Notes: generated from the letters alone by a model not told the origin. DNA of 64,000 nucleotides from Candidatus Peribacteria bacterium (GCA_041691135.1 JBEPVF010000003.1:80327-144326), one strand, 5' to 3'; shown: positions 1 to 64,000, counted from the first letter of the stretch. Numbers and translations are program-made.

Positions 1-902
1 ACCGTGCCTTGTACCTTCTTGCCGACGGGGTAACGCTCGGCGATCTCTTCCCACGGATCCTTCGTCAGCTGTTTGATCGACAGGCTCAGTTTCTCGCCGT
101 CGATGCCGATCACCTTCACTTTCACGCGGTCGCCCGGCTCAGCGTACTCGGAGGGGTTCTTCACATGGCCCCAGGCGATTTCGGAGATGTGCACCAATCC
201 TTCCAAGCCGTCGAAGGCGACGAACAGACCGAACTTCACAATACCGCTCACGATGCCTTCCTTCACGTCGCCGGCATGCAATTGCTCCAGCGACTTCGAG
301 CGTTCCTCGCTCATGGCCTCGCGCTCCGATACGACGATCTTGCCGGCATCTTCGTCCATCGTGATGATTTTGACGGTGAAGGTGTGGCCGATGAACTTCT
401 GCAAACGAGTGATGATCTCGCTGGCATCGGCGTTATTGACGCGCGGGTAATTGACCGGAGCCAGTTGAGACACAGGCAGGAAGGTGCGAATGCCGTCGAT
501 GTTGGCGAGCAGTCCGCCTTTGTTGGCTTCCTGCGCCGTGAACTTCATTGTTGCATCCTGCTCCACCAGTTTGTGGAAACGGTCCCACGCTTTCTGCTGG
601 CTGGCCATGCGAAGACTCATCACGATCATGCCTTCCTCGTTCTCTTCTTCGAGTACGAGTGCATTTACCAGATCACCGGTGTGGAGTTCCTTGAACGTGT
701 TAAACGAGTCGCGCAGCTCACGCCCCGAAATAATACCGGTGGCCACGCCATCGATATCCATGAGCAGTTTGTTCTTTCCTTTAAAGACGACAGTCCCTTC
801 GCGCAGTTCGCCGGGGTGGACGCGCAGGACGGCAGGGGATTCTTTGAGCAGTGCATCCATCACGGAAGACTGCGGTTTCTTGTTTTTCGAAGCAGTTGCC
901 AT
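1..902 (-). CDS. rpsA: 30S ribosomal protein S1 (runs off the window start)
   Basis: Manual minus-strand translation from ATG at 902: MATASKNKKPQSS...EANKGGLL...FLPVSQL...GIVKFGLFVAFDGLEGLVHISEIAWGHVKNP...LSLSIKQLTKDPW, typical S1 OB repeats. Absent from the ORF track because no stop lies in the window. Confidence 0.95.
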   Translation of the reverse strand, partial: MATASKNKKPQSSVMDALLKESPAVLRVHPGELREGTVVFKGKNKLLMDIDGVATGIISGRELRDSFNTFKELHTGDLVNALVLEEENEEGMIVMSLRMASQQKAWDRFHKLVEQDATMKFTAQEANKGGLLANIDGIRTFLPVSQLAPVNYPRVNNADASEIITRLQKFIGHTFTVKIITMDEDAGKIVVSEREAMSEERSKSLEQLHAGDVKEGIVSGIVKFGLFVAFDGLEGLVHISEIAWGHVKNPSEYAEPGDRVKVKVIGIDGEKLSLSIKQLTKDPWEEIAERYPVGKKVQGT

Positions 903-1018
903 ACAAAAACAGGGGTGCGAGGGAAGGAGTAAAAAAGAAGGGGGAGCGCTCTCGCACGAGCAGCGCAATTCAAGGAAATTATTCCAGAGAGTGAGAGATA
1001 TGTCAAAAGCGCATATAA

Positions 1019-1140
1019 AGGTTACCGAGGTGGCAGAAGTGACCGATGTGACCGATGAAGGGAATGCAAAAGATTCAGAGGAATACCCTCAAAATCCCTT
1101 CTTCTGCCATCTCTGCCCCCTCGGTCACATCGGTCACCTT
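1019..1140. repeat. 9-bp-periodic degenerate inverted repeat (GTGACCGAN units)
   Basis: Left arm gttaccgag-gtggcagaa-gtgaccgat-gtgaccgat; right arm ttctgccat-ctctgcccc-ctcggtcac-atcggtcac. Near-identical structure at 41740-41866. Confidence 0.85.
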
Positions 1141-1142
1141 CT

Positions 1143-1865
1143 TTAAAGGACGTTTCTTGCAATCTTCATCTGCCCCTCCTCCGCCAGCTTCTGTTCCTGG
1201 CTCGTGGCGGGGTTGTAGATCTGGTAGTACAGCTCGATCAATTCCTGTGTCGTCAGACGATGGCTTTGAAGTCCGATATTTTCGAGTCCGGCCTGTATCA
1301 GGTTCATGCGTTCCTTGAGGATGCGGCTGTTGAAGGCGAAGTCGCGTTCGCGCTGGACGGCTTTGGACATCGAGTCGTCGGGACTGATCCAGCCGAAGAA
1401 CTGTTCGACCAGGGTTTTCTTGTGAGCGGCGGCATCCATGGGGATGACGACGAAGAAACGCTTCTGACGGATATCGGCCACATCGATCAGCTTCTCCACA
1501 AAGTCGGCGTACGAAAGAGTCTGATCTTTCAGGAGTTCATTCGTTTGCGTGCCGCCGATGGTGCGGAGATCGGCGAGGTACGGATCAATGTTCATCTTGG
1601 ACGAACGGATGATGATCTGCAGCGGAAAGCTGATTGTGTTCACGAACGATTCGTAGCCGGCGATGATGCCCTGCTGTTCCGTCTCGCTCTTCAGGCTGAA
1701 GTTGAGCGCCTCCACCTGCAACACGGCACGATGGCCGCCGTTCTTCAGAAGCACAGTGTCGTTGCGGATTTCGGCGATAGGCAGGAAGCGCTGCGTAGAA
1801 CTCAGCGGACTTTTTTTGCGCTGCTTCACCGTATCCTTGGCCTTTGGTTGCGTCGTCTCGTCCAT
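1143..1865 (-). CDS. Patescibacterial T4SS-associated protein (VirB4/TraC N-terminal-like)
   Basis: 240 aa; STQRFLPIAEIRNDTVLLKNGG.RAVLQV..LNFSLKSE.EQ..II..Y..F.N...FPLQIIIRS signature of the CPR protein encoded downstream of PrgI; overlaps the PrgI stop. Confidence 0.75.
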   Translation of the reverse strand: MDETTQPKAKDTVKQRKKSPLSSTQRFLPIAEIRNDTVLLKNGGHRAVLQVEALNFSLKSETEQQGIIAGYESFVNTISFPLQIIIRSSKMNIDPYLADLRTIGGTQTNELLKDQTLSYADFVEKLIDVADIRQKRFFVVIPMDAAAHKKTLVEQFFGWISPDDSMSKAVQRERDFAFNSRILKERMNLIQAGLENIGLQSHRLTTQELIELYYQIYNPATSQEQKLAEEGQMKIARNVL

Positions 1866-2512
1866 TAGTCGTGTTGTGGGAAGATATCTCGAAAGACAGA
1901 CAAGTCGGATAGCTGCATCGAACCCGCCGGCATGTCGGTCTTGATACGCGTCGGATCAACCGGCAGGGAAATGGGCTCAGTGGCATTCACTTCATCATTG
2001 ATCGAAATTTCGGCTGCGGCCGGTTCGGATTCTTTTACTGCCGTCAGCAATGCAGGTGATACCTCCATTGTCGTGACGCCGCGATCGAGTACAGAACTAA
2101 GTTCTTCAATTTTCTTCTGTGTCGTTGCGAGTTCCGGATTCGGTGTCTGATCCGATCCTTGCTTCGAAATAGCGGCGCTCGTGCGGATGTGGATGGCCAG
2201 ACCGCGACGTGGGCCATACATGCGCTGGGCAGGTTTGTTCACACGCTCAAGCATCAAGAAGCAGATACGTGCGATGGAGAGGTCGTTGATCTTTACCAGT
2301 GCGACAATCGCCGATATCAATGCCGGCAACCAGACCAGTACTGTCACCACTATATTCGGCGGACCGCCGTAGGATTTTGCAAGACTGGCGTACAGCGCAT
2401 AACTGAATCCGCCGCCCACGGCGATGATGATGATCTGTCGCAGGGTGAGTGGACCGACAATGCGGTCCTCGATGTACACGTTCTGCGGGATTTTGACAGG
2501 ATCGATGGGCAT
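1865..2512 (-). CDS. PrgI family protein (VirB3-like)
   Basis: KIPQNVYIEDRIVGPLTLRQ motif followed by two TM helices. Start moved from 2686 to ATG at 2512 (MPIDPVK). Confidence 0.8.
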   Translation of the reverse strand: MPIDPVKIPQNVYIEDRIVGPLTLRQIIIIAVGGGFSYALYASLAKSYGGPPNIVVTVLVWLPALISAIVALVKINDLSIARICFLMLERVNKPAQRMYGPRRGLAIHIRTSAAISKQGSDQTPNPELATTQKKIEELSSVLDRGVTTMEVSPALLTAVKESEPAAAEISINDEVNATEPISLPVDPTRIKTDMPAGSMQLSDLSVFRDIFPQHD

Positions 2513-2692
2513 GAGTGTTTGTTGATTGAATCTCTCTATTATAGCCTTTTTTGAGCTTTTTCTCAATAACGAGAAGAAACCGACGGCTGCGAGGGAACCG
2601 ATGAAACCGAGGATGAGAAATTTTGATTCAAATTCACTTTTTAAGCCATTTTTAAATATTTCTAGTATCGGCTGTCTGTCAGTCATTTACTA

Positions 2693-2748
2693 AAAGAAAC
2701 CGATGATCATCGGTTTCTTTGGTTCCATCGGTTGCCTCGGTTCCGTCA
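2693..2748. repeat. Perfect 28-bp palindrome plus 9-bp-periodic repeats; probable clpC terminator region
   Basis: aaagaaaccgatgatcatcggtttcttt (2693-2720) followed by ttggttccat-cggttgcct-cggttccgt. Confidence 0.7.
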
Positions 2749-5352
2749 GGCCGTAGCCATTTCTTCCTCTTTCTGCGGAGCAGCGAGCAGCGGTTTCTTA
2801 TCGCCGGGCAGGAAATCGAAGTGGCCTTTGTCCTTCTTGACGATCTTGATGGTGTCGCCGTCTTGGAAGATGCCACGGAGAATGTGTTCGGCTATTTCGG
2901 ATTCGATCAGATCCTGGATCACGCGGCGGACGGGACGTGCGCCGTACTCGGGGTCGAATCCTTCCTCGGCCAGCAGGTTGATCACCTTCTGATCGTACTC
3001 AAGGTTGTAGCCCTGATCCTGCAAACGCTTCTCGAGTTCATCGATATGGATCTTCACGATCTTGCGGATGTGCTGTTGGTTCAGCGCATTGAAGACGATG
3101 ATGTGGTCGACGCGGTTGAGGAACTCGGGACGGAGATTGTCTTTCAGTTCGCCGATCACTTCCGCGCACTTCTCTTCGTACGCGTGCTCTTCGGCCTGTG
3201 CTTCCTCGTGTAACTTGAAGCCGATCTTGGCGGCCTGCTTGGTCAATTTTTCGGCGCCGATGTTGCTGGTCATCACGATGATCGTATTGGTGAAGTCGAC
3301 CGTCTTGCCCGTGCCGTCCGTCAACTGACCGTCTTCCAGAATTTGGAGCAGGAGATTGAAGAATTCGGGGTGAGCCTTCTCGATTTCGTCGAACAGGATC
3401 ACCGAGTACGGCTTGCGGCGGACCGACTCGGTCAGCTGGCCGCCTTCTTCGTAGCCGACGTAACCGGCGGTGGTGCCGATCAGGCGCGACACGTTGTGGC
3501 GTTCCATGAACTCGGACATGTCGATCTTGATCAGTGCATCTTCGCGGTTGAAGACTTCTTTGGCGATGGTGCGGACGAGTTCGGTCTTGCCGACGCCGGT
3601 GGGTCCGAGGAAGAGAAACGAGCCGATCGGACGGCGTGAGTCGCCGATGCCGACGCGGCTGCGGCGGATGGCGCGGGCCACCTTCTTGATCGCTTCGTCC
3701 TGTCCCACGATGCTCTTGCGCAGTACGACTTCCAGATTAGTCAGGCGCTTGGCTTCCGATTTGAGCAGTTTCGTTACCGGAATGCCGGTCATGCGGCCGA
3801 TCACGTTGGCGATATCATCGTCAGTGATCGACAGGGGAGTGCGGCGATCGCCGTCGGCAGATGACTTCATCTTCTCGATGTCTTCCTTCAATGTCTGTTG
3901 TTCCTGCTTCAGGCGCAGGGCCAGATGGTATTTCTGCTCCTTCACGGCCTGTTGCTGCTTGGCGAGCAGCGTTTCCATCTTTCCTTCCATCTTCTTCAGT
4001 TCCGGTGATCCGCCTGAGTGCTGGAGACTTTTGCCGGCGGCTGCTTCGTCGATCACATCGATCGCTTTGTCCGGCAGATAGCGTTCGGTGATGTAGCGCT
4101 TGCCGAGCGTCACAGCCGCCTCAATCGCCTCGTCGGTGATGGAGAGGTGGTGGAACTGCTCAAAGCTCTCGCGGATGCCATGCAGGATCTTGATGGCATC
4201 TTCCACGCTTGGTTCGTTGACCATGATCGACTGGAACCGGCGCTCGAGAGCACGATCTTTTTCCACCGTGCGGAATTCGTCCACCGTGGTGGCACCGATC
4301 ACGCGCAAAGCACCGCGACTGAGCGCAGGCTTGAGAATATTGGCGGCATCCAGCGATCCTTCGGCTGAGCCGGCACCGACGACGGTGTGAATCTCGTCGA
4401 TGAACAGAATGATTTCGTTGTCGCTCTTAGCTGCTTCTTTAATGATGTCATCGAAGCGTTGCTCAAACTCGCCACGGTACTTGGTACCGGCGACCAGTGA
4501 TCCCATGTTGAGGACGAGTAGTCGCTTGCCGCGCAGGGAATCGGGGACCGTGCCGGCGACGATGCGCTGCGCAAGGCCTTCGACGATGGCCGTCTTGCCG
4601 ACGCCCGGTTCGCCGATGAGCACCGGATTGTTCTTGGTCTTGCGGTTCAGGATGCGGATCAGACGCTCGATCTCTTCGTCGCGGCCGATGATCGGATCGA
4701 TCTTCTTCTCTTTTACTTTGGCGATCAGGTCATCCGTAAAATAATCCAGCACGGGTGTCTTGCTCTTGCTGTCGCCCTTCTTGCGCTTGAGGCCTTCGGG
4801 CTCGGCGGCACCCTGCTGATTCTGCATGTTGCCGACAATCACTCCCTGCAGGCCGCTGAAGAATGCCTCAAGCGATTGCTCGAGGTTGCGGTTCTGCTGT
4901 TTGAACTGACTGATCTGACCGAACATTTCCTCCACGCGCAGGCGGAGGTCTTCGGGATCGACCTGCATATTTTCCAGGATCAAGGTGGCCGCATTCTTTC
5001 CGGTTGATACCAGCGAGTGGAGCAAGTGCTCGGTTCCCACGTTCGCGTGGCGGAACTTATGTGCCGTCACGACGCTCTGTTCAATCACCGTATGCAAATA
5101 AGTCGACAGACCGTGCTTCACATGTTCGCCCTCGATGGCGGTCGTCTTCATCGCCTTCATCAGAATACGGACGTTCTCTTGGGTTACACCGGCTCCCGTG
5201 AATATGGAGAAGCCGAGTGATTTTGGAATGCTGAGTAATCCGAGCAGCAAGTGCTCAGTGCCAATGTACGAACTCTTGAGATTCTTCGCCTCCTGCTCGG
5301 CGATCTGCAGCGCGAGCTTGGCATTGGGTGTGAAACGATCGAACGGGTGCAT
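2746..5352 (-). CDS. clpC: ATP-dependent Clp protease ATP-binding subunit ClpC
   Basis: Clp N repeats ([11 protein letters not shown]), two Walker A motifs ([16 protein letters not shown]), [15 protein letters not shown] and a short UVR-type middle domain. Confidence 0.93.
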
Positions 5353-5559
5353 GAGAGATAAGGGTAATGAATGACTCCTTATCAGTCTATCAACGTGAGT
5401 GATAACTGTCGAAAGGAATCTTTAGATTTTAACTGATGTATTTTAAAAGTGAAGAGACGCACACCTTCTAATTATGGTTTTATGAATAAATGTTAGGTAA
5501 CAATGACAAGAATACTTTTCATTCTTCTCATAAAAGAAGTGCATCGTTGCTTTCGACCT

Positions 5560-6807
5560 TTACCTCTTCGTCCGCATCTCGCGCAGATCTTCCAGGAAAA
5601 TAGAGATGATGGAGGTCACCGGGACGGATAGCATCACGCCCAAGATCGGATGGATGAGCGTGGGGAAGCTGATGCCGACCATGATAGCGAACAGGATGGC
5701 GATGGGTGACAGGCCGACGGCGCGCTTCATAATCAGCGGAACGAGCAGGTTGTTCTCGCACCACTGGATGACGTAGTAGACGACGGCAACGACCACTCCC
5801 CACAGCAATCCTTTGGCGGTCACGGCGATGAGGACAGAAGGGATGGCGGCGATCAGCGGACCGACAACGGGGATGAATTCGGTGAAGCCGGCGAGTATCG
5901 CGAGAGTGAGCGCGTACGGCATTCCCAGGATCCACAAGGCGATGAACACGAGGATGGCGATGGACAGACATAACAGCAGTTGTCCGCGCGCCCATTGCGC
6001 CAGTTTGTAGTGGATCATCTCGGACTTATCGTCGACGTAGGAGCGGTAATGCATCGACAGGAACCCGCGCAGCCAACTGATAATTTTCTCTTTCTCCAGC
6101 TGCAAAAAGAAGGCGAGTACGAAGACGGTGATGGCCTGGAGTACAAAGTTGACCAGCGAACCGGCGATCTGAGCCGCGAAGATGAGCGAACCCTGGGCGG
6201 CGGTGTTCAGGTTCTGGCCAAACTGGGTCAGGGCATCCGTGATTTTCGTGATGTTCAGATTCTGCAACGTCGATTGGACGAAGACAGTCAATCGCGTGTT
6301 CACGTCGCTCGTCAGGAACGGGAAGTGCACCTCGGGGTTCTTGAGGAATACATTGGTCTGATCGTTGATCAACACCGCAATCTGCTGAATCTGTTCGGCG
6401 ATGATCGGGATCAGCGATACGAGCAGGAAAACGATGAGAAACAGGGCGATGAAGTAATCCAACAGCACTGCAATAATCCTTGGAATGCCCCAGCGCTGCA
6501 TGGTCTGTACGCTGGGATCAATAATGGTGGCGATGAAGATGCCGAGCAGCAGCAGGATGATCTTGTCGGCGAGCATGTATAGCATGATCACACCGATGCC
6601 CACGGCCAGAATGGCGAGTGTGGCTTTGACGATGCTGCCGATAGACAAATGAACCAGAATTTCATCCTGTTTTGCCGGAGGCGGGAGTTTAACGCCCTGC
6701 TTCATCGGATGGCTCTCGTTCATCTGCTTTGCTTTGGCCAGCAACTTTTGCGCTTTCTCGCCGATGATACGCAGCGATGTGAACGATGGTTTGACGGGTT
6801 TTTTCAT
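5560..6807 (-). CDS. AI-2E family transporter (PerM-like)
   Basis: Multi-TM protein with FIPVVGPLIA and QWCENNLLVPLIMKRAVGLSPI motifs. Confidence 0.88.
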   Translation of the reverse strand: MKKPVKPSFTSLRIIGEKAQKLLAKAKQMNESHPMKQGVKLPPPAKQDEILVHLSIGSIVKATLAILAVGIGVIMLYMLADKIILLLLGIFIATIIDPSVQTMQRWGIPRIIAVLLDYFIALFLIVFLLVSLIPIIAEQIQQIAVLINDQTNVFLKNPEVHFPFLTSDVNTRLTVFVQSTLQNLNITKITDALTQFGQNLNTAAQGSLIFAAQIAGSLVNFVLQAITVFVLAFFLQLEKEKIISWLRGFLSMHYRSYVDDKSEMIHYKLAQWARGQLLLCLSIAILVFIALWILGMPYALTLAILAGFTEFIPVVGPLIAAIPSVLIAVTAKGLLWGVVVAVVYYVIQWCENNLLVPLIMKRAVGLSPIAILFAIMVGISFPTLIHPILGVMLSVPVTSIISIFLEDLREMRTKR

Positions 6808-7199
6808 GAGGCGGGAGTAGCGGGAGTGGTGAGAGCGAGAAGAGCGGTATCGATAATGGCGAAGGCAAACACAGAGACGGCCAATCCCAGCAGAGCGTAC
6901 AAGATGCGCATGCGCGGACCAGACGTATCACCCCCCTGCAATCCGCCGAAGGCGATCTGATAGCCCGAATAGATGATCTCGGTCAGGGCGATACCGGCGG
7001 CAAAACCGAACAGGATTTTCATGAGCATTCCAATATAGATCGGCACGCAGTGGAAGCCGAACTCGCCGGTGATGAAGTTGCAGCCCGGGGCAAGCAGGCC
7101 GTTCTCCGGAATTAGATTAGGGTTTTGTGCCATGGCAATGGCTGGAATCATCACCAGGAGCCCGACGGAAAAACGACTGCGCAGCTGCATCGCCTCCAT
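6804..7199 (-). CDS. VirB2/TrbC-like pilin (CPR T4SS pilin)
   Basis: Signal peptide ending AMA-Q, a Cys pair, then TM - IIYSGYQI..GG - RMRILYALLGL - TM, the T4SS pilin pattern. Confidence 0.7.
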   Translation of the reverse strand: MEAMQLRSRFSVGLLVMIPAIAMAQNPNLIPENGLLAPGCNFITGEFGFHCVPIYIGMLMKILFGFAAGIALTEIIYSGYQIAFGGLQGGDTSGPRMRILYALLGLAVSVFAFAIIDTALLALTTPATPAS

Positions 7200-7313
7200 T
7201 CTGGCTAATAGATGCCGAATGGCCTATTGCGTAATTGTTAAATTGTTCAATTGTTAGGTAACATCTGTACAGATCGCTTGCGAATACCTGAACAATTTAG
7301 CAATGTAGCACTG

Positions 7314-8309
7314 ATGACCTCCTTCAACTGGCAAACCACCCGTCGGCCGATCCTCGCACTTGCCCCCATGGCAGGTGTCACTGATGCGTCATACCGCCAG
7401 CTGATCAAGAGTATTGCGCCGACGACCATTGTCTACACCGAATTTCTCAGTACCGATGCCATCGCGTACGGTGCCAAAAAGACCATCAGCATGCTGCATT
7501 TCAATGCGGAGCTCGAGTGCCCCTTTATTGTGCAAGTGTTTGGCAAGGATCCGGATCATTTCCTGGAGGCGGCCAAAGTCATCGAACAGATGGGAGCCGA
7601 TGGCATCGATATCAATATGGGATGCCCGGCGGCGAAAGTGGTGTCGTCGTGCCATGGATCGGCATTGCTCAAGGATCCGAAGTTGGCGGCGGAGCTGGTG
7701 CATGCGACCAAGAAGGCCGTCTCCATTCCGGTGAGCGTGAAGACACGCCTCGGATGGGATGCTAAAGAAGCACTCATCCCGTTCTGCCAGGGACTGATTG
7801 AAGCAGGTGCCGAAGCACTCGCCATTCATGGCCGGCGTTATTGCGATAAATTCGGCGGCAAAGCGGATTGGGATCCGATTTATGCGCTCAAGAACGCGGT
7901 CTCCGTTCCGGTCATCGGCAACGGCGATATTTTTACGGCAGCTGACGCGATCGAGAAGATCAGAAACCTGGACGGTGTGATGGTGGGGCGGGGGACCTTT
8001 GGAAACCCGTGGGTGATGGGGGATATTGAGAAAGCATTTGAAACTTTGGGGACGGATGATCAGAGACCGGTTATCAGTGATCAGATTGCTGCGCCGACGG
8101 TGGCTTCTTTGAAATTCGAAGAGAAAATTCCATTCATTTTGATGCATTGTGAACTGGCCGTGTCGCAGAAGGGCGAGAAGCGGGGCATGCTCGAGATGCG
8201 CAGGCATTTGTCGAGTTATGTCAAAGGATTCGACGGTGCGCGCGAGATGCGCGATAAATTGGTGCGGGTGGAGACTCTGGCAGAAGCAAAAACTATTCTA
8301 GTTGCTTAA
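7314..8309 (+). CDS. dusB: tRNA-dihydrouridine synthase (DusB family)
   Basis: LAPMAGVTD, DINMGCP, VSVKTRLG, HGR, GNGDI and GVMVGRG motifs. Start placed at ATG 7314. Confidence 0.92.
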   Translation: MTSFNWQTTRRPILALAPMAGVTDASYRQLIKSIAPTTIVYTEFLSTDAIAYGAKKTISMLHFNAELECPFIVQVFGKDPDHFLEAAKVIEQMGADGIDINMGCPAAKVVSSCHGSALLKDPKLAAELVHATKKAVSIPVSVKTRLGWDAKEALIPFCQGLIEAGAEALAIHGRRYCDKFGGKADWDPIYALKNAVSVPVIGNGDIFTAADAIEKIRNLDGVMVGRGTFGNPWVMGDIEKAFETLGTDDQRPVISDQIAAPTVASLKFEEKIPFILMHCELAVSQKGEKRGMLEMRRHLSSYVKGFDGAREMRDKLVRVETLAEAKTILVA

Positions 8310-8457
8310 AGAGCGCCGTCTCACAGCGCAATGCGGAGACCTAAGTTATTTCGAAGTTTCTTCCATTTTCATCAGTATGGCGCTATCGCTTTCTGCGCGG
8401 CTTCTACAAGAAAGCATATGCATCGCCGGCGTGTACCGCCCAATAGGTGTTTGTACT

Positions 8458-8486
8458 TAAAAGGGCATCGTGACGATGCCCTTTAT
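8458..8486. terminator. Bidirectional intrinsic terminator between dusB and rplA
   Basis: aaaagggcatcg-tga-cgatgcccttta hairpin with A/T tails, between convergent genes. Confidence 0.8.
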
Positions 8487-8504
8487 TTACGTCTATAAAA
8501 TTGC

Positions 8505-9206
8505 TTAGAATTCCACCTTCAGGGCTGGGCCCATGGTGGGCGAGACGGACACGCTCTTGATGTATTCGCCTTTGATGCCGCTGGGCTTGGCTTCGTTGAT
8601 GGCCTGCATCAGCATCGTCAAGTTCTCTTCCAATTTTTTGCCGCCGAACGAGATCTTACCGAAGATCACGTGGATGATGCCTTGCTTGTCCATACGGACT
8701 TCGATGCGTCCTTTCTTCAGCTCATCGATCGTCTTGGCGATCTTGTCGGTTACTGTGCCGGCTTTGGGCGATGGCATCAGTCCTTTTTGTCCAAGAGTCT
8801 TGGCCACTTTTCCCAGGTCTTTCATCACTTTGGGACTGGCAACCGCGACGTCAAAATCGATCTTGCCTTCCTCGATCTGCTTGATCAGATCTTCGTTGCC
8901 CGCCAGATCCGCGCCTGCTTTTTTGGCGGCATCGATCTGGTCGTCAGGGACGAACGCAGCGATACGGATAGTTTTGCCGGTGCCGTGTGGCAGGGCAACT
9001 GTCGTACGAATAAGCTGATCGGCCTGGGTGGTATCGGCGTTGATGCGGATGTGCACCTCGGCGCTGCCGTCGAACGAACTGACGCTCAGTTTCGTCAATA
9101 ATTCCGTTGCTTCGGCAATCGGATAACTGGGCTTCGTGACGAGCGCCTTGCGCTCAGCGTACTTTTTGCCTTTCTTCCGCGCGAGCGGGCTTGTTTTACC
9201 GGACAT
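8505..9206 (-). CDS. rplA: 50S ribosomal protein L1
   Basis: LPHGTGK, LGQKGLMPSPKAGTVT, KPSGIKGEYIKSVSVSPTMGP. Start at ATG 9206. Confidence 0.96.
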   Translation of the reverse strand: MSGKTSPLARKKGKKYAERKALVTKPSYPIAEATELLTKLSVSSFDGSAEVHIRINADTTQADQLIRTTVALPHGTGKTIRIAAFVPDDQIDAAKKAGADLAGNEDLIKQIEEGKIDFDVAVASPKVMKDLGKVAKTLGQKGLMPSPKAGTVTDKIAKTIDELKKGRIEVRMDKQGIIHVIFGKISFGGKKLEENLTMLMQAINEAKPSGIKGEYIKSVSVSPTMGPALKVEF

Positions 9207-9222
9207 GATGATAAGGGGGAAC

Positions 9223-9306
9223 GTGGTAGAAATCAGCGAAGTGCTGAGTATGGGCGCCCGGATGAGGCTGACAAATGTCACCCTAAACTTGTCGAAGGGC
9301 TCCCAC
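9223..9306 (-). promoter_or_regulatory. Putative L1-binding mRNA leader (GTGGGAG...TACCAC) with an enlarged loop
   Basis: Minus strand reads GTGGGAG-(71 nt)-TACCAC ending 16 nt upstream of the rplA start, matching the closing strands of known L1 autoregulatory sites. Confidence 0.55.
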
Positions 9307-9353
9307 GAACCGGGATGATTGTGCAGATAAAGGAGGACGTGCGCAAGGCCTCC

Positions 9354-10172
9354 CTATGCCTTTTTCTTCTTGGCAGCTGGCTTTTTCTTGGCACTGGAAG
9401 CCTTTTCGTCCGCTTTGGGTGGAGTCAGATTAGAACCCGTCGTAGCCGAGAAAGATTCAGCTGGTTTGGCCGCAGCGACCATAGAGGCCGTGGTCAGGAC
9501 TTTACCGGGGATAATCGGCTTTGATGGTGATGGGACCGGATCGGGTGGTGTTGCCCGGGCGATCATCGCGGCAGCGGGCGTGGGTGCAGGGCGAGGAACA
9601 GGTACTTTTTGCGGACTGAGGCCCAGAGTGTCCAAGCGGGTGCAGTACGACAGGATCAATCCGTAGACCAGAATAATGACCGGCATGATCCACCAGCCGG
9701 GTGTAATGCTGGCAACGCCGAAGAGCATGCTCAACAGTAGCGTGAGACAACCGAAGAGGGTGGCGACGAAGCCGATAATCTTGAACGTGAAGAAGTAGAT
9801 GGCGTAGGGGATGGCGCGAGACGGTTCATCGATAGTGCGAGCCAGGTGTTCATGCATTAAGAAAATCAGACCGCCGACGGCGAACACAATCAGAAGACCC
9901 AAATAGGTATTGGTGGAAAACGCCGCCGCACCGACGACCTGACTGGAGAGGACGGAGAAGAGCGAAGGCAGCGCGCCCATGCTCATCATGATGATGCCCA
10001 GGCCCTGCATCAGAAAACTGTAGATCGCTTTTCCGACCGACAACGATCGTGCGCCCGCTGTCAAAATACTGGGGATAAACAAGAAGGCGAGCAGCTGCAG
10101 CAGAAGGATCGGCAAGATCAAGGCGTAGAGAAGGCCGATCGTTCCAATCGACAAGAAGGGATCACTGATCAT
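9354..10172 (-). CDS. Hypothetical membrane protein (about 5 TM) with a Pro/Ala/Lys-rich tail
   Basis: 272-aa ORF; hydrophobic N-terminal two thirds, low-complexity C-terminus ending KKKPAAKKKKA; lies between rplK and rplA. Confidence 0.75.
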   Translation of the reverse strand: MISDPFLSIGTIGLLYALILPILLLQLLAFLFIPSILTAGARSLSVGKAIYSFLMQGLGIIMMSMGALPSLFSVLSSQVVGAAAFSTNTYLGLLIVFAVGGLIFLMHEHLARTIDEPSRAIPYAIYFFTFKIIGFVATLFGCLTLLLSMLFGVASITPGWWIMPVIILVYGLILSYCTRLDTLGLSPQKVPVPRPAPTPAAAMIARATPPDPVPSPSKPIIPGKVLTTASMVAAAKPAESFSATTGSNLTPPKADEKASSAKKKPAAKKKKA

Positions 10173-10305
10173 TCGTAAAAGCGGAAAGGTCGTTGAAAAG
10201 TCTACTCATGATGATGAAATGGTGCACGATAAATGCGTTGCGCATGTGAAAAGAAGTGATCAGAAGACAGTGGTCAGTGTATCTCTGACTACCTGACTTT
10301 CATGT

Positions 10306-10728
10306 TTACTCAACCGTCACTCCCATGCTTCTGGCTGTTCCCATCACGGTTGCCATAGCTCCTTCCAGATCGTTGGCGTTCAAGTCCGGCATCTTGATCG
10401 TGGCAATTTCTTCCACCTGCTTCTTCGTGATCTTGCCGACTTTTTTCTTGTTCGGTTCGCCGCTGCCGCTCTCGATCTTGGCTGCTTCCTTGATCATGGC
10501 CGATACGGCCGGCTGCTTTACCTTAAAGGAGAAGCTGCGATCGTCGTAGACCGTAATCACGACCGGAAGCATCTTGCCCATGCGATCCTTGGTTTTGTCA
10601 TTAAACTGCGTGCAGAATCCACTGATATCCACGCCGGCCTGACCGAGCGCCGGTCCGAGAGGAGGAGCGGGATTCGCCTGGCCGCCACGGGCCATTACTT
10701 TGATGACTTTCTTGATCACTTTTGGCAT
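10306..10728 (-). CDS. rplK: 50S ribosomal protein L11
   Basis: [33 protein letters not shown]. Confidence 0.97.
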
Positions 10729-10799
10729 AGCCGGGGCACTGTATAAGAGACAGTAGGCGTTGACAAGGGCGAATAAGGCCTTAAAGGCAGTTTTTAAGG

Positions 10800-10892
10800 A
10801 GAGGCCAGAAACCAGATACCAAATACCAGAAGCCGGGAATCCAGATCGTACGAGAATTGCTCATTGGACTTTGGTATCTGGTTTCTGGCCCT
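10800..10892. repeat. 7-bp-periodic degenerate inverted repeat
   Basis: aggccag-aaaccag-ataccaa-ataccag-aagccgg-gaatccag, then inverse ttggact-ttggtat-ctggttt-ctggcc. Confidence 0.8.
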
Positions 10893-11480
10893 TTACATTG
10901 ATAATGCTTCCATCAACCCCTGTACGTCCATTTCTTTTCCCGGAGCCACATGGAACTCGTACAGCCGATCCTGGACGCGCATCAGGATGATTTTTTCGTC
11001 GCTGATCTGTGGATCGAGGAAGCTGAGCACATCGCGTACCGGTTTACCTGGATCAGCCACCCGGTCGTCGTGCAGATCGCGCACGCCAGGCGAGAAGGAT
11101 TTGAGGAGAGCCGTGCGCATGGCATTGAAATACTCCTTCACATTGGCGGACTGCGTCCACGAAAAGAGAGCCACGCGATCGTTGTCCTTGAGCAGGACAT
11201 AGGTCTGTACCGTGGCAGGATCAGTGATGATGCGCGACAAAAGACTGCCATTACCCGTTCCGTCGCTGGTGGGAGTCAGGTGTTGTGATTGCAAAATCCC
11301 GGTCACATCAGGTCCGGTATGGATATCGACCCCTGATGACGCATCATTCCCGTTACTATGCGGTTGCAATGCCATCACCGCGCCGACATCGCTTGGCAGG
11401 AGTAGTGCATCGAGGGTGCCCAATGTTCCCAGTGCGCCGATGAACACAACAGTGACGAAAATCTTCCAGACGCGAGGCAT
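10893..11480 (-). CDS. Hypothetical membrane-anchored protein
   Basis: N-terminal TM (MPRVWKIFVTVVFIGALG). Start at 11480 is supported by TACACT 6 nt upstream. Confidence 0.7.
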   Translation of the reverse strand: MPRVWKIFVTVVFIGALGTLGTLDALLLPSDVGAVMALQPHSNGNDASSGVDIHTGPDVTGILQSQHLTPTSDGTGNGSLLSRIITDPATVQTYVLLKDNDRVALFSWTQSANVKEYFNAMRTALLKSFSPGVRDLHDDRVADPGKPVRDVLSFLDPQISDEKIILMRVQDRLYEFHVAPGKEMDVQGLMEALSM

Positions 11481-11566
11481 ACCCCGAGTGTAGCGGAACA
11501 GGAGTCGTGCTGGAATTTTCTTCATTCTTCTCTTGTCGTTCAGTCTCTCTGCTATCATTCCTTCCT

Positions 11567-12610
11567 ATGGTGATTCAGCGGATACAGACGGAGCCGGTGA
11601 CGCAGCCTGAAAAGACGAGTGCGGATACGAATGTGTTTGAACAATCGTTGCGGCCGCGGATGCTGAGCGAGTACATCGGGCAGGGGAGGATCAAAGGCCA
11701 TTTGTTGCTGCACATTCAGGCGGCCAAAGCGCGTAAGGAGCCGCTGGGACATATTCTGCTCAATGGTCCGCCAGGGCTGGGCAAGACGACGCTGGCGCAC
11801 ATCATGGCGCGTGAGATGGAATCGCAGATCCGGATTACCAGCGGGCCGGTGCTCGAAAAACCGGGTGATCTGGCATCCATCCTCACTAATCTGCAGGCCG
11901 GCGATGTGTTATTCATCGACGAAATTCACCGTCTGCGGCCGGTGGTGGAAGAGATGCTGTACTCCGCGATGGAAGATTGTGCGTTGGATCTGGTGATCGG
12001 CAAAGGGCCGACTGCACGATCGATGCGGCTCACGCTTCAGCCGTTCACACTCATCGGTGCCACCACCAAAGCCGGAGCCATCAGCGCGCCGTTGCGTGAT
12101 CGCTTTCTGCATCAGTATAAGTTGTCGTTCTACGATTTAAATGAGATGGAATTGATCGTCGAACGGAGCGCCGCCATTCTCTCGATCTCGTTTGAAGAAA
12201 AAGCGGCCCGGCGCATTGCCCAGAGCAGCCGCTCAACGCCGCGCATCGCCAACCGTTTGATCCGCGCCGTGCGCGATTTTGCACAGGTGGCCGGAAAGTC
12301 GCTCGTCGATCGTGCATCGGTCGAGACGACACTCGACGCGCTTGAAATCGATGCCGAAGGGTTGGATGCCACAGACCGCGCACTGCTCCTTTCGATTGTC
12401 GACAGCTTCGGTGGCGGACCGGTAGGTCTCTCGACACTTGCTGCGGTACTTGCCGAGGAAGAGCAGACGATTGAAGACGTGTATGAGCCGTACTTGATGC
12501 AGCAGGGGTATCTGCAGCGCACGCCGAAGGGTCGCATTGCGACGAGGAAAACATTTGAAAAACTGGGCAGAAAGTTGCCGGAGGGAGCGCAGGCGAGCCT
12601 GTTTGTGTGA
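11567..12610 (+). CDS. ruvB: Holliday junction branch migration helicase RuvB
   Basis: SLRPRMLSEYIGQ, GPPGLGKTTLA, LFIDEIHRL, IGATT, TPRIANRL, YEPYL, RTPKGR. Confidence 0.97.
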   Translation: MVIQRIQTEPVTQPEKTSADTNVFEQSLRPRMLSEYIGQGRIKGHLLLHIQAAKARKEPLGHILLNGPPGLGKTTLAHIMAREMESQIRITSGPVLEKPGDLASILTNLQAGDVLFIDEIHRLRPVVEEMLYSAMEDCALDLVIGKGPTARSMRLTLQPFTLIGATTKAGAISAPLRDRFLHQYKLSFYDLNEMELIVERSAAILSISFEEKAARRIAQSSRSTPRIANRLIRAVRDFAQVAGKSLVDRASVETTLDALEIDAEGLDATDRALLLSIVDSFGGGPVGLSTLAAVLAEEEQTIEDVYEPYLMQQGYLQRTPKGRIATRKTFEKLGRKLPEGAQASLFV

Positions 12611-12645
12611 AGAAGAAACCGACGGAACCGAAGAAGTCGAGGATT

Positions 12646-13752
12646 TTATTTCATCGTGTTCTTCACTTCTTGCTTTATTGCCTCCTCGAATTTCTTACGA
12701 GAGAACTCTTTGGCGTGAGCGTGCAAAGTTGCGGGATCGAAGAGGGATCGATCGAAAGTGTAGATGGCATGTGCCAGTGACTCGGCGGTCGGCTCGTCGA
12801 AGAAGATACCGGTTTTCGGTATCACGGTTTCCTTAGCGCCGCCGCGGCCGTAGGCGATCACCGGTGTGCCGCAGGCCATGGATTCGAGCGGTACCAAGCC
12901 AAAATCTTCTTCGCCGGGAAACAGGGTTGCCGTGGCGTTGGCGTAGAGGTTCCTCAGCTCTTCATGTGATCGGTAGCCAAGGAATTCGATCGTCGGTCCG
13001 GCGAGACGCTTGAGCGCGGGTAACGCCGGGCCTTCGCCGACGATTTTCAGTGGCAGCTTCAGTTGGTTACATGCAGCGATGGCCAGATCGATGCGTTTGT
13101 AATCGGCGAGCGTTGAGACGATGAGAAAATATAATGCAGGCTTCTGGTCTCTCGCTTCTGGCTTTTGCTCCAGCCATGCATCATCGATAGGCGGGTGCAC
13201 CACCGTGGATTCGCGTCGCCAGTACAGCTCGATGCGCCGTTGTACTTCCTTTGATGGAGCAAGTAATGCGTCCGGTCGATCAGCCGCTTCGCTGTCCCAG
13301 ATACGGAGGCGATGGAACGTTCGAGAGAGATACCAGCGTTTGAGCCGGCCGAAGAGGCCGTGACCTGCGCGTTCCTGTACATCGTGCGTGCGGTCCCACA
13401 GATAGCGGGCAGGGGATTGGACATAGCACAGGTGCTTGGGTTGTCCGTTGGTGATGATGCCGTGAGTGAAGGCCGATGACGACGAGATCACCAGCTCAAA
13501 GTCAGAAAAATCCCACGCTTCCACAGCGGCAGGAAAATGCTTCAGATATAGATGATGGTTGGTTGAGAGCCAGGCCCATTTCTGCAGTTTGCTGGTTACG
13601 ACTCGATCCTTGGGAAACCACTCGCCCAGCTTTTGCTCGTCGTACAGCAGCGTGTAAATCGGTGCGTCGGGGTACATGTCGGCGAGCACGCGTAGAACTC
13701 GCTCGGCACCGCCGCGCATGGTCAAGAGTTCGTGGACGAGGGCTACTTTCAT
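12646..13752 (-). CDS. Glycosyltransferase family 4 (GT-B)
   Basis: MKVALVHE...GGAERVL; EEDFGLVPLESMACGTPVIAYGRGG. Confidence 0.92.
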   Translation of the reverse strand: MKVALVHELLTMRGGAERVLRVLADMYPDAPIYTLLYDEQKLGEWFPKDRVVTSKLQKWAWLSTNHHLYLKHFPAAVEAWDFSDFELVISSSSAFTHGIITNGQPKHLCYVQSPARYLWDRTHDVQERAGHGLFGRLKRWYLSRTFHRLRIWDSEAADRPDALLAPSKEVQRRIELYWRRESTVVHPPIDDAWLEQKPEARDQKPALYFLIVSTLADYKRIDLAIAACNQLKLPLKIVGEGPALPALKRLAGPTIEFLGYRSHEELRNLYANATATLFPGEEDFGLVPLESMACGTPVIAYGRGGAKETVIPKTGIFFDEPTAESLAHAIYTFDRSLFDPATLHAHAKEFSRKKFEEAIKQEVKNTMK

Positions 13753-13910
13753 TGCAGATATACTATCGATCAACGTCTGATATTCCTATGACGTTCCTTT
13801 ACACAGCTTTCTGCGCAAAACAGACATTGCTCACATTGCTCGCTCCCATTCTTATATAACCGATATATTGTCCAACTTGAGCAAAAAAAGCCCCACTGGA
13901 GAGGCAAAGG

Positions 13911-13985
13911 TGGTGGGTCAGGTGGGATTTGAACCCACGGCCAATGCCTTAAAAGGGCACTGCTCTACCGCTGAGCTACTGACCC
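13911..13985 (-). tRNA. tRNA-Lys(TTT)
   Basis: GGGTCAGTAGCTCAGCGGTAGAGCAGTGCC-CT-TTT-AA-GGCATTGGCCGTGGGTTCAAATCCCACCTGACCCACCA cloverleaf with encoded CCA. Confidence 0.96.
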
Positions 13986-14053
13986 ATGTACATGGAGCCA
14001 GCAAACTATAAAGCATCGCGCCTTGAATACAACCTTCTGTATCCTCTATTTAT

Positions 14054-14818
14054 ATGATCGATTCCCATTGTCATTTAGCCGATGCAAAATTTGAGTCGGA
14101 TTTGTTGCAGGTACTGGAACGTGCCAAGGACCGAGGCGTAACGCAGATGATCACCATCGCCGATTCCGTGGCGGAATCTGAAAAGTGTGTGGACCTGGCG
14201 CGGCGTTACAAACAACTGTTCTGCGCTGTCGGCGTGCATCCGCACCATGCCTCGCAGTGGAATGATGACGCTGAGCGGCGACTGCTAGCGCTGACGACCT
14301 ATTCCGATCGGGTGAAGGCGGTGGGGGAGATTGGGCTCGATTATCACTATGATTTTTCGCCGCGTGATGTGCAGCGCGATGCCTTTATCGCGCAGCTCAA
14401 ATTTGCCGGCTGCGAAGGATTTCCTGTCGTCGTGCATTGCCGCGAAGCAATTGAAGATGTGCGACAGATTGTCGAGCAGATCAAACCCGAAAAATTAGTC
14501 CTGCACTGCTGCAGCGAGACATTTGCCGATGTCGTCCCGTTACTTGAGCGCGGTTATTTTCTGTCTTTCACCGGCATTGCCACGTTCCCAAAATCTCAGG
14601 ATATCCGCGAGACCATCCGGCGTACGCCCATTGAACAGATCATGGTCGAGACCGATGCGCCGTACTTGGCACCTGTTCCATACCGAGGTAAAAGAAATGA
14701 GCCGGCGTACGTAGTGGAAGTGGCCCAGTGTATTGCTGATATCAAGGGTTTGTCCTTGGAAGAAGTGGATGCCATCACCACCAAAAATGCGGTAGAGTTC
14801 TTCCAATTGCGCTCGTAG
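14054..14818 (+). CDS. tatD: TatD family hydrolase
   Basis: MIDSHCHL, GVHPH, VGEIGLDY, VHCREA, LHC, ETDAPYLAP, RNEPAYV. Confidence 0.93.
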   Translation: MIDSHCHLADAKFESDLLQVLERAKDRGVTQMITIADSVAESEKCVDLARRYKQLFCAVGVHPHHASQWNDDAERRLLALTTYSDRVKAVGEIGLDYHYDFSPRDVQRDAFIAQLKFAGCEGFPVVVHCREAIEDVRQIVEQIKPEKLVLHCCSETFADVVPLLERGYFLSFTGIATFPKSQDIRETIRRTPIEQIMVETDAPYLAPVPYRGKRNEPAYVVEVAQCIADIKGLSLEEVDAITTKNAVEFFQLRS

Positions 14819-14885
14819 CTCAACTGGATAGAGCGTCGGCCTCCGAAGCCGAAGGTTGTGGGTTCAATTCCCGCCGAGCGCACCA
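14809..14885 (+). tRNA. tRNA-Arg(CCG)
   Basis: GCGCTCGTAGCTCAACTGGATAGAGCGTCGGC-CT-CCG-AA-GCCGAAGGTTGTGGGTTCAATTCCCGCCGAGCGCACCA; the first 10 nt overlap the tatD 3' end. Confidence 0.95.
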
Positions 14886-15053
14886 TTCGGCTTCGCGACG
14901 AGGGAGCGACGATCTTGGGGTTGCCTAGGAATGCGTCTGGCCGGCGATCTCGCTACGCCGCAATGGTGTTCGGCTCACCGGTTTACTAGTTCTAAAACTT
15001 CAAATAACCCTTCTGATCTATGCCGCGTAGCCGTATACGATGAAGGAGAAGCG
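14883..15053. repeat. tRNA-adjacent palindromic element pair (TTC/TAC family)
   Basis: CGGC-TTC-GCGA...TCGC-TAC-GCCG (14888-14960) and inverted partner GCCGC-GTAG-CC...GG-AGAA-GCGG (15022-15053). Confidence 0.7.
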
Positions 15054-15080
15054 GAGTGATTCGAATGCTCCGCTTCTCCT
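15044..15080. terminator. Strong hairpin, probable terminator
   Basis: aggagaagcggag-tgattcgaatg-ctccgcttctcct, downstream of both the tRNA-Arg and the converging small membrane-protein gene. Confidence 0.65.
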
Positions 15081-15110
15081 GAATGTTGTCGATAGCTTTT
15101 AATTACTAAG

Positions 15111-15356
15111 TTAGGCTGTTCGTCGGAAGGCGTTGACGATGAACAGCAGTACCACTGCTCCCACTACTGCCGTGATGAGCGAGCCGATCAGTCCATAGGT
15201 GGTGACACCAAACAGACCGAAGATGTATCCGCCGATCACAGCGCCGATGACGCCGACGACCAGGTTGCCGACGAGGCCGAAGCCATTGCCGCGCATCAAT
15301 TCGCCGGCGATCCAGCCGGCTGCAATACCGATGATAAGAAACCAAAGGAGACTCAT
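15111..15356 (-). CDS. GlsB/YeaQ/YmgE family stress-response membrane protein
   Basis: 81 aa; LIIGIAAGWIAG...GNLVVGVIGAVIGG...AVVGAVVLLFI. Confidence 0.9.
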   Translation of the reverse strand: MSLLWFLIIGIAAGWIAGELMRGNGFGLVGNLVVGVIGAVIGGYIFGLFGVTTYGLIGSLITAVVGAVVLLFIVNAFRRTA

Positions 15357-15540
15357 GGAATAAGGGGGAAGAAATCTGATAACACACCCTATGACGCTGC
15401 TATGGGCAGGGGATTACCGAATTGCATTTGACATTTCCTTTTGATGAATGTGCAGGTTATTTCGTCCCTAAACGGTAATAACGGCAAATACAGCAGGACT
15501 TGCATCAGATATCAATCCTCCGTAGCATCCTCTGGCTCTT

Positions 15541-15616
15541 GCGGATGTAGCTCAGTTGGTAGAGCGGCGCCTTGCCAAGGCGCAGGTCGCGGGTTCGAGC
15601 CCCGTCATCCGCTCCA
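15541..15616 (+). tRNA. tRNA-Gly(GCC)
   Basis: GCGGATGTAGCTCAGTTGGTAGAGCGGCGCC-TT-GCC-AA-GGCGCAGGTCGCGGGTTCGAGCCCCGTCATCCGCTCCA. Confidence 0.97.
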
Positions 15617-15789
15617 TCCGGCTTCGCGGAATTCCTCAGAATGTCTTCTAGTTTGTTGAGAAGCTTCTGATCGTCGATCCCGCTTCGCCCAGATGTCGCT
15701 AGTGGAGTTGTCGCGGCGTAGCGGTATCGCCCGCCATGACTCCCTTCTTATTAGCTACAGCATCAATATTATAATACCGCGAAGTCGGA
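15617..15789. repeat. tRNA-adjacent palindromic element pair (TTC/TAC family)
   Basis: Outer IR tccggcttcgcgg / ccgcgaagtcgga; inner unit gcggcGTAGcggtat...ataccgcGAAgtcg; 19 bp identical to 49620-49638. Confidence 0.8.
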
Positions 15790-15796
15790 CAACTAC

Positions 15797-15870
15797 GCGG
15801 GATTAGTACAGTGGTAGTACGCGAGCTTCCCAAGCTTGAGACACGGGTTCGATTCCCGTATCCCGCTCCA
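15797..15870 (+). tRNA. tRNA-Gly(CCC)
   Basis: GCGGGATTAGTACAGTGGTAGTACGCGAGC-TT-CCC-AA-GCTTGAGACACGGGTTCGATTCCCGTATCCCGCTCCA. Confidence 0.95.
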
Positions 15871-15971
15871 CCCGGCTTCGCCTGCGGGCTACGCCGAGGT
15901 TTCGCAAACTCACGAGAATATAAAAGGCTGGGTGCCTCGGCATAGTCGAGCCGCAGCGAGACGAAGCCGGG
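15871..15971. repeat. Inverted pair of TTC/TAC palindromes (REP-doublet-like)
   Basis: cccggcTTCgcctgcgggcTACgccgagg ... cctcggcATAgtc(gagccgcagcga)gacGAAgccggg. Confidence 0.85.
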
Positions 15972-15995
15972 CCTTTTAAGTTAGACTACCCTGCT

Positions 15996-16253
15996 ATGCA
16001 TTTTGTCTACGTTCTTGAATCGGAAAACAGGCAACATTGGTATTGTGGTATCACAAACAATATTAAACGAAGGCTAGTTGAACACAATGCAGGTAAAAGT
16101 ATTCATACGAATAAATTCAAACCATGGACGTTGCGACTCTGTGTGATTTTTAAAGATCGTAAACGCGCGGAAAAATTTGAAGATTATTTGAAATCGCATT
16201 CGGGAAGGGCCTTCCTGAAGAAGCATCTGCATGAAAGGAGTGAGAATGTTTGA
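15996..16253 (+). CDS. Stand-alone GIY-YIG nuclease family protein
   Basis: 85 aa; FVYVLES...WYCGIT...RRLVEHNAG...T.KFKPW.L...A.KFE.YLKSHSGR. Confidence 0.92.
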   Translation: MHFVYVLESENRQHWYCGITNNIKRRLVEHNAGKSIHTNKFKPWTLRLCVIFKDRKRAEKFEDYLKSHSGRAFLKKHLHERSENV

Positions 16254-16541
16254 GTAGCTGTTACTACCTTCCAGTAGCTCGCTCCAGACAATTTATGGCA
16301 GCAAATAGTTCTGTTCAGCTAACGGAGATTTTTCTTGTTTCGAGGTTGTCTGGAGAATTTTTTAATTGGGAGGAGGACCTCCCAACCCCTCCCTGGGGCT
16401 GAGTCTTGGTCCGAATAAGTTCCCATATCCCGCTCCAACTCTAAACATTTTCTCATCAAGAATTTTGACTAGTTTTTGCCAAACTCCTCTTACAAGTTTG
16501 CACCCATGTACAAGGCAAATACGAATATGTACTCTATTTCT

Positions 16542-17267
16542 ATGAGAAAAATAACCTTCGGTGCCTTAGTTATTTCCGCAATCATCGTGGCCGCATGTCA
16601 GAGTAGCCCGACTTCCGATACGGGAATTGCTTCCAGCTCTCAGGTCAGTTCATTTTCTAATGGATCGTCAAATAGTTCATCAGTACATGCCGCTTCTTGG
16701 AAAACATACACCAATTCTCTGCTGGGTTTCTCTATCCGATACCCAGAGAGTATTTACGTATCTCCCACTGATTGCTCCGACCCATCTGCCACTATGGCGC
16801 TACTCGTTGTGAGTGATGATCCACAGAGGGATCAGATCTATATTGCTCCGGATTACACAATTTCTGGCTCTGATTGTAAGAAACAACAGGTAACAATCAA
16901 TGACCTTAACGGATCGCAAAAAAAACCGATTGCTCTTCCTTTCTGGCGACTTCGCGTGGTGCGCATCGCCGATGAGGCAGCTCTACGCTACTTCATCGGT
17001 AAAGAATTTGGTTCAAGTTGCACAATTGGTAAAAAAACACCAAGTCAGCAAGCTGGCGTGTTTGATGTGGAGATCAAAGGAGACGGTAAACCCTTGAGTG
17101 AAACGAAGTGTCCAGTCATGGTAAAAGAGGTGCTTAAATACTATCCTGCGACGCAGTCATTAGCTTTTTGGAGCATGGGTGAAGAGCCCACCTTCATAGG
17201 AGACGCGCAGGGCACAATTATTTATGACTTCGATATGGAAAAATCTTTTCAGTTTATTCAGAAATAG
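16542..17267 (+). CDS. Hypothetical lipoprotein (WKTY.N...GFSI.YP domain common in CPR)
   Basis: Lipobox IVAAC, Ser-rich linker, SWKTYTNSLLGFSIRYP motif; AT-richer than the core genes. Confidence 0.75.
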   Translation: MRKITFGALVISAIIVAACQSSPTSDTGIASSSQVSSFSNGSSNSSSVHAASWKTYTNSLLGFSIRYPESIYVSPTDCSDPSATMALLVVSDDPQRDQIYIAPDYTISGSDCKKQQVTINDLNGSQKKPIALPFWRLRVVRIADEAALRYFIGKEFGSSCTIGKKTPSQQAGVFDVEIKGDGKPLSETKCPVMVKEVLKYYPATQSLAFWSMGEEPTFIGDAQGTIIYDFDMEKSFQFIQK

Positions 17268-17346
17268 ATTACCCCTAATGGGAATGTTCGAACTGGTACC
17301 TGATACGTTCTTCTATCCCGTTTTATCCAATTTATTCCTTGTTCAT

Positions 17347-17763
17347 ATGGCGTTTGACGAATTCATAGGAGGGCAAATCCTGATTTCTGCAGTAACAACA
17401 GAAGAGAAAGCAGAAAGACGGGATACCGGATGGGCACTGGATGAAACATATTGGGAAGACCTTGGACGGCAGTATGGCAATGAGGCGCTTACTGTCATCC
17501 GTGATGCCCGCCATAAACTTGAGCCACAGTTTGGTGCGGCCATGTTCAGCGGAGAATTTGAAGTAATTGTGGAGCCCACAGGCATGGTTGGACTTCAAAT
17601 GGCGGATGCAGCGTCACCTCATCGTTCTCCAATTACCATGCATTATGGTCATCTCAACGCCAGTCAGCCTGAATTTTGCCAACGCTTTATAAGTCGGGTT
17701 CAGAATGATTTTGCCAAACGAGTCATCGCTGCATCCCAAGATCAGTATGAAAAGCACAAATGA
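17347..17763 (+). CDS. Hypothetical protein
   Basis: Open frame 17224-17763; start placed tentatively at ATG 17347; no recognisable motif. Confidence 0.5.
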   Translation: MAFDEFIGGQILISAVTTEEKAERRDTGWALDETYWEDLGRQYGNEALTVIRDARHKLEPQFGAAMFSGEFEVIVEPTGMVGLQMADAASPHRSPITMHYGHLNASQPEFCQRFISRVQNDFAKRVIAASQDQYEKHK

Positions 17764-17898
17764 TTCTTGGCTAAGGATACGGGGTCTGCGGCTCGTCGCG
17801 TGTTTTGTAGGTTTAAATCGCCTATAACTACCAAATAACAGCACGCGTGCCCGTATTGAATACTGGCAAGAAAACCCGTTTTCTGCTATAATAATTTG

Positions 17899-18288
17899 AT
17901 GCTTCGACGTTTTCTCCTTCGGCTGAGTCTGGGCTTCGGATGTGCCTTGGTGCCCTCTGCTGTGTTCGCGCAATTCGCCGGTGTGGATGATATTTGTCTG
18001 CTCGAACCGATTGGCGGGACGCGCTGCTTTAGTTCCGTGATGCTGAAAGGTCCGTTCGGTCTGTTCGGAGCGTATTTCAATTTGATCTACCCGTGGTTCA
18101 TGGGTGTCGCAGCCGGATTGGCACTTTTGATGGTTCTGACCGGCGGTGTGAATATTATCCAGAGTGGCGGTGATCAGTCGGCTCGCCAAAACGGAATCGA
18201 GCGCATGAAGTGGGCCATCTTTGGTCTGTTATTCCTGATTTTTGCCAACGTGATTCTCCAGACTCTCAATCCCTCTTTCTACAAATAA
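17899..18288 (+). CDS. VirB2/TrbC-like pilin
   Basis: Signal peptide (AVFA-Q), Cys pair, TM-GG...G..RMKWAIFGLLFL...ILQTLNP. Confidence 0.8.
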   Translation: MLRRFLLRLSLGFGCALVPSAVFAQFAGVDDICLLEPIGGTRCFSSVMLKGPFGLFGAYFNLIYPWFMGVAAGLALLMVLTGGVNIIQSGGDQSARQNGIERMKWAIFGLLFLIFANVILQTLNPSFYK

Positions 18289-18290
18289 GA

Positions 18291-18896
18291 ATGCGCCGAC
18301 TCCTGCTGCTAGCGGCTTCGCTTCTGTTCTTCGTTCCTGAGGTATTGTTTGCAGCGGATGATCCCTTGGCTTCGGTGAAATGTACCGGACTCATCGGTTG
18401 TGGCGGAGGGATGGCGAATATCCTGTTGATATCCACTATTCCCGCTATTGCCAAATTACTGCTGCAGCTGGTGGCGGGTTTGGCCGTGCTGTTCGTCGGG
18501 TATTCCGGTTGTATGATCGTCTTCTCGATGGGTGATGAGTCGAAAGTGACCACGGCGCGTACGCAAATTTTGTATACGCTTGCCGGCCTGGCTGTCGCCA
18601 TGTGCGCGGGCACCATCGTCAGCTTGGTTGTGACCGAAAAATACCTGCCGTACAACCCGCCCGGCACGTCTGCTGTTTTGCTGCTCATCGGTTCGGCAGT
18701 CCGCATCGGTGTACTTCTGTTCAATGTTGCCTTCACCGTCATCATCATCTTCGCCGGCATGCGGATGGTCTTGGCCCAGGGCAAATCGGATGAGTTCGGC
18801 AATGCCATGAAGATGCTCACGTATGCAGTGATCGGTGCCATCGTGGTGAACCTGGCCCGGGCCTTGGTTCTTGTAGTCGCTTTCCTCGGCTTCTAA
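18291..18896 (+). CDS. VirB2/TrbC-like pilin with two tandem pilin domains
   Basis: Signal peptide, then two repeats of TM-(YSG/FAG)-G(D/K)..-A...(I/L).YA..G-TM. Confidence 0.75.
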   Translation: MRRLLLLAASLLFFVPEVLFAADDPLASVKCTGLIGCGGGMANILLISTIPAIAKLLLQLVAGLAVLFVGYSGCMIVFSMGDESKVTTARTQILYTLAGLAVAMCAGTIVSLVVTEKYLPYNPPGTSAVLLLIGSAVRIGVLLFNVAFTVIIIFAGMRMVLAQGKSDEFGNAMKMLTYAVIGAIVVNLARALVLVVAFLGF

Positions 18897-19291
18897 TGCG
18901 TTCTGTTCTGCTCTTCCTCGCCGGCTTTCTGCCCCAAAAGGTATTCGCGTACCAGATCGAACAAGTCGGCCGCGGAGATGGAATCGATGCCATGTGGAGT
19001 CAGATCACCAGTATCTTCCCACATATCGAAGGCAACGGCGTCTACTTTATTACAGGTCAGATTATTAACTTCGTTCTGTTGATGATCGGCGGCGTCGCTG
19101 TGGTGGTGATCATTTACGCCGGACTGCAGATGGTCTTGGGCCCCACGGGTGATTCCCGCCTGGCTGACGCCAAGAAAATGATCATGTACGCGGTCGTCGG
19201 TCTTATTTTGGCCCTACTGGGCGACGTGGTCATGGGATTTGTATTGTCATTTTTGAACGGTGCCGCGAGCGGCTCACCCATTGTAAATTAA
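18896..19291 (+). CDS. VirB2/TrbC-like pilin
   Basis: IGGVAVVVIIYAGLQMVLG..GD....AKKMIMYAVVGLI; start overlaps the upstream stop (TAATG). Confidence 0.8.
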   Translation: MRSVLLFLAGFLPQKVFAYQIEQVGRGDGIDAMWSQITSIFPHIEGNGVYFITGQIINFVLLMIGGVAVVVIIYAGLQMVLGPTGDSRLADAKKMIMYAVVGLILALLGDVVMGFVLSFLNGAASGSPIVN

Positions 19292-19397
19292 CGAGTCCTG
19301 CGTTCCAGGCTCCTGTTGAGGCGCGGCCTCTTTTTCGTCGCCCCTTATCGGGGAGGAAGATGGTAGAATGTGTTTTTTCTGCTACTCTCTTGCCCTC

Positions 19398-20921
19398 ATG
19401 ACCAAGCGTTCGTACGTTACGACGGCAATTGATTACCCCAATGCGGCCCCGCATATGGGCCACGTGCTCGAAAAAGTGCTGGCTGACGTATGTGCCCGCT
19501 GGTTTCGCCTGCGTGGCGACGAGGTGCTGTTCCAAACCGGTACCGATGAACATGGTATCAAGATCCAGCGCACAGCCGAGAAAGAGGGGATCAGTCCCAA
19601 GGAGCTCGTCGATCGCAATGTGCCGCTGTTCCAGGATCTGTATTCACGTCTGAATATTTCATTCGACCGGTTCATCCGCACATCGGATCAGAAGATGCAC
19701 TGGCCCACAGTACAGGCGCTGTGGAATAAGTTGCTGGAGGCGGGCGCTCTCGAAAAGCGAACGTATGTCGGGCTGTACTGTTCCGGTTGCGAGCAGTTCA
19801 TGACCAAGCGCGATCTCGTCGATGGCAAATGTCCGATCCATCAGAAAGAGCCGGAAGAAGTGAAGGAGGAGAACTGGTTTTTTCGCCTCAAAGATGAGGC
19901 CGGCTTCCTCAAGAAATTGCTGTCGAGTGACAAGGGTTATCACATCGTTCCTGATTTCCGGGCCAAGGAGACATTTTCGCTCATCGATCAGGGACTGGAA
20001 GACGTTTCCTTTTCGCGTCCGCTCTCGAGTCTCTCGTGGGGCGTGCCGGTGCCGAACGATCCGAATCAGGTGATGTATGTGTGGTGCGATGCACTCACCA
20101 ATTACATTTCGGGTCTCGGCTACTTCACCGATCATGAACAGAAAGAATGGTGGGACGATGCCGAAGTGACGCACGTGATCGGCAAGGATATTGCCCGTTT
20201 CCACGCACTCATTTGGCCGGCGATGCTCCGCAATGCAGGTGTGAAGACGCCCGATCGGTTGCTGATCCATGGCTTCCTGACGAGTGAAGGCGAAAAGATG
20301 AGCAAGTCCATCGGCAACGTCGTCGTGCCCGATGATGTGATCAGCAAGTACGGCATTGATCCGCTGCGCTTCTATCTGAGCCACGAAATTCCGGTGGGCA
20401 ATGATGGCGATTTTTCGTGGAAGCGATTCGGCGAATTGTATGATGCAAAATTGAGGAATCAGCTTGGGAATCTTCTCAACCGTGTACTGGTACTTCTGAA
20501 GAAAGACGACGGCAATCTTACCGCAGGGTCTCATCCGGATCCGGCCTTACTGCTGGATGACTGGAAACGGTACGCGCAGGCTCTGGAGAATTTTGAACTG
20601 TCCATCGCCCTCTCGGTGGCAACCGATCTGGCTGATCGTGGCAACAAGTTCATCGACGTCGAAAAACCGTGGGCGAAAGAGGCGGACGAAAAAGGAGTAG
20701 TGCTGACCCAGTTAGCCGAACTCCTTCGTCATTTGTCGCTCCAACTGCTGCCCTTCATGCCCGAAACAGCGCACAAGATCGCCCAACAACTCAATGTTCC
20801 CTATGCCGCTCAGATGCTCGAAAAGGACTTTGTTATCACAGATGAACTGAAGCAGTGGGGGAGTCAAAAGCAGTGGAAGAAGGTGGGGGAGCCGAAGATT
20901 CTGTTCGCTCCTGTCGAGTAG
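19398..20921 (+). CDS. metG: Methionine--tRNA ligase
   Basis: YVTTAIDYPN..PHMGH, GTDEHG, YVWCDAL.NY, IGKDI.RFH, KMSKS. Confidence 0.96.
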   Translation: MTKRSYVTTAIDYPNAAPHMGHVLEKVLADVCARWFRLRGDEVLFQTGTDEHGIKIQRTAEKEGISPKELVDRNVPLFQDLYSRLNISFDRFIRTSDQKMHWPTVQALWNKLLEAGALEKRTYVGLYCSGCEQFMTKRDLVDGKCPIHQKEPEEVKEENWFFRLKDEAGFLKKLLSSDKGYHIVPDFRAKETFSLIDQGLEDVSFSRPLSSLSWGVPVPNDPNQVMYVWCDALTNYISGLGYFTDHEQKEWWDDAEVTHVIGKDIARFHALIWPAMLRNAGVKTPDRLLIHGFLTSEGEKMSKSIGNVVVPDDVISKYGIDPLRFYLSHEIPVGNDGDFSWKRFGELYDAKLRNQLGNLLNRVLVLLKKDDGNLTAGSHPDPALLLDDWKRYAQALENFELSIALSVATDLADRGNKFIDVEKPWAKEADEKGVVLTQLAELLRHLSLQLLPFMPETAHKIAQQLNVPYAAQMLEKDFVITDELKQWGSQKQWKKVGEPKILFAPVE

Positions 20922-21056
20922 TTGTAATTCTTGTTTGGGAATCTTGATGACGAATCGTTAGGAGTTGACGCTTCGGCCTCACAACATACAGTTGTCGTAC
21001 CAGCTACTGTGGTGGCAGCTGGGAGCGTGACTAGTTCAGGATGAACTGTTTATGCG

Positions 21057-21086
21057 TCCCCCGCACCTTTCGGTGCGGGGGATTTT
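21057..21086 (+). terminator. Intrinsic terminator-like hairpin
   Basis: tcccccgcacc-tttc-ggtgcggggga-tttt. Confidence 0.75.
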
Positions 21087-21203
21087 GATGCCCTTGATTG
21101 CAGCTCTCCATCCATATGCTAGGCTATAGGCAACTCCTACCTTAATGGCGCATGACGCAGTTGCAGGCGAGGGGTGATTCCATTCTTTTTTCCCCATACT
21201 TTT

Positions 21204-21533
21204 ATGTTCGATCCTATGTCGGATCTCACGGATGATCAGCCGGTCGCTCAGCAGAGCCACGACGATATCATCGGCCTTGCGCGCCCGCCGCGCGGTGGCG
21301 GCCAGGGCGGTCAGGGCGGCAATAGCGGCGGTCGCTTTGCCGACGATATCCATTCCGTCACCATCCATGCGCGCCAGCGCACGTTCTACATCGACCTCAA
21401 GCAGTCGGGGAACGGCAAGTTCTTCAAAGTTTCCGAAAAGTCACGCGGCGGTCAGAAGACGACCATCATGTTTGATGTCGAAGATCTGGATAAGTTCATC
21501 GAGGCTTTCCAGGAGATGAAGACGAAGTTGTAA
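21204..21533 (+). CDS. PUR-repeat (PurA/DUF3276-like) ssDNA/RNA-binding protein
   Basis: IHSVTIHARQRTFYIDLKQSGNGKFFKVSEKSRGG.KTTIMFD.EDLDKFIEAF resembles a single PUR repeat; Gly-rich N-terminal linker; start uncertain. Confidence 0.8.
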   Translation: MFDPMSDLTDDQPVAQQSHDDIIGLARPPRGGGQGGQGGNSGGRFADDIHSVTIHARQRTFYIDLKQSGNGKFFKVSEKSRGGQKTTIMFDVEDLDKFIEAFQEMKTKL

Positions 21534-21535
21534 TT

Positions 21536-21668
21536 TGACGAAGCCGACGAAACCGACGGCGTCGAAGAAACCGAGGAATGTCCTCGGTTTCTTTTTATTC
21601 ACCAGACATATCGATTCTATCAATATTTTCGAATCCTTGGTTCCCTCGGTTACTTCGGTTCCGTCGAT
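21536..21668. repeat. 9-bp-periodic degenerate inverted repeat between convergent genes
   Basis: gaagccgac-gaaaccgac-ggcgtcgaa-gaaaccgag ... cttggttcc-ctcggttac-ttcggttcc-gtcga; supplies the last fmt codons. Confidence 0.75.
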
Positions 21669-22540
21669 TTCCTCCCCGTCGCCCACGCCTTTCCGCTTAC
21701 CGGTTTCTTCGAAGGTACCTGTATTTCGATCAAATAGAGTGTCGTGTTGTCTTTGCATTCCAACGGAGTTGCTTCCGGCTGCTCAGAGAGATCTGTTTTC
21801 AGAATCTTCAACTCAGTTCCTTCGATAGTCATGGTGACGCCCGGCCAGGGGACGAGGGCCCGGACTTTGCGATCGATCTCTTCGGCAGTCATGGTTGTCG
21901 GGTCTACCAGACCATCCTCACGCTTCAATTTTCGGCAGACGGTGATCCGCGATTCATTCTGCGGTTCGGCTCGCAACGGCTCCTTAAGAGTATCGGTGAG
22001 CAATGGCGCACTGATCGTGGCAAGGCGCTCGTGGAGTGTTTCGGTCGTTTCGCGTGCGGTGATGCTGATGGCACGGCGGGCGACGACGGGGCCGGCATCC
22101 AATTCCTTCACCATCTTCTGGATCGTGACGCCGGTCTGCGTCTGGCCCGAGAGGATGGCTTGATGGATCGGTGACGCACCGCGCCATTGGGGAAGCAGCG
22201 ACGCATGAACATTGAGTGGTGCAATACGGGGACTATCGAGAATACTCTGGGCAATGATCTGTCCGTACGAGACGACAATCAGATAATCGGGTGGTGGCAG
22301 ATTGCGGATAAGCTCAGCGTAGGCGTCGTTCAGTTTCTGGGGTTGCGCCACCTTTAATCCCAATTGGTCTGCCGCCTGTTTGACGGGTGGGGGAGTGAGG
22401 ACCTGTTTGCGGCCAATGGGCTTGTCCGGCTGTGTGATCACCAGGTCGACCACGAACGCCGAATCGCGGGCCAACGCCTCCAGACTGGGGATGGCGAATG
22501 AGGATGTGCCGCAGAAGATAATATGCAATGGGTTGGCCAT
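21650..22540 (-). CDS. fmt: Methionyl-tRNA formyltransferase
   Basis: IIFCGTSSFA, VITQPDKPIGR, LNVHASLLP.WRGASPI, LDAGP. Confidence 0.96.
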   Translation of the reverse strand: MANPLHIIFCGTSSFAIPSLEALARDSAFVVDLVITQPDKPIGRKQVLTPPPVKQAADQLGLKVAQPQKLNDAYAELIRNLPPPDYLIVVSYGQIIAQSILDSPRIAPLNVHASLLPQWRGASPIHQAILSGQTQTGVTIQKMVKELDAGPVVARRAISITARETTETLHERLATISAPLLTDTLKEPLRAEPQNESRITVCRKLKREDGLVDPTTMTAEEIDRKVRALVPWPGVTMTIEGTELKILKTDLSEQPEATPLECKDNTTLYLIEIQVPSKKPVSGKAWATGRKSTEPK

Positions 22541-22633
22541 TTGTGGAATTGTACATGATTATTGGTCGAATAGGCGGAATGATTGGACAGAACGGTGGAC
22601 GGACCGGATAAAGACGCCATACTATGGCGTCCT

Positions 22634-22960
22634 ATGTCCAAGCGTTCGTCTATGGTCGGCTCGGCGGTCCGCGAGATCATCGCGCCGGTGCTGCGTGAAT
22701 GCCCGCCACAGTGCGGCATTACGTCGATCACATCGGTCGATGTATCCGACGATTTTTCGTACGCGACGGTCTACATTTCGACTCTGCAGGAACCGCAGAT
22801 GGCGCTGGATTTTCTGGAACGCAAAACAATGGATTTGCAGCGGCAACTGGTGAAGCTCGACCGGAAAAAGATTCCGCGGCTGCGCTTTCGTTTGGATCGG
22901 CAGGGCGAGAGGGGAAGTAGAATTGATGAACTGCTGAAAGAGAGTGAGAAGGTGCAATAA
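22634..22960 (+). CDS. rbfA: Ribosome-binding factor A
   Basis: SITSVDVSDDFSYATVYIS...KIPRLRFRLD...RIDELL; adjacent to a DHH phosphoesterase as is usual. Confidence 0.88.
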   Translation: MSKRSSMVGSAVREIIAPVLRECPPQCGITSITSVDVSDDFSYATVYISTLQEPQMALDFLERKTMDLQRQLVKLDRKKIPRLRFRLDRQGERGSRIDELLKESEKVQ

Positions 22961-23070
22961 TCTTTGATTGCTCCAGGGGCATTCGGAAGATTTTGGGCAG
23001 GGCGCTGTCGCTTTCTGCGCAGTGCGTGCAAGTTTTTCGATTCATCGTGAGCAGGTGCGCCCTCTCCCCG

Positions 23071-23265
23071 GCCCTCACCCCGGCCCTCTCCCACAATCCT
23101 ATGCTGCAAAGGGAATCATGATAGTTCATTCATCACTGAGCAACAGACACCTGCCGGGAGAGGGAGCTGTGTGTTTTCTTGTACTAAGACAAATAGATCA
23201 ACACGTCCTTCCCCGTGTTGGCGTGTGGGGGCCGGGGAAGGTGCCCCAGAGGGCGGATGGGGTAC
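23071..23265 (-). repeat. MITE-like palindromic element, inverted copy
   Basis: Ends in gccggggaaggtgccccagagggcggatggggtac, the reverse complement (one mismatch) of the start of the 51911 and 53211 copies; internal ccctctccc/gggagaggg arms. Confidence 0.8.
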
Positions 23266-23382
23266 AAGGACAAGAAAAATTTTCATCCGTACTCCACAAG
23301 ATACTTCCAATCACTTGCAAGACCAGACCATTGAAGCAGGCCGTCACTCCTGCCTACACTCACTTCCTTTTACCCATATCTT

Positions 23383-24366
23383 GTGCCGATCACGTTGCAC
23401 GACGCAGAGCAGGCGAAAAAACTGCTGGCTGGAGCCACACGCATTCGCTGTGTGTGTCACCGGAACCCCGATGGGGATGCGATCGGGTCGCTCCTGGGAA
23501 TCGGTCAGTTAGTGGAGCAAGCCTTCCCGACGGCCGAGGTAACGATGCACTGTGTAGATCCAGTTCCCGAGACATTTCATTTTCTGCCCGGCGTCTTCCG
23601 GATCAAACCGTTTCCGCCGCTGTCGGATCTGTCGCCGGAGCGTGATGTGTGTATTTTTGTCGACTGTGCCGAACCCAAACTGACCGAACTGCACGAGACT
23701 CATGCGGTATTGTTCGATGGGACCTACAAGACGGTCATGTTCGATCATCATCCGAGTAACCCGCTGTTCGCCACTGTCAATTTTCTCGTTCCACATGCCG
23801 CATCGACGTGTGAAATTATCGTGGAATGCGCCGATCAGTTGCACTGGGAGATCACTCCCGATATCGCCACCTGTCTGCTGACCGGTGTGTACACCGATAC
23901 CGGTGGGCTGCTGCACAGCAACACGACACCACAGGTGTATCGGACGGTTGCACGACTGTTGCGAGCCGGCGCGCGGCGTCAGGCGATCGTCACTGCCGTG
24001 TTCCGCACGGCCACGGTCAGCACATTAAAACTCTGGGGCCGGGTTCTCGAAAAAATTACGCTCACCGAGGAAGGCGGAGCGATTTCGGCTGTCACCGAAG
24101 GGGATTTTCGTGCCACGGGCGCCGAGTACACCGACCTCACCGGAGCGATCGATTACGTGAACGCGATTCCCGGCATGCGGTTTTCGCTGATTCTGTCCGA
24201 GAGAGAAGGGAAGGTGAAGGGATCATTGCGCACATTGCGCGATGACGTCGACGTCTCGAAGATGGCGGGCAAATTCAGCGGCGGCGGACACAAAAAAGCG
24301 GCAGGATTCGCTTTGCCGGGCAAATTAAAGCCGGAAGTGCGCTGGAAAGTAGTGGAAGAAGAATAA
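23383..24366 (+). CDS. nrnA: DHH/DHHA1 phosphoesterase (NrnA-like nanoRNase/pAp phosphatase)
   Basis: HRNPDGDAIGS, FVDC, FDHH, TDTG, KGSLR, GGGHKKAAG. Confidence 0.9.
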   Translation: MPITLHDAEQAKKLLAGATRIRCVCHRNPDGDAIGSLLGIGQLVEQAFPTAEVTMHCVDPVPETFHFLPGVFRIKPFPPLSDLSPERDVCIFVDCAEPKLTELHETHAVLFDGTYKTVMFDHHPSNPLFATVNFLVPHAASTCEIIVECADQLHWEITPDIATCLLTGVYTDTGGLLHSNTTPQVYRTVARLLRAGARRQAIVTAVFRTATVSTLKLWGRVLEKITLTEEGGAISAVTEGDFRATGAEYTDLTGAIDYVNAIPGMRFSLILSEREGKVKGSLRTLRDDVDVSKMAGKFSGGGHKKAAGFALPGKLKPEVRWKVVEEE

Positions 24367-24469
24367 GGCAGGCTTCATATAGGGATAGAGTCGCAGGCGC
24401 TTGTCAGCTCTTTCTGTTTCGGAATCGGCATTGCTATTGATAGAGTGATCAAGATCTCTCTATTCTTTG

Positions 24470-25534
24470 ATGTTTCTGCGCTCTCATCGGCAGCACGGCT
24501 TCACACTTATCGAAATTATGATGGTCATTGCCATCATTGCGATGCTCGTCAGTGTCGTGCTCGTCGCTCTCAATCCGTCGAAACAAATTGCCAATGCCCA
24601 GGATAAGTCACGACTGAATGATGTCGATAAACTGCGCAAGGCCATGTCGCAATATCAAATCGACTTCGGTGTATTGCCGCAGGATGCCTCATGGCCGTCG
24701 ATCGCCGAAACGCCCAAGCCGGTCTGTGCACCTGGAAAAGTAAATGCGGCTTGTGTGAATTTGGATGCCCAATTGGTGACGGCGTATCTCACGAGCATCC
24801 CGCATGATGCCAACGAAGTGAACCCGAATTTTTCCGGTTACAAAGTGGCAAAGAGCACGCCGGTGCCAGTGGTTGTGGCGACGAATATGAACCATACCGA
24901 GTATGGACTCGACAATGGCCTGGTAGGTCATTGGAATTTTGAAACGCTCGGCAATATTGCATACGATGCCTCCTTGAGCGGGAACAACGGCAGTATGACC
25001 GGTGTTCTTTTGACATCATCTGTTCCCAAGACCACCTTTCCGGACACCAAAAGTGCCAGCTTCAGTGCGGCTACGTACATGATCACCGGCAATCCGGCGG
25101 CGTTGCAATTATCGAACGGAACCGTGTCGGCATGGATCAATGTGCCTGTCGGAGGCGCTGGTGCAGGCTATCGCGGCATCGTCACCAAACGATCCGCCTA
25201 CAGCATGTATCTGCTGAATAATGTATTTGGTGTGTACGATTGGGGGGCAAACCTGGGCCGCAGCTCGGGCGTGTCCCTGAATGATGGCAAGTGGCATCAC
25301 GTTGCCTACACATTCCAGAGCGGCGTTGCGAATGGGACGACGTTGTACATCGACGGAGTTGCAATTGTATCCACCACGACAAGTGTATCCAACCAGACAC
25401 TGGCTGTGGCAGTCGGGGCAGGAGGTCCGGTAGGCGGCATAGAGTTGTTCACCGGCAGTATCGATGATGCACGTATTTACAACCGGCTGCTGACGGCAGT
25501 CGAAATAGCGGCGCTTGCCAAAGGAGAGGGGTAG
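24470..25534 (+). CDS. Type IV pilin-like protein with C-terminal LamG domain
   Basis: G|FTLIE prepilin site, ALNPSKQ, GLVGHWNFE, WHHVAYT, F.GSIDDARIYNRLL. Confidence 0.88.
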   Translation: MFLRSHRQHGFTLIEIMMVIAIIAMLVSVVLVALNPSKQIANAQDKSRLNDVDKLRKAMSQYQIDFGVLPQDASWPSIAETPKPVCAPGKVNAACVNLDAQLVTAYLTSIPHDANEVNPNFSGYKVAKSTPVPVVVATNMNHTEYGLDNGLVGHWNFETLGNIAYDASLSGNNGSMTGVLLTSSVPKTTFPDTKSASFSAATYMITGNPAALQLSNGTVSAWINVPVGGAGAGYRGIVTKRSAYSMYLLNNVFGVYDWGANLGRSSGVSLNDGKWHHVAYTFQSGVANGTTLYIDGVAIVSTTTSVSNQTLAVAVGAGGPVGGIELFTGSIDDARIYNRLLTAVEIAALAKGEG

Positions 25535-25652
25535 TGAGAGATCAGCAATGGATCACTCTACAATTTTATACAACCGTTTTGTTGTATCGTAACTTCAACT
25601 AAGAATCAGAAGTACTCCTCTGTCACTTCCTTCTCTGCCGACTGTTGATATA

Positions 25653-26756
25653 GTGCATTCGATGAAGAAGTGCGCAACAGGCTGCCCAAAGACCGGCTTT
25701 ACTCTTATAGAGCTCCTCGTTGTTATAGGTATCATTGCAATTCTGGCTTCGATTGTCATAGTGGCGGTGAATCCCAGCAAACAGCTGCGCACTGCCCGGG
25801 ACAAAGAGCGTCTTAGCGAGACAAACCAGCTCCAGAAATCTTTGCAGCAATATCAGATCGACAAAGGCGCATTGCCGCTTGATAGCCAATTACCAACTGT
25901 ATCGGTAGCGGCCAAACCGGTATGTGCAACGGGTCAGTCCGATCCGACATGTTTGAGTTTGGACACCAGCAGTGTCGGGCTGGTCGGGCCCTACATTGCG
26001 CAAATGCCCCACGATCCAAATGAGCCGAACGTCAAATATTCGGGCTATAAAGTCGCGAAGGGTACGCCGCAGCCGGTGGTTGTTGCCACGAATCTGGGAC
26101 ATACGGTTTACACCTTGGAACAGGGCCTTGTCGGTCGCTGGAATTTTGAAGTTCCCGGAACGACGGCTTACGACGGATCTCTCTACGGTAATAATGGAAC
26201 GTATGCGGCGGGTGCTTCCCGGACGACCACAGTTACAGCGCCGCTGTCGGCAGGTGGTTTACCGAATACGGGCAGCGCATCATTCAACGGGGTCGCAAGT
26301 GCGGCGATTACGGTCACTAATCCTCCCTCCATGAACGGGCTCACCAGTATGTCATGGACGGCATGGGTCTACACCCAGAACTTACCCAAGGATCAGATGA
26401 TTACGTACCGCAATACCAATTACCTGCGGATTAATTCCAGCCGTTTCCTGGCGAACTTCGTGACGGCTGCCACCTCATCGAATCAGCAGTTCGCCGCCAC
26501 CAGTCTGGTTGCGAACAAGTGGTACCATTTGGGAGCCAGCTTCGACGGCACAACCCTCAAAATGTATGTGAACGGCGTACTCGATACGACACATGCTTTC
26601 ACTCCTTCTACCCTTAGCTTCACCGGCAATTTCGCGATGGGCAACTCAGCCAGCGGCGGTACTTGGGCTATGCAGGGGTACATCGATGATGTGCGCGTGT
26701 ACAATCGCGTCCTCAGTGATGCGGAGATGGCGGCACTCGGGCGCGGCGAAAACTAG
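25653..26756 (+). CDS. Type IV pilin-like protein with C-terminal LamG domain (paralog)
   Basis: G|FTLIELLVVIGIIAILA, AVNPSKQ, GLVGRWNFE, WYHL, GYIDDVRVYNRVLS. Confidence 0.88.
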   Translation: MHSMKKCATGCPKTGFTLIELLVVIGIIAILASIVIVAVNPSKQLRTARDKERLSETNQLQKSLQQYQIDKGALPLDSQLPTVSVAAKPVCATGQSDPTCLSLDTSSVGLVGPYIAQMPHDPNEPNVKYSGYKVAKGTPQPVVVATNLGHTVYTLEQGLVGRWNFEVPGTTAYDGSLYGNNGTYAAGASRTTTVTAPLSAGGLPNTGSASFNGVASAAITVTNPPSMNGLTSMSWTAWVYTQNLPKDQMITYRNTNYLRINSSRFLANFVTAATSSNQQFAATSLVANKWYHLGASFDGTTLKMYVNGVLDTTHAFTPSTLSFTGNFAMGNSASGGTWAMQGYIDDVRVYNRVLSDAEMAALGRGEN

Positions 26757-28699
26757 TGTTGCTCGGTGGTGTTCTCCGGCGTCGGTGCGGGCGGCGGATT
26801 TGGCTGTGCAGCCTCGCGATTCGCAATCACTTCGTCGGGCTTGGTCGTGACGATGCTCGATTCTTTGGGGCTCGCGATGATCTGAATGGCTACGTGCTTG
26901 TTGCCGGCGAAGAAAATGCCCTGGCCGACACCGCAGTTGAGCAATACGTACTTCTCGCCGTCGGTAAGATAGAATAGTTTTTGGAGATTATCGACGGCAG
27001 TGGGGGATTGCTTGAGTAGTACCTGCAGACTGGAGTTGGTGATGATCGGTTTGCCGTAGGGTGAGTTCACGAAGTCCTCCACGTCCTGCGTGATGGTCGT
27101 GATGCCCAGGTAGTACTTGCGGGCGCGCTTGACGATGCCGAACAGGAAACGGGCACTGTCCTCGTGCTGCATCAGATTCCACGCTTCGTCGATCACCAGG
27201 AATCTTTTCTTTAATTCGGTGCGTACGCGGTTCCACAGGAAGTTGAGGATGATGTAGATGGCGATGGGTCGGAGTTGTTCCTCCAAGTCGCGGATCTGGA
27301 ACACTACCATCTGCTTCTCCAGTTCCACGTTGGTCGTTTTGTCGAAGATGCCGGCATAACTGCCGCTCGTGTATTTCTGCAGCACATTGGCCATGTTCTC
27401 GCCGCCATTGGTGGTCATCAGAACATCGACCAGATCGTGCATGGTAGGCGGTTCGATGACGCCCGGATTTTCGGTGGTCAGCGCAATGCCTTTGAGTGCG
27501 TAGGTGTCGAGAATCGCTTTATCCAGAATGCCGTCTTCGGCCGGTGTGAGCGTGCCGAGCATCAGTTTGAACAGACCGTGCAGGTTGATCACCGCCGCGC
27601 GCAGCGTTTCGCCGGTTTCGGCTTCCTCACCGCGGATCGCTTTGGGCAAATCGAACGGATTGATGCGGAAGCTGCTCTGGAGAGACATGGGAATGTACGA
27701 GCCGCCGACCGTCTTGCACAGTTCGCTGTATTCATTTTCCGGGTCGATTACCAACACTTCGGTACCGAACATGAGCGAGCGCAGAATTTCGAGTTTGACC
27801 ATGAACGATTTACCGGCGCCGGAGGTGGCGAACACGTTGCTGTTGGCATTCGGCAGATCGAACCGATCGAAAATAACCAAGCTGTCGTTGTGGCGGTTGA
27901 TGCCGTACAGAATGCCGTGGTCACTGGTGAGGTCCGAGCTGGAGAAGGGGAAGCTCGTGGCTAGTGGGCTTGTGTTCATGTTGCGATTGATCTCCAGTTC
28001 ATCCAAACACAGCGGGAGCGTGCTGACGAAGCCATGTTCCATCTGGAACGTCGCCGGTTTAGTCAGCACCAGTTTGCCACCAAGCAGCGACTCGATATCG
28101 GTCTGCACTTTTTTCAGCTTCTCGTCGTCCTCGCCGTACAAGGTAATGTACATGCCGAACTGAAACAGTTTCTCGCGGCCGCGGGTCAGCAGGTCGCGCA
28201 GTTCTTCGGCGTCCTGCAGGGCCGCTTCCAACGCCGGGTCGCGGACAATGCCGCGTTGCTCCAGCATGCGAATGGACGAGCGCAGTTCAGCTACTTTCTT
28301 GCGCAACATCTTCATGATGGCGCGATTGCTGGTCGGGTAGATGAACTGGGCGATGTCGAGTTCGGCATCGAAGTTCACCGTCTGCTGCAGCCAGTTGGGA
28401 TAAATGTAGTTCGGCCAGTTGTAGACGAAGAGTGTCCGCGCATGGCGGTCGTTGAGCAGAATTTGATTGGATTTGATCTCCATGCCTGCCGGTGCGATCA
28501 AATCCAGAATCTTCTGCAAACCCTCCTCGTAGCTTTTTATTGCCTGACGATCTTCGCCCGTGAGCCGTTCGTCACTGTCCTTTTTCTGGCTCTTCAGCAA
28601 ATCCTGTGTTTTCTGGTGCAACCCCAGCAGATCATCAATCGCGACGACCAGCGTACTGGGCAGTGGGAGCGCCGATGGGTGTTTGGGTGTGGATGTCAC
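26753..28699 (-). CDS. VirB4/TraC-like type IV secretion ATPase
   Basis: YGINRHNDSLVIFDRF, Walker A ATSGAGKS, VIDPENEY, INPFDL, Walker B VIDEAW, KRARKY, ITQDVEDF. Confidence 0.9.
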   Translation of the reverse strand: MTSTPKHPSALPLPSTLVVAIDDLLGLHQKTQDLLKSQKKDSDERLTGEDRQAIKSYEEGLQKILDLIAPAGMEIKSNQILLNDRHARTLFVYNWPNYIYPNWLQQTVNFDAELDIAQFIYPTSNRAIMKMLRKKVAELRSSIRMLEQRGIVRDPALEAALQDAEELRDLLTRGREKLFQFGMYITLYGEDDEKLKKVQTDIESLLGGKLVLTKPATFQMEHGFVSTLPLCLDELEINRNMNTSPLATSFPFSSSDLTSDHGILYGINRHNDSLVIFDRFDLPNANSNVFATSGAGKSFMVKLEILRSLMFGTEVLVIDPENEYSELCKTVGGSYIPMSLQSSFRINPFDLPKAIRGEEAETGETLRAAVINLHGLFKLMLGTLTPAEDGILDKAILDTYALKGIALTTENPGVIEPPTMHDLVDVLMTTNGGENMANVLQKYTSGSYAGIFDKTTNVELEKQMVVFQIRDLEEQLRPIAIYIILNFLWNRVRTELKKRFLVIDEAWNLMQHEDSARFLFGIVKRARKYYLGITTITQDVEDFVNSPYGKPIITNSSLQVLLKQSPTAVDNLQKLFYLTDGEKYVLLNCGVGQGIFFAGNKHVAIQIIASPKESSIVTTKPDEVIANREAAQPNPPPAPTPENTTEQH

Positions 28700-28862
28700 A
28701 GAATCCTTTAATTATAGCGGAAAAGGCGGTTTTCTACAAGATGAGGAACCGACGTCCCCACTGGAACTGAAGCAATCGAAGAAAATAGGATTTAAGCCAA
28801 AATTTGCAGCTGAAACTCTAAGATACGGCTTTTCGCCGGACTCCTCGGCCCCATCAGTCTCT

Positions 28863-29690
28863 TTAGAGTCCTGACAGCCCAAAGTCGAACGATTTCGACG
28901 TGCCGTTTTGCTGCTTGATCAGACCGAGTTCCTTCACTCCCGGGACATCGACGACACGCAGGCCGGAGATGAGGATTTCACGGTTCTGGGTAATGGCGAG
29001 GAGGCGGCGGTCCGAGAGGTCATTCAGTTGCTGGTAAATGTGCGCCACATCGCGCAACCGGTTGATATCGGACTGTGTTTTCGACACCTTCGCGTCGGCT
29101 TCGGTTGCATCGCGCTGCAGTGCGCCGGCCGTGGCATAGTCACCTTTATTGAAAGCGTCATGTAAATTCGACTCAATATCGTTCTGAGCCTGCTGCTCCG
29201 TACCAAGTGTATTGTTCAGAGTATCGATCGTCGCTTGGATCTCGGCGGCTTTGTTTTTGGTACGTACGGTGATATTCGTCAGTCCGGTCAGGTACTCATT
29301 CAACGTGGTTGTTCGATCGGTACTCTGGTTCAGCATATCCGCAACATCCACGCTCAACACGCTGCCGAACTGCTGGAGCAGCAAGAATGCATCGTTGAGA
29401 TTCTGCGGGTTCAATGGTTGTACCAATTGGAGAGCGGACTCGCTGCCGAGAACAGCCGACTGCACCGGGAAATATCCACCTTGTGACAAGAAGATACTCG
29501 CAAAAACTCCGATGGGAGCGGTTGGCCTGTTCAGAGCACTGGTTTGTCGCAGCATCTGCATGCTGTATGTCGCGCCAGCCACTGCGCTGGTTGTATCGAT
29601 AGTGTTCGTCGGCGTGCTCTTGCCGCAGCCGGTAAGGCTGAACAGGAAGAGCGCTGTGACAGCCGACGTGCGAAGGGATGTCCATTTCAT
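28863..29690 (-). CDS. Hypothetical coiled-coil lipoprotein
   Basis: Lipobox LTGC after MKWTSLR; heptad-rich C-terminal half. Confidence 0.75.
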   Translation of the reverse strand: MKWTSLRTSAVTALFLFSLTGCGKSTPTNTIDTTSAVAGATYSMQMLRQTSALNRPTAPIGVFASIFLSQGGYFPVQSAVLGSESALQLVQPLNPQNLNDAFLLLQQFGSVLSVDVADMLNQSTDRTTTLNEYLTGLTNITVRTKNKAAEIQATIDTLNNTLGTEQQAQNDIESNLHDAFNKGDYATAGALQRDATEADAKVSKTQSDINRLRDVAHIYQQLNDLSDRRLLAITQNREILISGLRVVDVPGVKELGLIKQQNGTSKSFDFGLSGL

Positions 29691-29837
29691 GGAGAGAGTT
29701 GGTCGGACTTTCTTTATATTATACATTAAATACGTTAATTTGGCAATAAGCCTATGCGGCACAGAAGTAAGGAATACTCTGGCTTTTTGCTGTTATACGA
29801 GACAGCGATGCCGCTACGTCGCTCTTGCAAACAGCGC

Positions 29838-29933
29838 GAAGAACCAAGAGCCAAGATCCAGGGAAATCCGAAGGGTGATTCTTTAAAAACTGAAAATATT
29901 CTCGTGGGATTTGGTTTCTGGCATCTGGTTTTT
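29838..29933. repeat. 7-bp-periodic degenerate inverted repeat
   Basis: gaaccaa-gagccaa-gatccag-g ... ttggttt-ctggcat-ctggttt. Confidence 0.65.
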
Positions 29934-30131
29934 AATCCGTACTTCTTTCTCCGTATCTCAGGCAATTTTTATAAAAAAACGTAGCTCCCTTCCGTGCACA
30001 ATTTGTGTTCGGACAATGAGGAGAATTTGTGTGCAAGAACAAATGTTGTTTTCAGGTGTCGCTCCCGGATCTTCGTGATAGATTTGCCATAACTTCTGAA
30101 CAGCAAGGTTGTTCACGAGTGCATTCCGCTT

Positions 30132-31847
30132 ATGCTTCCTTCGCTCACCGCACGGGCACAAAAAATTATCCACGACACGTTTGATGTCGATGTCGAACCG
30201 CAGTGGCAGTTTCCGCGTGAAGTGGCGCATGGAGATGTCACCCTCTCGCTTGCGCTCCAGTTGGCTAAGCGGGTGGGGAAGAATCCGAAGGAGATCGCAG
30301 ACCTACTTCGAACAGGACTCGAGAAGGATCCATCGGTGATAAAAATTGAAGTGGCGGGGAATGGCTACGTGAACGTGTGGCTTTCTGCCGGCGCACTCCA
30401 ATCAGAACTGGACGCGGCGATGGCCGCCGGGAGCGCACAACCTATACGAAAAAAAGAGGCACCGGTGATCGTGGAGTATTCATCGCCAAATATCGCCAAA
30501 CCGCTTGGTATCCATCATATTCTGTCGACAAGCATTGGACAGGCGATTGCGAATCTGTACCAGCATGGGGGGTTCAAAGTCATCCATTGGAACTACATCG
30601 CCGATTGGGGACTGCAGTTTGGAAAATTGTGGGTTGCCCACCAGAAATGGGGAACGCGTTCGGTTGAAGACTATTCGTTGGATGACATGCTCCAGCTCTA
30701 TGTGAAGTTTCACGCAGAGGCGGAGACAGACAGTACGTTGGAAGATGCCGCCCGCGCGGAATTTAAAAAACTGGAAGACGGTGATCCGGCCATTCGTCAC
30801 TTCCTCGATGTCATTACGGACAGCACCAAGAAGGCGAACAAGCATATTTATGATCGTCTCAACGTCGCCTTTGATGTGGAATACGGTGAAGGTTTTTATG
30901 AGGACAAGATGCAGCCGGTCATTGACGAAGGGAAGAAGAAAAAAGTGATGAAAGAAGGCGAGAAAGGCGCGCTCATCGTGGAGTTTCCCGAGGAGTCAAA
31001 ATTGCCGCCGTACATGATCTTGAAAGGGGATGGTGCGACGCTCTATTCCACGCGTGATCTGGCGCAGATGCGCTACCGCATCGATACCTATCACCCGCAA
31101 GGAATTTACATTGTGGTTGATGTGGCACAGAAGTTGCACTTTCAGCAGCTGGAAGCGACATGCAAGCTGCTCGGATGGGAGTTGCCCAGCTTCGAACATG
31201 TCATTTTCGGTCGCATGAGTTTTACGGACCAGGCGATGAGCACACGCAAAGGAAATATCGTGAAGCTCGACGATGTTCTGAACGAAGGTGTCGAGCGGGC
31301 AAAAAAGAAGATCGACGAGCATCGTGCTTCAATTCAGACCGATGACGAAGCCGAGTTGGCCGAAATCATGGGAGTGGGTGCACTCGTCTACGGCATTCTG
31401 AGTCAGAACCGTAAAATGGATATTGTCTTTGATTGGGACAAGATGCTGAGCTTTGACGGCAACAGCGCGCCGTATTTGCAGTACACGCATGCGCGGGCGA
31501 GATCGATATTGCGAAAGGTGACCGACCCGCCTTCATCTGCGGACTCCGGCGAGGCAGGGGTGACAGAGGAGGAGCTCATGTTGGGAGATTATGAGCGGAC
31601 GCTCATCAAAACGCTGATGCAGTTTCCGGCGGCGATCGCCGAAGCGCGTGAGACGCATATGCCGCATAAGTTAGCCAATTTTTTGTTTCAGTTGGCACAG
31701 GATTTTAACGGCTTCTACAACATCGAACCTATTTTAAAGGCCGAAGGTCCGTCCCGCGCATTCCGCCTGCGTCTGGTCGAACTGACTGCCGATACATTGC
31801 GCACCGGCGCTTCGCTTCTTTCCATTCGTGTTCCCGACCGGATGTAA
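30132..31847 (+). CDS. argS: Arginine--tRNA ligase
   Basis: VEYSSPNIAKPLGIHH (HIGH-like), DWGLQFG, YSTRDLA, MSTRKG, APYLQYTHAR. Confidence 0.96.
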   Translation: MLPSLTARAQKIIHDTFDVDVEPQWQFPREVAHGDVTLSLALQLAKRVGKNPKEIADLLRTGLEKDPSVIKIEVAGNGYVNVWLSAGALQSELDAAMAAGSAQPIRKKEAPVIVEYSSPNIAKPLGIHHILSTSIGQAIANLYQHGGFKVIHWNYIADWGLQFGKLWVAHQKWGTRSVEDYSLDDMLQLYVKFHAEAETDSTLEDAARAEFKKLEDGDPAIRHFLDVITDSTKKANKHIYDRLNVAFDVEYGEGFYEDKMQPVIDEGKKKKVMKEGEKGALIVEFPEESKLPPYMILKGDGATLYSTRDLAQMRYRIDTYHPQGIYIVVDVAQKLHFQQLEATCKLLGWELPSFEHVIFGRMSFTDQAMSTRKGNIVKLDDVLNEGVERAKKKIDEHRASIQTDDEAELAEIMGVGALVYGILSQNRKMDIVFDWDKMLSFDGNSAPYLQYTHARARSILRKVTDPPSSADSGEAGVTEEELMLGDYERTLIKTLMQFPAAIAEARETHMPHKLANFLFQLAQDFNGFYNIEPILKAEGPSRAFRLRLVELTADTLRTGASLLSIRVPDRM

Positions 31848-31889
31848 GCCGGTCTTCCCGCTCTCCCCGTTTCCTTTCTCCACCTTCTC

Positions 31890-33317
31890 ATGTCCACGCA
31901 TCGTTCTGCTCACCGGAAGCATTCCTCTTCCGGCGCCGGTCCCCTGGTTGCTTTCACGCTGATTGCCATGTTCGGCATCCTGTTTGCGGGTTGCACGCCG
32001 GCGATCAAAGGACCGCGCGACGTGGCTCCCGAAGATGTCACCTTCACCGAACAGGACATCGCAGCCATGCATGCCACACTGTCGTCTGACAGCGGTCAGA
32101 CCACGTCCGGCGGAGAAGGCATGGCGCAACTTGAGGGCTCTGCAAGCGGGACGACAACTGCGGTTATCCCCTCGGCCGATCCGGCGTTGGTGGCTGCATA
32201 CGATGCGTTGCGTTCGAATCCCAAGGCCGAGGCCAATGGCTACAAGGTGGTCAACTCCTTCGTGAACGTCCGGTCTGAACCGGCATCATCAGCGGCATTC
32301 GTGCAGCGTTTGGAGGAAGGTGTTGCGGTGAATGTGGTGGAATTCGTGAATGCGAAGTGGGCCAAAGTGGATCTTGGTGGCGGCAAAATAGGCTACATAT
32401 CGTCACAGTATATTGCCAAGCTGACGACAGACGATAAGTTGGCAGAGGATAAGAAAGCATTCAGCGGACTCTACTTCGTCGACTTCGCGTTCGTAAACGT
32501 ACGCAAGGAACCGAATCAGCAGAGCGAGAAAGTGGGTGAAATTCCGGGACAGTCTCTGCTCCGGCCGCTCAGCATGGATAAAGACTGGGCCCGTGTCTCG
32601 TTCGAGGGACATGAAGGGTTTATATCCTCGCAATATCTGACGCCATTCTCTCCCAGTTTTGTTGTGCGTCAGGCGAAGTTCGCTCTGCCGATCTTTGTCT
32701 ATTCGGCCGCGACGCCCAACATGGTTACCACTCTCCGGACGCAGATGCAGACACTTAAGGACAATGGCGCCCACTTTACGACATTGCGTGCGTTCCGTGA
32801 TTTGCTGCGCAGCCAGGAGGGGAGAGACGTCCGACTCGATCCGAAGAGCGTCATCATCGCCATTGCCGACGTGAATGCCACGACTGTCGGTCCCATCACT
32901 GATGCGCTGCATGAGCTGAGTGTTCCGGCAACGCTCTTCGTGCAGACCAAGAACGTGGGACTGAGCGCGATTACCGAAAAGACCCTCATCACCCTCGTCG
33001 CGAACGGATTTGATCTGCAGTCGGGAGGTCATTCGGGCAACGATTTGCGGACGCTGACCAATGCGCAGATCGATCTGGAATTGTCACAGAGTCGTAAACT
33101 GCTCGAAGACGCGATGCATCAGGATGTCTTCGCCGTGGCGTATCCGCAGGGCGGGACCAACGATCGCGTGATGGAACACGTGCGGGCAGCCGGCTATCTG
33201 TTCGGTATCGGCGCCAGTCCGGCACCGGTATTCTCGCGGGCCGACTTCCTCAATCTGCCGAGCTATCAAGTAACGCCCACGATGGGCGCTGATGAATTGC
33301 TCAAGCTGCTGCAATAA
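31890..33317 (+). CDS. Lipoprotein with two bacterial SH3 domains and a NodB polysaccharide-deacetylase-like domain
   Basis: Lipobox FAGC; two VNVR.EP...W..V...G..G.ISSQY repeats; ATLFV, QSGGHSG, AYPQG. Catalytic and metal motifs look degenerate. Confidence 0.8.
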   Translation: MSTHRSAHRKHSSSGAGPLVAFTLIAMFGILFAGCTPAIKGPRDVAPEDVTFTEQDIAAMHATLSSDSGQTTSGGEGMAQLEGSASGTTTAVIPSADPALVAAYDALRSNPKAEANGYKVVNSFVNVRSEPASSAAFVQRLEEGVAVNVVEFVNAKWAKVDLGGGKIGYISSQYIAKLTTDDKLAEDKKAFSGLYFVDFAFVNVRKEPNQQSEKVGEIPGQSLLRPLSMDKDWARVSFEGHEGFISSQYLTPFSPSFVVRQAKFALPIFVYSAATPNMVTTLRTQMQTLKDNGAHFTTLRAFRDLLRSQEGRDVRLDPKSVIIAIADVNATTVGPITDALHELSVPATLFVQTKNVGLSAITEKTLITLVANGFDLQSGGHSGNDLRTLTNAQIDLELSQSRKLLEDAMHQDVFAVAYPQGGTNDRVMEHVRAAGYLFGIGASPAPVFSRADFLNLPSYQVTPTMGADELLKLLQ

Positions 33318-33327
33318 TCCTCAGTCT

Positions 33328-33669
33328 TTATTGGGCACTCGATTGTTGCGCGTCGCGGTGCTTCTGAAGCGCATCCTGCATCTGTTGAATCTGATTCATC
33401 ATGTCGTCCGACACGGTGCCTGACGCATTCTGTGAGGTACCCGTAATTTGTTTGGCAGCGGCCTGCGTCATCTTTCCAATGATTTCGTCGCTGTGCACGA
33501 AGAAGTACCACGTCGACCATATGAGCAGTGCCATGGGGATCAGGCTGATCAAAAAGCGGAAAAATCCGCCAACCATGCGTCTACCATCGCGACGGTCCAT
33601 GCGTTCGAGATAGGCGATCATAATGTCCAATTTGTCTTCGACAGATTGAGGAGGCTCTTGAGCGGGCAT
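33328..33669 (-). CDS. Hypothetical membrane protein
   Basis: Single TM hairpin; start at 33669 supported by TACACT 6 nt upstream. Confidence 0.7.
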   Translation of the reverse strand: MPAQEPPQSVEDKLDIMIAYLERMDRRDGRRMVGGFFRFLISLIPMALLIWSTWYFFVHSDEIIGKMTQAAAKQITGTSQNASGTVSDDMMNQIQQMQDALQKHRDAQQSSAQ

Positions 33670-33739
33670 GCGGGGAGTGTACCTGAGGGCAAGACGAGAA
33701 TCCAAAAACCAAAAACCAGCGGGCAAACACAGATGGCTT

Positions 33740-34831
33740 TTAAAAGCCCCGCTTCCATTTACGCAGCACCTCGAAGCTGCGGGTGATGTGGTAACTCGGC
33801 TTCAATGGGATATCTATGCAGTGCATCAGTTCAAGTATTTTGCCGCCGAAACCGGTCTTGAACAGCGTGACGCCGGCAAACGGATGTTTGGCGTCGAACG
33901 TTTTTTCCTCCGATGCCTGCGGACCTTCTTGGCTTTTTTGCTTCTGCGGTGCGATTCCCCAGAAGTTATACACGTGATCGCCGCGTTTGAGCGCGTCCTG
34001 TATGGCGGTCCACTGCAACAGGTAACTCGACGGAATTTTCCGATGGGCCACTGTACTGGCCCCGTGGTGATAACTCGTTTCGCCGCTCACATGCATGTGG
34101 ATGGAGGCGGAGATCACCTCGCCCTGATAATCAGCCAGATAGAGCGTGCACTCGTTGCGTGGAGCGAAGTGGCGCACCTGAGCGCGGAAGAAACTATCCG
34201 AATAGGGTGTGAATCCGTGGCGCTTGCGTGTTTCGTCGTGGAGACGCAGGAAAAGATGCAGGTCGTCGACAGGATTGTTGGATGCACGAATAGTGACGCC
34301 CTCTTTCTCGGCGCGCCGGATCAGGTTGCGGGTCGTCGCGCGCATCTGCTTCATCAGTTCATCCGGCGAGCGAGCAGGGGAATGCCTGCCGCCATCGGTT
34401 GACCAGGCATCAACATCGGTCAGCGGCAGATACCACAGATGTTCAGCCAGCAAATGCAGAGGTGATGGTCGTGTGGATACCAGAGACGACGGTGTTGCAT
34501 CTTTTGGAATGTGCGGACTCAGACGGATAAAACTGCAGCCTTCGCGGCTCGCTTCTTGTTGTAGCGCATTCAGAAGGACAGGAAGAGCGTCCTGATGAGC
34601 GATAACCGGTCCGTAGGGAACCGACAAGTGCCGGCCGCGACGCGCCGGGACCACCAGTGCTTGGCAGATGCCTTGGATACCGCTCGCATCCTCTGCAATC
34701 AGGCGAATAGGGGTCTGCTTCAGATCGGCATACACGTCGCCCATCGTCCAACTCTGGAGGAACGGCGAGAAGCGTTGGACTTTGAGAAAATCATCCCATT
34801 CCCGCTGATCGGTGGCATGACGAATGTTCAT
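33740..34831 (-). CDS. FemABX family peptidoglycan bridge peptidyltransferase
   Basis: FLQSWTMG, VPYGP, TRNLIRRAEKEGV, YHHGAS, LLQWTAI, YNFWGI, GVTLFKTGFGG. Confidence 0.9.
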   Translation of the reverse strand: MNIRHATDQREWDDFLKVQRFSPFLQSWTMGDVYADLKQTPIRLIAEDASGIQGICQALVVPARRGRHLSVPYGPVIAHQDALPVLLNALQQEASREGCSFIRLSPHIPKDATPSSLVSTRPSPLHLLAEHLWYLPLTDVDAWSTDGGRHSPARSPDELMKQMRATTRNLIRRAEKEGVTIRASNNPVDDLHLFLRLHDETRKRHGFTPYSDSFFRAQVRHFAPRNECTLYLADYQGEVISASIHMHVSGETSYHHGASTVAHRKIPSSYLLQWTAIQDALKRGDHVYNFWGIAPQKQKSQEGPQASEEKTFDAKHPFAGVTLFKTGFGGKILELMHCIDIPLKPSYHITRSFEVLRKWKRGF

Positions 34832-34873
34832 AGAAAGAGTATGACGGGCGGCGCAGGAAATGCGAAGAGGGAA

Positions 34874-36133
34874 TCAGAGGCGGTTCAGTTCCTTGGCCAG
34901 AACATCCATCAAATGCGCAGCTTGTTTCAGGGTCATCAGTGGATGGGTAGGCAGCGATAGAATGCGTTCGCACGTGTCTTCGGCCACCGGGTCGCTGTCC
35001 GGTTCATACCCGGCCGCCGCCGCATCGGCCGACGCAGGACATACGACACAGCCTGTCCAGCCGTCATCCAGATAGATCTGCTGCTGCTTCAGTTTTTTGC
35101 GCAGCGTGTCTGCCCCGCGGAGGAAGAGCGGAAACTTCTGCAGTGGCATATCGGCTCGAATCGAGTTCGGCACCTGCACCGCTGAGTTCTCTTTCAGCCA
35201 GCCGTTCTTTTGACAGGCTTGCAGATAAAACTGCGTCAGCGTTCGCCGGTGATCGTTCAGTGCCTGCCGGTGTCGCCATTGCTCAATGGCCAGGAAAGCA
35301 CAGGCATTGGGCATCGTGTGCAGGAGTGCCGGCATCGTGCCTTTCTTTTCGAGTTCCGTGAGTATGGGTGGCAGGTTGCCGATCATTTTCTGGAAGTACA
35401 TGGCCGCCTTGCCGATGCCCGAGCGATAGAGTGGCAGCGCGCGACGGTAGATGAGTGGATAGTGAATCAGATGATGAATGTGCAGCCATGAATAGGGGAT
35501 CGCTGTGTGCTCGCCGTCACGGAGGTTTGCCGAGAGCGTTTTGTCGCGGATCACCACCGCTCCGCCCGTCACGCCCGAGATCGCTTTATCGCGACCAAAG
35601 CTGGCGATGATCGCGTCGCCATGTTTGCCGATTTCGCCGGGTCCGGAGCTGTCGGGCAGGATGTGTGCGCAGTCTTCAATCAACAAAATCTTGTGCTGAT
35701 CACAGAGATGTCGAAGGCGGGTTGTATCGGCGGGAATGCCGAAGGTGTGCTGACAGATGACGGCACGTGTCTTCGGTGTGATGCATGCCTCGAGCGCATC
35801 GGGATCCAGGTTCAGCGTATTGCGGTCAATGTCGCAGTAGACTGCCTTGCCACCGGCCGCATGGATCGCATTCGGCACCACCACACAGGTGTAGCTCTGG
35901 ACGATAATTTCTTCGCCCGGAAGCAGATGCATAGCCTGAAGTAATGCCAAGAGCGCCTCGCGGCCGGAACCAAACAAGTACGTATCCGCACCAAAGAAAT
36001 CGCGGATGCTCGACTGCAAGGCCGGCAGACTCTTGCCGTGCACGTATCGCCACGGCGTGTATGTGATTCCCAGGGCGCGTTTGCACTGCGTATCAGTGGC
36101 AAGCGGACCGAAGGTGTGGTGGATGGGATACAT
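34874..36133 (-). CDS. DegT/DnrJ/EryC1/StrS family PLP aminotransferase
   Basis: SGREAL, QHTFGIPAD, LIEDCAH, SFGRDK(A)ISGVTGG, ILSLPTHP. Confidence 0.9.
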   Translation of the reverse strand: MYPIHHTFGPLATDTQCKRALGITYTPWRYVHGKSLPALQSSIRDFFGADTYLFGSGREALLALLQAMHLLPGEEIIVQSYTCVVVPNAIHAAGGKAVYCDIDRNTLNLDPDALEACITPKTRAVICQHTFGIPADTTRLRHLCDQHKILLIEDCAHILPDSSGPGEIGKHGDAIIASFGRDKAISGVTGGAVVIRDKTLSANLRDGEHTAIPYSWLHIHHLIHYPLIYRRALPLYRSGIGKAAMYFQKMIGNLPPILTELEKKGTMPALLHTMPNACAFLAIEQWRHRQALNDHRRTLTQFYLQACQKNGWLKENSAVQVPNSIRADMPLQKFPLFLRGADTLRKKLKQQQIYLDDGWTGCVVCPASADAAAAGYEPDSDPVAEDTCERILSLPTHPLMTLKQAAHLMDVLAKELNRL

Positions 36134-36141
36134 GAGGCGTC

Positions 36142-37752
36142 TTATGAAACAGGAACGAACCGATCAATAGTCGATTTTGGCATTCGTCCGACGCAGATCA
36201 GGAGGGTTTTCGGGGGAAGACGGTTGATAGCCGTATTTTTTCCGACGACCGTCACACGTTTGCCAAAGCCTTTGGCGAATGGTTTCGCGAGGGACGGATT
36301 GAGAAAAAAGACTTCGTCGAAGATCGGGGCAGCCGACGCGCCTAATTCGTGATGGATGCGCGCTTCGTCCTTCGATCCAAGTTCGATGATGCCGCTGGTC
36401 AGAAGTACCTTGTGGCTTTCCGGCTGCACGCGAGCCCATTCGATGGCTGCCTGAAAACTCGCTTCACTGGCATTGTGCGTATCGTCCAGAATCAGTACAC
36501 CATGTGCGGTCCGCACGTCGAAGGTGCTTTTCGGCGGTGCGAATGTTTTCAATCGTTCCTTCATTTCCGGCAGTGTCATTCCCAGGTGTTGCCCGACTGC
36601 TACGGCCAGCAACACGTTGGTGACATTATGTGCCCCATGGATAGGGACATCGAAAGATGTCTTGTTTACGTGGAAGCCGATGCCGGTATCGAGTACGTTG
36701 ACGGCTAAAGCCTGCAGATCGTCGTGCCCGGCTGTTCCGACGATCGTTGCCGGACATTTGCAGCGAGACTTCATCAGGCGGCAGGGGGCGCAGTCGCCGT
36801 TCAGGAACGCATGGCCCGTCTCCGGCAATGCTTCGAGCAGTTCACTCTTGGCATCAATCAGCGCTTGCTGTGAACCGAACAGAGCCAGATGCTGTGAACC
36901 GATATAGGTGATCACGCCCATCGTCGGTTGGACGATCGAACAGAGGTTCTTGATCTCGCCTTTGGCGTACGCGCCCATCTCGATAATGAGGATCCGTGGC
37001 GCCGATTTGTCTGTCACTTGTGGCTTCTGCAGTTGCTTGGTCAGCCATTGCGCCACTCCCATTTCCGTATTCACATGCGCCGGTGTCACCAGCGGCTGGC
37101 GGTCGGCCAGCAGATGGGCGAGAAGTTCTTTCGTCGTGGTCTTGCCAACGCTGCCCGTGATGCCGATCACCATCATGTCGCGTTGAGCACGCAGCACGGT
37201 GGCCTTCTGTATGATGCGATGCTTCAAAATCCGGTCGATGGGGGAGAAAGCCAGCCACGAGAGAACGATAGCTACCGGTTGCAGTAATACGAGGAAGGGA
37301 ATCAGCGGAAGACTGGAGGTCCAGATAAGGACGGCGATGGTTGCTGCGTCGAGCAGGCCGGCACCCAGCGTCACTGCCAAAGATTTCTGAGTCCATTTTG
37401 GTATACGTTGCGCATGACGCACAAATTGAACAACAGTCAGCAGGCCGAGCAGTACGGGTGTGAGATAGACGGACAGAGCGAAGTAGCCGAGCAACGCAAA
37501 TGAATGCTCGTTCGATGCCGTCCGTTCCAGAAATGCGACCACAATCCACCACGCGACATACAGGGCGACGATCAACGGCCGCGTCCAGCCAAATAGCGTC
37601 CGAAAAATGCCTTCGCGCTGCAAGTGTTCGCGTAAACGGTCCCAACGCCACTCCTTCAATTGCCACAAGTAACTCAGTGTGAGTAGTGGCGACAGGCAGG
37701 CCAACAGCGATAGGGCGGCAATGCCAATGGTGATGTCAGGAGGGGGAGTCAT
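36142..37752 (-). CDS. murF: MurF-like Mur ligase with an N-terminal membrane domain
   Basis: IGITGSVGKTTTKE, NTEMGV, IEMGAY..GEI, AKSEL, LDDTHNAS, GIIELG; about 170-aa TM-rich extension. Confidence 0.82.
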   Translation of the reverse strand: MTPPPDITIGIAALSLLACLSPLLTLSYLWQLKEWRWDRLREHLQREGIFRTLFGWTRPLIVALYVAWWIVVAFLERTASNEHSFALLGYFALSVYLTPVLLGLLTVVQFVRHAQRIPKWTQKSLAVTLGAGLLDAATIAVLIWTSSLPLIPFLVLLQPVAIVLSWLAFSPIDRILKHRIIQKATVLRAQRDMMVIGITGSVGKTTTKELLAHLLADRQPLVTPAHVNTEMGVAQWLTKQLQKPQVTDKSAPRILIIEMGAYAKGEIKNLCSIVQPTMGVITYIGSQHLALFGSQQALIDAKSELLEALPETGHAFLNGDCAPCRLMKSRCKCPATIVGTAGHDDLQALAVNVLDTGIGFHVNKTSFDVPIHGAHNVTNVLLAVAVGQHLGMTLPEMKERLKTFAPPKSTFDVRTAHGVLILDDTHNASEASFQAAIEWARVQPESHKVLLTSGIIELGSKDEARIHHELGASAAPIFDEVFFLNPSLAKPFAKGFGKRVTVVGKNTAINRLPPKTLLICVGRMPKSTIDRFVPVS

Positions 37753-38474
37753 ACTTGGTTGGCACGGATGACAGCGGCAATATCCGCCGCCCGGTCCCGG
37801 TGCACACGATGCCGTATGCCGGGGAACAAGTGGAGCTTGCTGCCGGGGATTTTTTCATGCATCAACTTTCCGTCACTCACCGGTGTCATCCCGTCATCAA
37901 TGCCCCAGAAAATATCGGTCGGGACATGGATGCTTGGCAGCAGACTGCGCAGATCTTCGCGTGTCACATTGATGAGTGTCTGCCGCATCACCGGACTGGC
38001 TTTTTCGTAGTCGTGGACGCGGACCAGTTTGTAGAGAAGTTTTTTGCCAAGCGGTTCCAGTACCCTCAAACCGGGGACCGAGAGGAAGAACTTCCCGGCT
38101 TTGGCCATTGTGAGGCCGATCACACGTTTGATGTGGCGCGGATGATGAATGCCTGCAGCAGCACACAGGTACAAGTGCTCGATCGGCGGCGTTCCCCGTG
38201 CTGCCATTTTGATCGCGATGCGTCCGCCGTGGGAATGGCCAATCAGGAAGAGTTTTTGAGTTTGGAAGTCCGGAACCTCTTTTCTCAGATACTGCAGGAC
38301 CCATTCGACATAGTCGTCCGTTGTCCATGCCGTCGGCGGCTCCGGCTGGGCGCCAAAGCCAGGCAGATCGGGTGCCAGAATTTTTATATCCACATCCTTG
38401 AGTGCATCACGCAGTTCGTTCCACGACGATGTATCGCCGCCCCAGCCGTGCAGGCAGAGGAGAAGGGGAGTCAT
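37749..38474 (-). CDS. Alpha/beta fold hydrolase
   Basis: LHGWGG, DLPGFG, GHSHGG nucleophile elbow, WG.DD..TP, C-terminal His. Confidence 0.92.
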   Translation of the reverse strand: MTPLLLCLHGWGGDTSSWNELRDALKDVDIKILAPDLPGFGAQPEPPTAWTTDDYVEWVLQYLRKEVPDFQTQKLFLIGHSHGGRIAIKMAARGTPPIEHLYLCAAAGIHHPRHIKRVIGLTMAKAGKFFLSVPGLRVLEPLGKKLLYKLVRVHDYEKASPVMRQTLINVTREDLRSLLPSIHVPTDIFWGIDDGMTPVSDGKLMHEKIPGSKLHLFPGIRHRVHRDRAADIAAVIRANQV

Positions 38475-38502
38475 GAGAGGAGTATAGCTTTGATTGGGGG
38501 TG

Positions 38503-38566
38503 GGTGACGAGGACGAAGTGGTGATAAGGAACCGAGGTGACCGATGTAACTGAGGAAACCGAGGAT
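38503..38566. repeat. 9-bp-periodic repeats (one arm)
   Basis: ggaaccgag-gtgaccgat-gtaactgag-gaaaccgag directly after the GIY-YIG gene stop. Confidence 0.7.
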
Positions 38567-38569
38567 CTC

Positions 38570-38875
38570 TTAGTTTCTGGAATAGTGAAGTTCTTTACCC
38601 AGAATCAGTTTTTCCTTTTGAGCTTTTCTCCATTTCTTCACCGCTGCTTCGCGCTTTAACGCCTCGGACTTCGTCCCGAACGCTTCGTTGTACACGATGC
38701 GTATCGGTTGTCGGCTGCGGGTGTATTTTGCTCCTGTTCCGGCATTATGCGCCGCTTCGCGGTCCGTAAGATTGTTACAGTAGCCGGCGTACAGTGAATC
38801 ATCGGCGCAGCGGGCCAGATAAAAATAGAAGAACGATTTCTTCTTCGCAGGTTTTTTAGCCGTAAACTTACGCAT
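38570..38875 (-). CDS. GIY-YIG nuclease family protein (UPF0213/YhbQ-like)
   Basis: YFYLARCADDSLYAGY...R...HNAG.GAKYTRSR.P...SEALKRE..VKKW. Confidence 0.9.
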   Translation of the reverse strand: MRKFTAKKPAKKKSFFYFYLARCADDSLYAGYCNNLTDREAAHNAGTGAKYTRSRQPIRIVYNEAFGTKSEALKREAAVKKWRKAQKEKLILGKELHYSRN

Positions 38876-39257
38876 GGCCGCCCGGCGAACAGGATGCCTG
38901 TGCCAAGCCCACCGCTGTGACGCAGGTCCACACATCTGGTCCGGTAGCCGTCTTGGTCGGTCCCCAGACGGTGCCGTCGCCTGCCGTTAAATCACACCAT
39001 TCGCCGGTGGAAGACGGTGGCAGTCCGATGTAGTGCGTGGTGCCGTATTCGTCGAATTGTTCGTAATCCGGCCGCATCAGATTGATGCCGTCTTTGGTAT
39101 GCGGTTTGGTGGTGCAGATAATTTTGTTCACATCGACATGTTGCACAGCAAGACGGTGCATGAGATAGGGATAGCCAAGTACGGCTGCATACCCCACCAA
39201 TGCGAGGACGATGATGCGCGTGGTGAAACCTTGTACTCCGTCGAACATGCTTTTCAT
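38868..39257 (-). CDS. Hypothetical membrane-anchored protein with four Cys
   Basis: Start placed at MKSMFDG (39257), one TM, overlaps the GIY-YIG start; the upstream part of the ORF overlaps the next gene. Confidence 0.6.
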   Translation of the reverse strand: MKSMFDGVQGFTTRIIVLALVGYAAVLGYPYLMHRLAVQHVDVNKIICTTKPHTKDGINLMRPDYEQFDEYGTTHYIGLPPSSTGEWCDLTAGDGTVWGPTKTATGPDVWTCVTAVGLAQASCSPGGHA

Positions 39258-39289
39258 CGTAGCAACCTTGTCCCGTATCTTCCAGTTGA

Positions 39290-39952
39290 TCAAATGTCCG
39301 TAATCTCGTTGATCAATGCATTGGGTTTGTCGTCTCGATGGGTGCGAGTCGTGGGGTGAGTCAGTTGTTTCGGATGTCCGTACCGGGCGATCAACACGAT
39401 CAGGAACGAACACAGCAGCATGCCCGCGATCCAGAACAGCAGCTGTTCCAACGGTCCCGTCACGCCAAACTGCAGTTGGGGCGGATAGGGAGAAGGCCCG
39501 CGCAACAAGACGAAAATACAGCTGGTGCCGAGCAGGAAGTAATAATCGAGCGGGAAATGTCCGGCCCAGGTGCGAAACCACCAGATGTATCCGCGCATGA
39601 ATCTTTGCCAGCCGAAGTATGGATTCAGCAGGAACCACAGGAAGTCCCAAAATACAAAGTACTCGCAGAAGCTGGCGAGCAGTGTCCATTCCAATGACCA
39701 CGTCCATCCGATGAACAGGATGGGAAAGTGGAACATCAGCAATTGAACGATGTTGAGGTACAGGTGATAGCCCGTCAGCGGCTTACCGTTATTCAAAAAA
39801 CTGAGCCACTTGGATTCCACTTTCCATGTCGGCAGAGCCGTCGCCCATCCGTGCGGGCCTTCGATCTGAATCTCGAACAGCGCTGTTACAATCGACAGGA
39901 CCAGGATGAACAGCTGCAGGATAAGGAGAAATACAGGACTCTCGTAGGGCAT
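39290..39952 (-). CDS. Conserved hypothetical membrane protein
   Basis: EIQIEG.HGWA..LPTW, KPLTGYH, DFLWFLLNP motifs; multi-TM. Confidence 0.78.
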   Translation of the reverse strand: MPYESPVFLLILQLFILVLSIVTALFEIQIEGPHGWATALPTWKVESKWLSFLNNGKPLTGYHLYLNIVQLLMFHFPILFIGWTWSLEWTLLASFCEYFVFWDFLWFLLNPYFGWQRFMRGYIWWFRTWAGHFPLDYYFLLGTSCIFVLLRGPSPYPPQLQFGVTGPLEQLLFWIAGMLLCSFLIVLIARYGHPKQLTHPTTRTHRDDKPNALINEITDI

Positions 39953-40076
39953 GCGCAGAGAGTACCCCCATTTTGTCCGCGTTTCACCTCTTGAATGTTC
40001 CGGTGACTATATTTCAGTTCTGTGTAGTGATGGAATGGGACGTTGCTCCACAATTTTTGTAAGATGTTTTGTTGGG

Positions 40077-40187
40077 CAGTTCGACTGCGCTGCGGCTCCG
40101 CTCACTGTCATTCGCTTCGGCAAAGAATGGCCGGAGCGCTGGAGCGCGACGACCATGAGCGAGGCGCCAGAGCGCCGAGTCGAATGG
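40077..40187. repeat. tRNA-adjacent palindrome pair (TTCGAC...GCTCA family)
   Basis: cagTTCGACTgcgctgcggctcCGCTCActg and ccaTGAGCGaggcgccagagcgccgAGTCGAAtgg; the second abuts the tRNA CCA. Confidence 0.75.
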
Positions 40188-40260
40188 TGCCACCGGCCGG
40201 GATTGAACCGGCGACCCCGGGCTTATGAGTCCCGTGCTCTACCAACTGAGCTACAGTGGC
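40185..40260 (-). tRNA. tRNA with CAT anticodon (elongator Met or Ile2)
   Basis: GCCACTGTAGCTCAGTTGGTAGAGCACGGGA-CT-CAT-AA-GCCCGGGGTCGCCGGTTCAATCCCGGCCGGTGGCACCA; G1-C72 pair, so not the initiator; A31-G39 mismatch. Confidence 0.92.
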
Positions 40261-40335
40261 ATGTAATGAAAAGGTCATTTCGATTCGCCTGCCACGAGCT
40301 AGTCTTGTTTCCTGACGCCCGCGCGGCGGGCTAGG

Positions 40336-40356
40336 CAACTGAGCTACAGTGGCATG
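40336..40356 (-). repeat. 21-bp duplicate of the tRNA(CAT) 5' end
   Basis: caactgagctacagtggcatg is identical at 40243-40263 and 40336-40356. Confidence 0.9.
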
Positions 40357-40563
40357 GACGTGGATTATGAATCAAGAAGGCTGATTTATGAAGGGATTTT
40401 AGATGAGGAACGTAAAGCCGTTCCAGAGGACGCAAAACCCCTTTGATCTCGCCCGGACTGATGTTATTGCATTGTTGAGATTCGCGTAGTTGCCAAGAGA
40501 ATTGCAACGAAGTTTCGGCATTCACGTCATAGAAACTGATGTATTTTTTTCCTCTTTATTTCT

Positions 40564-40752
40564 ATGGCACAAATGTATGGACCCAAGGCGCAGAGCAAAA
40601 TGAAGAAAGTCATGCATGAATACAATCGGGGAAAACTCAAGAGTGGCAACTCCAACACAAAAGTAAAAAGTCGCAAGCAAGCAGTAGCGATCGGCCTCAG
40701 CGAAGCGCGTAAGGCTGGCGCAAAAGTCCCAGCCCGGTCGAGGCGGAAGTGA
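40564..40752 (+). CDS. Small basic protein (DUF6496-like)
   Basis: KVMHEYNRGKLKSG...KVKSRKQAVAIGLSEARKAGAKVP. Confidence 0.85.
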   Translation: MAQMYGPKAQSKMKKVMHEYNRGKLKSGNSNTKVKSRKQAVAIGLSEARKAGAKVPARSRRK

Positions 40753-40825
40753 AGAGAAAGTGGACCATTGCGCTTGGCGGTCAAACAGCTTACGATGCAA
40801 TCCTACTCATTTTCCTTATTTTTCT

Positions 40826-41047
40826 ATGAAGCGTTCTTCGCTCCTCTTGGGTGCTGCCGTGTTCTCGCTCGCACTCGGCGCCTGTTCTTCTTCCGGTACG
40901 CCAACGGCGACCGACGGTACGACGAATGTCTCTTCTGATGAGGCAACGTCTGCAATGATGCAGGACACGTCGTCCGTGCCCGACGCCATGACTGGCGACA
41001 CGATATCGGCCGATGGAACTGTTATGTCGGCAAGCTCGGCATACTAA
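40826..41047 (+). CDS. Small Ser/Thr/Asp-rich lipoprotein
   Basis: MKRSSLLLGAAVFSLALGA-C lipobox, low-complexity tail. Confidence 0.75.
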   Translation: MKRSSLLLGAAVFSLALGACSSSGTPTATDGTTNVSSDEATSAMMQDTSSVPDAMTGDTISADGTVMSASSAY

Positions 41048-41127
41048 GTTCGACATCTCTGCTAATCAGTGTTCGTTACAAGAGAGGAGGTATAGGATAG
41101 ATCCTGTACTTCCTCTTTTTCATACTC

Positions 41128-41739
41128 ATGAAACGTCTCATCTTCCCTGTCGTCCTCAGCGTGGGACTCATCATTCTGGCGGGTGTGAAAACGCATGAAC
41201 TTCTGAATGCCAAGAATCCGGACCCGAATCATTCGCATGCCGATTTTGCCGTGTGGATCGATCGCAAGCAGCTCGACTTTTCGGCCGACAAATACATGAC
41301 AAAACCCGGCTTGGATGACACATTGCCAGCCGGTGATCCACGGAAGTACTTCCACCTGCACGATGGGAACGGCCATGTGATTCACCGGCACAAGCCCGGT
41401 TTGGGGTTGGATGAATTCTTCAAGACCATCGGCTTCACACTCACCGACAGTTGCCTCACGCTCGATACGAACGAAAAGGTGTGTACGACTCCCGACGGCT
41501 CAAAAGCATGGCGCATGTATGTAAACGGCGTGGAGCTGTCGCCGGTAAAGCCGCAGTATGTTTTTCAGGATGACGATGCCATTCTGCTGACTTACGGTCC
41601 CAACGATTCGGCGGAAGTGCGAAAGGAACTCAATGCCATGTCGCACGATGCCTGCCTGTACTCGCAAACCTGTCCGTGGCGCGGCAAGCCGCCGACGGAG
41701 AATTGCATTGCTGATCCGGAGGTGCCGTGTAAAGCATAA
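41128..41739 (+). CDS. Hypothetical exported His/Cys-rich protein (possible metal binding)
   Basis: N-terminal TM; HSHADF, FHLHDG.GHVIHRH; six Cys. Confidence 0.78.
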   Translation: MKRLIFPVVLSVGLIILAGVKTHELLNAKNPDPNHSHADFAVWIDRKQLDFSADKYMTKPGLDDTLPAGDPRKYFHLHDGNGHVIHRHKPGLGLDEFFKTIGFTLTDSCLTLDTNEKVCTTPDGSKAWRMYVNGVELSPVKPQYVFQDDDAILLTYGPNDSAEVRKELNAMSHDACLYSQTCPWRGKPPTENCIADPEVPCKA

Positions 41740-41866
41740 AAGGTGACCGAAGACGCAGAAGTGACCGAGGTGGCAGAGGATTTACGTGCAAAAGAATAGT
41801 AAGAGGATAATTCCTCGTACTTCTTTTCGTCGGTCACTTCTGCCACCTCGGTCACATCGGTCACCT
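41740..41866. repeat. 9-bp-periodic degenerate inverted repeat between convergent genes
   Basis: gtgaccgaa-gacgcagaa-gtgaccgag-gtggcagag ... gtcggtcac-ttctgccac-ctcggtcac-atcggtcac. Confidence 0.88.
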
Positions 41867-43282
41867 CACTAACACATCCGCCCTCAGCATTCCCATCGAA
41901 CAGGTGAGCACGAAATCATGTTGGGGATTCATGATCGGGCCGAGCCAGTTGGTGCCGACATTGATAGGGACCTCCAGGTTATGCGAGGCGTCGACCAGGT
42001 ACGCAGCGCAGCCGCTGACGGGTTTTTGGGCGATGGCGTAGATCCAGGTTTCCTGGCCTTTGTGAATGGTGAACGTATTCGGACTGTAGCCGCTGTCGGT
42101 GACATACATGACAATAATCTGGTGTCCCTGGGCATCGGTGCTGACATAGGGATCCTTTATGAGCTGGCCCTGTATCGATGTCGGCATGAGCGTTCGTTCG
42201 ATCAGACCTTCGGCATCGACGCCGGTCAGCAGAAGTCCGCTGTTGATATTCACCAGTCCCAGAAGCAGGACGACAGTACCGGAGAAGCGCAGGAATGTTC
42301 GTGCAGCGCGCCCTTCGAGAACTGTACTGATCACGCTGATGCTGAGTAGAGAGGGGAGCGTGCCCAGTGCGAAGGTGAGCATGATGAGTCCGCCGTGCAA
42401 GAAACTTCCCGAACCCAGTGCCAGTACCTGCATCGACTGCGTGAATCCGCAGGGGACAAAGAAAGTGAGCGCCCCGAGTGCCAGTGGCATGGCAGGGTTC
42501 TGCGAGGCCGAGAGCGCCTGAATGCGGCGCATCATGCTTTTCGGGAGCGGAAGTGTGCAGTAGCGTTTGGGCAGTATGCGGAGGATGTTCAGGCCCAATA
42601 TAACCATGACGATGGCAATGATGATCGTCAGAATGCCGGTCATCTTGGGACTCAGCGTCAGCACCTTGCCGGCCAGTCCCACCAGTCCGCCCAAGAGGAA
42701 ATAGCCGCCCAAACGACCGACGTTGAACAACAGCATCGGCTGAAATTTGGTCCATCGATCCGCTTGTTCATGGGCCTCCGCCCATTTGGCAGAAACCGAC
42801 AGCAGCAGGCCGCCTACCAGTGCCAGGCAACTGGATGTGGCAGCGACGAGACCGATCGTGAAGATACTGCCGAAGCCGAGAGCGCCTTCGATATTGGACG
42901 AAAAACTGAAGACGTGAAACGTGCGAAAGATGTAAAACAGAGCAATGACGAGAACCAGCATCCCACCCACTTCGATCCAATTGATGCCGGTTGGTTCCGG
43001 AGCAGATGGGGCTGGCGATACGACAGCGATTGGTGCAAGCGTCTGCAACGTATAGGGTGAATCAGTGAGGACCGATCGCAGCGTGGAAAGACCGATGCGT
43101 TTCGTTGAAAAAATCTCCACTTCGCCGCGTCGTTCACTTGCGCGGACATCGGTGACACCGGCGACTTCTGCCAGCTTTTGCTCGATCAGCAGCTCACAGC
43201 TGCGGCAGGTCATGCCACGTACGCCATACAGTTGACGATACGTTTTGACAGGCGAAGTCTGTGGCTTCTTGGCTGACATCAT
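41861..43282 (-). CDS. HMA + DsbD_2/TauE-like membrane domain + cupredoxin-like domain protein
   Basis: GMTCRSC HMA motif; SCLALVGG, FNVGRL, FFVPCGFTQSMQ, FALGTLP; C-terminal GC...CSMGM. Confidence 0.88.
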   Translation of the reverse strand: MMSAKKPQTSPVKTYRQLYGVRGMTCRSCELLIEQKLAEVAGVTDVRASERRGEVEIFSTKRIGLSTLRSVLTDSPYTLQTLAPIAVVSPAPSAPEPTGINWIEVGGMLVLVIALFYIFRTFHVFSFSSNIEGALGFGSIFTIGLVAATSSCLALVGGLLLSVSAKWAEAHEQADRWTKFQPMLLFNVGRLGGYFLLGGLVGLAGKVLTLSPKMTGILTIIIAIVMVILGLNILRILPKRYCTLPLPKSMMRRIQALSASQNPAMPLALGALTFFVPCGFTQSMQVLALGSGSFLHGGLIMLTFALGTLPSLLSISVISTVLEGRAARTFLRFSGTVVLLLGLVNINSGLLLTGVDAEGLIERTLMPTSIQGQLIKDPYVSTDAQGHQIIVMYVTDSGYSPNTFTIHKGQETWIYAIAQKPVSGCAAYLVDASHNLEVPINVGTNWLGPIMNPQHDFVLTCSMGMLRADVLVR

Positions 43283-43304
43283 GGCTATTGTAACATCCAA
43301 ACAA

Positions 43305-43370
43305 AGCACGAAGCACTAAATTGGAAATTCGAATTTTCCTGGCTCCTGGCTCTTGGTTCTTCGTACTTCT
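43305..43370. repeat. 7-bp-periodic repeats
   Basis: agcacga-agcacta-aattgga-aattcga ... cctggct-cctggct-cttggtt-cttcgta. Confidence 0.7.
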
Positions 43371-43386
43371 CTTCTATACTTCACGT

Positions 43387-43905
43387 ATGACCGATCCGCA
43401 GTCTACCGACGAAACAGATGCTCCGTTGCCAGATGATGGCACTATCGCTGAGTTGGAGGCGAAAGTTGCCGAGTTGACCGAACAGGTGGCTGCGTTCACC
43501 GGCTTGGCGGCACGTTCCCAGGCCGATCTACAGAATGCCAAGCAACGCATGGAGCGTGATGCGCGCGACCTTCGTCAGTTTGCAGCCGAATCAATCCTCG
43601 TGCGGCTGTTGCCGACGATCGACAACTTCCAGCGTGCCTTTCAGCATCTGCCGGAGGATCTCAAGAATCATGAATGGGTGAAGGGAGTCGCGGGAATCGA
43701 GCAGGATCTGGTCAAACAAGTGTCCGAGATGGGCCTGAAGAAGATCGAATCTCTCGGTCAGCCCGTCGATACGCACCGTCACGAAGTGATCACGACCGGC
43801 GAAGGTGAGGAAGGGGAGATTACCGAGGTGTTCGAAGAAGGCTACGAGCTCAACGGCAAAGTGATCCGTCCGGCTAAGGTGAAAGTGGGAGTGGGGAAGA
43901 AATAG
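43387..43905 (+). CDS. grpE: Nucleotide exchange factor GrpE
   Basis: ADLQNAKQR, LLPTIDNFQRA, HEVI, GYELNGKVIRPAKVKVG. Confidence 0.95.
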   Translation: MTDPQSTDETDAPLPDDGTIAELEAKVAELTEQVAAFTGLAARSQADLQNAKQRMERDARDLRQFAAESILVRLLPTIDNFQRAFQHLPEDLKNHEWVKGVAGIEQDLVKQVSEMGLKKIESLGQPVDTHRHEVITTGEGEEGEITEVFEEGYELNGKVIRPAKVKVGVGKK

Positions 43906-43977
43906 TGATCGCATGGTGAAGTAATTCGTGAAGAATGTGCTTTGCTAATACGTCAGCAGTCGTATCCTTGTGTGTAT

Positions 43978-44400
43978 ATGGTCGAAAATGAGCCGCTCTT
44001 GTCACCGGAAAGTCCGGGCCTTCCGAAGCTTGAAGAAGGCGGCGATATCAACGTTCTCACTCCGCATCGTACGGTTGTACGAAAGGCGATAGAGCAGGTG
44101 TACATACCGCCCTGGAAGGAAACTCTTGCCCGCAAGTTGCAAGTCGATGATGCATTCACATTGCCAGACATGCTTCAGTTACTGGAAATGCTCATGGCAA
44201 GGATTTCTCAGGCCAATCACCGAACATTGGCCTCGATTCAGATTGATTTGGAGCAGCAGCCTGATCTTGATCGGCAGGCGTATCTTTTAACAATGGGGAT
44301 AAGGCCTTTGCTGCAGCGGATCGACATGTTCAAATATGCGTTGGCACACAGATCGGCTAGGGCCATAGAGGCTTTGCATAGGCACTTGAAGGGGTCTTAA
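43978..44400 (+). CDS. Hypothetical protein
   Basis: Helical-looking ORF filling the gap between grpE and murD; no motif. Confidence 0.55.
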   Translation: MVENEPLLSPESPGLPKLEEGGDINVLTPHRTVVRKAIEQVYIPPWKETLARKLQVDDAFTLPDMLQLLEMLMARISQANHRTLASIQIDLEQQPDLDRQAYLLTMGIRPLLQRIDMFKYALAHRSARAIEALHRHLKGS

Positions 44401-44403
44401 CGC

Positions 44404-45684
44404 TTAGGATCGGCGAGCACATGCGGCAAACTTCTCGCCCTTCTCCTCGAAGTTCTTGAACATGCCGTAGCTTGGTGACGCAGTGGAGAGCAGGCAGATC
44501 TTGCCGGGCTTGGTTACTTCTTTGGCTGTTCGCACTGCCATTTCCATATCCGGTGCATCATGGAAAACGATGCCGACACGATGTGCATCCATGATGGCCT
44601 GTTTGATGCGCGGGCCGCTGCCCGGAAACAGGATCACGTGGCCGATCTGCGAATTGGCTACTTCATCGCCCAGATCGCCGAAGTTATTGCCGCGGTCCTG
44701 GCCGCCCAGAATGATCGTGCCGATGCGATTGCCCAATGCTTTGAGGGCGGCCATCGTCGATTCCGGTGTCGTCGAAATTGCGTCATCCACCCAGTCGATG
44801 CCGCCGATCGTTCCGAGGAATTGGAGCCGATGGGGCAGACCGGTGAAGCTCTTGATCGCTTCGATTGCCGTCATGTCGTTCACACCAAAATGCTTCGCGA
44901 TCTTGAACGCACCGCCGATGTTTGTCAGATTGTGTTCGCCGAGTAATTTGGTTTCCTCGATTTTTACGGGCGCATCCACAGCTGAGTAGGGGACTTTGGT
45001 ACCGGCGCTCTCATTCGCAATCTCTTGCGCGCCCAGCGAGGTTGAGTTGAAGAACACGACATCATCCGCAGCCTGAAAGCGTGTGATGTGCTTTTTGGCT
45101 TCCTTATACGCTTCCAGCGAGCCGTGGTAGTCCAGGTGTTCGGGGAAAAAACTCGTCACCACGGCGAGAGCCGGGCTCACCGTCAGATCCATCAGCTGAT
45201 AACTGCTCATCTCCAGCACGAATATTTTGCCCGGTTCGGCCTGATCGATGTAATCGATCGATGGGATACCGATGTTGCCGATCAGGTCTACGTCTTTGCC
45301 ACTGGCTTTCAGAATGGCGTGGATCAGGCTCGATGTGGTGCTCTTACCTTTGGAGCCGGTCACGCCGATCACGGTCACGCCGGTGTCTTTGATCGTGTCC
45401 AGAAAAATCTGTGTCGATGATGTGATTTTGGAACCTACGGCTGCCAGTTCTTTATTTGGTGGAATGCCGGGAGATTTGATGATCACATCGAACGGATCAA
45501 GATTCTTCATATAATTGGGACCGGTCTGGAGTGTGTAACCCTTTGCTTCCAGAGCAGGATTGCTATCGCCAATCGTGATGTCGGCCTGTATGCCGTTCTT
45601 TTCAATTGCCCTGAGCATGGCCTGGCCTTCGCGGCCGTAGCCGAGTAAGAGAATGGATTTGCCGCTGAGATCATTGATATGCAT
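44404..45684 (-). CDS. murD: UDP-N-acetylmuramoyl-L-alanine--glutamate ligase (MurD2-type by context)
   Basis: GYGREG, KSPGIP, GVTGSKGKSTT, EMSSYQL, EHLDYHG, LPHRLQ, DDAISTTPES, SYGMFKNFEEKG; directly downstream of murL. Confidence 0.92.
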   Translation of the reverse strand: MHINDLSGKSILLLGYGREGQAMLRAIEKNGIQADITIGDSNPALEAKGYTLQTGPNYMKNLDPFDVIIKSPGIPPNKELAAVGSKITSSTQIFLDTIKDTGVTVIGVTGSKGKSTTSSLIHAILKASGKDVDLIGNIGIPSIDYIDQAEPGKIFVLEMSSYQLMDLTVSPALAVVTSFFPEHLDYHGSLEAYKEAKKHITRFQAADDVVFFNSTSLGAQEIANESAGTKVPYSAVDAPVKIEETKLLGEHNLTNIGGAFKIAKHFGVNDMTAIEAIKSFTGLPHRLQFLGTIGGIDWVDDAISTTPESTMAALKALGNRIGTIILGGQDRGNNFGDLGDEVANSQIGHVILFPGSGPRIKQAIMDAHRVGIVFHDAPDMEMAVRTAKEVTKPGKICLLSTASPSYGMFKNFEEKGEKFAACARRS

Positions 45685-45696
45685 GGGTTCGCCGAG

Positions 45697-47073
45697 TTAG
45701 GTCATGGCGGGGAGATACATGGCGGGAATGGCGTGATGAGGGGAAGGAGTGAGTTGCTCCTCCATCATGGCGTGCACGTCATCGGGCAAGGTGGCTTCGT
45801 CCATGGCCACTTGCATAATCGGTGTGTCGCTCAGTTCGCCGCGTTCCTGCGCCAGGATGAAGGCGCTGAGGGTTTCTTCGGGTGTGCCGACGCACTCGAA
45901 GGGCTTGAAACCTTCCAAGCCAAGGAGCTCTCGATACAGCGGTTTGAGCGTTGCATCGTCGTAGAGGTTTTTGCCGAACATACTCACGAGTGTCTCTTTG
46001 GGCAGGAAGCCAGCGAGCAAGCTGAAAACGAACGCGCATTTGGGGCACTTTCCACACCAGCCTCCGCTGCGAGCTACGGCTGGCAGGCCAGCTTTTAAGG
46101 TATCTTTCAGGATTTTCCAGTTGGCATTGCAGCTGGTCACATGTTCAAAGTACTGCGGAAACCGTGTGAACAGTTTGGCGATGTGCAGCTCGCTCAGTGG
46201 CCGCAGTAAACTGAAGTAATCGATATCGGGCGTGATGAACTGATGAACGTACGACTGGAACAGCCGTTCGAATTCCAGGCTCTTGCTCCACTGGTGATTG
46301 ATCTCGCGGCCGAGGTACTTCACGTTGCCGTAGTTGGCGCTGCGCTCGTTGCTCATCACCACGGCGTCGAAGCCGTACAGAATGGCCAGGATGATCGTGA
46401 GGAACGATAGGTAGGCCGTGATGGGAATATGCCCGTTGAGCGCGCCTTCTTCGTTGAGTTTAAAGAGCGTGGGGGATAGCTGACGGTCGACGGTGATGAG
46501 CGGCAAACCGGCAATGCTCGCCAGTTCGTCGAGCAGCGGATGCGCACCCAGACGGAACAGCGTGATGTCGTAGCCCGCCTCGCGCAGCAGTTCGATGGTC
46601 ACCATCGAATCCTTGCCGCCGCCGATCGGAACCAGTACGCGCTTCTTCCCGCGTTTTGCGCTCGATGCGGAGCGTTCGGTGAGGTTGGGCATCGGAGGGC
46701 CGTCCGACGGGAAGCGGATCAGCTTCCGGTAGTCGATTTTATTATTGAAAAAGAACTCGCCCAGGCCGTTCTCGTACACCGTGTTCCAGAAGTTCGCCTG
46801 CAGTGTGCTCATCGTCCCCGAGCGCATCTCAATCGTTTTGGGCAGGCACGTTTTGTAGTAGCTGATGCCGCCCATAATGTGGAGCGCACTGATCGCCGCA
46901 TTCAGCGCTGCTTTGTCCTGCGCCAGTACCTCCGGTCGTATCTGCAGCATGGTGGGCAGCGTCAGCGTTTCGGTAAAGTGCAGCTCGTTATCCAGGCTGT
47001 AATTGAACGCCATGATGCGACTATTGGCATCAAAACTGTAGGAATCGAAGATGAACTTATCGTATTGTTTCAC
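45697..47073 (-). CDS. murL: UDP-MurNAc-L-Ala-L-Glu epimerase MurL
   Basis: GISYYK, GLGEFF, GGGKDS, NGHIPITA, SNERSA, NHQWSKS, SLLRPLSE, SCN, WCGKCPKC, KPFECVG. Confidence 0.85.
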   Translation of the reverse strand: MKQYDKFIFDSYSFDANSRIMAFNYSLDNELHFTETLTLPTMLQIRPEVLAQDKAALNAAISALHIMGGISYYKTCLPKTIEMRSGTMSTLQANFWNTVYENGLGEFFFNNKIDYRKLIRFPSDGPPMPNLTERSASSAKRGKKRVLVPIGGGKDSMVTIELLREAGYDITLFRLGAHPLLDELASIAGLPLITVDRQLSPTLFKLNEEGALNGHIPITAYLSFLTIILAILYGFDAVVMSNERSANYGNVKYLGREINHQWSKSLEFERLFQSYVHQFITPDIDYFSLLRPLSELHIAKLFTRFPQYFEHVTSCNANWKILKDTLKAGLPAVARSGGWCGKCPKCAFVFSLLAGFLPKETLVSMFGKNLYDDATLKPLYRELLGLEGFKPFECVGTPEETLSAFILAQERGELSDTPIMQVAMDEATLPDDVHAMMEEQLTPSPHHAIPAMYLPAMT

Positions 47074-47146
47074 GGGCAGAGGATAGCGGAAAAAGGTAGC
47101 GGGGTAGAATAGAGGGATTTGGAGATGATGCTAGGGTGAAACATTC

Positions 47147-47422
47147 TTAGAGATCGGTCTTCCTGATCACATACCCAGCGCCCGGACGCGTAACAATCAT
47201 CAGGCACTCCCCGCGAGTGGCATTTAAAACAGAACATGCAGCTTCAAATGACTGGGGCAAATTTCGGATGATTGCGTGTTCGGGGATGCTTGGTCCCGTT
47301 GCTAACCCTCTTATTCCCGACGATATAATATTGCCCGTCGCTTCAACCGGAACAGCATCTCTGCTCTCCAATGGAACTGCCTGACCATCCAATCCCATCA
47401 TCGACGTTTTATCTTTACCCAT
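47147..47422 (-). CDS. Hypothetical protein
   Basis: 91-aa ORF downstream of tRNA-Leu in AT-richer sequence. Confidence 0.4.
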   Translation of the reverse strand: MGKDKTSMMGLDGQAVPLESRDAVPVEATGNIISSGIRGLATGPSIPEHAIIRNLPQSFEAACSVLNATRGECLMIVTRPGAGYVIRKTDL

Positions 47423-47457
47423 GAACTGATGGTATCACGAATTTGCAGCGGCCCTCT

Positions 47458-47733
47458 TCAAGAGAGCAATTGAATAAGTTCCTGCACCTTGGCGATTTCC
47501 TTTTCATCATAATCAGCAATATTGTGCATGTTGGGAATCTTCTCCCACTTACGATGAAAATCCCGATGGGACTGAGACACAGCAAGATAACCCCGGAGAT
47601 ACGCTACTACCTCTTCGTGAGTCTCCAGTCCAAAGTGATGCAATAAGCCGTCACAAAGGTCTTTCACTGAATAAAGCCCTTCTTCTTGTTCGAGATGGGC
47701 CCGAAACTCTGTGAGCGCAGTACGCCAATCCAT
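47458..47733 (-). CDS. Hypothetical protein
   Basis: 91-aa ORF directly downstream of tRNA-Leu. Confidence 0.5.
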   Translation of the reverse strand: MDWRTALTEFRAHLEQEEGLYSVKDLCDGLLHHFGLETHEEVVAYLRGYLAVSQSHRDFHRKWEKIPNMHNIADYDEKEIAKVQELIQLLS

Positions 47734-47767
47734 ATCATGTAATGTGATACGAATAGAAACTAGTTTG

Positions 47768-47852
47768 TGGTGCCGAAGGAGGGAATCGAACCCTCACACC
47801 TTGCGGTACACGATTTTGAGTCGTGCGCGTCTACCAATTCCGCCACTTCGGC
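47768..47852 (-). tRNA. tRNA-Leu(CAA)
   Basis: GCCGAAGTGGCGGAATTGGTAGACGCGCACGA-CT-CAA-AA-TCGTGTACCGCAAGGTGTGAGGGTTCGATTCCCTCCTTCGGCACCA, long variable arm. Confidence 0.97.
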
Positions 47853-47886
47853 ATACGGGACGTAGAATACACGATATTGACCGCCC

Positions 47887-49581
47887 TCAATACACCTCCT
47901 TCAGGTAACAATCCTCGCAGTAGACGGTTTCGGGCCGCTCGGGCGCATAGCTTGTTTCTATATGCTTTCCACACTTCTGGCACTCCCTCTGCCAGATTTT
48001 CCGCGGATTCCTCAGTGCATGGCGGGCTGCATGGCGTACATCGAAATGCTGACGTGGTACCGGAATCTGCTGTGTCCGGTAGAAATTGAGTTCTGCCTGC
48101 TGGATGCGGAAGGGTCGTTTGGTTACCGAGCAGCGAATCGCCCAGTTCAGAATGTCGTCAGGAATATCGTTGATGGATGCAGGCAACATCTCGGCATCAA
48201 TGATTTTCTCCACTGCCGGAATATCATCCGTTCGGTCCTTCCACTCCCAGCCGTTGGCGAGCACCTGTTCCTTCGTGAGAGGATAGTAATCCTGGGCCAC
48301 CGTCTCGTTGTACGCAAAAGCGGACAGTTCAGACGGAAAGAAGGCACCCCATTCGCCGTCCGTTTGCATTCGTTCGATAATCTTCGGCACGAGTTCGTCG
48401 TATTGTTCCTTTGAGTACTGCTTGTTGAGAATGCAACGGGAACTTTTCTTCAAGCCGATACATCCAAAGACATCTTTCGGGCCGAGCATGCTGAACATGC
48501 TGTAATAGACGTTGCTTGCTCCACCACCGACGTAGAAGCACCCCATGACATTCTGTGCGCCTGCGCCGATGTATGCGCAGTTGTAGGCGAGTGCCAATTG
48601 GTCGCCCCAGGCATCAATATCGTACGCATCGCTCCCACCCATCATGCAGTTCGTGCAGTAGCGGCTGTCCCTCAGCCCCAGGCAATCGAACGAATCGGAT
48701 GTATTCTTGCATTCCGACAGGTTATCGCCGCTCACTTGTTCATTCTGTAGTCCCCGCAGCGCACGTTTGGGTTTGCTTAGAAAAAACTCCTCACATTGCT
48801 TAAGGAGGGCTTCAACACCTTCGTGTGTTTCAAGATGGAAAGCGACCTTTCTCAATTCAAATTCTTCTTTGGACAGCGGTTCGTTGAAGATGTGATATTC
48901 CTTCTGACGCAGGTTCACGCAGCCGATGCAGTTACGGCAGCCTACACAGTCGAGTAAGAACGATGAATTAGAGCAGTTAGAACAATGGCGTGAATAGCGC
49001 AGATCAAACGAGTTCTGGCAGTGAATGCATTCGTAGCAGAGCTCGCATTCCTTCAGGAAAAGGAAGTCGCAGCAATTTTTGATGAGACCGTACAGTTCGC
49101 CGTAATAGCTGTCTTCGGCCTGTTCGCCATCGAAGATGAGATAGCAATTCTTGAGCCGATAGCCGTCGTGGATGTAGTCGCTGTTGATATTCTCGCCAAG
49201 CGTGAAGACTCCCATTTTCGGGAAGGCTCTCCATAAGTCATGCAGCTGGTCAAAGAAGGGACGACTCGAATCATAATTGCGTGCATACGACAGTGGATCC
49301 CACCCGTCGCCGTACCAGCAAGTCGGACAGTAGACAGGCGTTTTCTTGTCCGGTGAATAGACCGAAATCATGTTCTTTCGGCACAGATCGCATTTTCGCG
49401 CATACAGATTGCGTTCATTTCGCTGAGCCAGACGCCGCTGCTGACGGCAATCGTCACAAAGAGCGGGCGGTGGTGGGGGATATTTCTTACCCTGGAACTC
49501 CGGCGCGATTTTTTCGAAGAAGAGCATGTCTTCATCGGATACTGCGAAGCCCGAACCGCATTTGGAGCACGAACAATCCAT
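47887..49581 (-). CDS. Large Cys-rich CPR-type hypothetical protein (zinc ribbons plus C-x-x repeats)
   Basis: CxxC pairs at both ends, RNERNLY.R.C..C, CIGCVNLR.KEY.IFN, ILNKQYSKE.Y, FAYNETVAQ, RNPRKIW.R.C..C, VYCE.CY. Confidence 0.88.
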   Translation of the reverse strand: MDCSCSKCGSGFAVSDEDMLFFEKIAPEFQGKKYPPPPPALCDDCRQQRRLAQRNERNLYARKCDLCRKNMISVYSPDKKTPVYCPTCWYGDGWDPLSYARNYDSSRPFFDQLHDLWRAFPKMGVFTLGENINSDYIHDGYRLKNCYLIFDGEQAEDSYYGELYGLIKNCCDFLFLKECELCYECIHCQNSFDLRYSRHCSNCSNSSFLLDCVGCRNCIGCVNLRQKEYHIFNEPLSKEEFELRKVAFHLETHEGVEALLKQCEEFFLSKPKRALRGLQNEQVSGDNLSECKNTSDSFDCLGLRDSRYCTNCMMGGSDAYDIDAWGDQLALAYNCAYIGAGAQNVMGCFYVGGGASNVYYSMFSMLGPKDVFGCIGLKKSSRCILNKQYSKEQYDELVPKIIERMQTDGEWGAFFPSELSAFAYNETVAQDYYPLTKEQVLANGWEWKDRTDDIPAVEKIIDAEMLPASINDIPDDILNWAIRCSVTKRPFRIQQAELNFYRTQQIPVPRQHFDVRHAARHALRNPRKIWQRECQKCGKHIETSYAPERPETVYCEDCYLKEVY

Positions 49582-49619
49582 AAGGAGCTGATCATACTCA
49601 TATAAATAGGTACTTGATA

Positions 49620-49692
49620 GCGGCGTAGCGGTATCGCCGTTTCAATAGTTCTCACGCTAGGAAAACCAAGCCACTCTGGTGCCGCAAAGCCG
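49620..49692. repeat. TTC/TAC-family palindromic element
   Basis: gcggcGTAGcggtatc...ggtgccgcAAAgccgt; first 19 bp identical to 15713-15731. Confidence 0.75.
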
Positions 49693-49694
49693 TA

Positions 49695-50333
49695 TCAAGG
49701 GCCCCATCGATCCCGAATCACTCCCACCAGGTACCATTTGCCATCGGTGTCTTTTTTGAAGACCAATCGCAAACTCGCCCAATCCATGCCTTCGTACTGC
49801 GGATCGAAACCGTCGAAGTGATATTCGACGATTTGCGCATCAGGTCCGTAGAACTCGCGTGCATTATCGGTCGATGAACCGTGGTTCATGGTTTGGTTCC
49901 AGGTGACTGTAGGTGCCTGCGTAAAGTCGTGGTCCCAGATGTACTTGTCGTAGTACTGGGCGAAAGACAAATCGATCGGCAACCCTGAGGCATCCTCCAC
50001 GCCCCAGTGCCTCTGGCTGGAATCCTGCATGGCTGTCGTCAACTCAGTGGGTTTGAGGACGACATCCTGATCGTCGATAGAAGTGAATGGGGTGAACCGG
50101 ACACCGAGGGTGGGATGCGACAGGGCGGCGAAGCCGGTCATGTCTTTTGCCTTCAGTGTTTGCAGTACTGCTGTCGCAATGGCTTCAGGAGTCGTCTCTG
50201 CCATGGGCGAGGACATGTCGGCGGAAGAGACGGATGACGAGGACGATCCATCGATTGTGCCGGTTGCGGAGGTGCAACCAACCAGGGTAATCGTGAGGCA
50301 GAGCAGTGTTCTCGAAAGGTGACGAATGTGCAT
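49695..50333 (-). CDS. Hypothetical lipoprotein
   Basis: Lipobox LVGC; HPTLGVRFTP, WG..D.SG.PI.L.F..YY, GMDWASLRLVF...WYLVGV. Confidence 0.8.
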   Translation of the reverse strand: MHIRHLSRTLLCLTITLVGCTSATGTIDGSSSSSVSSADMSSPMAETTPEAIATAVLQTLKAKDMTGFAALSHPTLGVRFTPFTSIDDQDVVLKPTELTTAMQDSSQRHWGVEDASGLPIDLSFAQYYDKYIWDHDFTQAPTVTWNQTMNHGSSTDNAREFYGPDAQIVEYHFDGFDPQYEGMDWASLRLVFKKDTDGKWYLVGVIRDRWGP

Positions 50334-50645
50334 AGTGGAGAGAAGTATAGCGCGGCTGATGTGAAAAAGTATCCAGAATCTGACGCATGGAAAAAGACCG
50401 TCTTACAAAAAATGTTGAGTATTTCTTTTACACCATTTTCGGGCAGTAGTATCGTCAGCTCCATGTCTCCCGCACAGCTTCTCCTCGGAAAAATCATCGA
50501 GCTGCTCAAGCGCCTGATCCAAGGTCCGGTTCCTGAGTATGTGCCGGTTCGCAGCAAGCGATCGCGATAAACTGCTGAGCGCTCTTGCAAAGAGTACTCT
50601 TGGACGCTTGGCACAGCGGCACATTGCTTCATGTGGTGACATTCT

Positions 50646-51911
50646 ATGCCCGCCCTCTCCGTTGCCAACGGCGACCGCTTAACCGTACTTCGCGAGCGCA
50701 TTCGTACGGCTCCCACCGAGCCCGGTGTGTACCGCTGGCTCGATCGAGACGGCGATATTCTGTATGTCGGCAAAGCCAAGAATCTGCGCAATCGGCTCAA
50801 GAGTTATGTAACCGGATCGCCGCAACGCGATGCGGGCGTGTTCAAGCGCAGTATGTGGGACAAAATGTGGGAGCTGGACCTGACGGTTACCAACACCGAA
50901 CTCGAGGCGCTGATTCTGGAGATGAACCTGATCCACAAGATCAAGCCGCCGTACAACGTGGCCATGAAGCGCGACCGGTCATACTGCTTCGTCCGCGTTG
51001 GCGCGAATGAGGATTTTCCATCAGTGCGCATTGTACAGAAGCGGGCGGTGGATGGTGCTCGCTATTTTGGGCCGTTCCTCAACCGGCGCGGGCAGGAGCA
51101 GATGATCGATTTGTTGCGTACGGTGTATCCATTTCGCACATGCACGATGGGCATCAGTATGGCTGAGCCGGAGCTGTTCCCGGTTCGTGAGGTGGGGAAG
51201 CGGTTGGAGCTGGAGGTAACGCTCAAGAAACCGGATCGTCGCGCACCGTGTTTGGATTATCATATTCAGCGCTGCAGCGGACCGTGCGCTGGTTCCATTA
51301 CAAAACAGGATTATGCTGACAAATCGATCCATGGTGTGATCGAGTTCTACGAAGGCAAATTTGCACCGGTCATTGACCGATTGATTGAGCGCATGCAGGC
51401 GGCGGCCACCGGTCGCAAGTTCGAGCGAGCGATGGAAATCCGCGATGCACTGCGATTCGTGAAAGGTTTACAGCGGCAGCATCAATTATTCCGGTTTACC
51501 GATGTGTATGCCGATGCCGTTGCCTGTGCGCTCTACGGCGAGACTCTCCATATCGTTCTGCTACAAGTCCGTGGGGGGAATGTCGTCAACGAAATGGCAG
51601 TTTCGCTTGAGCAGTCGGAGAAGATCGAGGAGATGCTCACAGATTTTCTGACCCAGTACTATGCGCAGGAATCAGCCGTCCCGGACCGCATTTTTATTGA
51701 CCGTGATCTTCCCGATGTATCTGTGCTCAAGCAGTACCTTCGTTCTTTACGTAGCAGTGCCGTCTCTATTGATGTGCCTCAAAAAGGCGAAGGGGCAAAG
51801 CTGATCAAACTGGCGCGGAAGAATGTGGAGAAAAAGATTGAGATGGAGCGGAAGAGGAGGGATGAGGAGGTAGTACAAGGAGTGGAGAGGTTGGTGCCGG
51901 CGATGGGATAG
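50646..51911 (+). CDS. UvrC-like excinuclease, N-terminal half only (Cho-like or truncated)
   Basis: PGVY...ILYVGKAKNLRNRLKSY, EALILE.NLI....PPYN, YFGPF, Cys cluster, UVR domain; no RNase H-like 5' nuclease or HhH domain. Confidence 0.85.
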   Translation: MPALSVANGDRLTVLRERIRTAPTEPGVYRWLDRDGDILYVGKAKNLRNRLKSYVTGSPQRDAGVFKRSMWDKMWELDLTVTNTELEALILEMNLIHKIKPPYNVAMKRDRSYCFVRVGANEDFPSVRIVQKRAVDGARYFGPFLNRRGQEQMIDLLRTVYPFRTCTMGISMAEPELFPVREVGKRLELEVTLKKPDRRAPCLDYHIQRCSGPCAGSITKQDYADKSIHGVIEFYEGKFAPVIDRLIERMQAAATGRKFERAMEIRDALRFVKGLQRQHQLFRFTDVYADAVACALYGETLHIVLLQVRGGNVVNEMAVSLEQSEKIEEMLTDFLTQYYAQESAVPDRIFIDRDLPDVSVLKQYLRSLRSSAVSIDVPQKGEGAKLIKLARKNVEKKIEMERKRRDEEVVQGVERLVPAMG

Positions 51912-52096
51912 TACCCCATCCGCCCTGTGGGGCACCTTCCCCGGCCCACCCACATGCCAACACGGGGAAGGATAAAAGAACAAAACAGAAACATTCCCTT
52001 CACCGTGAAAGTCTCAGAGGATGTGTTAAATGTAAAATGTTTGATCCGCTCAGGAACAGAATGGAGGAGTCGGGGGAAGGGTTAGGGATGGGGTAC
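51911..52096 (+). repeat. MITE-like palindromic element (~185 bp)
   Basis: Terminal IR gtaccccatcc / ggatggggtac; colinear with 53211-53393. Confidence 0.88.
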
Positions 52097-52117
52097 GACT
52101 CGGAGTACACTGGGCAT

Positions 52118-52399
52118 ATGCGCTACTGGTTCAAGAATAAATACTACGGTTGGGGTTGGCGGCCGGCTACGTGGCAGGGATGGCTCATTATGGCGGTATA
52201 CGTCGCCATTGTCGTGTGGATTTTTCGTGACGTCGACTCACAGTCTCACTCGGGAAGTGACACGCTCATCGGCATGGTTGTGCCGGTTATTCTGCTGACC
52301 GTCGCACTCATTGTGATTTGCTGGAAAACAGGGGAGAAGCCGGAGTGGCGATGGGGAAAGAAAAAATCCGAAATTCGAAATTCGAAGCACGAAAGCTGA
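52118..52399 (+). CDS. Small hypothetical membrane protein
   Basis: YWFK.K.YGWGW.PATWQGW, two TM, KTGEKP.WRWG; TACACT 6 nt upstream of the start. Confidence 0.8.
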   Translation: MRYWFKNKYYGWGWRPATWQGWLIMAVYVAIVVWIFRDVDSQSHSGSDTLIGMVVPVILLTVALIVICWKTGEKPEWRWGKKKSEIRNSKHES

Positions 52400-52441
52400 A
52401 GGAGTGACATTTTTCGAATTTCAATATTCGTGCTTCGTGCT
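52362..52441. repeat. 7-bp-periodic inverted repeat
   Basis: aatccga-aattcga-aattcga-agcacga ... ttcgaat-ttcaata-ttcgtgc-ttcgtgc; the left arm is translated as the C-terminus of the upstream ORF. Confidence 0.82.
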
Positions 52442-52445
52442 TTTT

Positions 52446-53210
52446 ATGAAAATTGCTTCTCTTTCGCCAGCCGCTACCGAAATACTCTTCGCCCTCGGGC
52501 TGGGTCATTTGATTGTCTGCACCGATCAATTCAGTAATTTTCCGGAAGAAACGAAGAAGGTTCCTTACTTGAAAGATCATCAGCGCATCAACGCCGCAGC
52601 ACTGTCTGAATTCAAACCAGATGTTGTGTTAACAGGAACGGTGATACAGGAAAAATTAGCTGAGCAATTGAAAGCAGAGGGCTTCACAGTCGTACATCAG
52701 GATCCGCATTTCCTTGCCGACGTCTTCGAGACAATCGCGCAGCTCGAAACGTTGTTCAGTCAGTGGGCGGATCAGGCCGATGTGCTGATCGCACGGCTGC
52801 GAGCCGAGCTCCATGTTCTTGAAAAGAGAGCCAAACTGATGGGCGCCCGGCCGAAAGTCTATATAGAGGAATGGCACGATCCGCCGATGGTGAGCGGTAA
52901 CTGGGTACCCGAACTGATCCGTGCAGCCGGCGGCCAATCGTTTCCCATCGAGGCGGGTGCACTCAGTCGTGCCGTCACACTCGACGAAGTGAAGAAATTC
53001 GATCCAGATCTGATCGTCATCAGCTGGTGCGGAGCCGGGCTGTTGGCCGACAAATCACTGCTGATGAAACGGGAAGGATGGGATCAATTGCGTGCGGTGC
53101 GATTGGATCACGTTCGCGTGATCGACGATTCGCTCCTCAATCGGCCGGGTCCGCGACTCGTGGAAGGGGCGAAGAGAGTATATGGATGGATGTTTGAACT
53201 GCTTCACTGA
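52446..53210 (+). CDS. BtuF-like (cobalamin/Fe-siderophore) binding-fold protein without signal peptide
   Basis: MKIASLSPAATEILFALG, KPDVVL, PKVYIEEW.DP, GNWVPELI..AGG, LNRPGPRLVEG. Confidence 0.85.
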   Translation: MKIASLSPAATEILFALGLGHLIVCTDQFSNFPEETKKVPYLKDHQRINAAALSEFKPDVVLTGTVIQEKLAEQLKAEGFTVVHQDPHFLADVFETIAQLETLFSQWADQADVLIARLRAELHVLEKRAKLMGARPKVYIEEWHDPPMVSGNWVPELIRAAGGQSFPIEAGALSRAVTLDEVKKFDPDLIVISWCGAGLLADKSLLMKREGWDQLRAVRLDHVRVIDDSLLNRPGPRLVEGAKRVYGWMFELLH

Positions 53211-53393
53211 TACCCCATCCGCCCTGTGGGGCACCTTCCCCGGCATTCCCACTTTCTTTCACGGGGAAGGGCAAGAGAAAAAACAGAAATATTCCCTTCC
53301 CCGTGAAAGTCTCCACAGATGTGTCATCTACAAAAAGTCTGAACCCCTCAGAAAAGAGTGGAGGTGGCGGGGGAAGGGTTAGGGATGGGGTAC
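53211..53393 (+). repeat. MITE-like palindromic element (~183 bp)
   Basis: taccccatccgccctgtggggcaccttccccggc ... gggggaagggttagggatggggtac. Confidence 0.88.
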
Positions 53394-53500
53394 GAGTGAA
53401 AGAACTCCCATTTCCGCCGTTTCATACAAAAGATTTACTCGTTTCCGTTGAAATTGGCCCGGCGGGCGATTAGGCTCAATACGCCCTTTTCCTCTCTCCC

Positions 53501-54136
53501 ATGATTCTTTCTTCTCTTCATCCGCTCATTGCCTCGCGCAGCCTGCTGCAGCATCCGTTCTATCAGAAGTGGTCGCGCGGCGAACTGTCACTGGGTGACA
53601 TGCGTGTGTACGCCAAGGAGTATTTCCATCTGGTGTCGCGCATTCCGGGGATCGTCGCTGGGATTGCCGAGCGCATCGAAGACCGTGAGCTCAAGACCAA
53701 AGTGGAGCAAAATGCGGCGGAGGAGACAGAGCATGTGGAGCTGTGGAAGCGTTTCGCCAGCAGCGTAGGTGTGCAGGAGGAAGAGTTGATGGCGTACGTC
53801 CCGTCAGCGATGGTACAAAAAGCAGTCGCTAAACTTGAGCAGCAATCGCAGCTCGGTGCAGAGGAGGGGATCGTGACGATGTACGCACTCGAATGTGAAT
53901 TACCTAAGATCGCCGAAACGAAAAAGCAGGGGCTTGGCGAGTTCTACGGTCTCACGTCCGAAGACGCACAGATCTACTTTGACGAGCACTTGAAAGAAGA
54001 AGAACACCTCAAAGTGTGGCGTGCAATGGAGCTTGCGGGCGACGATCTGCAGGAATCGGCCAGCGTCTCGATGGAGGCCCAGAACGAAGTCCTCGATGCC
54101 GTTTGCCAGGTAGCCGGAATACCGTGCCATTGTTAG
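53501..54136 (+). CDS. CADD-like (PqqC/TenA fold) dimetal protein
   Basis: LLQHPFYQKWSRGEL...YAKEY, EE..HVELW.RFA..VG, YALE...PKIA.TK..GL..FYG, YFDEH...EEH. Confidence 0.82.
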   Translation: MILSSLHPLIASRSLLQHPFYQKWSRGELSLGDMRVYAKEYFHLVSRIPGIVAGIAERIEDRELKTKVEQNAAEETEHVELWKRFASSVGVQEEELMAYVPSAMVQKAVAKLEQQSQLGAEEGIVTMYALECELPKIAETKKQGLGEFYGLTSEDAQIYFDEHLKEEEHLKVWRAMELAGDDLQESASVSMEAQNEVLDAVCQVAGIPCHC

Positions 54137-54159
54137 TTCTTTTATTTCCATTTCTATGA

Positions 54160-54230
54160 AATTCCAAAAACCAGATACCAGAAATCCTATGCCAAACTTT
54201 GGTCTTTGGATTCTGACTTTTGGATTCTTG
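54160..54230. repeat. 7-bp-periodic inverted repeat
   Basis: attccaa-aaaccag-ataccag ... ttggtct-ttggatt-ctgactt-ttggatt. Confidence 0.7.
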
Positions 54231-54259
54231 TCTCGTTCTCTTTTTCTTTCCTCTTTACA

Positions 54260-55549
54260 ATGAGTACCGCTAAAACACCCTACGAGCGTTTCCAGAAAAA
54301 TCTGGAAGAGACGATGGAACGGCTGAAGCTGTCAGATGCCGAAAAGAAGATGCTGCGCGAGCCTCTGCACATTCACAAGAAAGAGATTTCGATCACTAAA
54401 GATGATGGATCCAAGGCGACGTTTCCGGCGTTTCGCGTCCAGTACAACAATGCCCGCGGTCCGTACAAAGGCGGTATCCGCTTCCATCCGATGGCTGACG
54501 AAGATGAGGTGAAGGCGTTGGCAGCTCTGATGGCCGTGAAGACGGCAGTGGTCGAGATTCCATTCGGTGGAGCCAAGGGTGGTGTGCAATGCAATCCGAA
54601 GGAATTGTCGAAGAAGGAACTGATGGAAGTGTCCCGCGCATACGTGCGCGCTTTCGTCGATGTGATCGGTGCCGATATCGACTGTCCTGCCCCGGATGTG
54701 AATACGACATCTGACATCATGGCCTGGATGCGCGATGAATACGAGAAGATCAAAAAAACGTACGAACCGGCGATGATCACCGGCAAGCCGCTGAGCTTCG
54801 GCGGATCACGCGGACGCGACAAAGCGACGGCCCGCGGCGGATTCTTTCTGTTGCAGGAGTTGATTGAAGGCGATGCGCTTGATGCAAATGACTTGCGTGT
54901 GGCAATCCAGGGCTTCGGTAACGCGGGTGCCACGATGGCCCAGTTTTTGCATGGTGCGGGCTACACAGTCGTCGCGGTGTCCGATTCGCAGGGCGGCATC
55001 TACTCAGCGCAGGGGCTCGACCCAGTCCGCATCGAGAAGTACAAGCAAAAGACTGGTCAGGTGGCAGGGGAATACTGCAAAGGTTCTGTCTGCGACATCG
55101 AGAAAATGAAGATGGACGGTGTGGAGCATGTGAGCAACGAGAAGCTGCTCGAACTGCCCTGCGATATCCTGATTCCGGCCGCGCTCGACAACGTGATTCA
55201 CGAGGGCAATGCCGACAAGATCCAGGCGAAATACATTCTGGAACTCGCCAACGGTCCCACTACTCCCGAGGCGGATGTGGTTCTGACGAAGAAGGGGATC
55301 AAGGTGATTCCCGATGTGCTCGCCAATGCCGGCGGTGTCACGGTCAGTTACTTCGAATGGACGCAGGGACGATCCGGCGAAATGTGGACCGATGAGCAAG
55401 TCGATCGCGATCTGAAGCGCATCATCCTGGCTGCAAGCCGAGCCGTTCGTCGCGAAGTCCATCAGCGCAAAATCTCGTACCGCGAGGCCGCGTTTGTCGT
55501 CGGTGTCGGACGGATTGTCGAGACGATGCGCGTGAGGGGATGGTTGTGA
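54260..55549 (+). CDS. gdhA: Glutamate dehydrogenase (Glu/Leu/Phe/Val family)
   Basis: RGPYKGGIRFHP, PFGGAKGG, PAPDVNT, ITGKP, IQGFGNAG, ELANGP, PDVLANAGGVTVSYFEW. Confidence 0.93.
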   Translation: MSTAKTPYERFQKNLEETMERLKLSDAEKKMLREPLHIHKKEISITKDDGSKATFPAFRVQYNNARGPYKGGIRFHPMADEDEVKALAALMAVKTAVVEIPFGGAKGGVQCNPKELSKKELMEVSRAYVRAFVDVIGADIDCPAPDVNTTSDIMAWMRDEYEKIKKTYEPAMITGKPLSFGGSRGRDKATARGGFFLLQELIEGDALDANDLRVAIQGFGNAGATMAQFLHGAGYTVVAVSDSQGGIYSAQGLDPVRIEKYKQKTGQVAGEYCKGSVCDIEKMKMDGVEHVSNEKLLELPCDILIPAALDNVIHEGNADKIQAKYILELANGPTTPEADVVLTKKGIKVIPDVLANAGGVTVSYFEWTQGRSGEMWTDEQVDRDLKRIILAASRAVRREVHQRKISYREAAFVVGVGRIVETMRVRGWL

Positions 55550-55558
55550 GGTTGAGCT

Positions 55559-55579
55559 TTCGACAAGCTCAGGCTGACA
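55559..55579. repeat. TTCGAC...GCTCA family REP-like unit
   Basis: ttcgacaagctcaggctgaca just after the gdhA stop; related to 9276-9299 and 57652-57675. Confidence 0.65.
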
Positions 55580-55817
55580 GTAACGCTGCCAGTATTGACT
55601 AATAGTATTTGAATGATAGATTACGCACTCAATGAATTTTCAGGCGCTCGTCGCCGGCTCGTATTATGCACCGACTCTCCGTGCGGAGAGGACGGTGTCG
55701 GTTGGGTTGTAATATAGTTTTGTAAACCGATCTCGTCTCCTCCGCGTGGAGGTTCTTTTCGTATTTTGCGAAAAGGTAAAAACGTGTGATCGGTCTTTCA
55801 CAACGTCGAGGTGTCGT

Positions 55818-56549
55818 ATGCAGTGGGCAATCGGACAGTGCGACAGATTCCTGCAAGCCGAGCTGGTTCAGAGGCTCCGTAGTAGGCAATGCGGTGCCAT
55901 CCGGATCGCAAGCTTCGTGCAGCCAGCAGACGTGGCTGCCATCGTGAGTGCAATCAATGCGGCGGGCATTGAGTATCATGTGGCCGACGACAAGGCCGGG
56001 TCAGTGGCCCGAAAGGGCAAGCTCGGGCCCAACTTCTTTCGCTACCGCGACCAACCCGAGGAGTACTTTCGTCAGGTGCCGCAATTCCGTTCCCTGTTCG
56101 ACCACCAGATTTTCGCGTCGGATCATCCGATTCACCGACTGATGGGTATGGTGGCCACTGCCACTGGATTGCCGGTGGAGGTTGCCCAAGAGAATGGTCA
56201 GGGTTTCATGCATTGTGTTGCCCGTGATCTACCAGCCGCACCACGCCATACCGATTGGCTGCCACGCGACTGCCCTGCTCTCGGCTTCGCGGCGCAGTTC
56301 AAGAGCCAGTACGCATGGAACTTGTACCTTGAGCTGCCATCCCACGGCGGCGAAACCGTCATCTACCATCGAGAGGAACAGCAGCCGATTGTAGAGAACA
56401 CGCTTCGCTGTACCGTTCGGTCGTCTGTTGCCGATCTCCTCATCTTCCAATCGACGAACGTCCACGAAGTACTGCCGGCGGGTGGCAAACGCCTGACCGT
56501 CAGCGGATTCTTCGGGATCACCGACACGAAAGTCATCTTCTTCGTCTAG
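55818..56549 (+). CDS. 2OG-Fe(II) oxygenase superfamily protein
   Basis: H-x-D (RHTD), NLYL...GGETVIY, DLLIF...NVHEV....G.RLTVSGF (distal His and Arg). Confidence 0.8.
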   Translation: MQWAIGQCDRFLQAELVQRLRSRQCGAIRIASFVQPADVAAIVSAINAAGIEYHVADDKAGSVARKGKLGPNFFRYRDQPEEYFRQVPQFRSLFDHQIFASDHPIHRLMGMVATATGLPVEVAQENGQGFMHCVARDLPAAPRHTDWLPRDCPALGFAAQFKSQYAWNLYLELPSHGGETVIYHREEQQPIVENTLRCTVRSSVADLLIFQSTNVHEVLPAGGKRLTVSGFFGITDTKVIFFV

Positions 56550-56565
56550 AGGTTGATCACACTCC

Positions 56566-56615
56566 GCCCCGATTTCTTCTCACCTTTTCAGGTGAGCGGA
56601 AGTCGGGGCTTTTTT
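56566..56615 (+). terminator. Intrinsic terminator
   Basis: gccccgatttc...ctcacc-tttt-caggtgag...gaagtcggggc-tttttt. Confidence 0.75.
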
Positions 56616-56660
56616 GGTACTCAGTTTTACTTTTCCCACTCATTTCCGTACCCTTCTCCC

Positions 56661-57611
56661 ATGTTCGACGTCATCATTATTGGCGTGGGTGCTGCCGGCT
56701 ACACAGCCGCCGTGTACACCGCTCGCTACAAGCTCAAAACACTGATCGTGGGTGCCGAAGATGGTGGAATGGGAGCGACGGCGGCGGAGGTGGGGAACTG
56801 GCCCGGCGACATCGATGTCCGCGGACCGGATTTGATGGAGCGGTTCAAAAATCATGCCAAGTCGTTTGAAGAAGTGACGTTCAAAATCGGCCGGGTCGAG
56901 AAGATCGAGAAGATCAAAGGTGGACACTTTGTGGTGCACATGCAGAGCGGGGAGACGTTTGAAGCCAAGGCGGTGATTTTGGCGACAGGATCGAACAAGC
57001 GTCATATGGGAGTCCCCGGCGAAAAGGAATTTTCGGGCAAAGGTGTGACGTACTGCGCCACGTGTGATGCGTTCTTTTATCGCGGCAAAGATGTAGCGGT
57101 GATCGGAGGAGGGGACAGCGCGGTGGAGGGTGCGGCCATTGCCGCGCAGGTGGCCAAGACGGTCTATCTGGTCCATCGTCGAGAAGAGTTCCGCGCCGAG
57201 CCGTACTGGGTCGACCGGGTGAAGAGTAAAGATAACGTAAAATTTGTTCTGTCCTGCAATTTGCTCGAAGTCTTAGGCGATCAGAAAGTGACTGGTATCA
57301 GACTGAGCACGCCGTACGAGGGAAAAGAGATTTTACCGGTTGATGGGGTGTTCATCGAGATCGGATCGATCCCTGCTGTGGATTTGGCCAAACAACTTGG
57401 TTGCACGATCGACGAGCGTGGCTTTTTGGCGGTTGATCCAGGTATGCATTCCACCGTTCCCGGTGTGTTCGGTGCCGGCGATGTCACCAGTGGTAGCAAT
57501 TACTTTGCCCAGTTCACCACGGCAGCCGGCGAAGCGGCGATCGCGGCCAATAGCGTCTTCAATTATTTGGAAGGGGAGCAGCACCATGGATGGATGGAGG
57601 GGAAAATGTAA
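56661..57611 (+). CDS. trxB: Thioredoxin-disulfide reductase
   Basis: IIG.GAAG.TAA.Y, ATG, GVTYCATCD, VIGGGDSA, HRR, GVFGAGD. Confidence 0.92.
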   Translation: MFDVIIIGVGAAGYTAAVYTARYKLKTLIVGAEDGGMGATAAEVGNWPGDIDVRGPDLMERFKNHAKSFEEVTFKIGRVEKIEKIKGGHFVVHMQSGETFEAKAVILATGSNKRHMGVPGEKEFSGKGVTYCATCDAFFYRGKDVAVIGGGDSAVEGAAIAAQVAKTVYLVHRREEFRAEPYWVDRVKSKDNVKFVLSCNLLEVLGDQKVTGIRLSTPYEGKEILPVDGVFIEIGSIPAVDLAKQLGCTIDERGFLAVDPGMHSTVPGVFGAGDVTSGSNYFAQFTTAAGEAAIAANSVFNYLEGEQHHGWMEGKM

Positions 57612-57651
57612 TTTAGGACTTAGGAATTAGGGATTGGGACATAGGGCATGA

Positions 57652-57675
57652 CATCCTGAGCGGAGTCGAAGGATG
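57652..57675. repeat. TTCGAC...GCTCA family REP-like unit
   Basis: catcc-TGAGCggaGTCGAA-ggatg, preceded by 7-bp repeats ttaggac-ttaggaa-ttaggga. Confidence 0.7.
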
Positions 57676-57699
57676 ACTGTTTCATGCTAAGCTGCTGCC

Positions 57700-58587
57700 A
57701 TGTGGTTCTTTTATGCATTAATTGCAACGGTCGCTTTCGCGCTGGTGAATGTGGTTGATTCGATGATCGTAGAGCACATGGAAGCGCATCCACTCCGCAA
57801 TCAATGGTGCCAATCGTTTGGCGGCGTACTGATGCTGTCGGCCGCCGCTCCATTTTTGTCACTCAATATCACGTGGATGACGCCGCTCCTCATCGCAGGT
57901 GCCGTAGGCGTGCTGGCCGATCTGCTGTTCCTCTACACAATCCATCACATCGATGTGTCGCTGGTGAATATTGCGTGGGCACTCCAGGCGTTGATCATTA
58001 CGGCGATGGCATTGGTTTTCTTTCATGAGCATTGGACATCCTACGAGAGCATCGGTGCGGTCATCATCCTGGGGACCATCGTTGTCTTATCCTTGTCTCA
58101 TGCGCAGTTTTCGTGGCGGGCAGTCGCATTGCTTGGTGGCATTGCATTGCTGAATGCGCAGTATTACTTGCTGCAGAAGTATGTCCTTCTTCAAGGCGCA
58201 GACATCGTATCCGCCGCCTACTGGGGGCTTGCCGGGCGAGAAGTCTGTTCTTTCCTGATCCCATGGCTTATTCCGAGCTTCCGCGGTCAGCTTGCCCCCT
58301 TACGCGACAAAAAATTACCCTTCTTTGTGATGATGGCTGCTGCGGCATCACTCTTTTTCTTTGCCATCACTATGGCGACATTCTCGTACCAAGCCGGTCC
58401 TGCCTCACTTGTTTCTGTTGTCAGCAATGTTCAGCCGTTTTTCGTCATAGGACTGGCATGGGTTTTCTCGATCCTGACGCCCCGTTTCGCTCCCAAAGAA
58501 GAACTGTCCCGCGCATCGGTGACGGCCAAGATCGTGGCGTTTATTTCGGTCTTTTTCGGACTTGCACTCCTTGCCTGGAATCAGTAA
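57700..58587 (+). CDS. EamA/DMT family transporter
   Basis: About 10 TM; GPASLVSVVSNVQPFFV. Confidence 0.82.
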   Translation: MWFFYALIATVAFALVNVVDSMIVEHMEAHPLRNQWCQSFGGVLMLSAAAPFLSLNITWMTPLLIAGAVGVLADLLFLYTIHHIDVSLVNIAWALQALIITAMALVFFHEHWTSYESIGAVIILGTIVVLSLSHAQFSWRAVALLGGIALLNAQYYLLQKYVLLQGADIVSAAYWGLAGREVCSFLIPWLIPSFRGQLAPLRDKKLPFFVMMAAAASLFFFAITMATFSYQAGPASLVSVVSNVQPFFVIGLAWVFSILTPRFAPKEELSRASVTAKIVAFISVFFGLALLAWNQ

Positions 58588-58599
58588 AGTATCCCGGCT

Positions 58600-58791
58600 A
58601 TGCCAAGAGGAAAGCGAAATGTGTATTATGGCACCTGTTCCACTGCCGATTGCAATCGCCGCAATCTGACGGTGCGTTTGCATAACCAGCGCGGCGACAA
58701 GAGCTGGCGCGACTTCAAAGTCGAAAAGTACTGCCCCCACTGCCGCAAGCGCACACCGGTCAAGCTCAAGCAGGAGAGACATTCGAAGTAA
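58600..58791 (+). CDS. rpmG: 50S ribosomal protein L33 (zinc-binding type, divergent)
   Basis: 63 aa, basic; C....C..RN, then KYCPHCRKRT. Confidence 0.8.
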   Translation: MPRGKRNVYYGTCSTADCNRRNLTVRLHNQRGDKSWRDFKVEKYCPHCRKRTPVKLKQERHSK

Positions 58792-58835
58792 AAAGGATTC
58801 TTCATCCGCCTTTTCGTTTGCTGTAGTGTTTCGTC

Positions 58836-59735
58836 ATGTCTGAACACAGCGAGAAAGTTGGCGAGCGGTTAGTCCTGTTTTCTGTGGCACTCGCCGGTTT
58901 TTATCCGTTGCTCGCGCATTACGGCAGTGCTCTTATCCCACCGGTACAATTCGCCGCCATCACGACATTTCTTTCTGGATTGGTACTCCTGGTCACGCTT
59001 TTGTTGAGAGGTGAATTTATTGTGCGATTGGGATGGAAGTTGTGGCTACAAGTGCTGATGGTGTGCGTCTTCGTTGCCAGCGTGCCTTATGGGCTCATTT
59101 TCTACGGTGCATCCAAGACGAGTGGTATTAATACGGCTCTTTTGCTCCAGTCCGAACTCCTATTCTCGTTCTTTTTCTACCATGTGGTGTATCGCGAATC
59201 GATAACGCGCAAGCAGTTTGGCGGTGCCCTTCTGATGTTAATCGGTGTCGTAGCCATTCTGTACCGGGGAAGAATCGTACTTCATGTGGGCGATCTCTTT
59301 ATCATTGGTGGGGCAGCACTCTTTCCTCTTGGGAATGTCTTTGCTAAATCTGCACTAAAGCAGATGCCGCCGATTCTGCTCATGTGTTACCGCGGACTTA
59401 TTGGTGGAGGCATCTTGTTTGGTCTCAGTGGATTTACAGAACTGGCGGGTCCGATTTCGCTCTCTTGGCAGGCCGCTTTCTATATTTTTCTGCAGGCCAT
59501 CATTATCAATTCAATTGCCAAAGTGATCTGGTACGACGGCCTGAGGCGGCTACCGGTGAGCAGGGCGATTTACATTGGATCGTTCTCGCCGGTGATCAGC
59601 GTGGCGTATGCAGTGATGTTCTTCCATGAATTGCCTACTCTTGGACAGAGCATTGGGCTTATTATCACTCTCGGCGGTCTTTATATGCTCATGGCCAAAC
59701 CATCTCTGTCACTCGCGCCGCCCGATCTTGTATAG
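58836..59735 (+). CDS. EamA/DMT family transporter
   Basis: Two EamA repeats; TSGINTALLLQSE, GDLFII, WYDGLRRL, FFHE.PT. Confidence 0.85.
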   Translation: MSEHSEKVGERLVLFSVALAGFYPLLAHYGSALIPPVQFAAITTFLSGLVLLVTLLLRGEFIVRLGWKLWLQVLMVCVFVASVPYGLIFYGASKTSGINTALLLQSELLFSFFFYHVVYRESITRKQFGGALLMLIGVVAILYRGRIVLHVGDLFIIGGAALFPLGNVFAKSALKQMPPILLMCYRGLIGGGILFGLSGFTELAGPISLSWQAAFYIFLQAIIINSIAKVIWYDGLRRLPVSRAIYIGSFSPVISVAYAVMFFHELPTLGQSIGLIITLGGLYMLMAKPSLSLAPPDLV

Positions 59736-59745
59736 TGAGCCGGAT

Positions 59746-60210
59746 ATGTCTGACGTGTACCGCTCAGCGGCTTCCATTCTGGTGTTGCGACCGGCAGCCG
59801 ATGGCGCGTCGCCTGAGTTGCTGTTGCTCCATAAGCCGCGCAAAAATGACGCGTGGCAGTTACCCCAGGGTGGCGTGGAGGCGGGGGAGAATGCCGAGCA
59901 GGCTGCACTGCGTGAGCTGTTCGAAGAAGCCGGCATCCGCGATTGCCGGGTGATCGGCAAAAGCGAGAAAGTGTACTGCTATGACTTTCCCGAATCATAC
60001 CGGCGTTTTCGGCCTGATAATGTGTGTGGTCAGCGTATCGAGTACGTGTTTGCCGCCGTGCCGCCTGATGTGCAGGTTCGAGTGGATGACAAAGAAGTGA
60101 ATGCCCATACATGGATTACGATTGAGGTGTTGGATCAGTATATTGAACGGAAGGAGTACAGGCAGTTAGTGAAGGAGTTGTACGAAGAAGCAGTGGGGCT
60201 TTTACAATAA
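59746..60210 (+). CDS. NUDIX hydrolase (RppH-like)
   Basis: WQLPQGGVEAGENAEQAALRELFEEAG Nudix box; YDFP, GQ. Confidence 0.9.
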   Translation: MSDVYRSAASILVLRPAADGASPELLLLHKPRKNDAWQLPQGGVEAGENAEQAALRELFEEAGIRDCRVIGKSEKVYCYDFPESYRRFRPDNVCGQRIEYVFAAVPPDVQVRVDDKEVNAHTWITIEVLDQYIERKEYRQLVKELYEEAVGLLQ

Positions 60211-60290
60211 GAAGAACCAATTTTGTGTTTCTGATTTCTCTGGTTCTTGGCTCTTGGTTCTTCGTGCTTCTCTTTCTATACTCACTTCCC

Positions 60291-61400
60291 GTGCGTATTC
60301 AGTCGCTGTCCCTCGAGCATTTCCGCAACTACGAGTCTTTAGCGCTCGATCTTTCGGGATCCCTTCTCCATCTCTTCATTGGGCCCAATGGGAGCGGAAA
60401 GACGAATATTCTGGAATCGCTCTCCATTCTGTCGCTCACCAAATCATCGCTGGGGATTGAAGAGGAGTTCGTTCAGCAATGGGACGCACCGTATTATCGG
60501 GTGAAGGGCAGGGCTGTGAGCGATGCGGGTGAAGAGACGACTGTAGAGGTTGTCTATCAGTCGCAGCCGCGGAAGCAAAAAGGATGTTTTCTGAATGATG
60601 TGCGCGTTCCCATTTCTCAGGTAGTGGGTGTGGTGCCAAGCGTTCTATTCCTTCCGCAGGACTTGCAACTCTTCTCGGGTCCGCCTGCCGAGCGGCGTCG
60701 GTTCATTGACCAGTTGCTTTCGCAGGTATCGGGGGAGTACCTGCGGGCACTGACGGAGTATCAGAAGTATTTGAAGCAGCGCAATGTGCTATTGAAACAC
60801 ATCGCCCAGGGAACCGGACACCGCGAGGATTTGCGTCCGTGGGATGAGCAGTTGGCCGAAACGGGAGCAGTCGTCACCGAATCGCGGTTGCAGCTGATGG
60901 AGACGTTCGGTCTCACCCTTACCGACGAAATTGCCCAGTTAGGCGAGCAGTGGGACGACGTACGCATCGTGTACGATCGCAGCTCGGAAGGCCGTGATGC
61001 GGCAGCCATCCGGGCGGATCTGCTGGCAGCTCTGCGTCAGTCCCAGGACCGTGACATTTTGCTTCAATCGACCGGCAACGGACCACATCGCGAGGATTGG
61101 GCGTTAGTCGTCAACGGCCATCGCCTCGCCACCTTTGCCTCGCGCGGTCAGCAACGCACGTGTGTGCTGGCTCTGCTCTTCCTCGAAGCATCATTTGTGG
61201 AACTTCGCCGCGGGGAACGGCCGATTATTCTGCTCGACGATGTCTTTTCCGAACTCGACGACCGGCATCAGGAGGGCGTGATGAAAGCGTTTGCCGAACA
61301 TCAGGTGTTCATTACGGGAACGCATTTGCCGAAGAATATGCCGGAGGCGCAGGTGTGGGGAGTGGAGCGGGGGAATGTAGAATTGAAAGTGGAGCATTAA
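60291..61400 (+). CDS. recF: DNA replication/repair protein RecF
   Basis: FRNY, GPNGSGKTNILE, P..RRRF.D, GPHRED, ASRGQQR, PIILLDDVFSELD; GTG start at 60291. Confidence 0.95.
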   Translation: MRIQSLSLEHFRNYESLALDLSGSLLHLFIGPNGSGKTNILESLSILSLTKSSLGIEEEFVQQWDAPYYRVKGRAVSDAGEETTVEVVYQSQPRKQKGCFLNDVRVPISQVVGVVPSVLFLPQDLQLFSGPPAERRRFIDQLLSQVSGEYLRALTEYQKYLKQRNVLLKHIAQGTGHREDLRPWDEQLAETGAVVTESRLQLMETFGLTLTDEIAQLGEQWDDVRIVYDRSSEGRDAAAIRADLLAALRQSQDRDILLQSTGNGPHREDWALVVNGHRLATFASRGQQRTCVLALLFLEASFVELRRGERPIILLDDVFSELDDRHQEGVMKAFAEHQVFITGTHLPKNMPEAQVWGVERGNVELKVEH

Positions 61401-61452
61401 AAATAGTGGAAGTGATTCTGGTACCAGAATGCTTCTAGATACTTCTCAATTT

Positions 61453-61956
61453 TTAATTCTCGCTCTTGGTTTGAAGCAGCTCTCTCTGAGCCTTTAAGGC
61501 TCCATACACTGCCAATGCCAAGGCATCTGCCGCATCATCTGGTTGTGGAATTTGGCTGAGCTTGAGGAGCCGAACGAGCATGTCCTGCACTTGTTTTTTA
61601 TCGGCGCGGCCATCGCCGGTAATGGCTGATTTCAGTTGGAGCGGCGTGGCTTCAATAATGGGGATATTCCGCTGTTGTAGAGCCAGAAGAATCACGCCCC
61701 GGGCTTGCGAGACGTCCATTGCGGTTGTCACATTGGCTGCAAAGTAGAGCTTTTCGACGACGGCCAAATCGGGCTGCATTTCCTGCAGCAGGGTTTGCAG
61801 ATCGGTATACAGCTCCTCCAGCCGTACGGGGACAGGGATGCGTGGGGCTGTTTGGAGGGTCAGCCATTCCACGGCCCGCAGGTCGTACGGAGAGGTCGAA
61901 TCCAGCAGGCCAATGCCTACCGTTGCCAGGCCGGGGTCTATACCCATAATCCGCAT
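61453..61956 (-). CDS. ruvC: Holliday junction resolvase RuvC
   Basis: IMGIDPGLA, AVVEKLYF, QARGVI, GDGRADKKQVQ.M, DDAADALA. Confidence 0.96.
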   Translation of the reverse strand: MRIMGIDPGLATVGIGLLDSTSPYDLRAVEWLTLQTAPRIPVPVRLEELYTDLQTLLQEMQPDLAVVEKLYFAANVTTAMDVSQARGVILLALQQRNIPIIEATPLQLKSAITGDGRADKKQVQDMLVRLLKLSQIPQPDDAADALALAVYGALKAQRELLQTKSEN

Positions 61957-62040
61957 ACCCTCAGCTTCGGGCCAGGCGACACTTTTGGCAACGTCTGCAC
62001 ATTGAAAAAAGTGCCAAATTCTGCTATCCTATAAGGAAAA

Positions 62041-63579
62041 ATGCACACAGAAACCTCTCCCCGCCAGCATCGGCACTTTGTGGCCGCTCCGCTCATTATG
62101 GCCGTACTGTTGTCCTCGGTTGTGCCGGTCTTGGGCCAGGGGTCCGTCCGGGCCGAACTGACGACGGTATCGGTGATCGATGCGCAGCATCATGCCATCC
62201 GGTTTCGTACCGGTTTGTCGGCGTTGATCGAAAAGGGGACGCAGGTGGCTGAAGCGAATGACGGCATGGTCCTCCTAGCTGGATCCGCGCTGGTTGCCAA
62301 TGCATCCGTCCTCCACGTGCAGGCAGGTCCGGCGGAGCTGACCGGATTCGATGGTGCATTCTATGCGTCCTACCAGAGTCCTGTGCTCACCGTCGCTGCT
62401 ATTTCCACGCCAGTGTATGTTCGCATGGCGAACGGCATTGCTATTGTCCCGGTTGGACGCCAGTGGCGCATATCGGCCGAGGCACTTCCTGCTTTCAGTG
62501 CCGGATGGGAGGACTGGATCACAGCTCACGAGACCAAACCATTGCCTGCATCATTCATCCAGGAACAGCGTGCCGTGGCGCAGACGCTTGATGCATCTGC
62601 CCGCTCTGGGAATAAGGAAACACCAGCAGCCGATCTTGTGATAGGCAAATTGCCGGCGGCCCGTCAGCGTTTGGAGCAGGCTCAACAGGAGGGCCTTGGT
62701 GGGACAATCCATGCGCTTGTACAGTCGGGTGATGCGGTATCTCTCCAGTCGCTTCTGACTGATCCTGCGGTGAATCAACTGACGTCTGATGAGCGCCTCT
62801 CGCTGTTGTCTTCTGATGCCTCGCCGTCAGTGCTCCTCGCTGTGCAGCCGCTTGTGTCGGCGGATGCTACCAGTCGTCTGCTGCTCAGTTTCCATCCGGC
62901 GTACCGTCAGGTCTTCCTGGCCGACGCGCTTACCGCGTCCACTGATCCGGAAGAAAGTGCGTTGCGTCTGCTGCTTCTGCCGGCGTCCGACACACTTCCC
63001 ACGCCGCTTCCACCTGTGCTTCGCAGTCAGTACCTTGCGGCCATGCAGAGCTTTCTGCGCGGGCAGAAACAGCCGTTGCCCATGTTGTATGCCTTTATCC
63101 GTCAGATGGCTGAGGTGCAGCAAGAGTTGTCTGAATCGCAGTATCCCGAGCGACATGCCGCGTACGGCGATGCAATTCGCCAATTTCTTCCGTCATCCAG
63201 CGATGTTGTACCGGCTGATATAACCGCAATTGCCGCTTCCTTTCGTTCTGATGTGATTCAGGCGTCGCAATCCGTATCCTCGGCGTCGGTGTCGTCCGCT
63301 CCTTGTAATGCTGCTAAGCCATCGGATCCAGTCGATCGAACGCGCAATTTTCTCCAGGAGGCCGGCGCCCTCTTCACCGTTCAAACATCACTCACCATTC
63401 TCGATGCACACGATGTGCGCGTTGAATCAGTCGCTTTCTCCACCGGCCAGGGCGATCGTCTGCTGTCCTTCACCGTCGATTATACCTGTCAGATGTTGAA
63501 AGATATGACTGTCGATGGGCAGAAGCAGCCGTTGTCGATGTCGATGGAGGCGTTTGGGAAGTGGGTAAGGACAAACTAA
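62041..63579 (+). CDS. Hypothetical exported protein
   Basis: 512 aa; N-terminal signal/TM, beta-rich (weakly FecR-like) N-terminal part, helical C-terminal part. Confidence 0.7.
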   Translation: MHTETSPRQHRHFVAAPLIMAVLLSSVVPVLGQGSVRAELTTVSVIDAQHHAIRFRTGLSALIEKGTQVAEANDGMVLLAGSALVANASVLHVQAGPAELTGFDGAFYASYQSPVLTVAAISTPVYVRMANGIAIVPVGRQWRISAEALPAFSAGWEDWITAHETKPLPASFIQEQRAVAQTLDASARSGNKETPAADLVIGKLPAARQRLEQAQQEGLGGTIHALVQSGDAVSLQSLLTDPAVNQLTSDERLSLLSSDASPSVLLAVQPLVSADATSRLLLSFHPAYRQVFLADALTASTDPEESALRLLLLPASDTLPTPLPPVLRSQYLAAMQSFLRGQKQPLPMLYAFIRQMAEVQQELSESQYPERHAAYGDAIRQFLPSSSDVVPADITAIAASFRSDVIQASQSVSSASVSSAPCNAAKPSDPVDRTRNFLQEAGALFTVQTSLTILDAHDVRVESVAFSTGQGDRLLSFTVDYTCQMLKDMTVDGQKQPLSMSMEAFGKWVRTN

Positions 63580-63839
63580 GAGCGAGCTTGTCTTTTATTG
63601 AGAACAAGATGCCTATAGCGAAACATTGTTCCTGACCCTGATTTCAAATATTTTTCAAAGGCCAGAGCTTGTTCCATGGTTGGGAATGCACAGGCAAAAC
63701 GAAGTTTCCACGGACGAAATTTCGATGTGGAGGCAACATCTCCCTTGTTATGTTTAACAAGACGTTTCTTTATATTACGAGTAGAGCCGACGTATTGTCT
63801 TTCTTCTTCGTTTTCGAGGACATACACGTAGTGCCACAT
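63576..63839 (-). CDS. Stand-alone GIY-YIG nuclease family protein
   Basis: YVYVLEN...YVGST...RL.KHN.G...STSKFRPW.L...A..FEKYLKSGSG; clear paralog of 15996-16253. Confidence 0.92.
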   Translation of the reverse strand: MWHYVYVLENEEERQYVGSTRNIKKRLVKHNKGDVASTSKFRPWKLRFACAFPTMEQALAFEKYLKSGSGTMFRYRHLVLNKRQARS

Positions 63840-63866
63840 AGGCCGACGATTCTATGCTGTCCAAAT

Positions 63867-64000
63867 TGGCCTGCCAACCGTAGTCAGGAAGTCATCGCAG
63901 AATAAGTCCACCTTCGCTCGCTCCGGCGAGACTACTGTGTTCAAGTGGCCTGCCAACCGTAGTCAGGAAGTCATCGCAGAATAAGTCCACCTTCGCTCGC
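63867..64000. repeat. 79-bp tandem repeat of TTC/TAC-family palindromes upstream of the GIY-YIG gene (cut by the window end)
   Basis: tggcctgccaaccgtagtcaggaagtcatcgcagaataagtccaccttcgctcgc is identical at 63867-63921 and 63946-64000. Confidence 0.9.

Follow-up and report, generated by a model that had tools for sequence, protein, structure and literature searches.

Why should three consecutive tRNA genes of a Candidatus Peribacteria bacterium be followed by palindromes with shared ends, and why should a very small nuclease gene stand behind the last of them? The locus lies in a stretch of 64,000 nucleotides (GCA_041691135.1, JBEPVF010000003.1:80327-144326), referred to here as the window, and positions are counted from its first letter. 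A preliminary description, made from the sequence alone, suggested that the nuclease, of the GIY-YIG type, may be the cognate enzyme of these hairpins. The reading preferred here, at a probability of roughly 45%, is that the locus carries three copies, in differing states, of a compact selfish package at tRNA CCA ends. Such palindrome-plus-nuclease cassettes at tRNA 3' ends would be a GIY-YIG analogue of REPIN/RAYT systems or of free-standing homing genes.

The first tRNA gene, tRNA-Arg(CCG), spans 14809-14885 on the plus strand (ARAGORN; 72.3 bits with the Rfam tRNA model), and its terminal CCA constitutes the first three bases of module A (14883-14966, +). This long-form module of 84 nt reads CCATT-CGGC-TTC-GCGA…TCGC-TAC-GCCG-C-AATGG (row winA of the long-module alignment). 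Its inverted partner is represented by a remnant of the outer end, CCGCGTAGCCG, at ~15020-15033 (approximate coordinates, read by eye from the alignment). The flank beside the remnant is orthologous to that of a congeneric genome (G004), in which a full partner and a GIY-YIG gene are found. A similarity between the interior 14967-15040 of the window genome and the inverted module of G004 was not significant and was dropped. The second gene, tRNA-Gly(GCC) (15541-15616, +; ARAGORN and Rfam tRNA model), is followed by module B (15614-15695, +; long form, 82 nt, TTC/TTC variant, row winB) and its inverted partner, module C (15707-15793, -; long form, row winC), whose flanks GTTGTC/GACAAC pair with each other. 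Together, B and C form an 'empty' doublet without a gene, with a spacing of 11 nt. The third, tRNA-Gly(CCC) (15797-15870, +; identified in the same two ways), leads into module D (15868-15899, +), a short form reading CCACC-CGGC-TTC-GCC-TGCG-GGC-TAC-GCCG-AGG, which together with its tRNA is ~90% identical in another genus (G013). Its inverted partner, module E (15930-15973, -; short form), is a right-hand element also kept at three other loci (L003, L017, and L018). D and E make up a REPIN-like doublet, and in the window, the GIY-YIG gene sits outside it. The inverted hairpin pair initially described behind each of the three tRNAs is, therefore, found behind Gly-GCC and Gly-CCC, while Arg-CCG has an intact module A plus a 12-nt partner remnant.

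The GIY-YIG gene described behind the last pair is indeed there, as an intact stand-alone open reading frame for 85 aa (15996-16253, +; PF01541 match, E 1.3e-16). Beyond it lies a 74-nt hairpin (16282-16355, +) with a 10-bp stem (CTCCAGACAA/TTGTCTGGAG), whose 5' arm repeats the tRNA end GCTCCA and whose membership of the module family is uncertain. A perfect palindrome, GGGAGGAGGACCTCCC (16368-16383), follows within a ~40-nt repeat that recurs in two congeneric genomes and, on contig C1, behind tRNA-Val(UAC). At 16420-16437 (+), an 18-nt copy of the tRNA-Gly(CCC) 3' end (15853-15870; one mismatch), ending at CCA, marks the distal boundary of a unit of ~570 bp. Among the open reading frames scanned, the GIY-YIG gene is the only family-matched one between the tRNA-end repeats, and no recombinase was found. 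The interval 14700-16600 holds no sigma-70-like site before the gene; its counts (0 promoter-like sites, 1 terminator-like site) are not above those of shuffles. Read by eye, -10-like hexamers (TATACT/TATAAT) occur ~8 nt before the ATG in several loci.

The termini first described as CGGC-TTC-G…C-TAC-GCCG are present in all five modules, with CGAC, TTC, and TAT variants (CGGC/CGAC-TTC-G…C-TAC/TTC/TAT-GCCG). The part they enclose measures 8 nt in D (a 2-bp stem and a TGCG loop) and ~57 nt in A, B, and C. The variable inserts of the preliminary description are hypervariable in sequence, but the length of the long form is nearly fixed (cores of 70-77 nt, mostly 72-73, around the hypervariable centre), and its inner ends are conserved (YRTGRGAG after GCGG; GCGnCGATM before CCGC). 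Across 23 aligned long modules, 94.3% pairing was obtained, vs. 80.3% in shuffles, and the covariation score was 0.362, vs. 0.101; none of 500 shuffles attained either value. Slid controls of the same alignment gave 31-58% pairing, and RNAalifold detected no conserved structure in the long-module interiors. In the short form, the ends are constant, and the inner stem varies in sequence with its pairing kept. On its own strand, each inverted partner has the asymmetric ends and the TGCG loop of its counterpart, consistent with insertion of a DNA unit in either orientation.

A composite pattern of the module has only five matches in the 1.74-Mb genome, four of them at this locus; the fifth, on contig C19, is read as a chance match. 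In 41 related genomes, the short form was matched 65 times (8 for the backwards control), and the long form 19 times (0 for the control). No Rfam model matched the modules at E<=10 in the window, nor at E<=0.01 in 15 loci. Other identities were considered and discarded, namely integron attC sites (no GTTRRRY cores seen by eye), tRNA-like RNA (no match of the Rfam tRNA model on the modules), and IS200/IS605 ends (the IS200 copy of the genome has other hairpins). For most of the isolated CGGCTTCG 8-mers elsewhere in the window, no partner arm lies within 110 nt, and these are not members of the family.

The window contains further elements of this kind. The orphan copy noted near 49620 was recovered as a long module at 49614-49698 (-), a TTT variant with the flanks TTGATA/TATCAA (row win49620), the nearest tRNA gene being ~1.8 kb away. 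A second small GIY-YIG gene (63576-63839, -; 87 aa), of a different clade, had been described as preceded by the same motif, but this proved wrong. Upstream of it lie two tandem modules (63867-63921 and 63946-64000, both -) of another family, GCGAGCGAAGGTGGAC…GACTACGGTTGGCAGGCCA, of like architecture, from which CGGC/GCCG are absent. The contig ends inside this array at 64000, and the same family also precedes two sister genes (L041 and L025).

The 85-aa protein is predicted to form a single domain (AlphaFold pLDDT 90.6). In an alignment of 25 sequences, the catalytic residues Y5, Y16, R26, and E62 are invariant, and H30 is nearly so. The protein is closest to Slx1/UPF0213 nucleases: the nearest structures by Foldseek are UPF0213 BH0048, the HIGLE catalytic domain, and Slx1 (TMq 0.63-0.67, 28-34% identity), with 1ZG2, 7WME, and Slx1 entries at a probability of 1.00, and the fold matches to UvrC and I-TevI are far weaker. 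By sequence, the matches among solved structures were 1ZG2 (E 1.3e-5) and 1YWL (E 0.0039). No second domain was identified by Pfam, save a weak T5orf172 match on the same residues. The titles of the PDB entries describe Slx1 as recognising and processing branched DNA, in keeping with an enzyme whose substrates are hairpins or cruciforms, and these fold neighbours suggest that the GIY-YIG protein may cleave branched or hairpin DNA in a structure-specific manner. The catalytic core has no evident sequence-reading domain, a point against the cassette reading. No homologues were found on plasmids at E 1e-10.

The position of such genes behind tRNAs recurs within and across genomes. In the window genome, four of the six small GIY-YIG genes lie 19-255 nt behind a same-strand tRNA. 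When 27 relatives are included, this arrangement is seen for 37/70 small GIY-YIG genes (35 counted systematically, with L019 and L037 added from locus inspection), nine more being located at contig ends. Among the best 80 relatives, from many phyla, the gene is found no further than 600 nt downstream of a same-strand tRNA in 63, and hairpins of the same architecture stand between tRNA and gene; in one further cross-phylum locus, it follows a tmRNA. These loci, among them L216, L218, L238, and L249 from Rhizobium and Bradyrhizobium strains, were found with the clade alignment, a broader one being too diverse and set aside. The remaining 17/80 loci, without an upstream tRNA, count against the cassette reading, as does a five-copy GIY-YIG clade without an upstream tRNA in G010, whose copies share no termini in alignment. 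Regarding the modules themselves, the 11 short ones with a start 3 nt behind a tRNA all share its orientation, and for 27/59 short modules, a tRNA ends at most 254 nt upstream, the other 32 being mostly intergenic. These 32, and 13/19 long modules, are not near a tRNA, which counts against the cassette reading.

Gene clade and hairpin type are coupled. In the closest clade, all eight genes, from eight genomes, stand directly behind this hairpin type, after seven tRNA species, and the long-module and short-module sub-architectures occupy different parts of the clade. On the GIY-YIG tree, the hairpin type changes 21 times, vs. a mean of 36.2 after shuffling (0/200 shuffles as low). The idea of a cognate hairpin enzyme, thus, gains from physical and evolutionary coupling, but the motif also occurs independently of the gene, which the same description had named as evidence against its proposal: 13 of the 31 genomes without that gene clade have it. 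For example, G013 contains 24 module copies without a matching gene (the assembly is 85% complete, and its contigs break at doublets), and in G019 (100% complete), 13 tRNA trailers share this architecture and the only GIY-YIG match is UvrC-sized. These cases also speak against the cassette reading.

The gene also changes place. Its copy number in relatives ranges from 0 to 9, and orthologous sites differ in its presence: in the congeneric G004, the gene lies after tRNA-Arg, and none lies after tRNA-Gly-CCC, while the window genome shows the reverse. A copy of the tRNA 3' end terminating at CCA is found beyond the gene in 3/18 loci and, in the cross-phylum set, a tRNA 3'-end copy is found there in 9/61, all nine above the control maximum. 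Another module often comes after such a copy. In G018, the order is tRNA-His, module, gene, inverted module, and an exact 21-nt tRNA-His end. In three relatives, the gene stands between two inverted long modules, a layout like that of a RAYT between its REPs. A general test for genes between inverted repeats was negative, with a median score of 8.0 (8.5 for the control) and only 4/70 loci above the control maximum; the flanking modules of L019 were seen separately. This result, like the position of the gene outside the D/E doublet, counts against the cassette reading. A likeness between the DNA after the GIY-YIG stop codon in the window genome and that after the doublet in G013 was dropped (score 12.5, shuffle maximum 15).

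The data show the anatomy of the package, its structural covariation, its linkage to tRNAs, the coupling of clade and hairpin type, relocation among tRNAs, presence/absence at an orthologous site, and an Slx1-like fold. From these data, we infer action at the DNA level, the substrate that is cleaved, and the direction of events, i.e., whether genes enter existing doublets or gene-bearing units give rise to doublets. The package would have two components. One is the palindromic module, the basal stem of which starts at, or mimics, the tRNA CCA; this stem is topped by a 3x3 pyrimidine internal loop (TTC/TAC), which is conserved, and then by a short stem of G-C pairs, while the apex is formed by a mini-hairpin or by a ~50-nt segment of fixed length and free sequence. 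The modules usually form inverted doublets. The other is the gene for a ~80-aa Slx1/UPF0213-like GIY-YIG nuclease, behind or between the modules. The putative structure-specific nuclease would act on the hairpin or cruciform that modules of its own type form in DNA. Where a module site lacks the gene, a break would then be repaired from a gene-bearing copy, with the module and the conserved 3' end of the tRNA serving as portable homology, and the gene could spread in this way among tRNAs having that module type. The distal tRNA-end copy would be the by-product. Gene-less doublets (B/C, or A with its remnant) would be either empty targets or decayed cassettes. A wider generalization is possible, though rather unlikely at present: a class of minimal mobile elements of ~0.4-0.6 kb, made of inverted modules and a ~80-aa Slx1-like GIY-YIG gene, might insert at tRNA/tmRNA CCA ends across many phyla, from Peribacteria to Bradyrhizobium, and leave REPIN-like doublets and tRNA-end copies, with a nuclease recognising its own hairpin type.

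The hairpins may instead be functional tRNA 3' trailers, involved in RNA processing, termination, or 3'-end protection by sequestering the CCA, on whose transcription the GIY-YIG genes hitch-hike; the clade-type coupling would then be co-inheritance of neighbouring DNA. This account is doubtful overall. Several observations suit it. The tRNA's own CCA is taken into the basal stem: for 8/47 tRNAs, CCA and 3 nt or more beside it are perfectly complemented within 130 nt (3.3% of 20,000 random CCA sites), and for 5/47, the complement reaches at least 9 nt (0.12% of random CCA sites). In 36/41 genomes, 289 tRNA ends are followed within 6 nt by TTCG, vs. 6 for the control. The apical loops of short modules are mostly TGCG or TTCG, which are stable RNA tetraloops of the UNCG type. 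Trailers also persist in G019 without a small GIY-YIG gene, no sigma-70-like promoter was found before the gene in the window, and long modules often lie 2-27 nt after stop codons. Nevertheless, in inverted partners, the asymmetric sequence is repeated on the other strand, which puts half of each doublet 'wrong-way' round in a tRNA transcript, and modules occur beside protein genes in both orientations, two copies (L084 and L085) being read as inside long open frames. The modules have no T-tract and are, therefore, not canonical intrinsic terminators. In the window genome, only ~23/50 tRNAs have modules (by eye-reading), and G005 (98% complete) has no trailers. In addition, identical cores at many unrelated sites require copying rather than independent origin, and the tRNA-end copies beyond the gene are left unexplained.

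In another account, the modules would be ordinary REP/REPIN sequences moved by the RAYT-like Y1 transposases of the genome, with incidental GIY-YIG adjacency. The genome has four PF01797 matches (three RAYT-like genes and one IS200-type TnpA), all on other contigs, in agreement with the earlier statement that the window has no Y1/RAYT gene, and Y1_Tnp matches were found in 30/41 relatives. On the 3' side of the inner stem, the modules carry CTAC, which reads as GTAG on the complementary strand, a hallmark of REPs. Module-family counts track those of Y1_Tnp (rho 0.44 overall, 0.49 within the family), G013 having the most modules and 10 Y1 matches. At the genome level, the proposed co-occurrence check does not tell GIY-YIG from RAYT, as module counts correlate equally weakly with GIY-YIG (rho 0.41) and Y1 transposase copy number (rho 0.40), kin being not independent in these values; this weak association is also a point against the cassettes. 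The transposase explanation is improbable. The RAYT-like genes with recovered flanks (three in the window genome and 8/17 fetched in relatives, with the frame and both flanks recovered) all have their own, different hairpins, such as GAGCGCC-n7-GGCGCGG, GAGCGGGTTTGCTACCCGCGG, and similar ones, none being CGGC-TTC…TAC-GCCG. Copies of the RAYT-flanking REP family are scattered (31 matches to its pattern, of which some are clearly coding), a single one being adjacent to a tRNA. No Y1 match was obtained in G026 (100% complete; 12 trailers), nor in G022 and G023, both of which have modules, and the GIY-YIG clade-type coupling is not accounted for. The suggestion that the constant-end, variable-middle RNAs released from tRNA precursors are guides or antitoxins for the GIY-YIG protein fared worst and is now very improbable. 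Long modules do have a fixed length and a hypervariable centre, and they start at the tRNA 3' processing site. In BLAST searches of five interiors against the genome, however, only the interiors themselves were matched (next best E 0.18), and a search of 50,697 phage records yielded nothing beyond matches to the tRNA part and a marginal one (E 0.06). Two probably orthologous copies (G001 and G004, with identical 3' flanks) differ throughout the interior, as if drifting. The absence of conserved interior structure by RNAalifold, the many copies that are inverted or away from tRNAs, and a protein of 85 aa without a known RNA-guide-binding module also speak against guides.

Returning to the selfish cassettes, their likeness to REP/REPIN-RAYT systems includes short GC-rich imperfect palindromes with a conserved mismatch region and CTAC/GTAG, inverted doublets, gene-less copies that outnumber gene-bearing ones, an enzyme gene between inverted copies in some genomes, and about one gene clade per repeat type in the window genome. 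Unlike in these systems, the adjacent enzyme is a GIY-YIG protein rather than an HUH tyrosine transposase (the RAYTs of the genome having other REPs), the modules cluster at tRNA CCA ends and have flanks that pair with each other, and the gene mostly stands to one side of the repeats. Regarding homing enzymes, Seg and I-TevI proteins comprise ~200-250 aa and have DNA-binding domains, whereas the 85-aa protein is a catalytic core alone, with a fold far closer to Slx1/UPF0213. As far as the available part of the source goes, free-standing GIY-YIG homing genes such as phage T4 segB, which lies in a tRNA gene cluster (PMC2330249), share the GIY-YIG domain, the location among tRNA genes, the patchy distribution, and the presence/absence at orthologous sites. 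The genes described here differ in their clade-specific palindromes and their occurrence in cellular genomes of many phyla. Insertion at the tRNA/tmRNA 3' end, with a direct repeat at the far boundary (12-30 nt here), also recalls tRNA-targeting integrative islands, but the unit is ~0.4-0.6 kb, its sole open reading frame is the GIY-YIG gene, and there is no integrase.

Slx1, HIGLE, and UPF0213 proteins provide the best sequence and fold matches, although the 85-aa protein has neither the RING/zinc-finger domain nor the Slx4 partner of Slx1. Prokaryotic minimal GIY-YIG proteins were placed in an 'Slx1 cluster' (Dunin-Horkawicz et al. 2006, PMC1564403), and the available part of that paper makes no mention of a linkage to tRNA ends and palindromes. 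In the openly searchable literature (as distinct from subscription journals and supplements), no description of a tRNA-palindrome-GIY-YIG association was found.

Stand-alone GIY-YIG proteins of ~80-100 aa (UPF0213/COG2827-type) are common in bacterial genomes. To our knowledge, no function has been assigned to UPF0213 proteins, and the two solved structures matched here are labelled only 'UPF0213' or 'hypothetical protein'. The reproducible context, i.e., a tRNA/tmRNA 3' end, clade-specific palindromes, and sporadic presence, provides a bench-testable hypothesis for these small proteins. Should the nuclease prove to act on its own type of hairpin, the REPIN/RAYT life-style would have been invented a second time, independently. 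If true, this would also offer a new source of small structure-specific nucleases and would account for the conserved tRNA trailers and tRNA-end duplications found from CPR bacteria to rhizobia.

The studied assembly (1.74 Mb in 35 contigs; the window is G000:C3:80327-144326) carries three neighboring plus-strand tRNA genes, detected by ARAGORN: tRNA-Arg(CCG) (14809-14885), tRNA-Gly(GCC) (15541-15616), and tRNA-Gly(CCC) (15797-15870). The CCA of each is the start of palindromic modules downstream. Module A (14883-14966, plus strand) lies behind tRNA-Arg(CCG), module B (15614-15695, plus) and its inverted partner C (15707-15793, minus) behind tRNA-Gly(GCC), and module D (15868-15899, plus) with its inverted partner E (15930-15973, minus) behind tRNA-Gly(CCC). 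Module E is followed by the 85-aa GIY-YIG open reading frame (15996-16253; PF01541 match, E 1.3e-16). Beyond this gene lie a 74-nt hairpin (16282-16355) with the tRNA end GCTCCA repeated in its stem, a perfect palindrome (16368-16383), and an 18-nt copy of the tRNA-Gly 3' end, with one mismatch, that ends at CCA (16420-16437). A repeat of about 40 nt around GGGAGGAGGACCTCCC is present after the GIY-YIG gene (16355-16399) and after tRNA-Val(UAC) (G000:C1:243489-243532), and also, at 95-97% identity, in the congeneric genomes G001 and G004. An orphan long module is found at 49614-49698 (minus), and a second small GIY-YIG gene at 63576-63839 (minus). The preliminary description saw the same motif ahead of this second gene; two tandem modules do precede it, but they belong to a different family. 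These modules (63867-64000, array unit 55 nt) reach the contig end, and contigs of the related genome G013 are likewise broken at such doublets; the module repeats seem to fragment assemblies.

Structure prediction with RNAalifold on 23 aligned long copies (4 from the window, 19 from relatives) yields a basal stem of 9 bp (five variable flank pairs and CGGC/GCCG) interrupted by a 1-nt bulge, then a 3x3 internal loop (TTC/TAC) and a GCGG/CCGC stem, and no conserved interior structure. Pairing reaches 94.3%, against 80.3% in shuffled alignments (0/500) and 31-58% in slid controls, and the covariation score is 0.362, against 0.101 (0/500). The flank pairs covary freely; for example, alignment columns 13-92 hold CG in 10 copies, GC in 5, AU in 4, UA in 4, and no broken pair. 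In tRNA-adjacent long copies, the tRNA itself supplies the 5' flank, CCAT(C/T), and the 3' flank is complementary to it. The short form has constant ends, while its inner stem varies in sequence from copy to copy yet keeps pairing, with the loop TGCG in 12/59 copies and TTCG in 4/59. Inverted partners have identical asymmetric ends and loops, each on its own strand, which favors a DNA unit that occurs in both orientations over a motif selected in a single transcript. Template-switch 'correction' of quasi-palindromes could be the source of stems that extend into any flank, CCA included.

Of the five occurrences of the composite pattern CGGCTTCG…C(TAC/TTC/TAT/TAG)GCC(G/C) in the genome, four are at the tRNA locus. 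Across 41 genomes (the studied one and 40 relatives), with the backwards pattern as control, the short form CGGCTTCG-N2-32-CTAYGCCG is matched 65 times in 19 genomes (control 8), and the long form CGKCTYCGCGG-N33-63-CCGCTWCGMCG 19 times in 6 genomes (control 0). Long-form cores measure 70-77 nt, mostly 72-73, though the pattern permits 55-85; the supposed variable inserts are, thus, variable in sequence but fixed in length, with semi-conserved inner ends. Short modules of the window's family at L084 (G023:C39) and L085 (G014:C1), two loci in relatives, read as lying within long open frames of 555 and 930 aa (stop-to-stop), which recalls in-frame palindromic insertions.

Such modules form part of a wider family of tRNA trailers, i.e., module-like hairpins directly after tRNA 3' ends. 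From a reading of all 3' flanks, about 23 of the 50 tRNAs of the studied genome carry one of four related families, which start CGTAAAGCGCC…, TTCGACTCG…, (A/G)CCTTCG…, or, for the window type, TTCGGCTTCG/YCCGGCTTCG. Their signature words are almost confined to tRNA 3' sides (e.g., CTCGCTCATGRT, 4/5). A perfect complement of CCA plus at least 3 nt occurs within 130 nt of 8/47 CCA-ending tRNAs, compared with 3.3% of 20,000 random CCA sites, and a complement of at least 9 nt in 5/47, compared with 0.12%. TTCG stands at most 6 nt after 289 tRNA ends in 36/41 genomes (control 6). At 40055-40184 (minus) of the window, a module from another family (CCATTCGACTCGGCGC…CTCGCTCATGG…GGCCA) and its inverted partner come after tRNA-Met(CAT); this family is also found behind three other tRNAs of the genome and behind tRNAs of the relative G019.

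The AlphaFold model of the 85-aa protein has a pLDDT of 90.6. Its best PDB sequence match is UPF0213 BH0048 (1ZG2; E 1.3e-5), and the closest folds are 1ZG2, the At-HIGLE catalytic domain, and Slx1 entries (TMq 0.63-0.67, 28-34% identity), whereas fold matches to UvrC and I-TevI are far weaker (E >=0.24). Over 25 sequences, Y5, Y16, G18, R26, T38, A58, E62, K66, and G70 are invariant, and H30 nearly so. A 2006 superfamily survey placed minimal prokaryotic stand-alone GIY-YIG domains in the Slx1 cluster; its relevant passages do not mention a linkage of these domains to tRNA genes (PMC1564403).

PF01541 has eight matches in the studied genome, six of them small genes. Of these six, four are located 19-255 nt downstream of a same-strand tRNA, another is 161 nt from a contig end, and the last has no tRNA link. 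Every tRNA-linked gene sits behind a different module family. The window has further domain matches at 50721-50957 and 38612-38914, one within a 423-aa open frame, the other a 101-aa gene that abuts its upstream gene and has no tRNA link. On the same contig, outside the window (G000:C3:13800-14400), a small GIY-YIG gene starts 19 nt downstream of tRNA-Val(CAC), and its end overlaps a near-full-length pseudo-tRNA-Val broken by several 14-15-nt palindromes (TCCGCCnnnGGCGGA type); just upstream are two tRNA-Val 5' fragments, the D-arm of which is replaced by TCCGCCnnnGGCGGA-type palindromes.

With 27 relatives included, 37/70 small genes lie no more than 600 nt downstream of a same-strand tRNA (35 from the scan plus L019 and L037, loci with overcalled ORF starts), and for nine of the remaining genes the available upstream sequence is shorter than 270 nt. 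The type of module behind the tRNA clusters strongly on the maximum-likelihood tree of the 70 proteins: it takes 21 changes, whereas shuffles average 36.2 and none of 200 is as low. The tree rests on 89 columns and leaves many forks unresolved; one type is monophyletic (support 97/93). All eight genes of the window's clade stand behind a CGGC/CGTC-type module. The proposed coupling of hairpins and GIY-YIG genes is, in these respects, borne out. The tRNAs ahead of the eight genes are Thr-CGU (twice), Leu-UAA, Gly-UCC, Gly-GCC, His-GUG, Arg-CCG, and Gly-CCC, and since one module type and its genes occur behind so many tRNA species, the module-gene pair has relocated among tRNAs. A sister clade in the relative G010 (L020, L039, L043-L045) comprises at least five diverged gene copies in one genome, with no tRNA within 600 nt upstream of any and no shared termini.

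Presence and absence alternate between congeners: the gene behind tRNA-Gly-CCC is present in the studied genome and absent in G004, and the reverse holds behind tRNA-Arg-CCG. In G004, the latter gene has a plus module on one side and an inverted long module on the other; the studied genome has, at this site, module A, 53 unrelated nt, 12 nt left over from the outer end of the partner, and orthologous flank. Another relative, G018, has tRNA-His, a long module, the gene, an inverted long module, and an exact 21-nt tRNA-His end in that order; G003 has a truncated form of this arrangement. A general layout with the gene between inverted modules was not found over the 70 loci, the flanking inverted-repeat score having a median of 8.0 (control 8.5), with only four loci above the control maximum.

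The modules could owe their spread to RAYT-like transposases rather than to the nuclease. Y1_Tnp matches occur in 30/41 genomes, module-family counts correlate with Y1 counts (rho 0.44), and trailer counts correlate about equally with Y1 (rho 0.40) and GIY-YIG counts (rho 0.41). Besides one IS200-type TnpA, the studied genome has three RAYT-like genes (G000:C11:30424-30952, C5:61745-62282, and C1:268230-268830), each between inverted REPs of its own kind (GAGCGCC-n7-GGCGCGG and GAGCGGGTTTGCTACCCGCGG), as are those at relatives' loci with both flanks readable. In the studied genome, this REP family is dispersed (31 pattern matches, some coding), with one copy adjoining a tRNA. G026 has 12 trailers and no Y1 match. 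As the RAYT-like genes have their own, non-tRNA-linked REPs, they do not obviously explain the tRNA-linked modules.

Nor are the modules tied to a GIY-YIG gene in every genome. G019, which is 100% complete, has 13 trailers despite having no small GIY-YIG gene, its sole PF01541 match lying within a UvrC-sized 645-aa frame; ten examined flanks include the same module architectures. G013, G014, G002, and G022 have window-family modules without a gene of the window's clade. Clade gene and module presence give a 2x2 table of 8/2/13/18 (Fisher p 0.067) and, within the family, 8/1/12/4 (p 0.62), and both p values overstate the evidence, since kin are not independent. The dependence is, therefore, one-sided: the clade gene adjoins its module type, and modules also occur alone.

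A pattern search with the clade alignment gave at least 583 relatives. The nearest named ones among the matches listed are Candidatus Peribacteria/Peregrinibacteria MAGs, and the best 80 comprise Peribacteria/Peregrinibacteria, many Alphaproteobacteria (Bradyrhizobium, Rhizobium, Rhodospirillaceae, and Rickettsiales), Acidobacteriota, Verrucomicrobiota, Dependentiae, and others. In 63 of these 80, a same-strand tRNA is located no more than 600 nt upstream of the gene, and 62 such tRNAs, over 20 tRNA species, end in CCA; on the Desulfosarcina variabilis chromosome (L250), the gene lies about 230 nt downstream of a tmRNA instead. The intervals are alike throughout: CCA-N-TTC-G[stem-loop]C-TWC-N'-TGG, an inverted partner, then the gene, with T[TAC]CG 2-6 nt past CCA in 52/62 CCA-ending loci. 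Past the gene, 9/61 loci hold a copy of the tRNA 3' end, 12-30 nt long and in every case ending at CCA (control maximum below all nine); two are whole second tRNAs, and several have another module behind them.

A selfish package residing at tRNA 3' ends offers the most economical account. It would comprise palindromic modules and the gene for a putatively structure-specific nuclease specialized on one module type, and gene-less doublets would be its targets or decayed derivatives. The nuclease may mobilize the modules in a REPIN/RAYT-like manner, or may home into module-marked sites, and the modules may additionally serve in the processing of tRNA transcripts.
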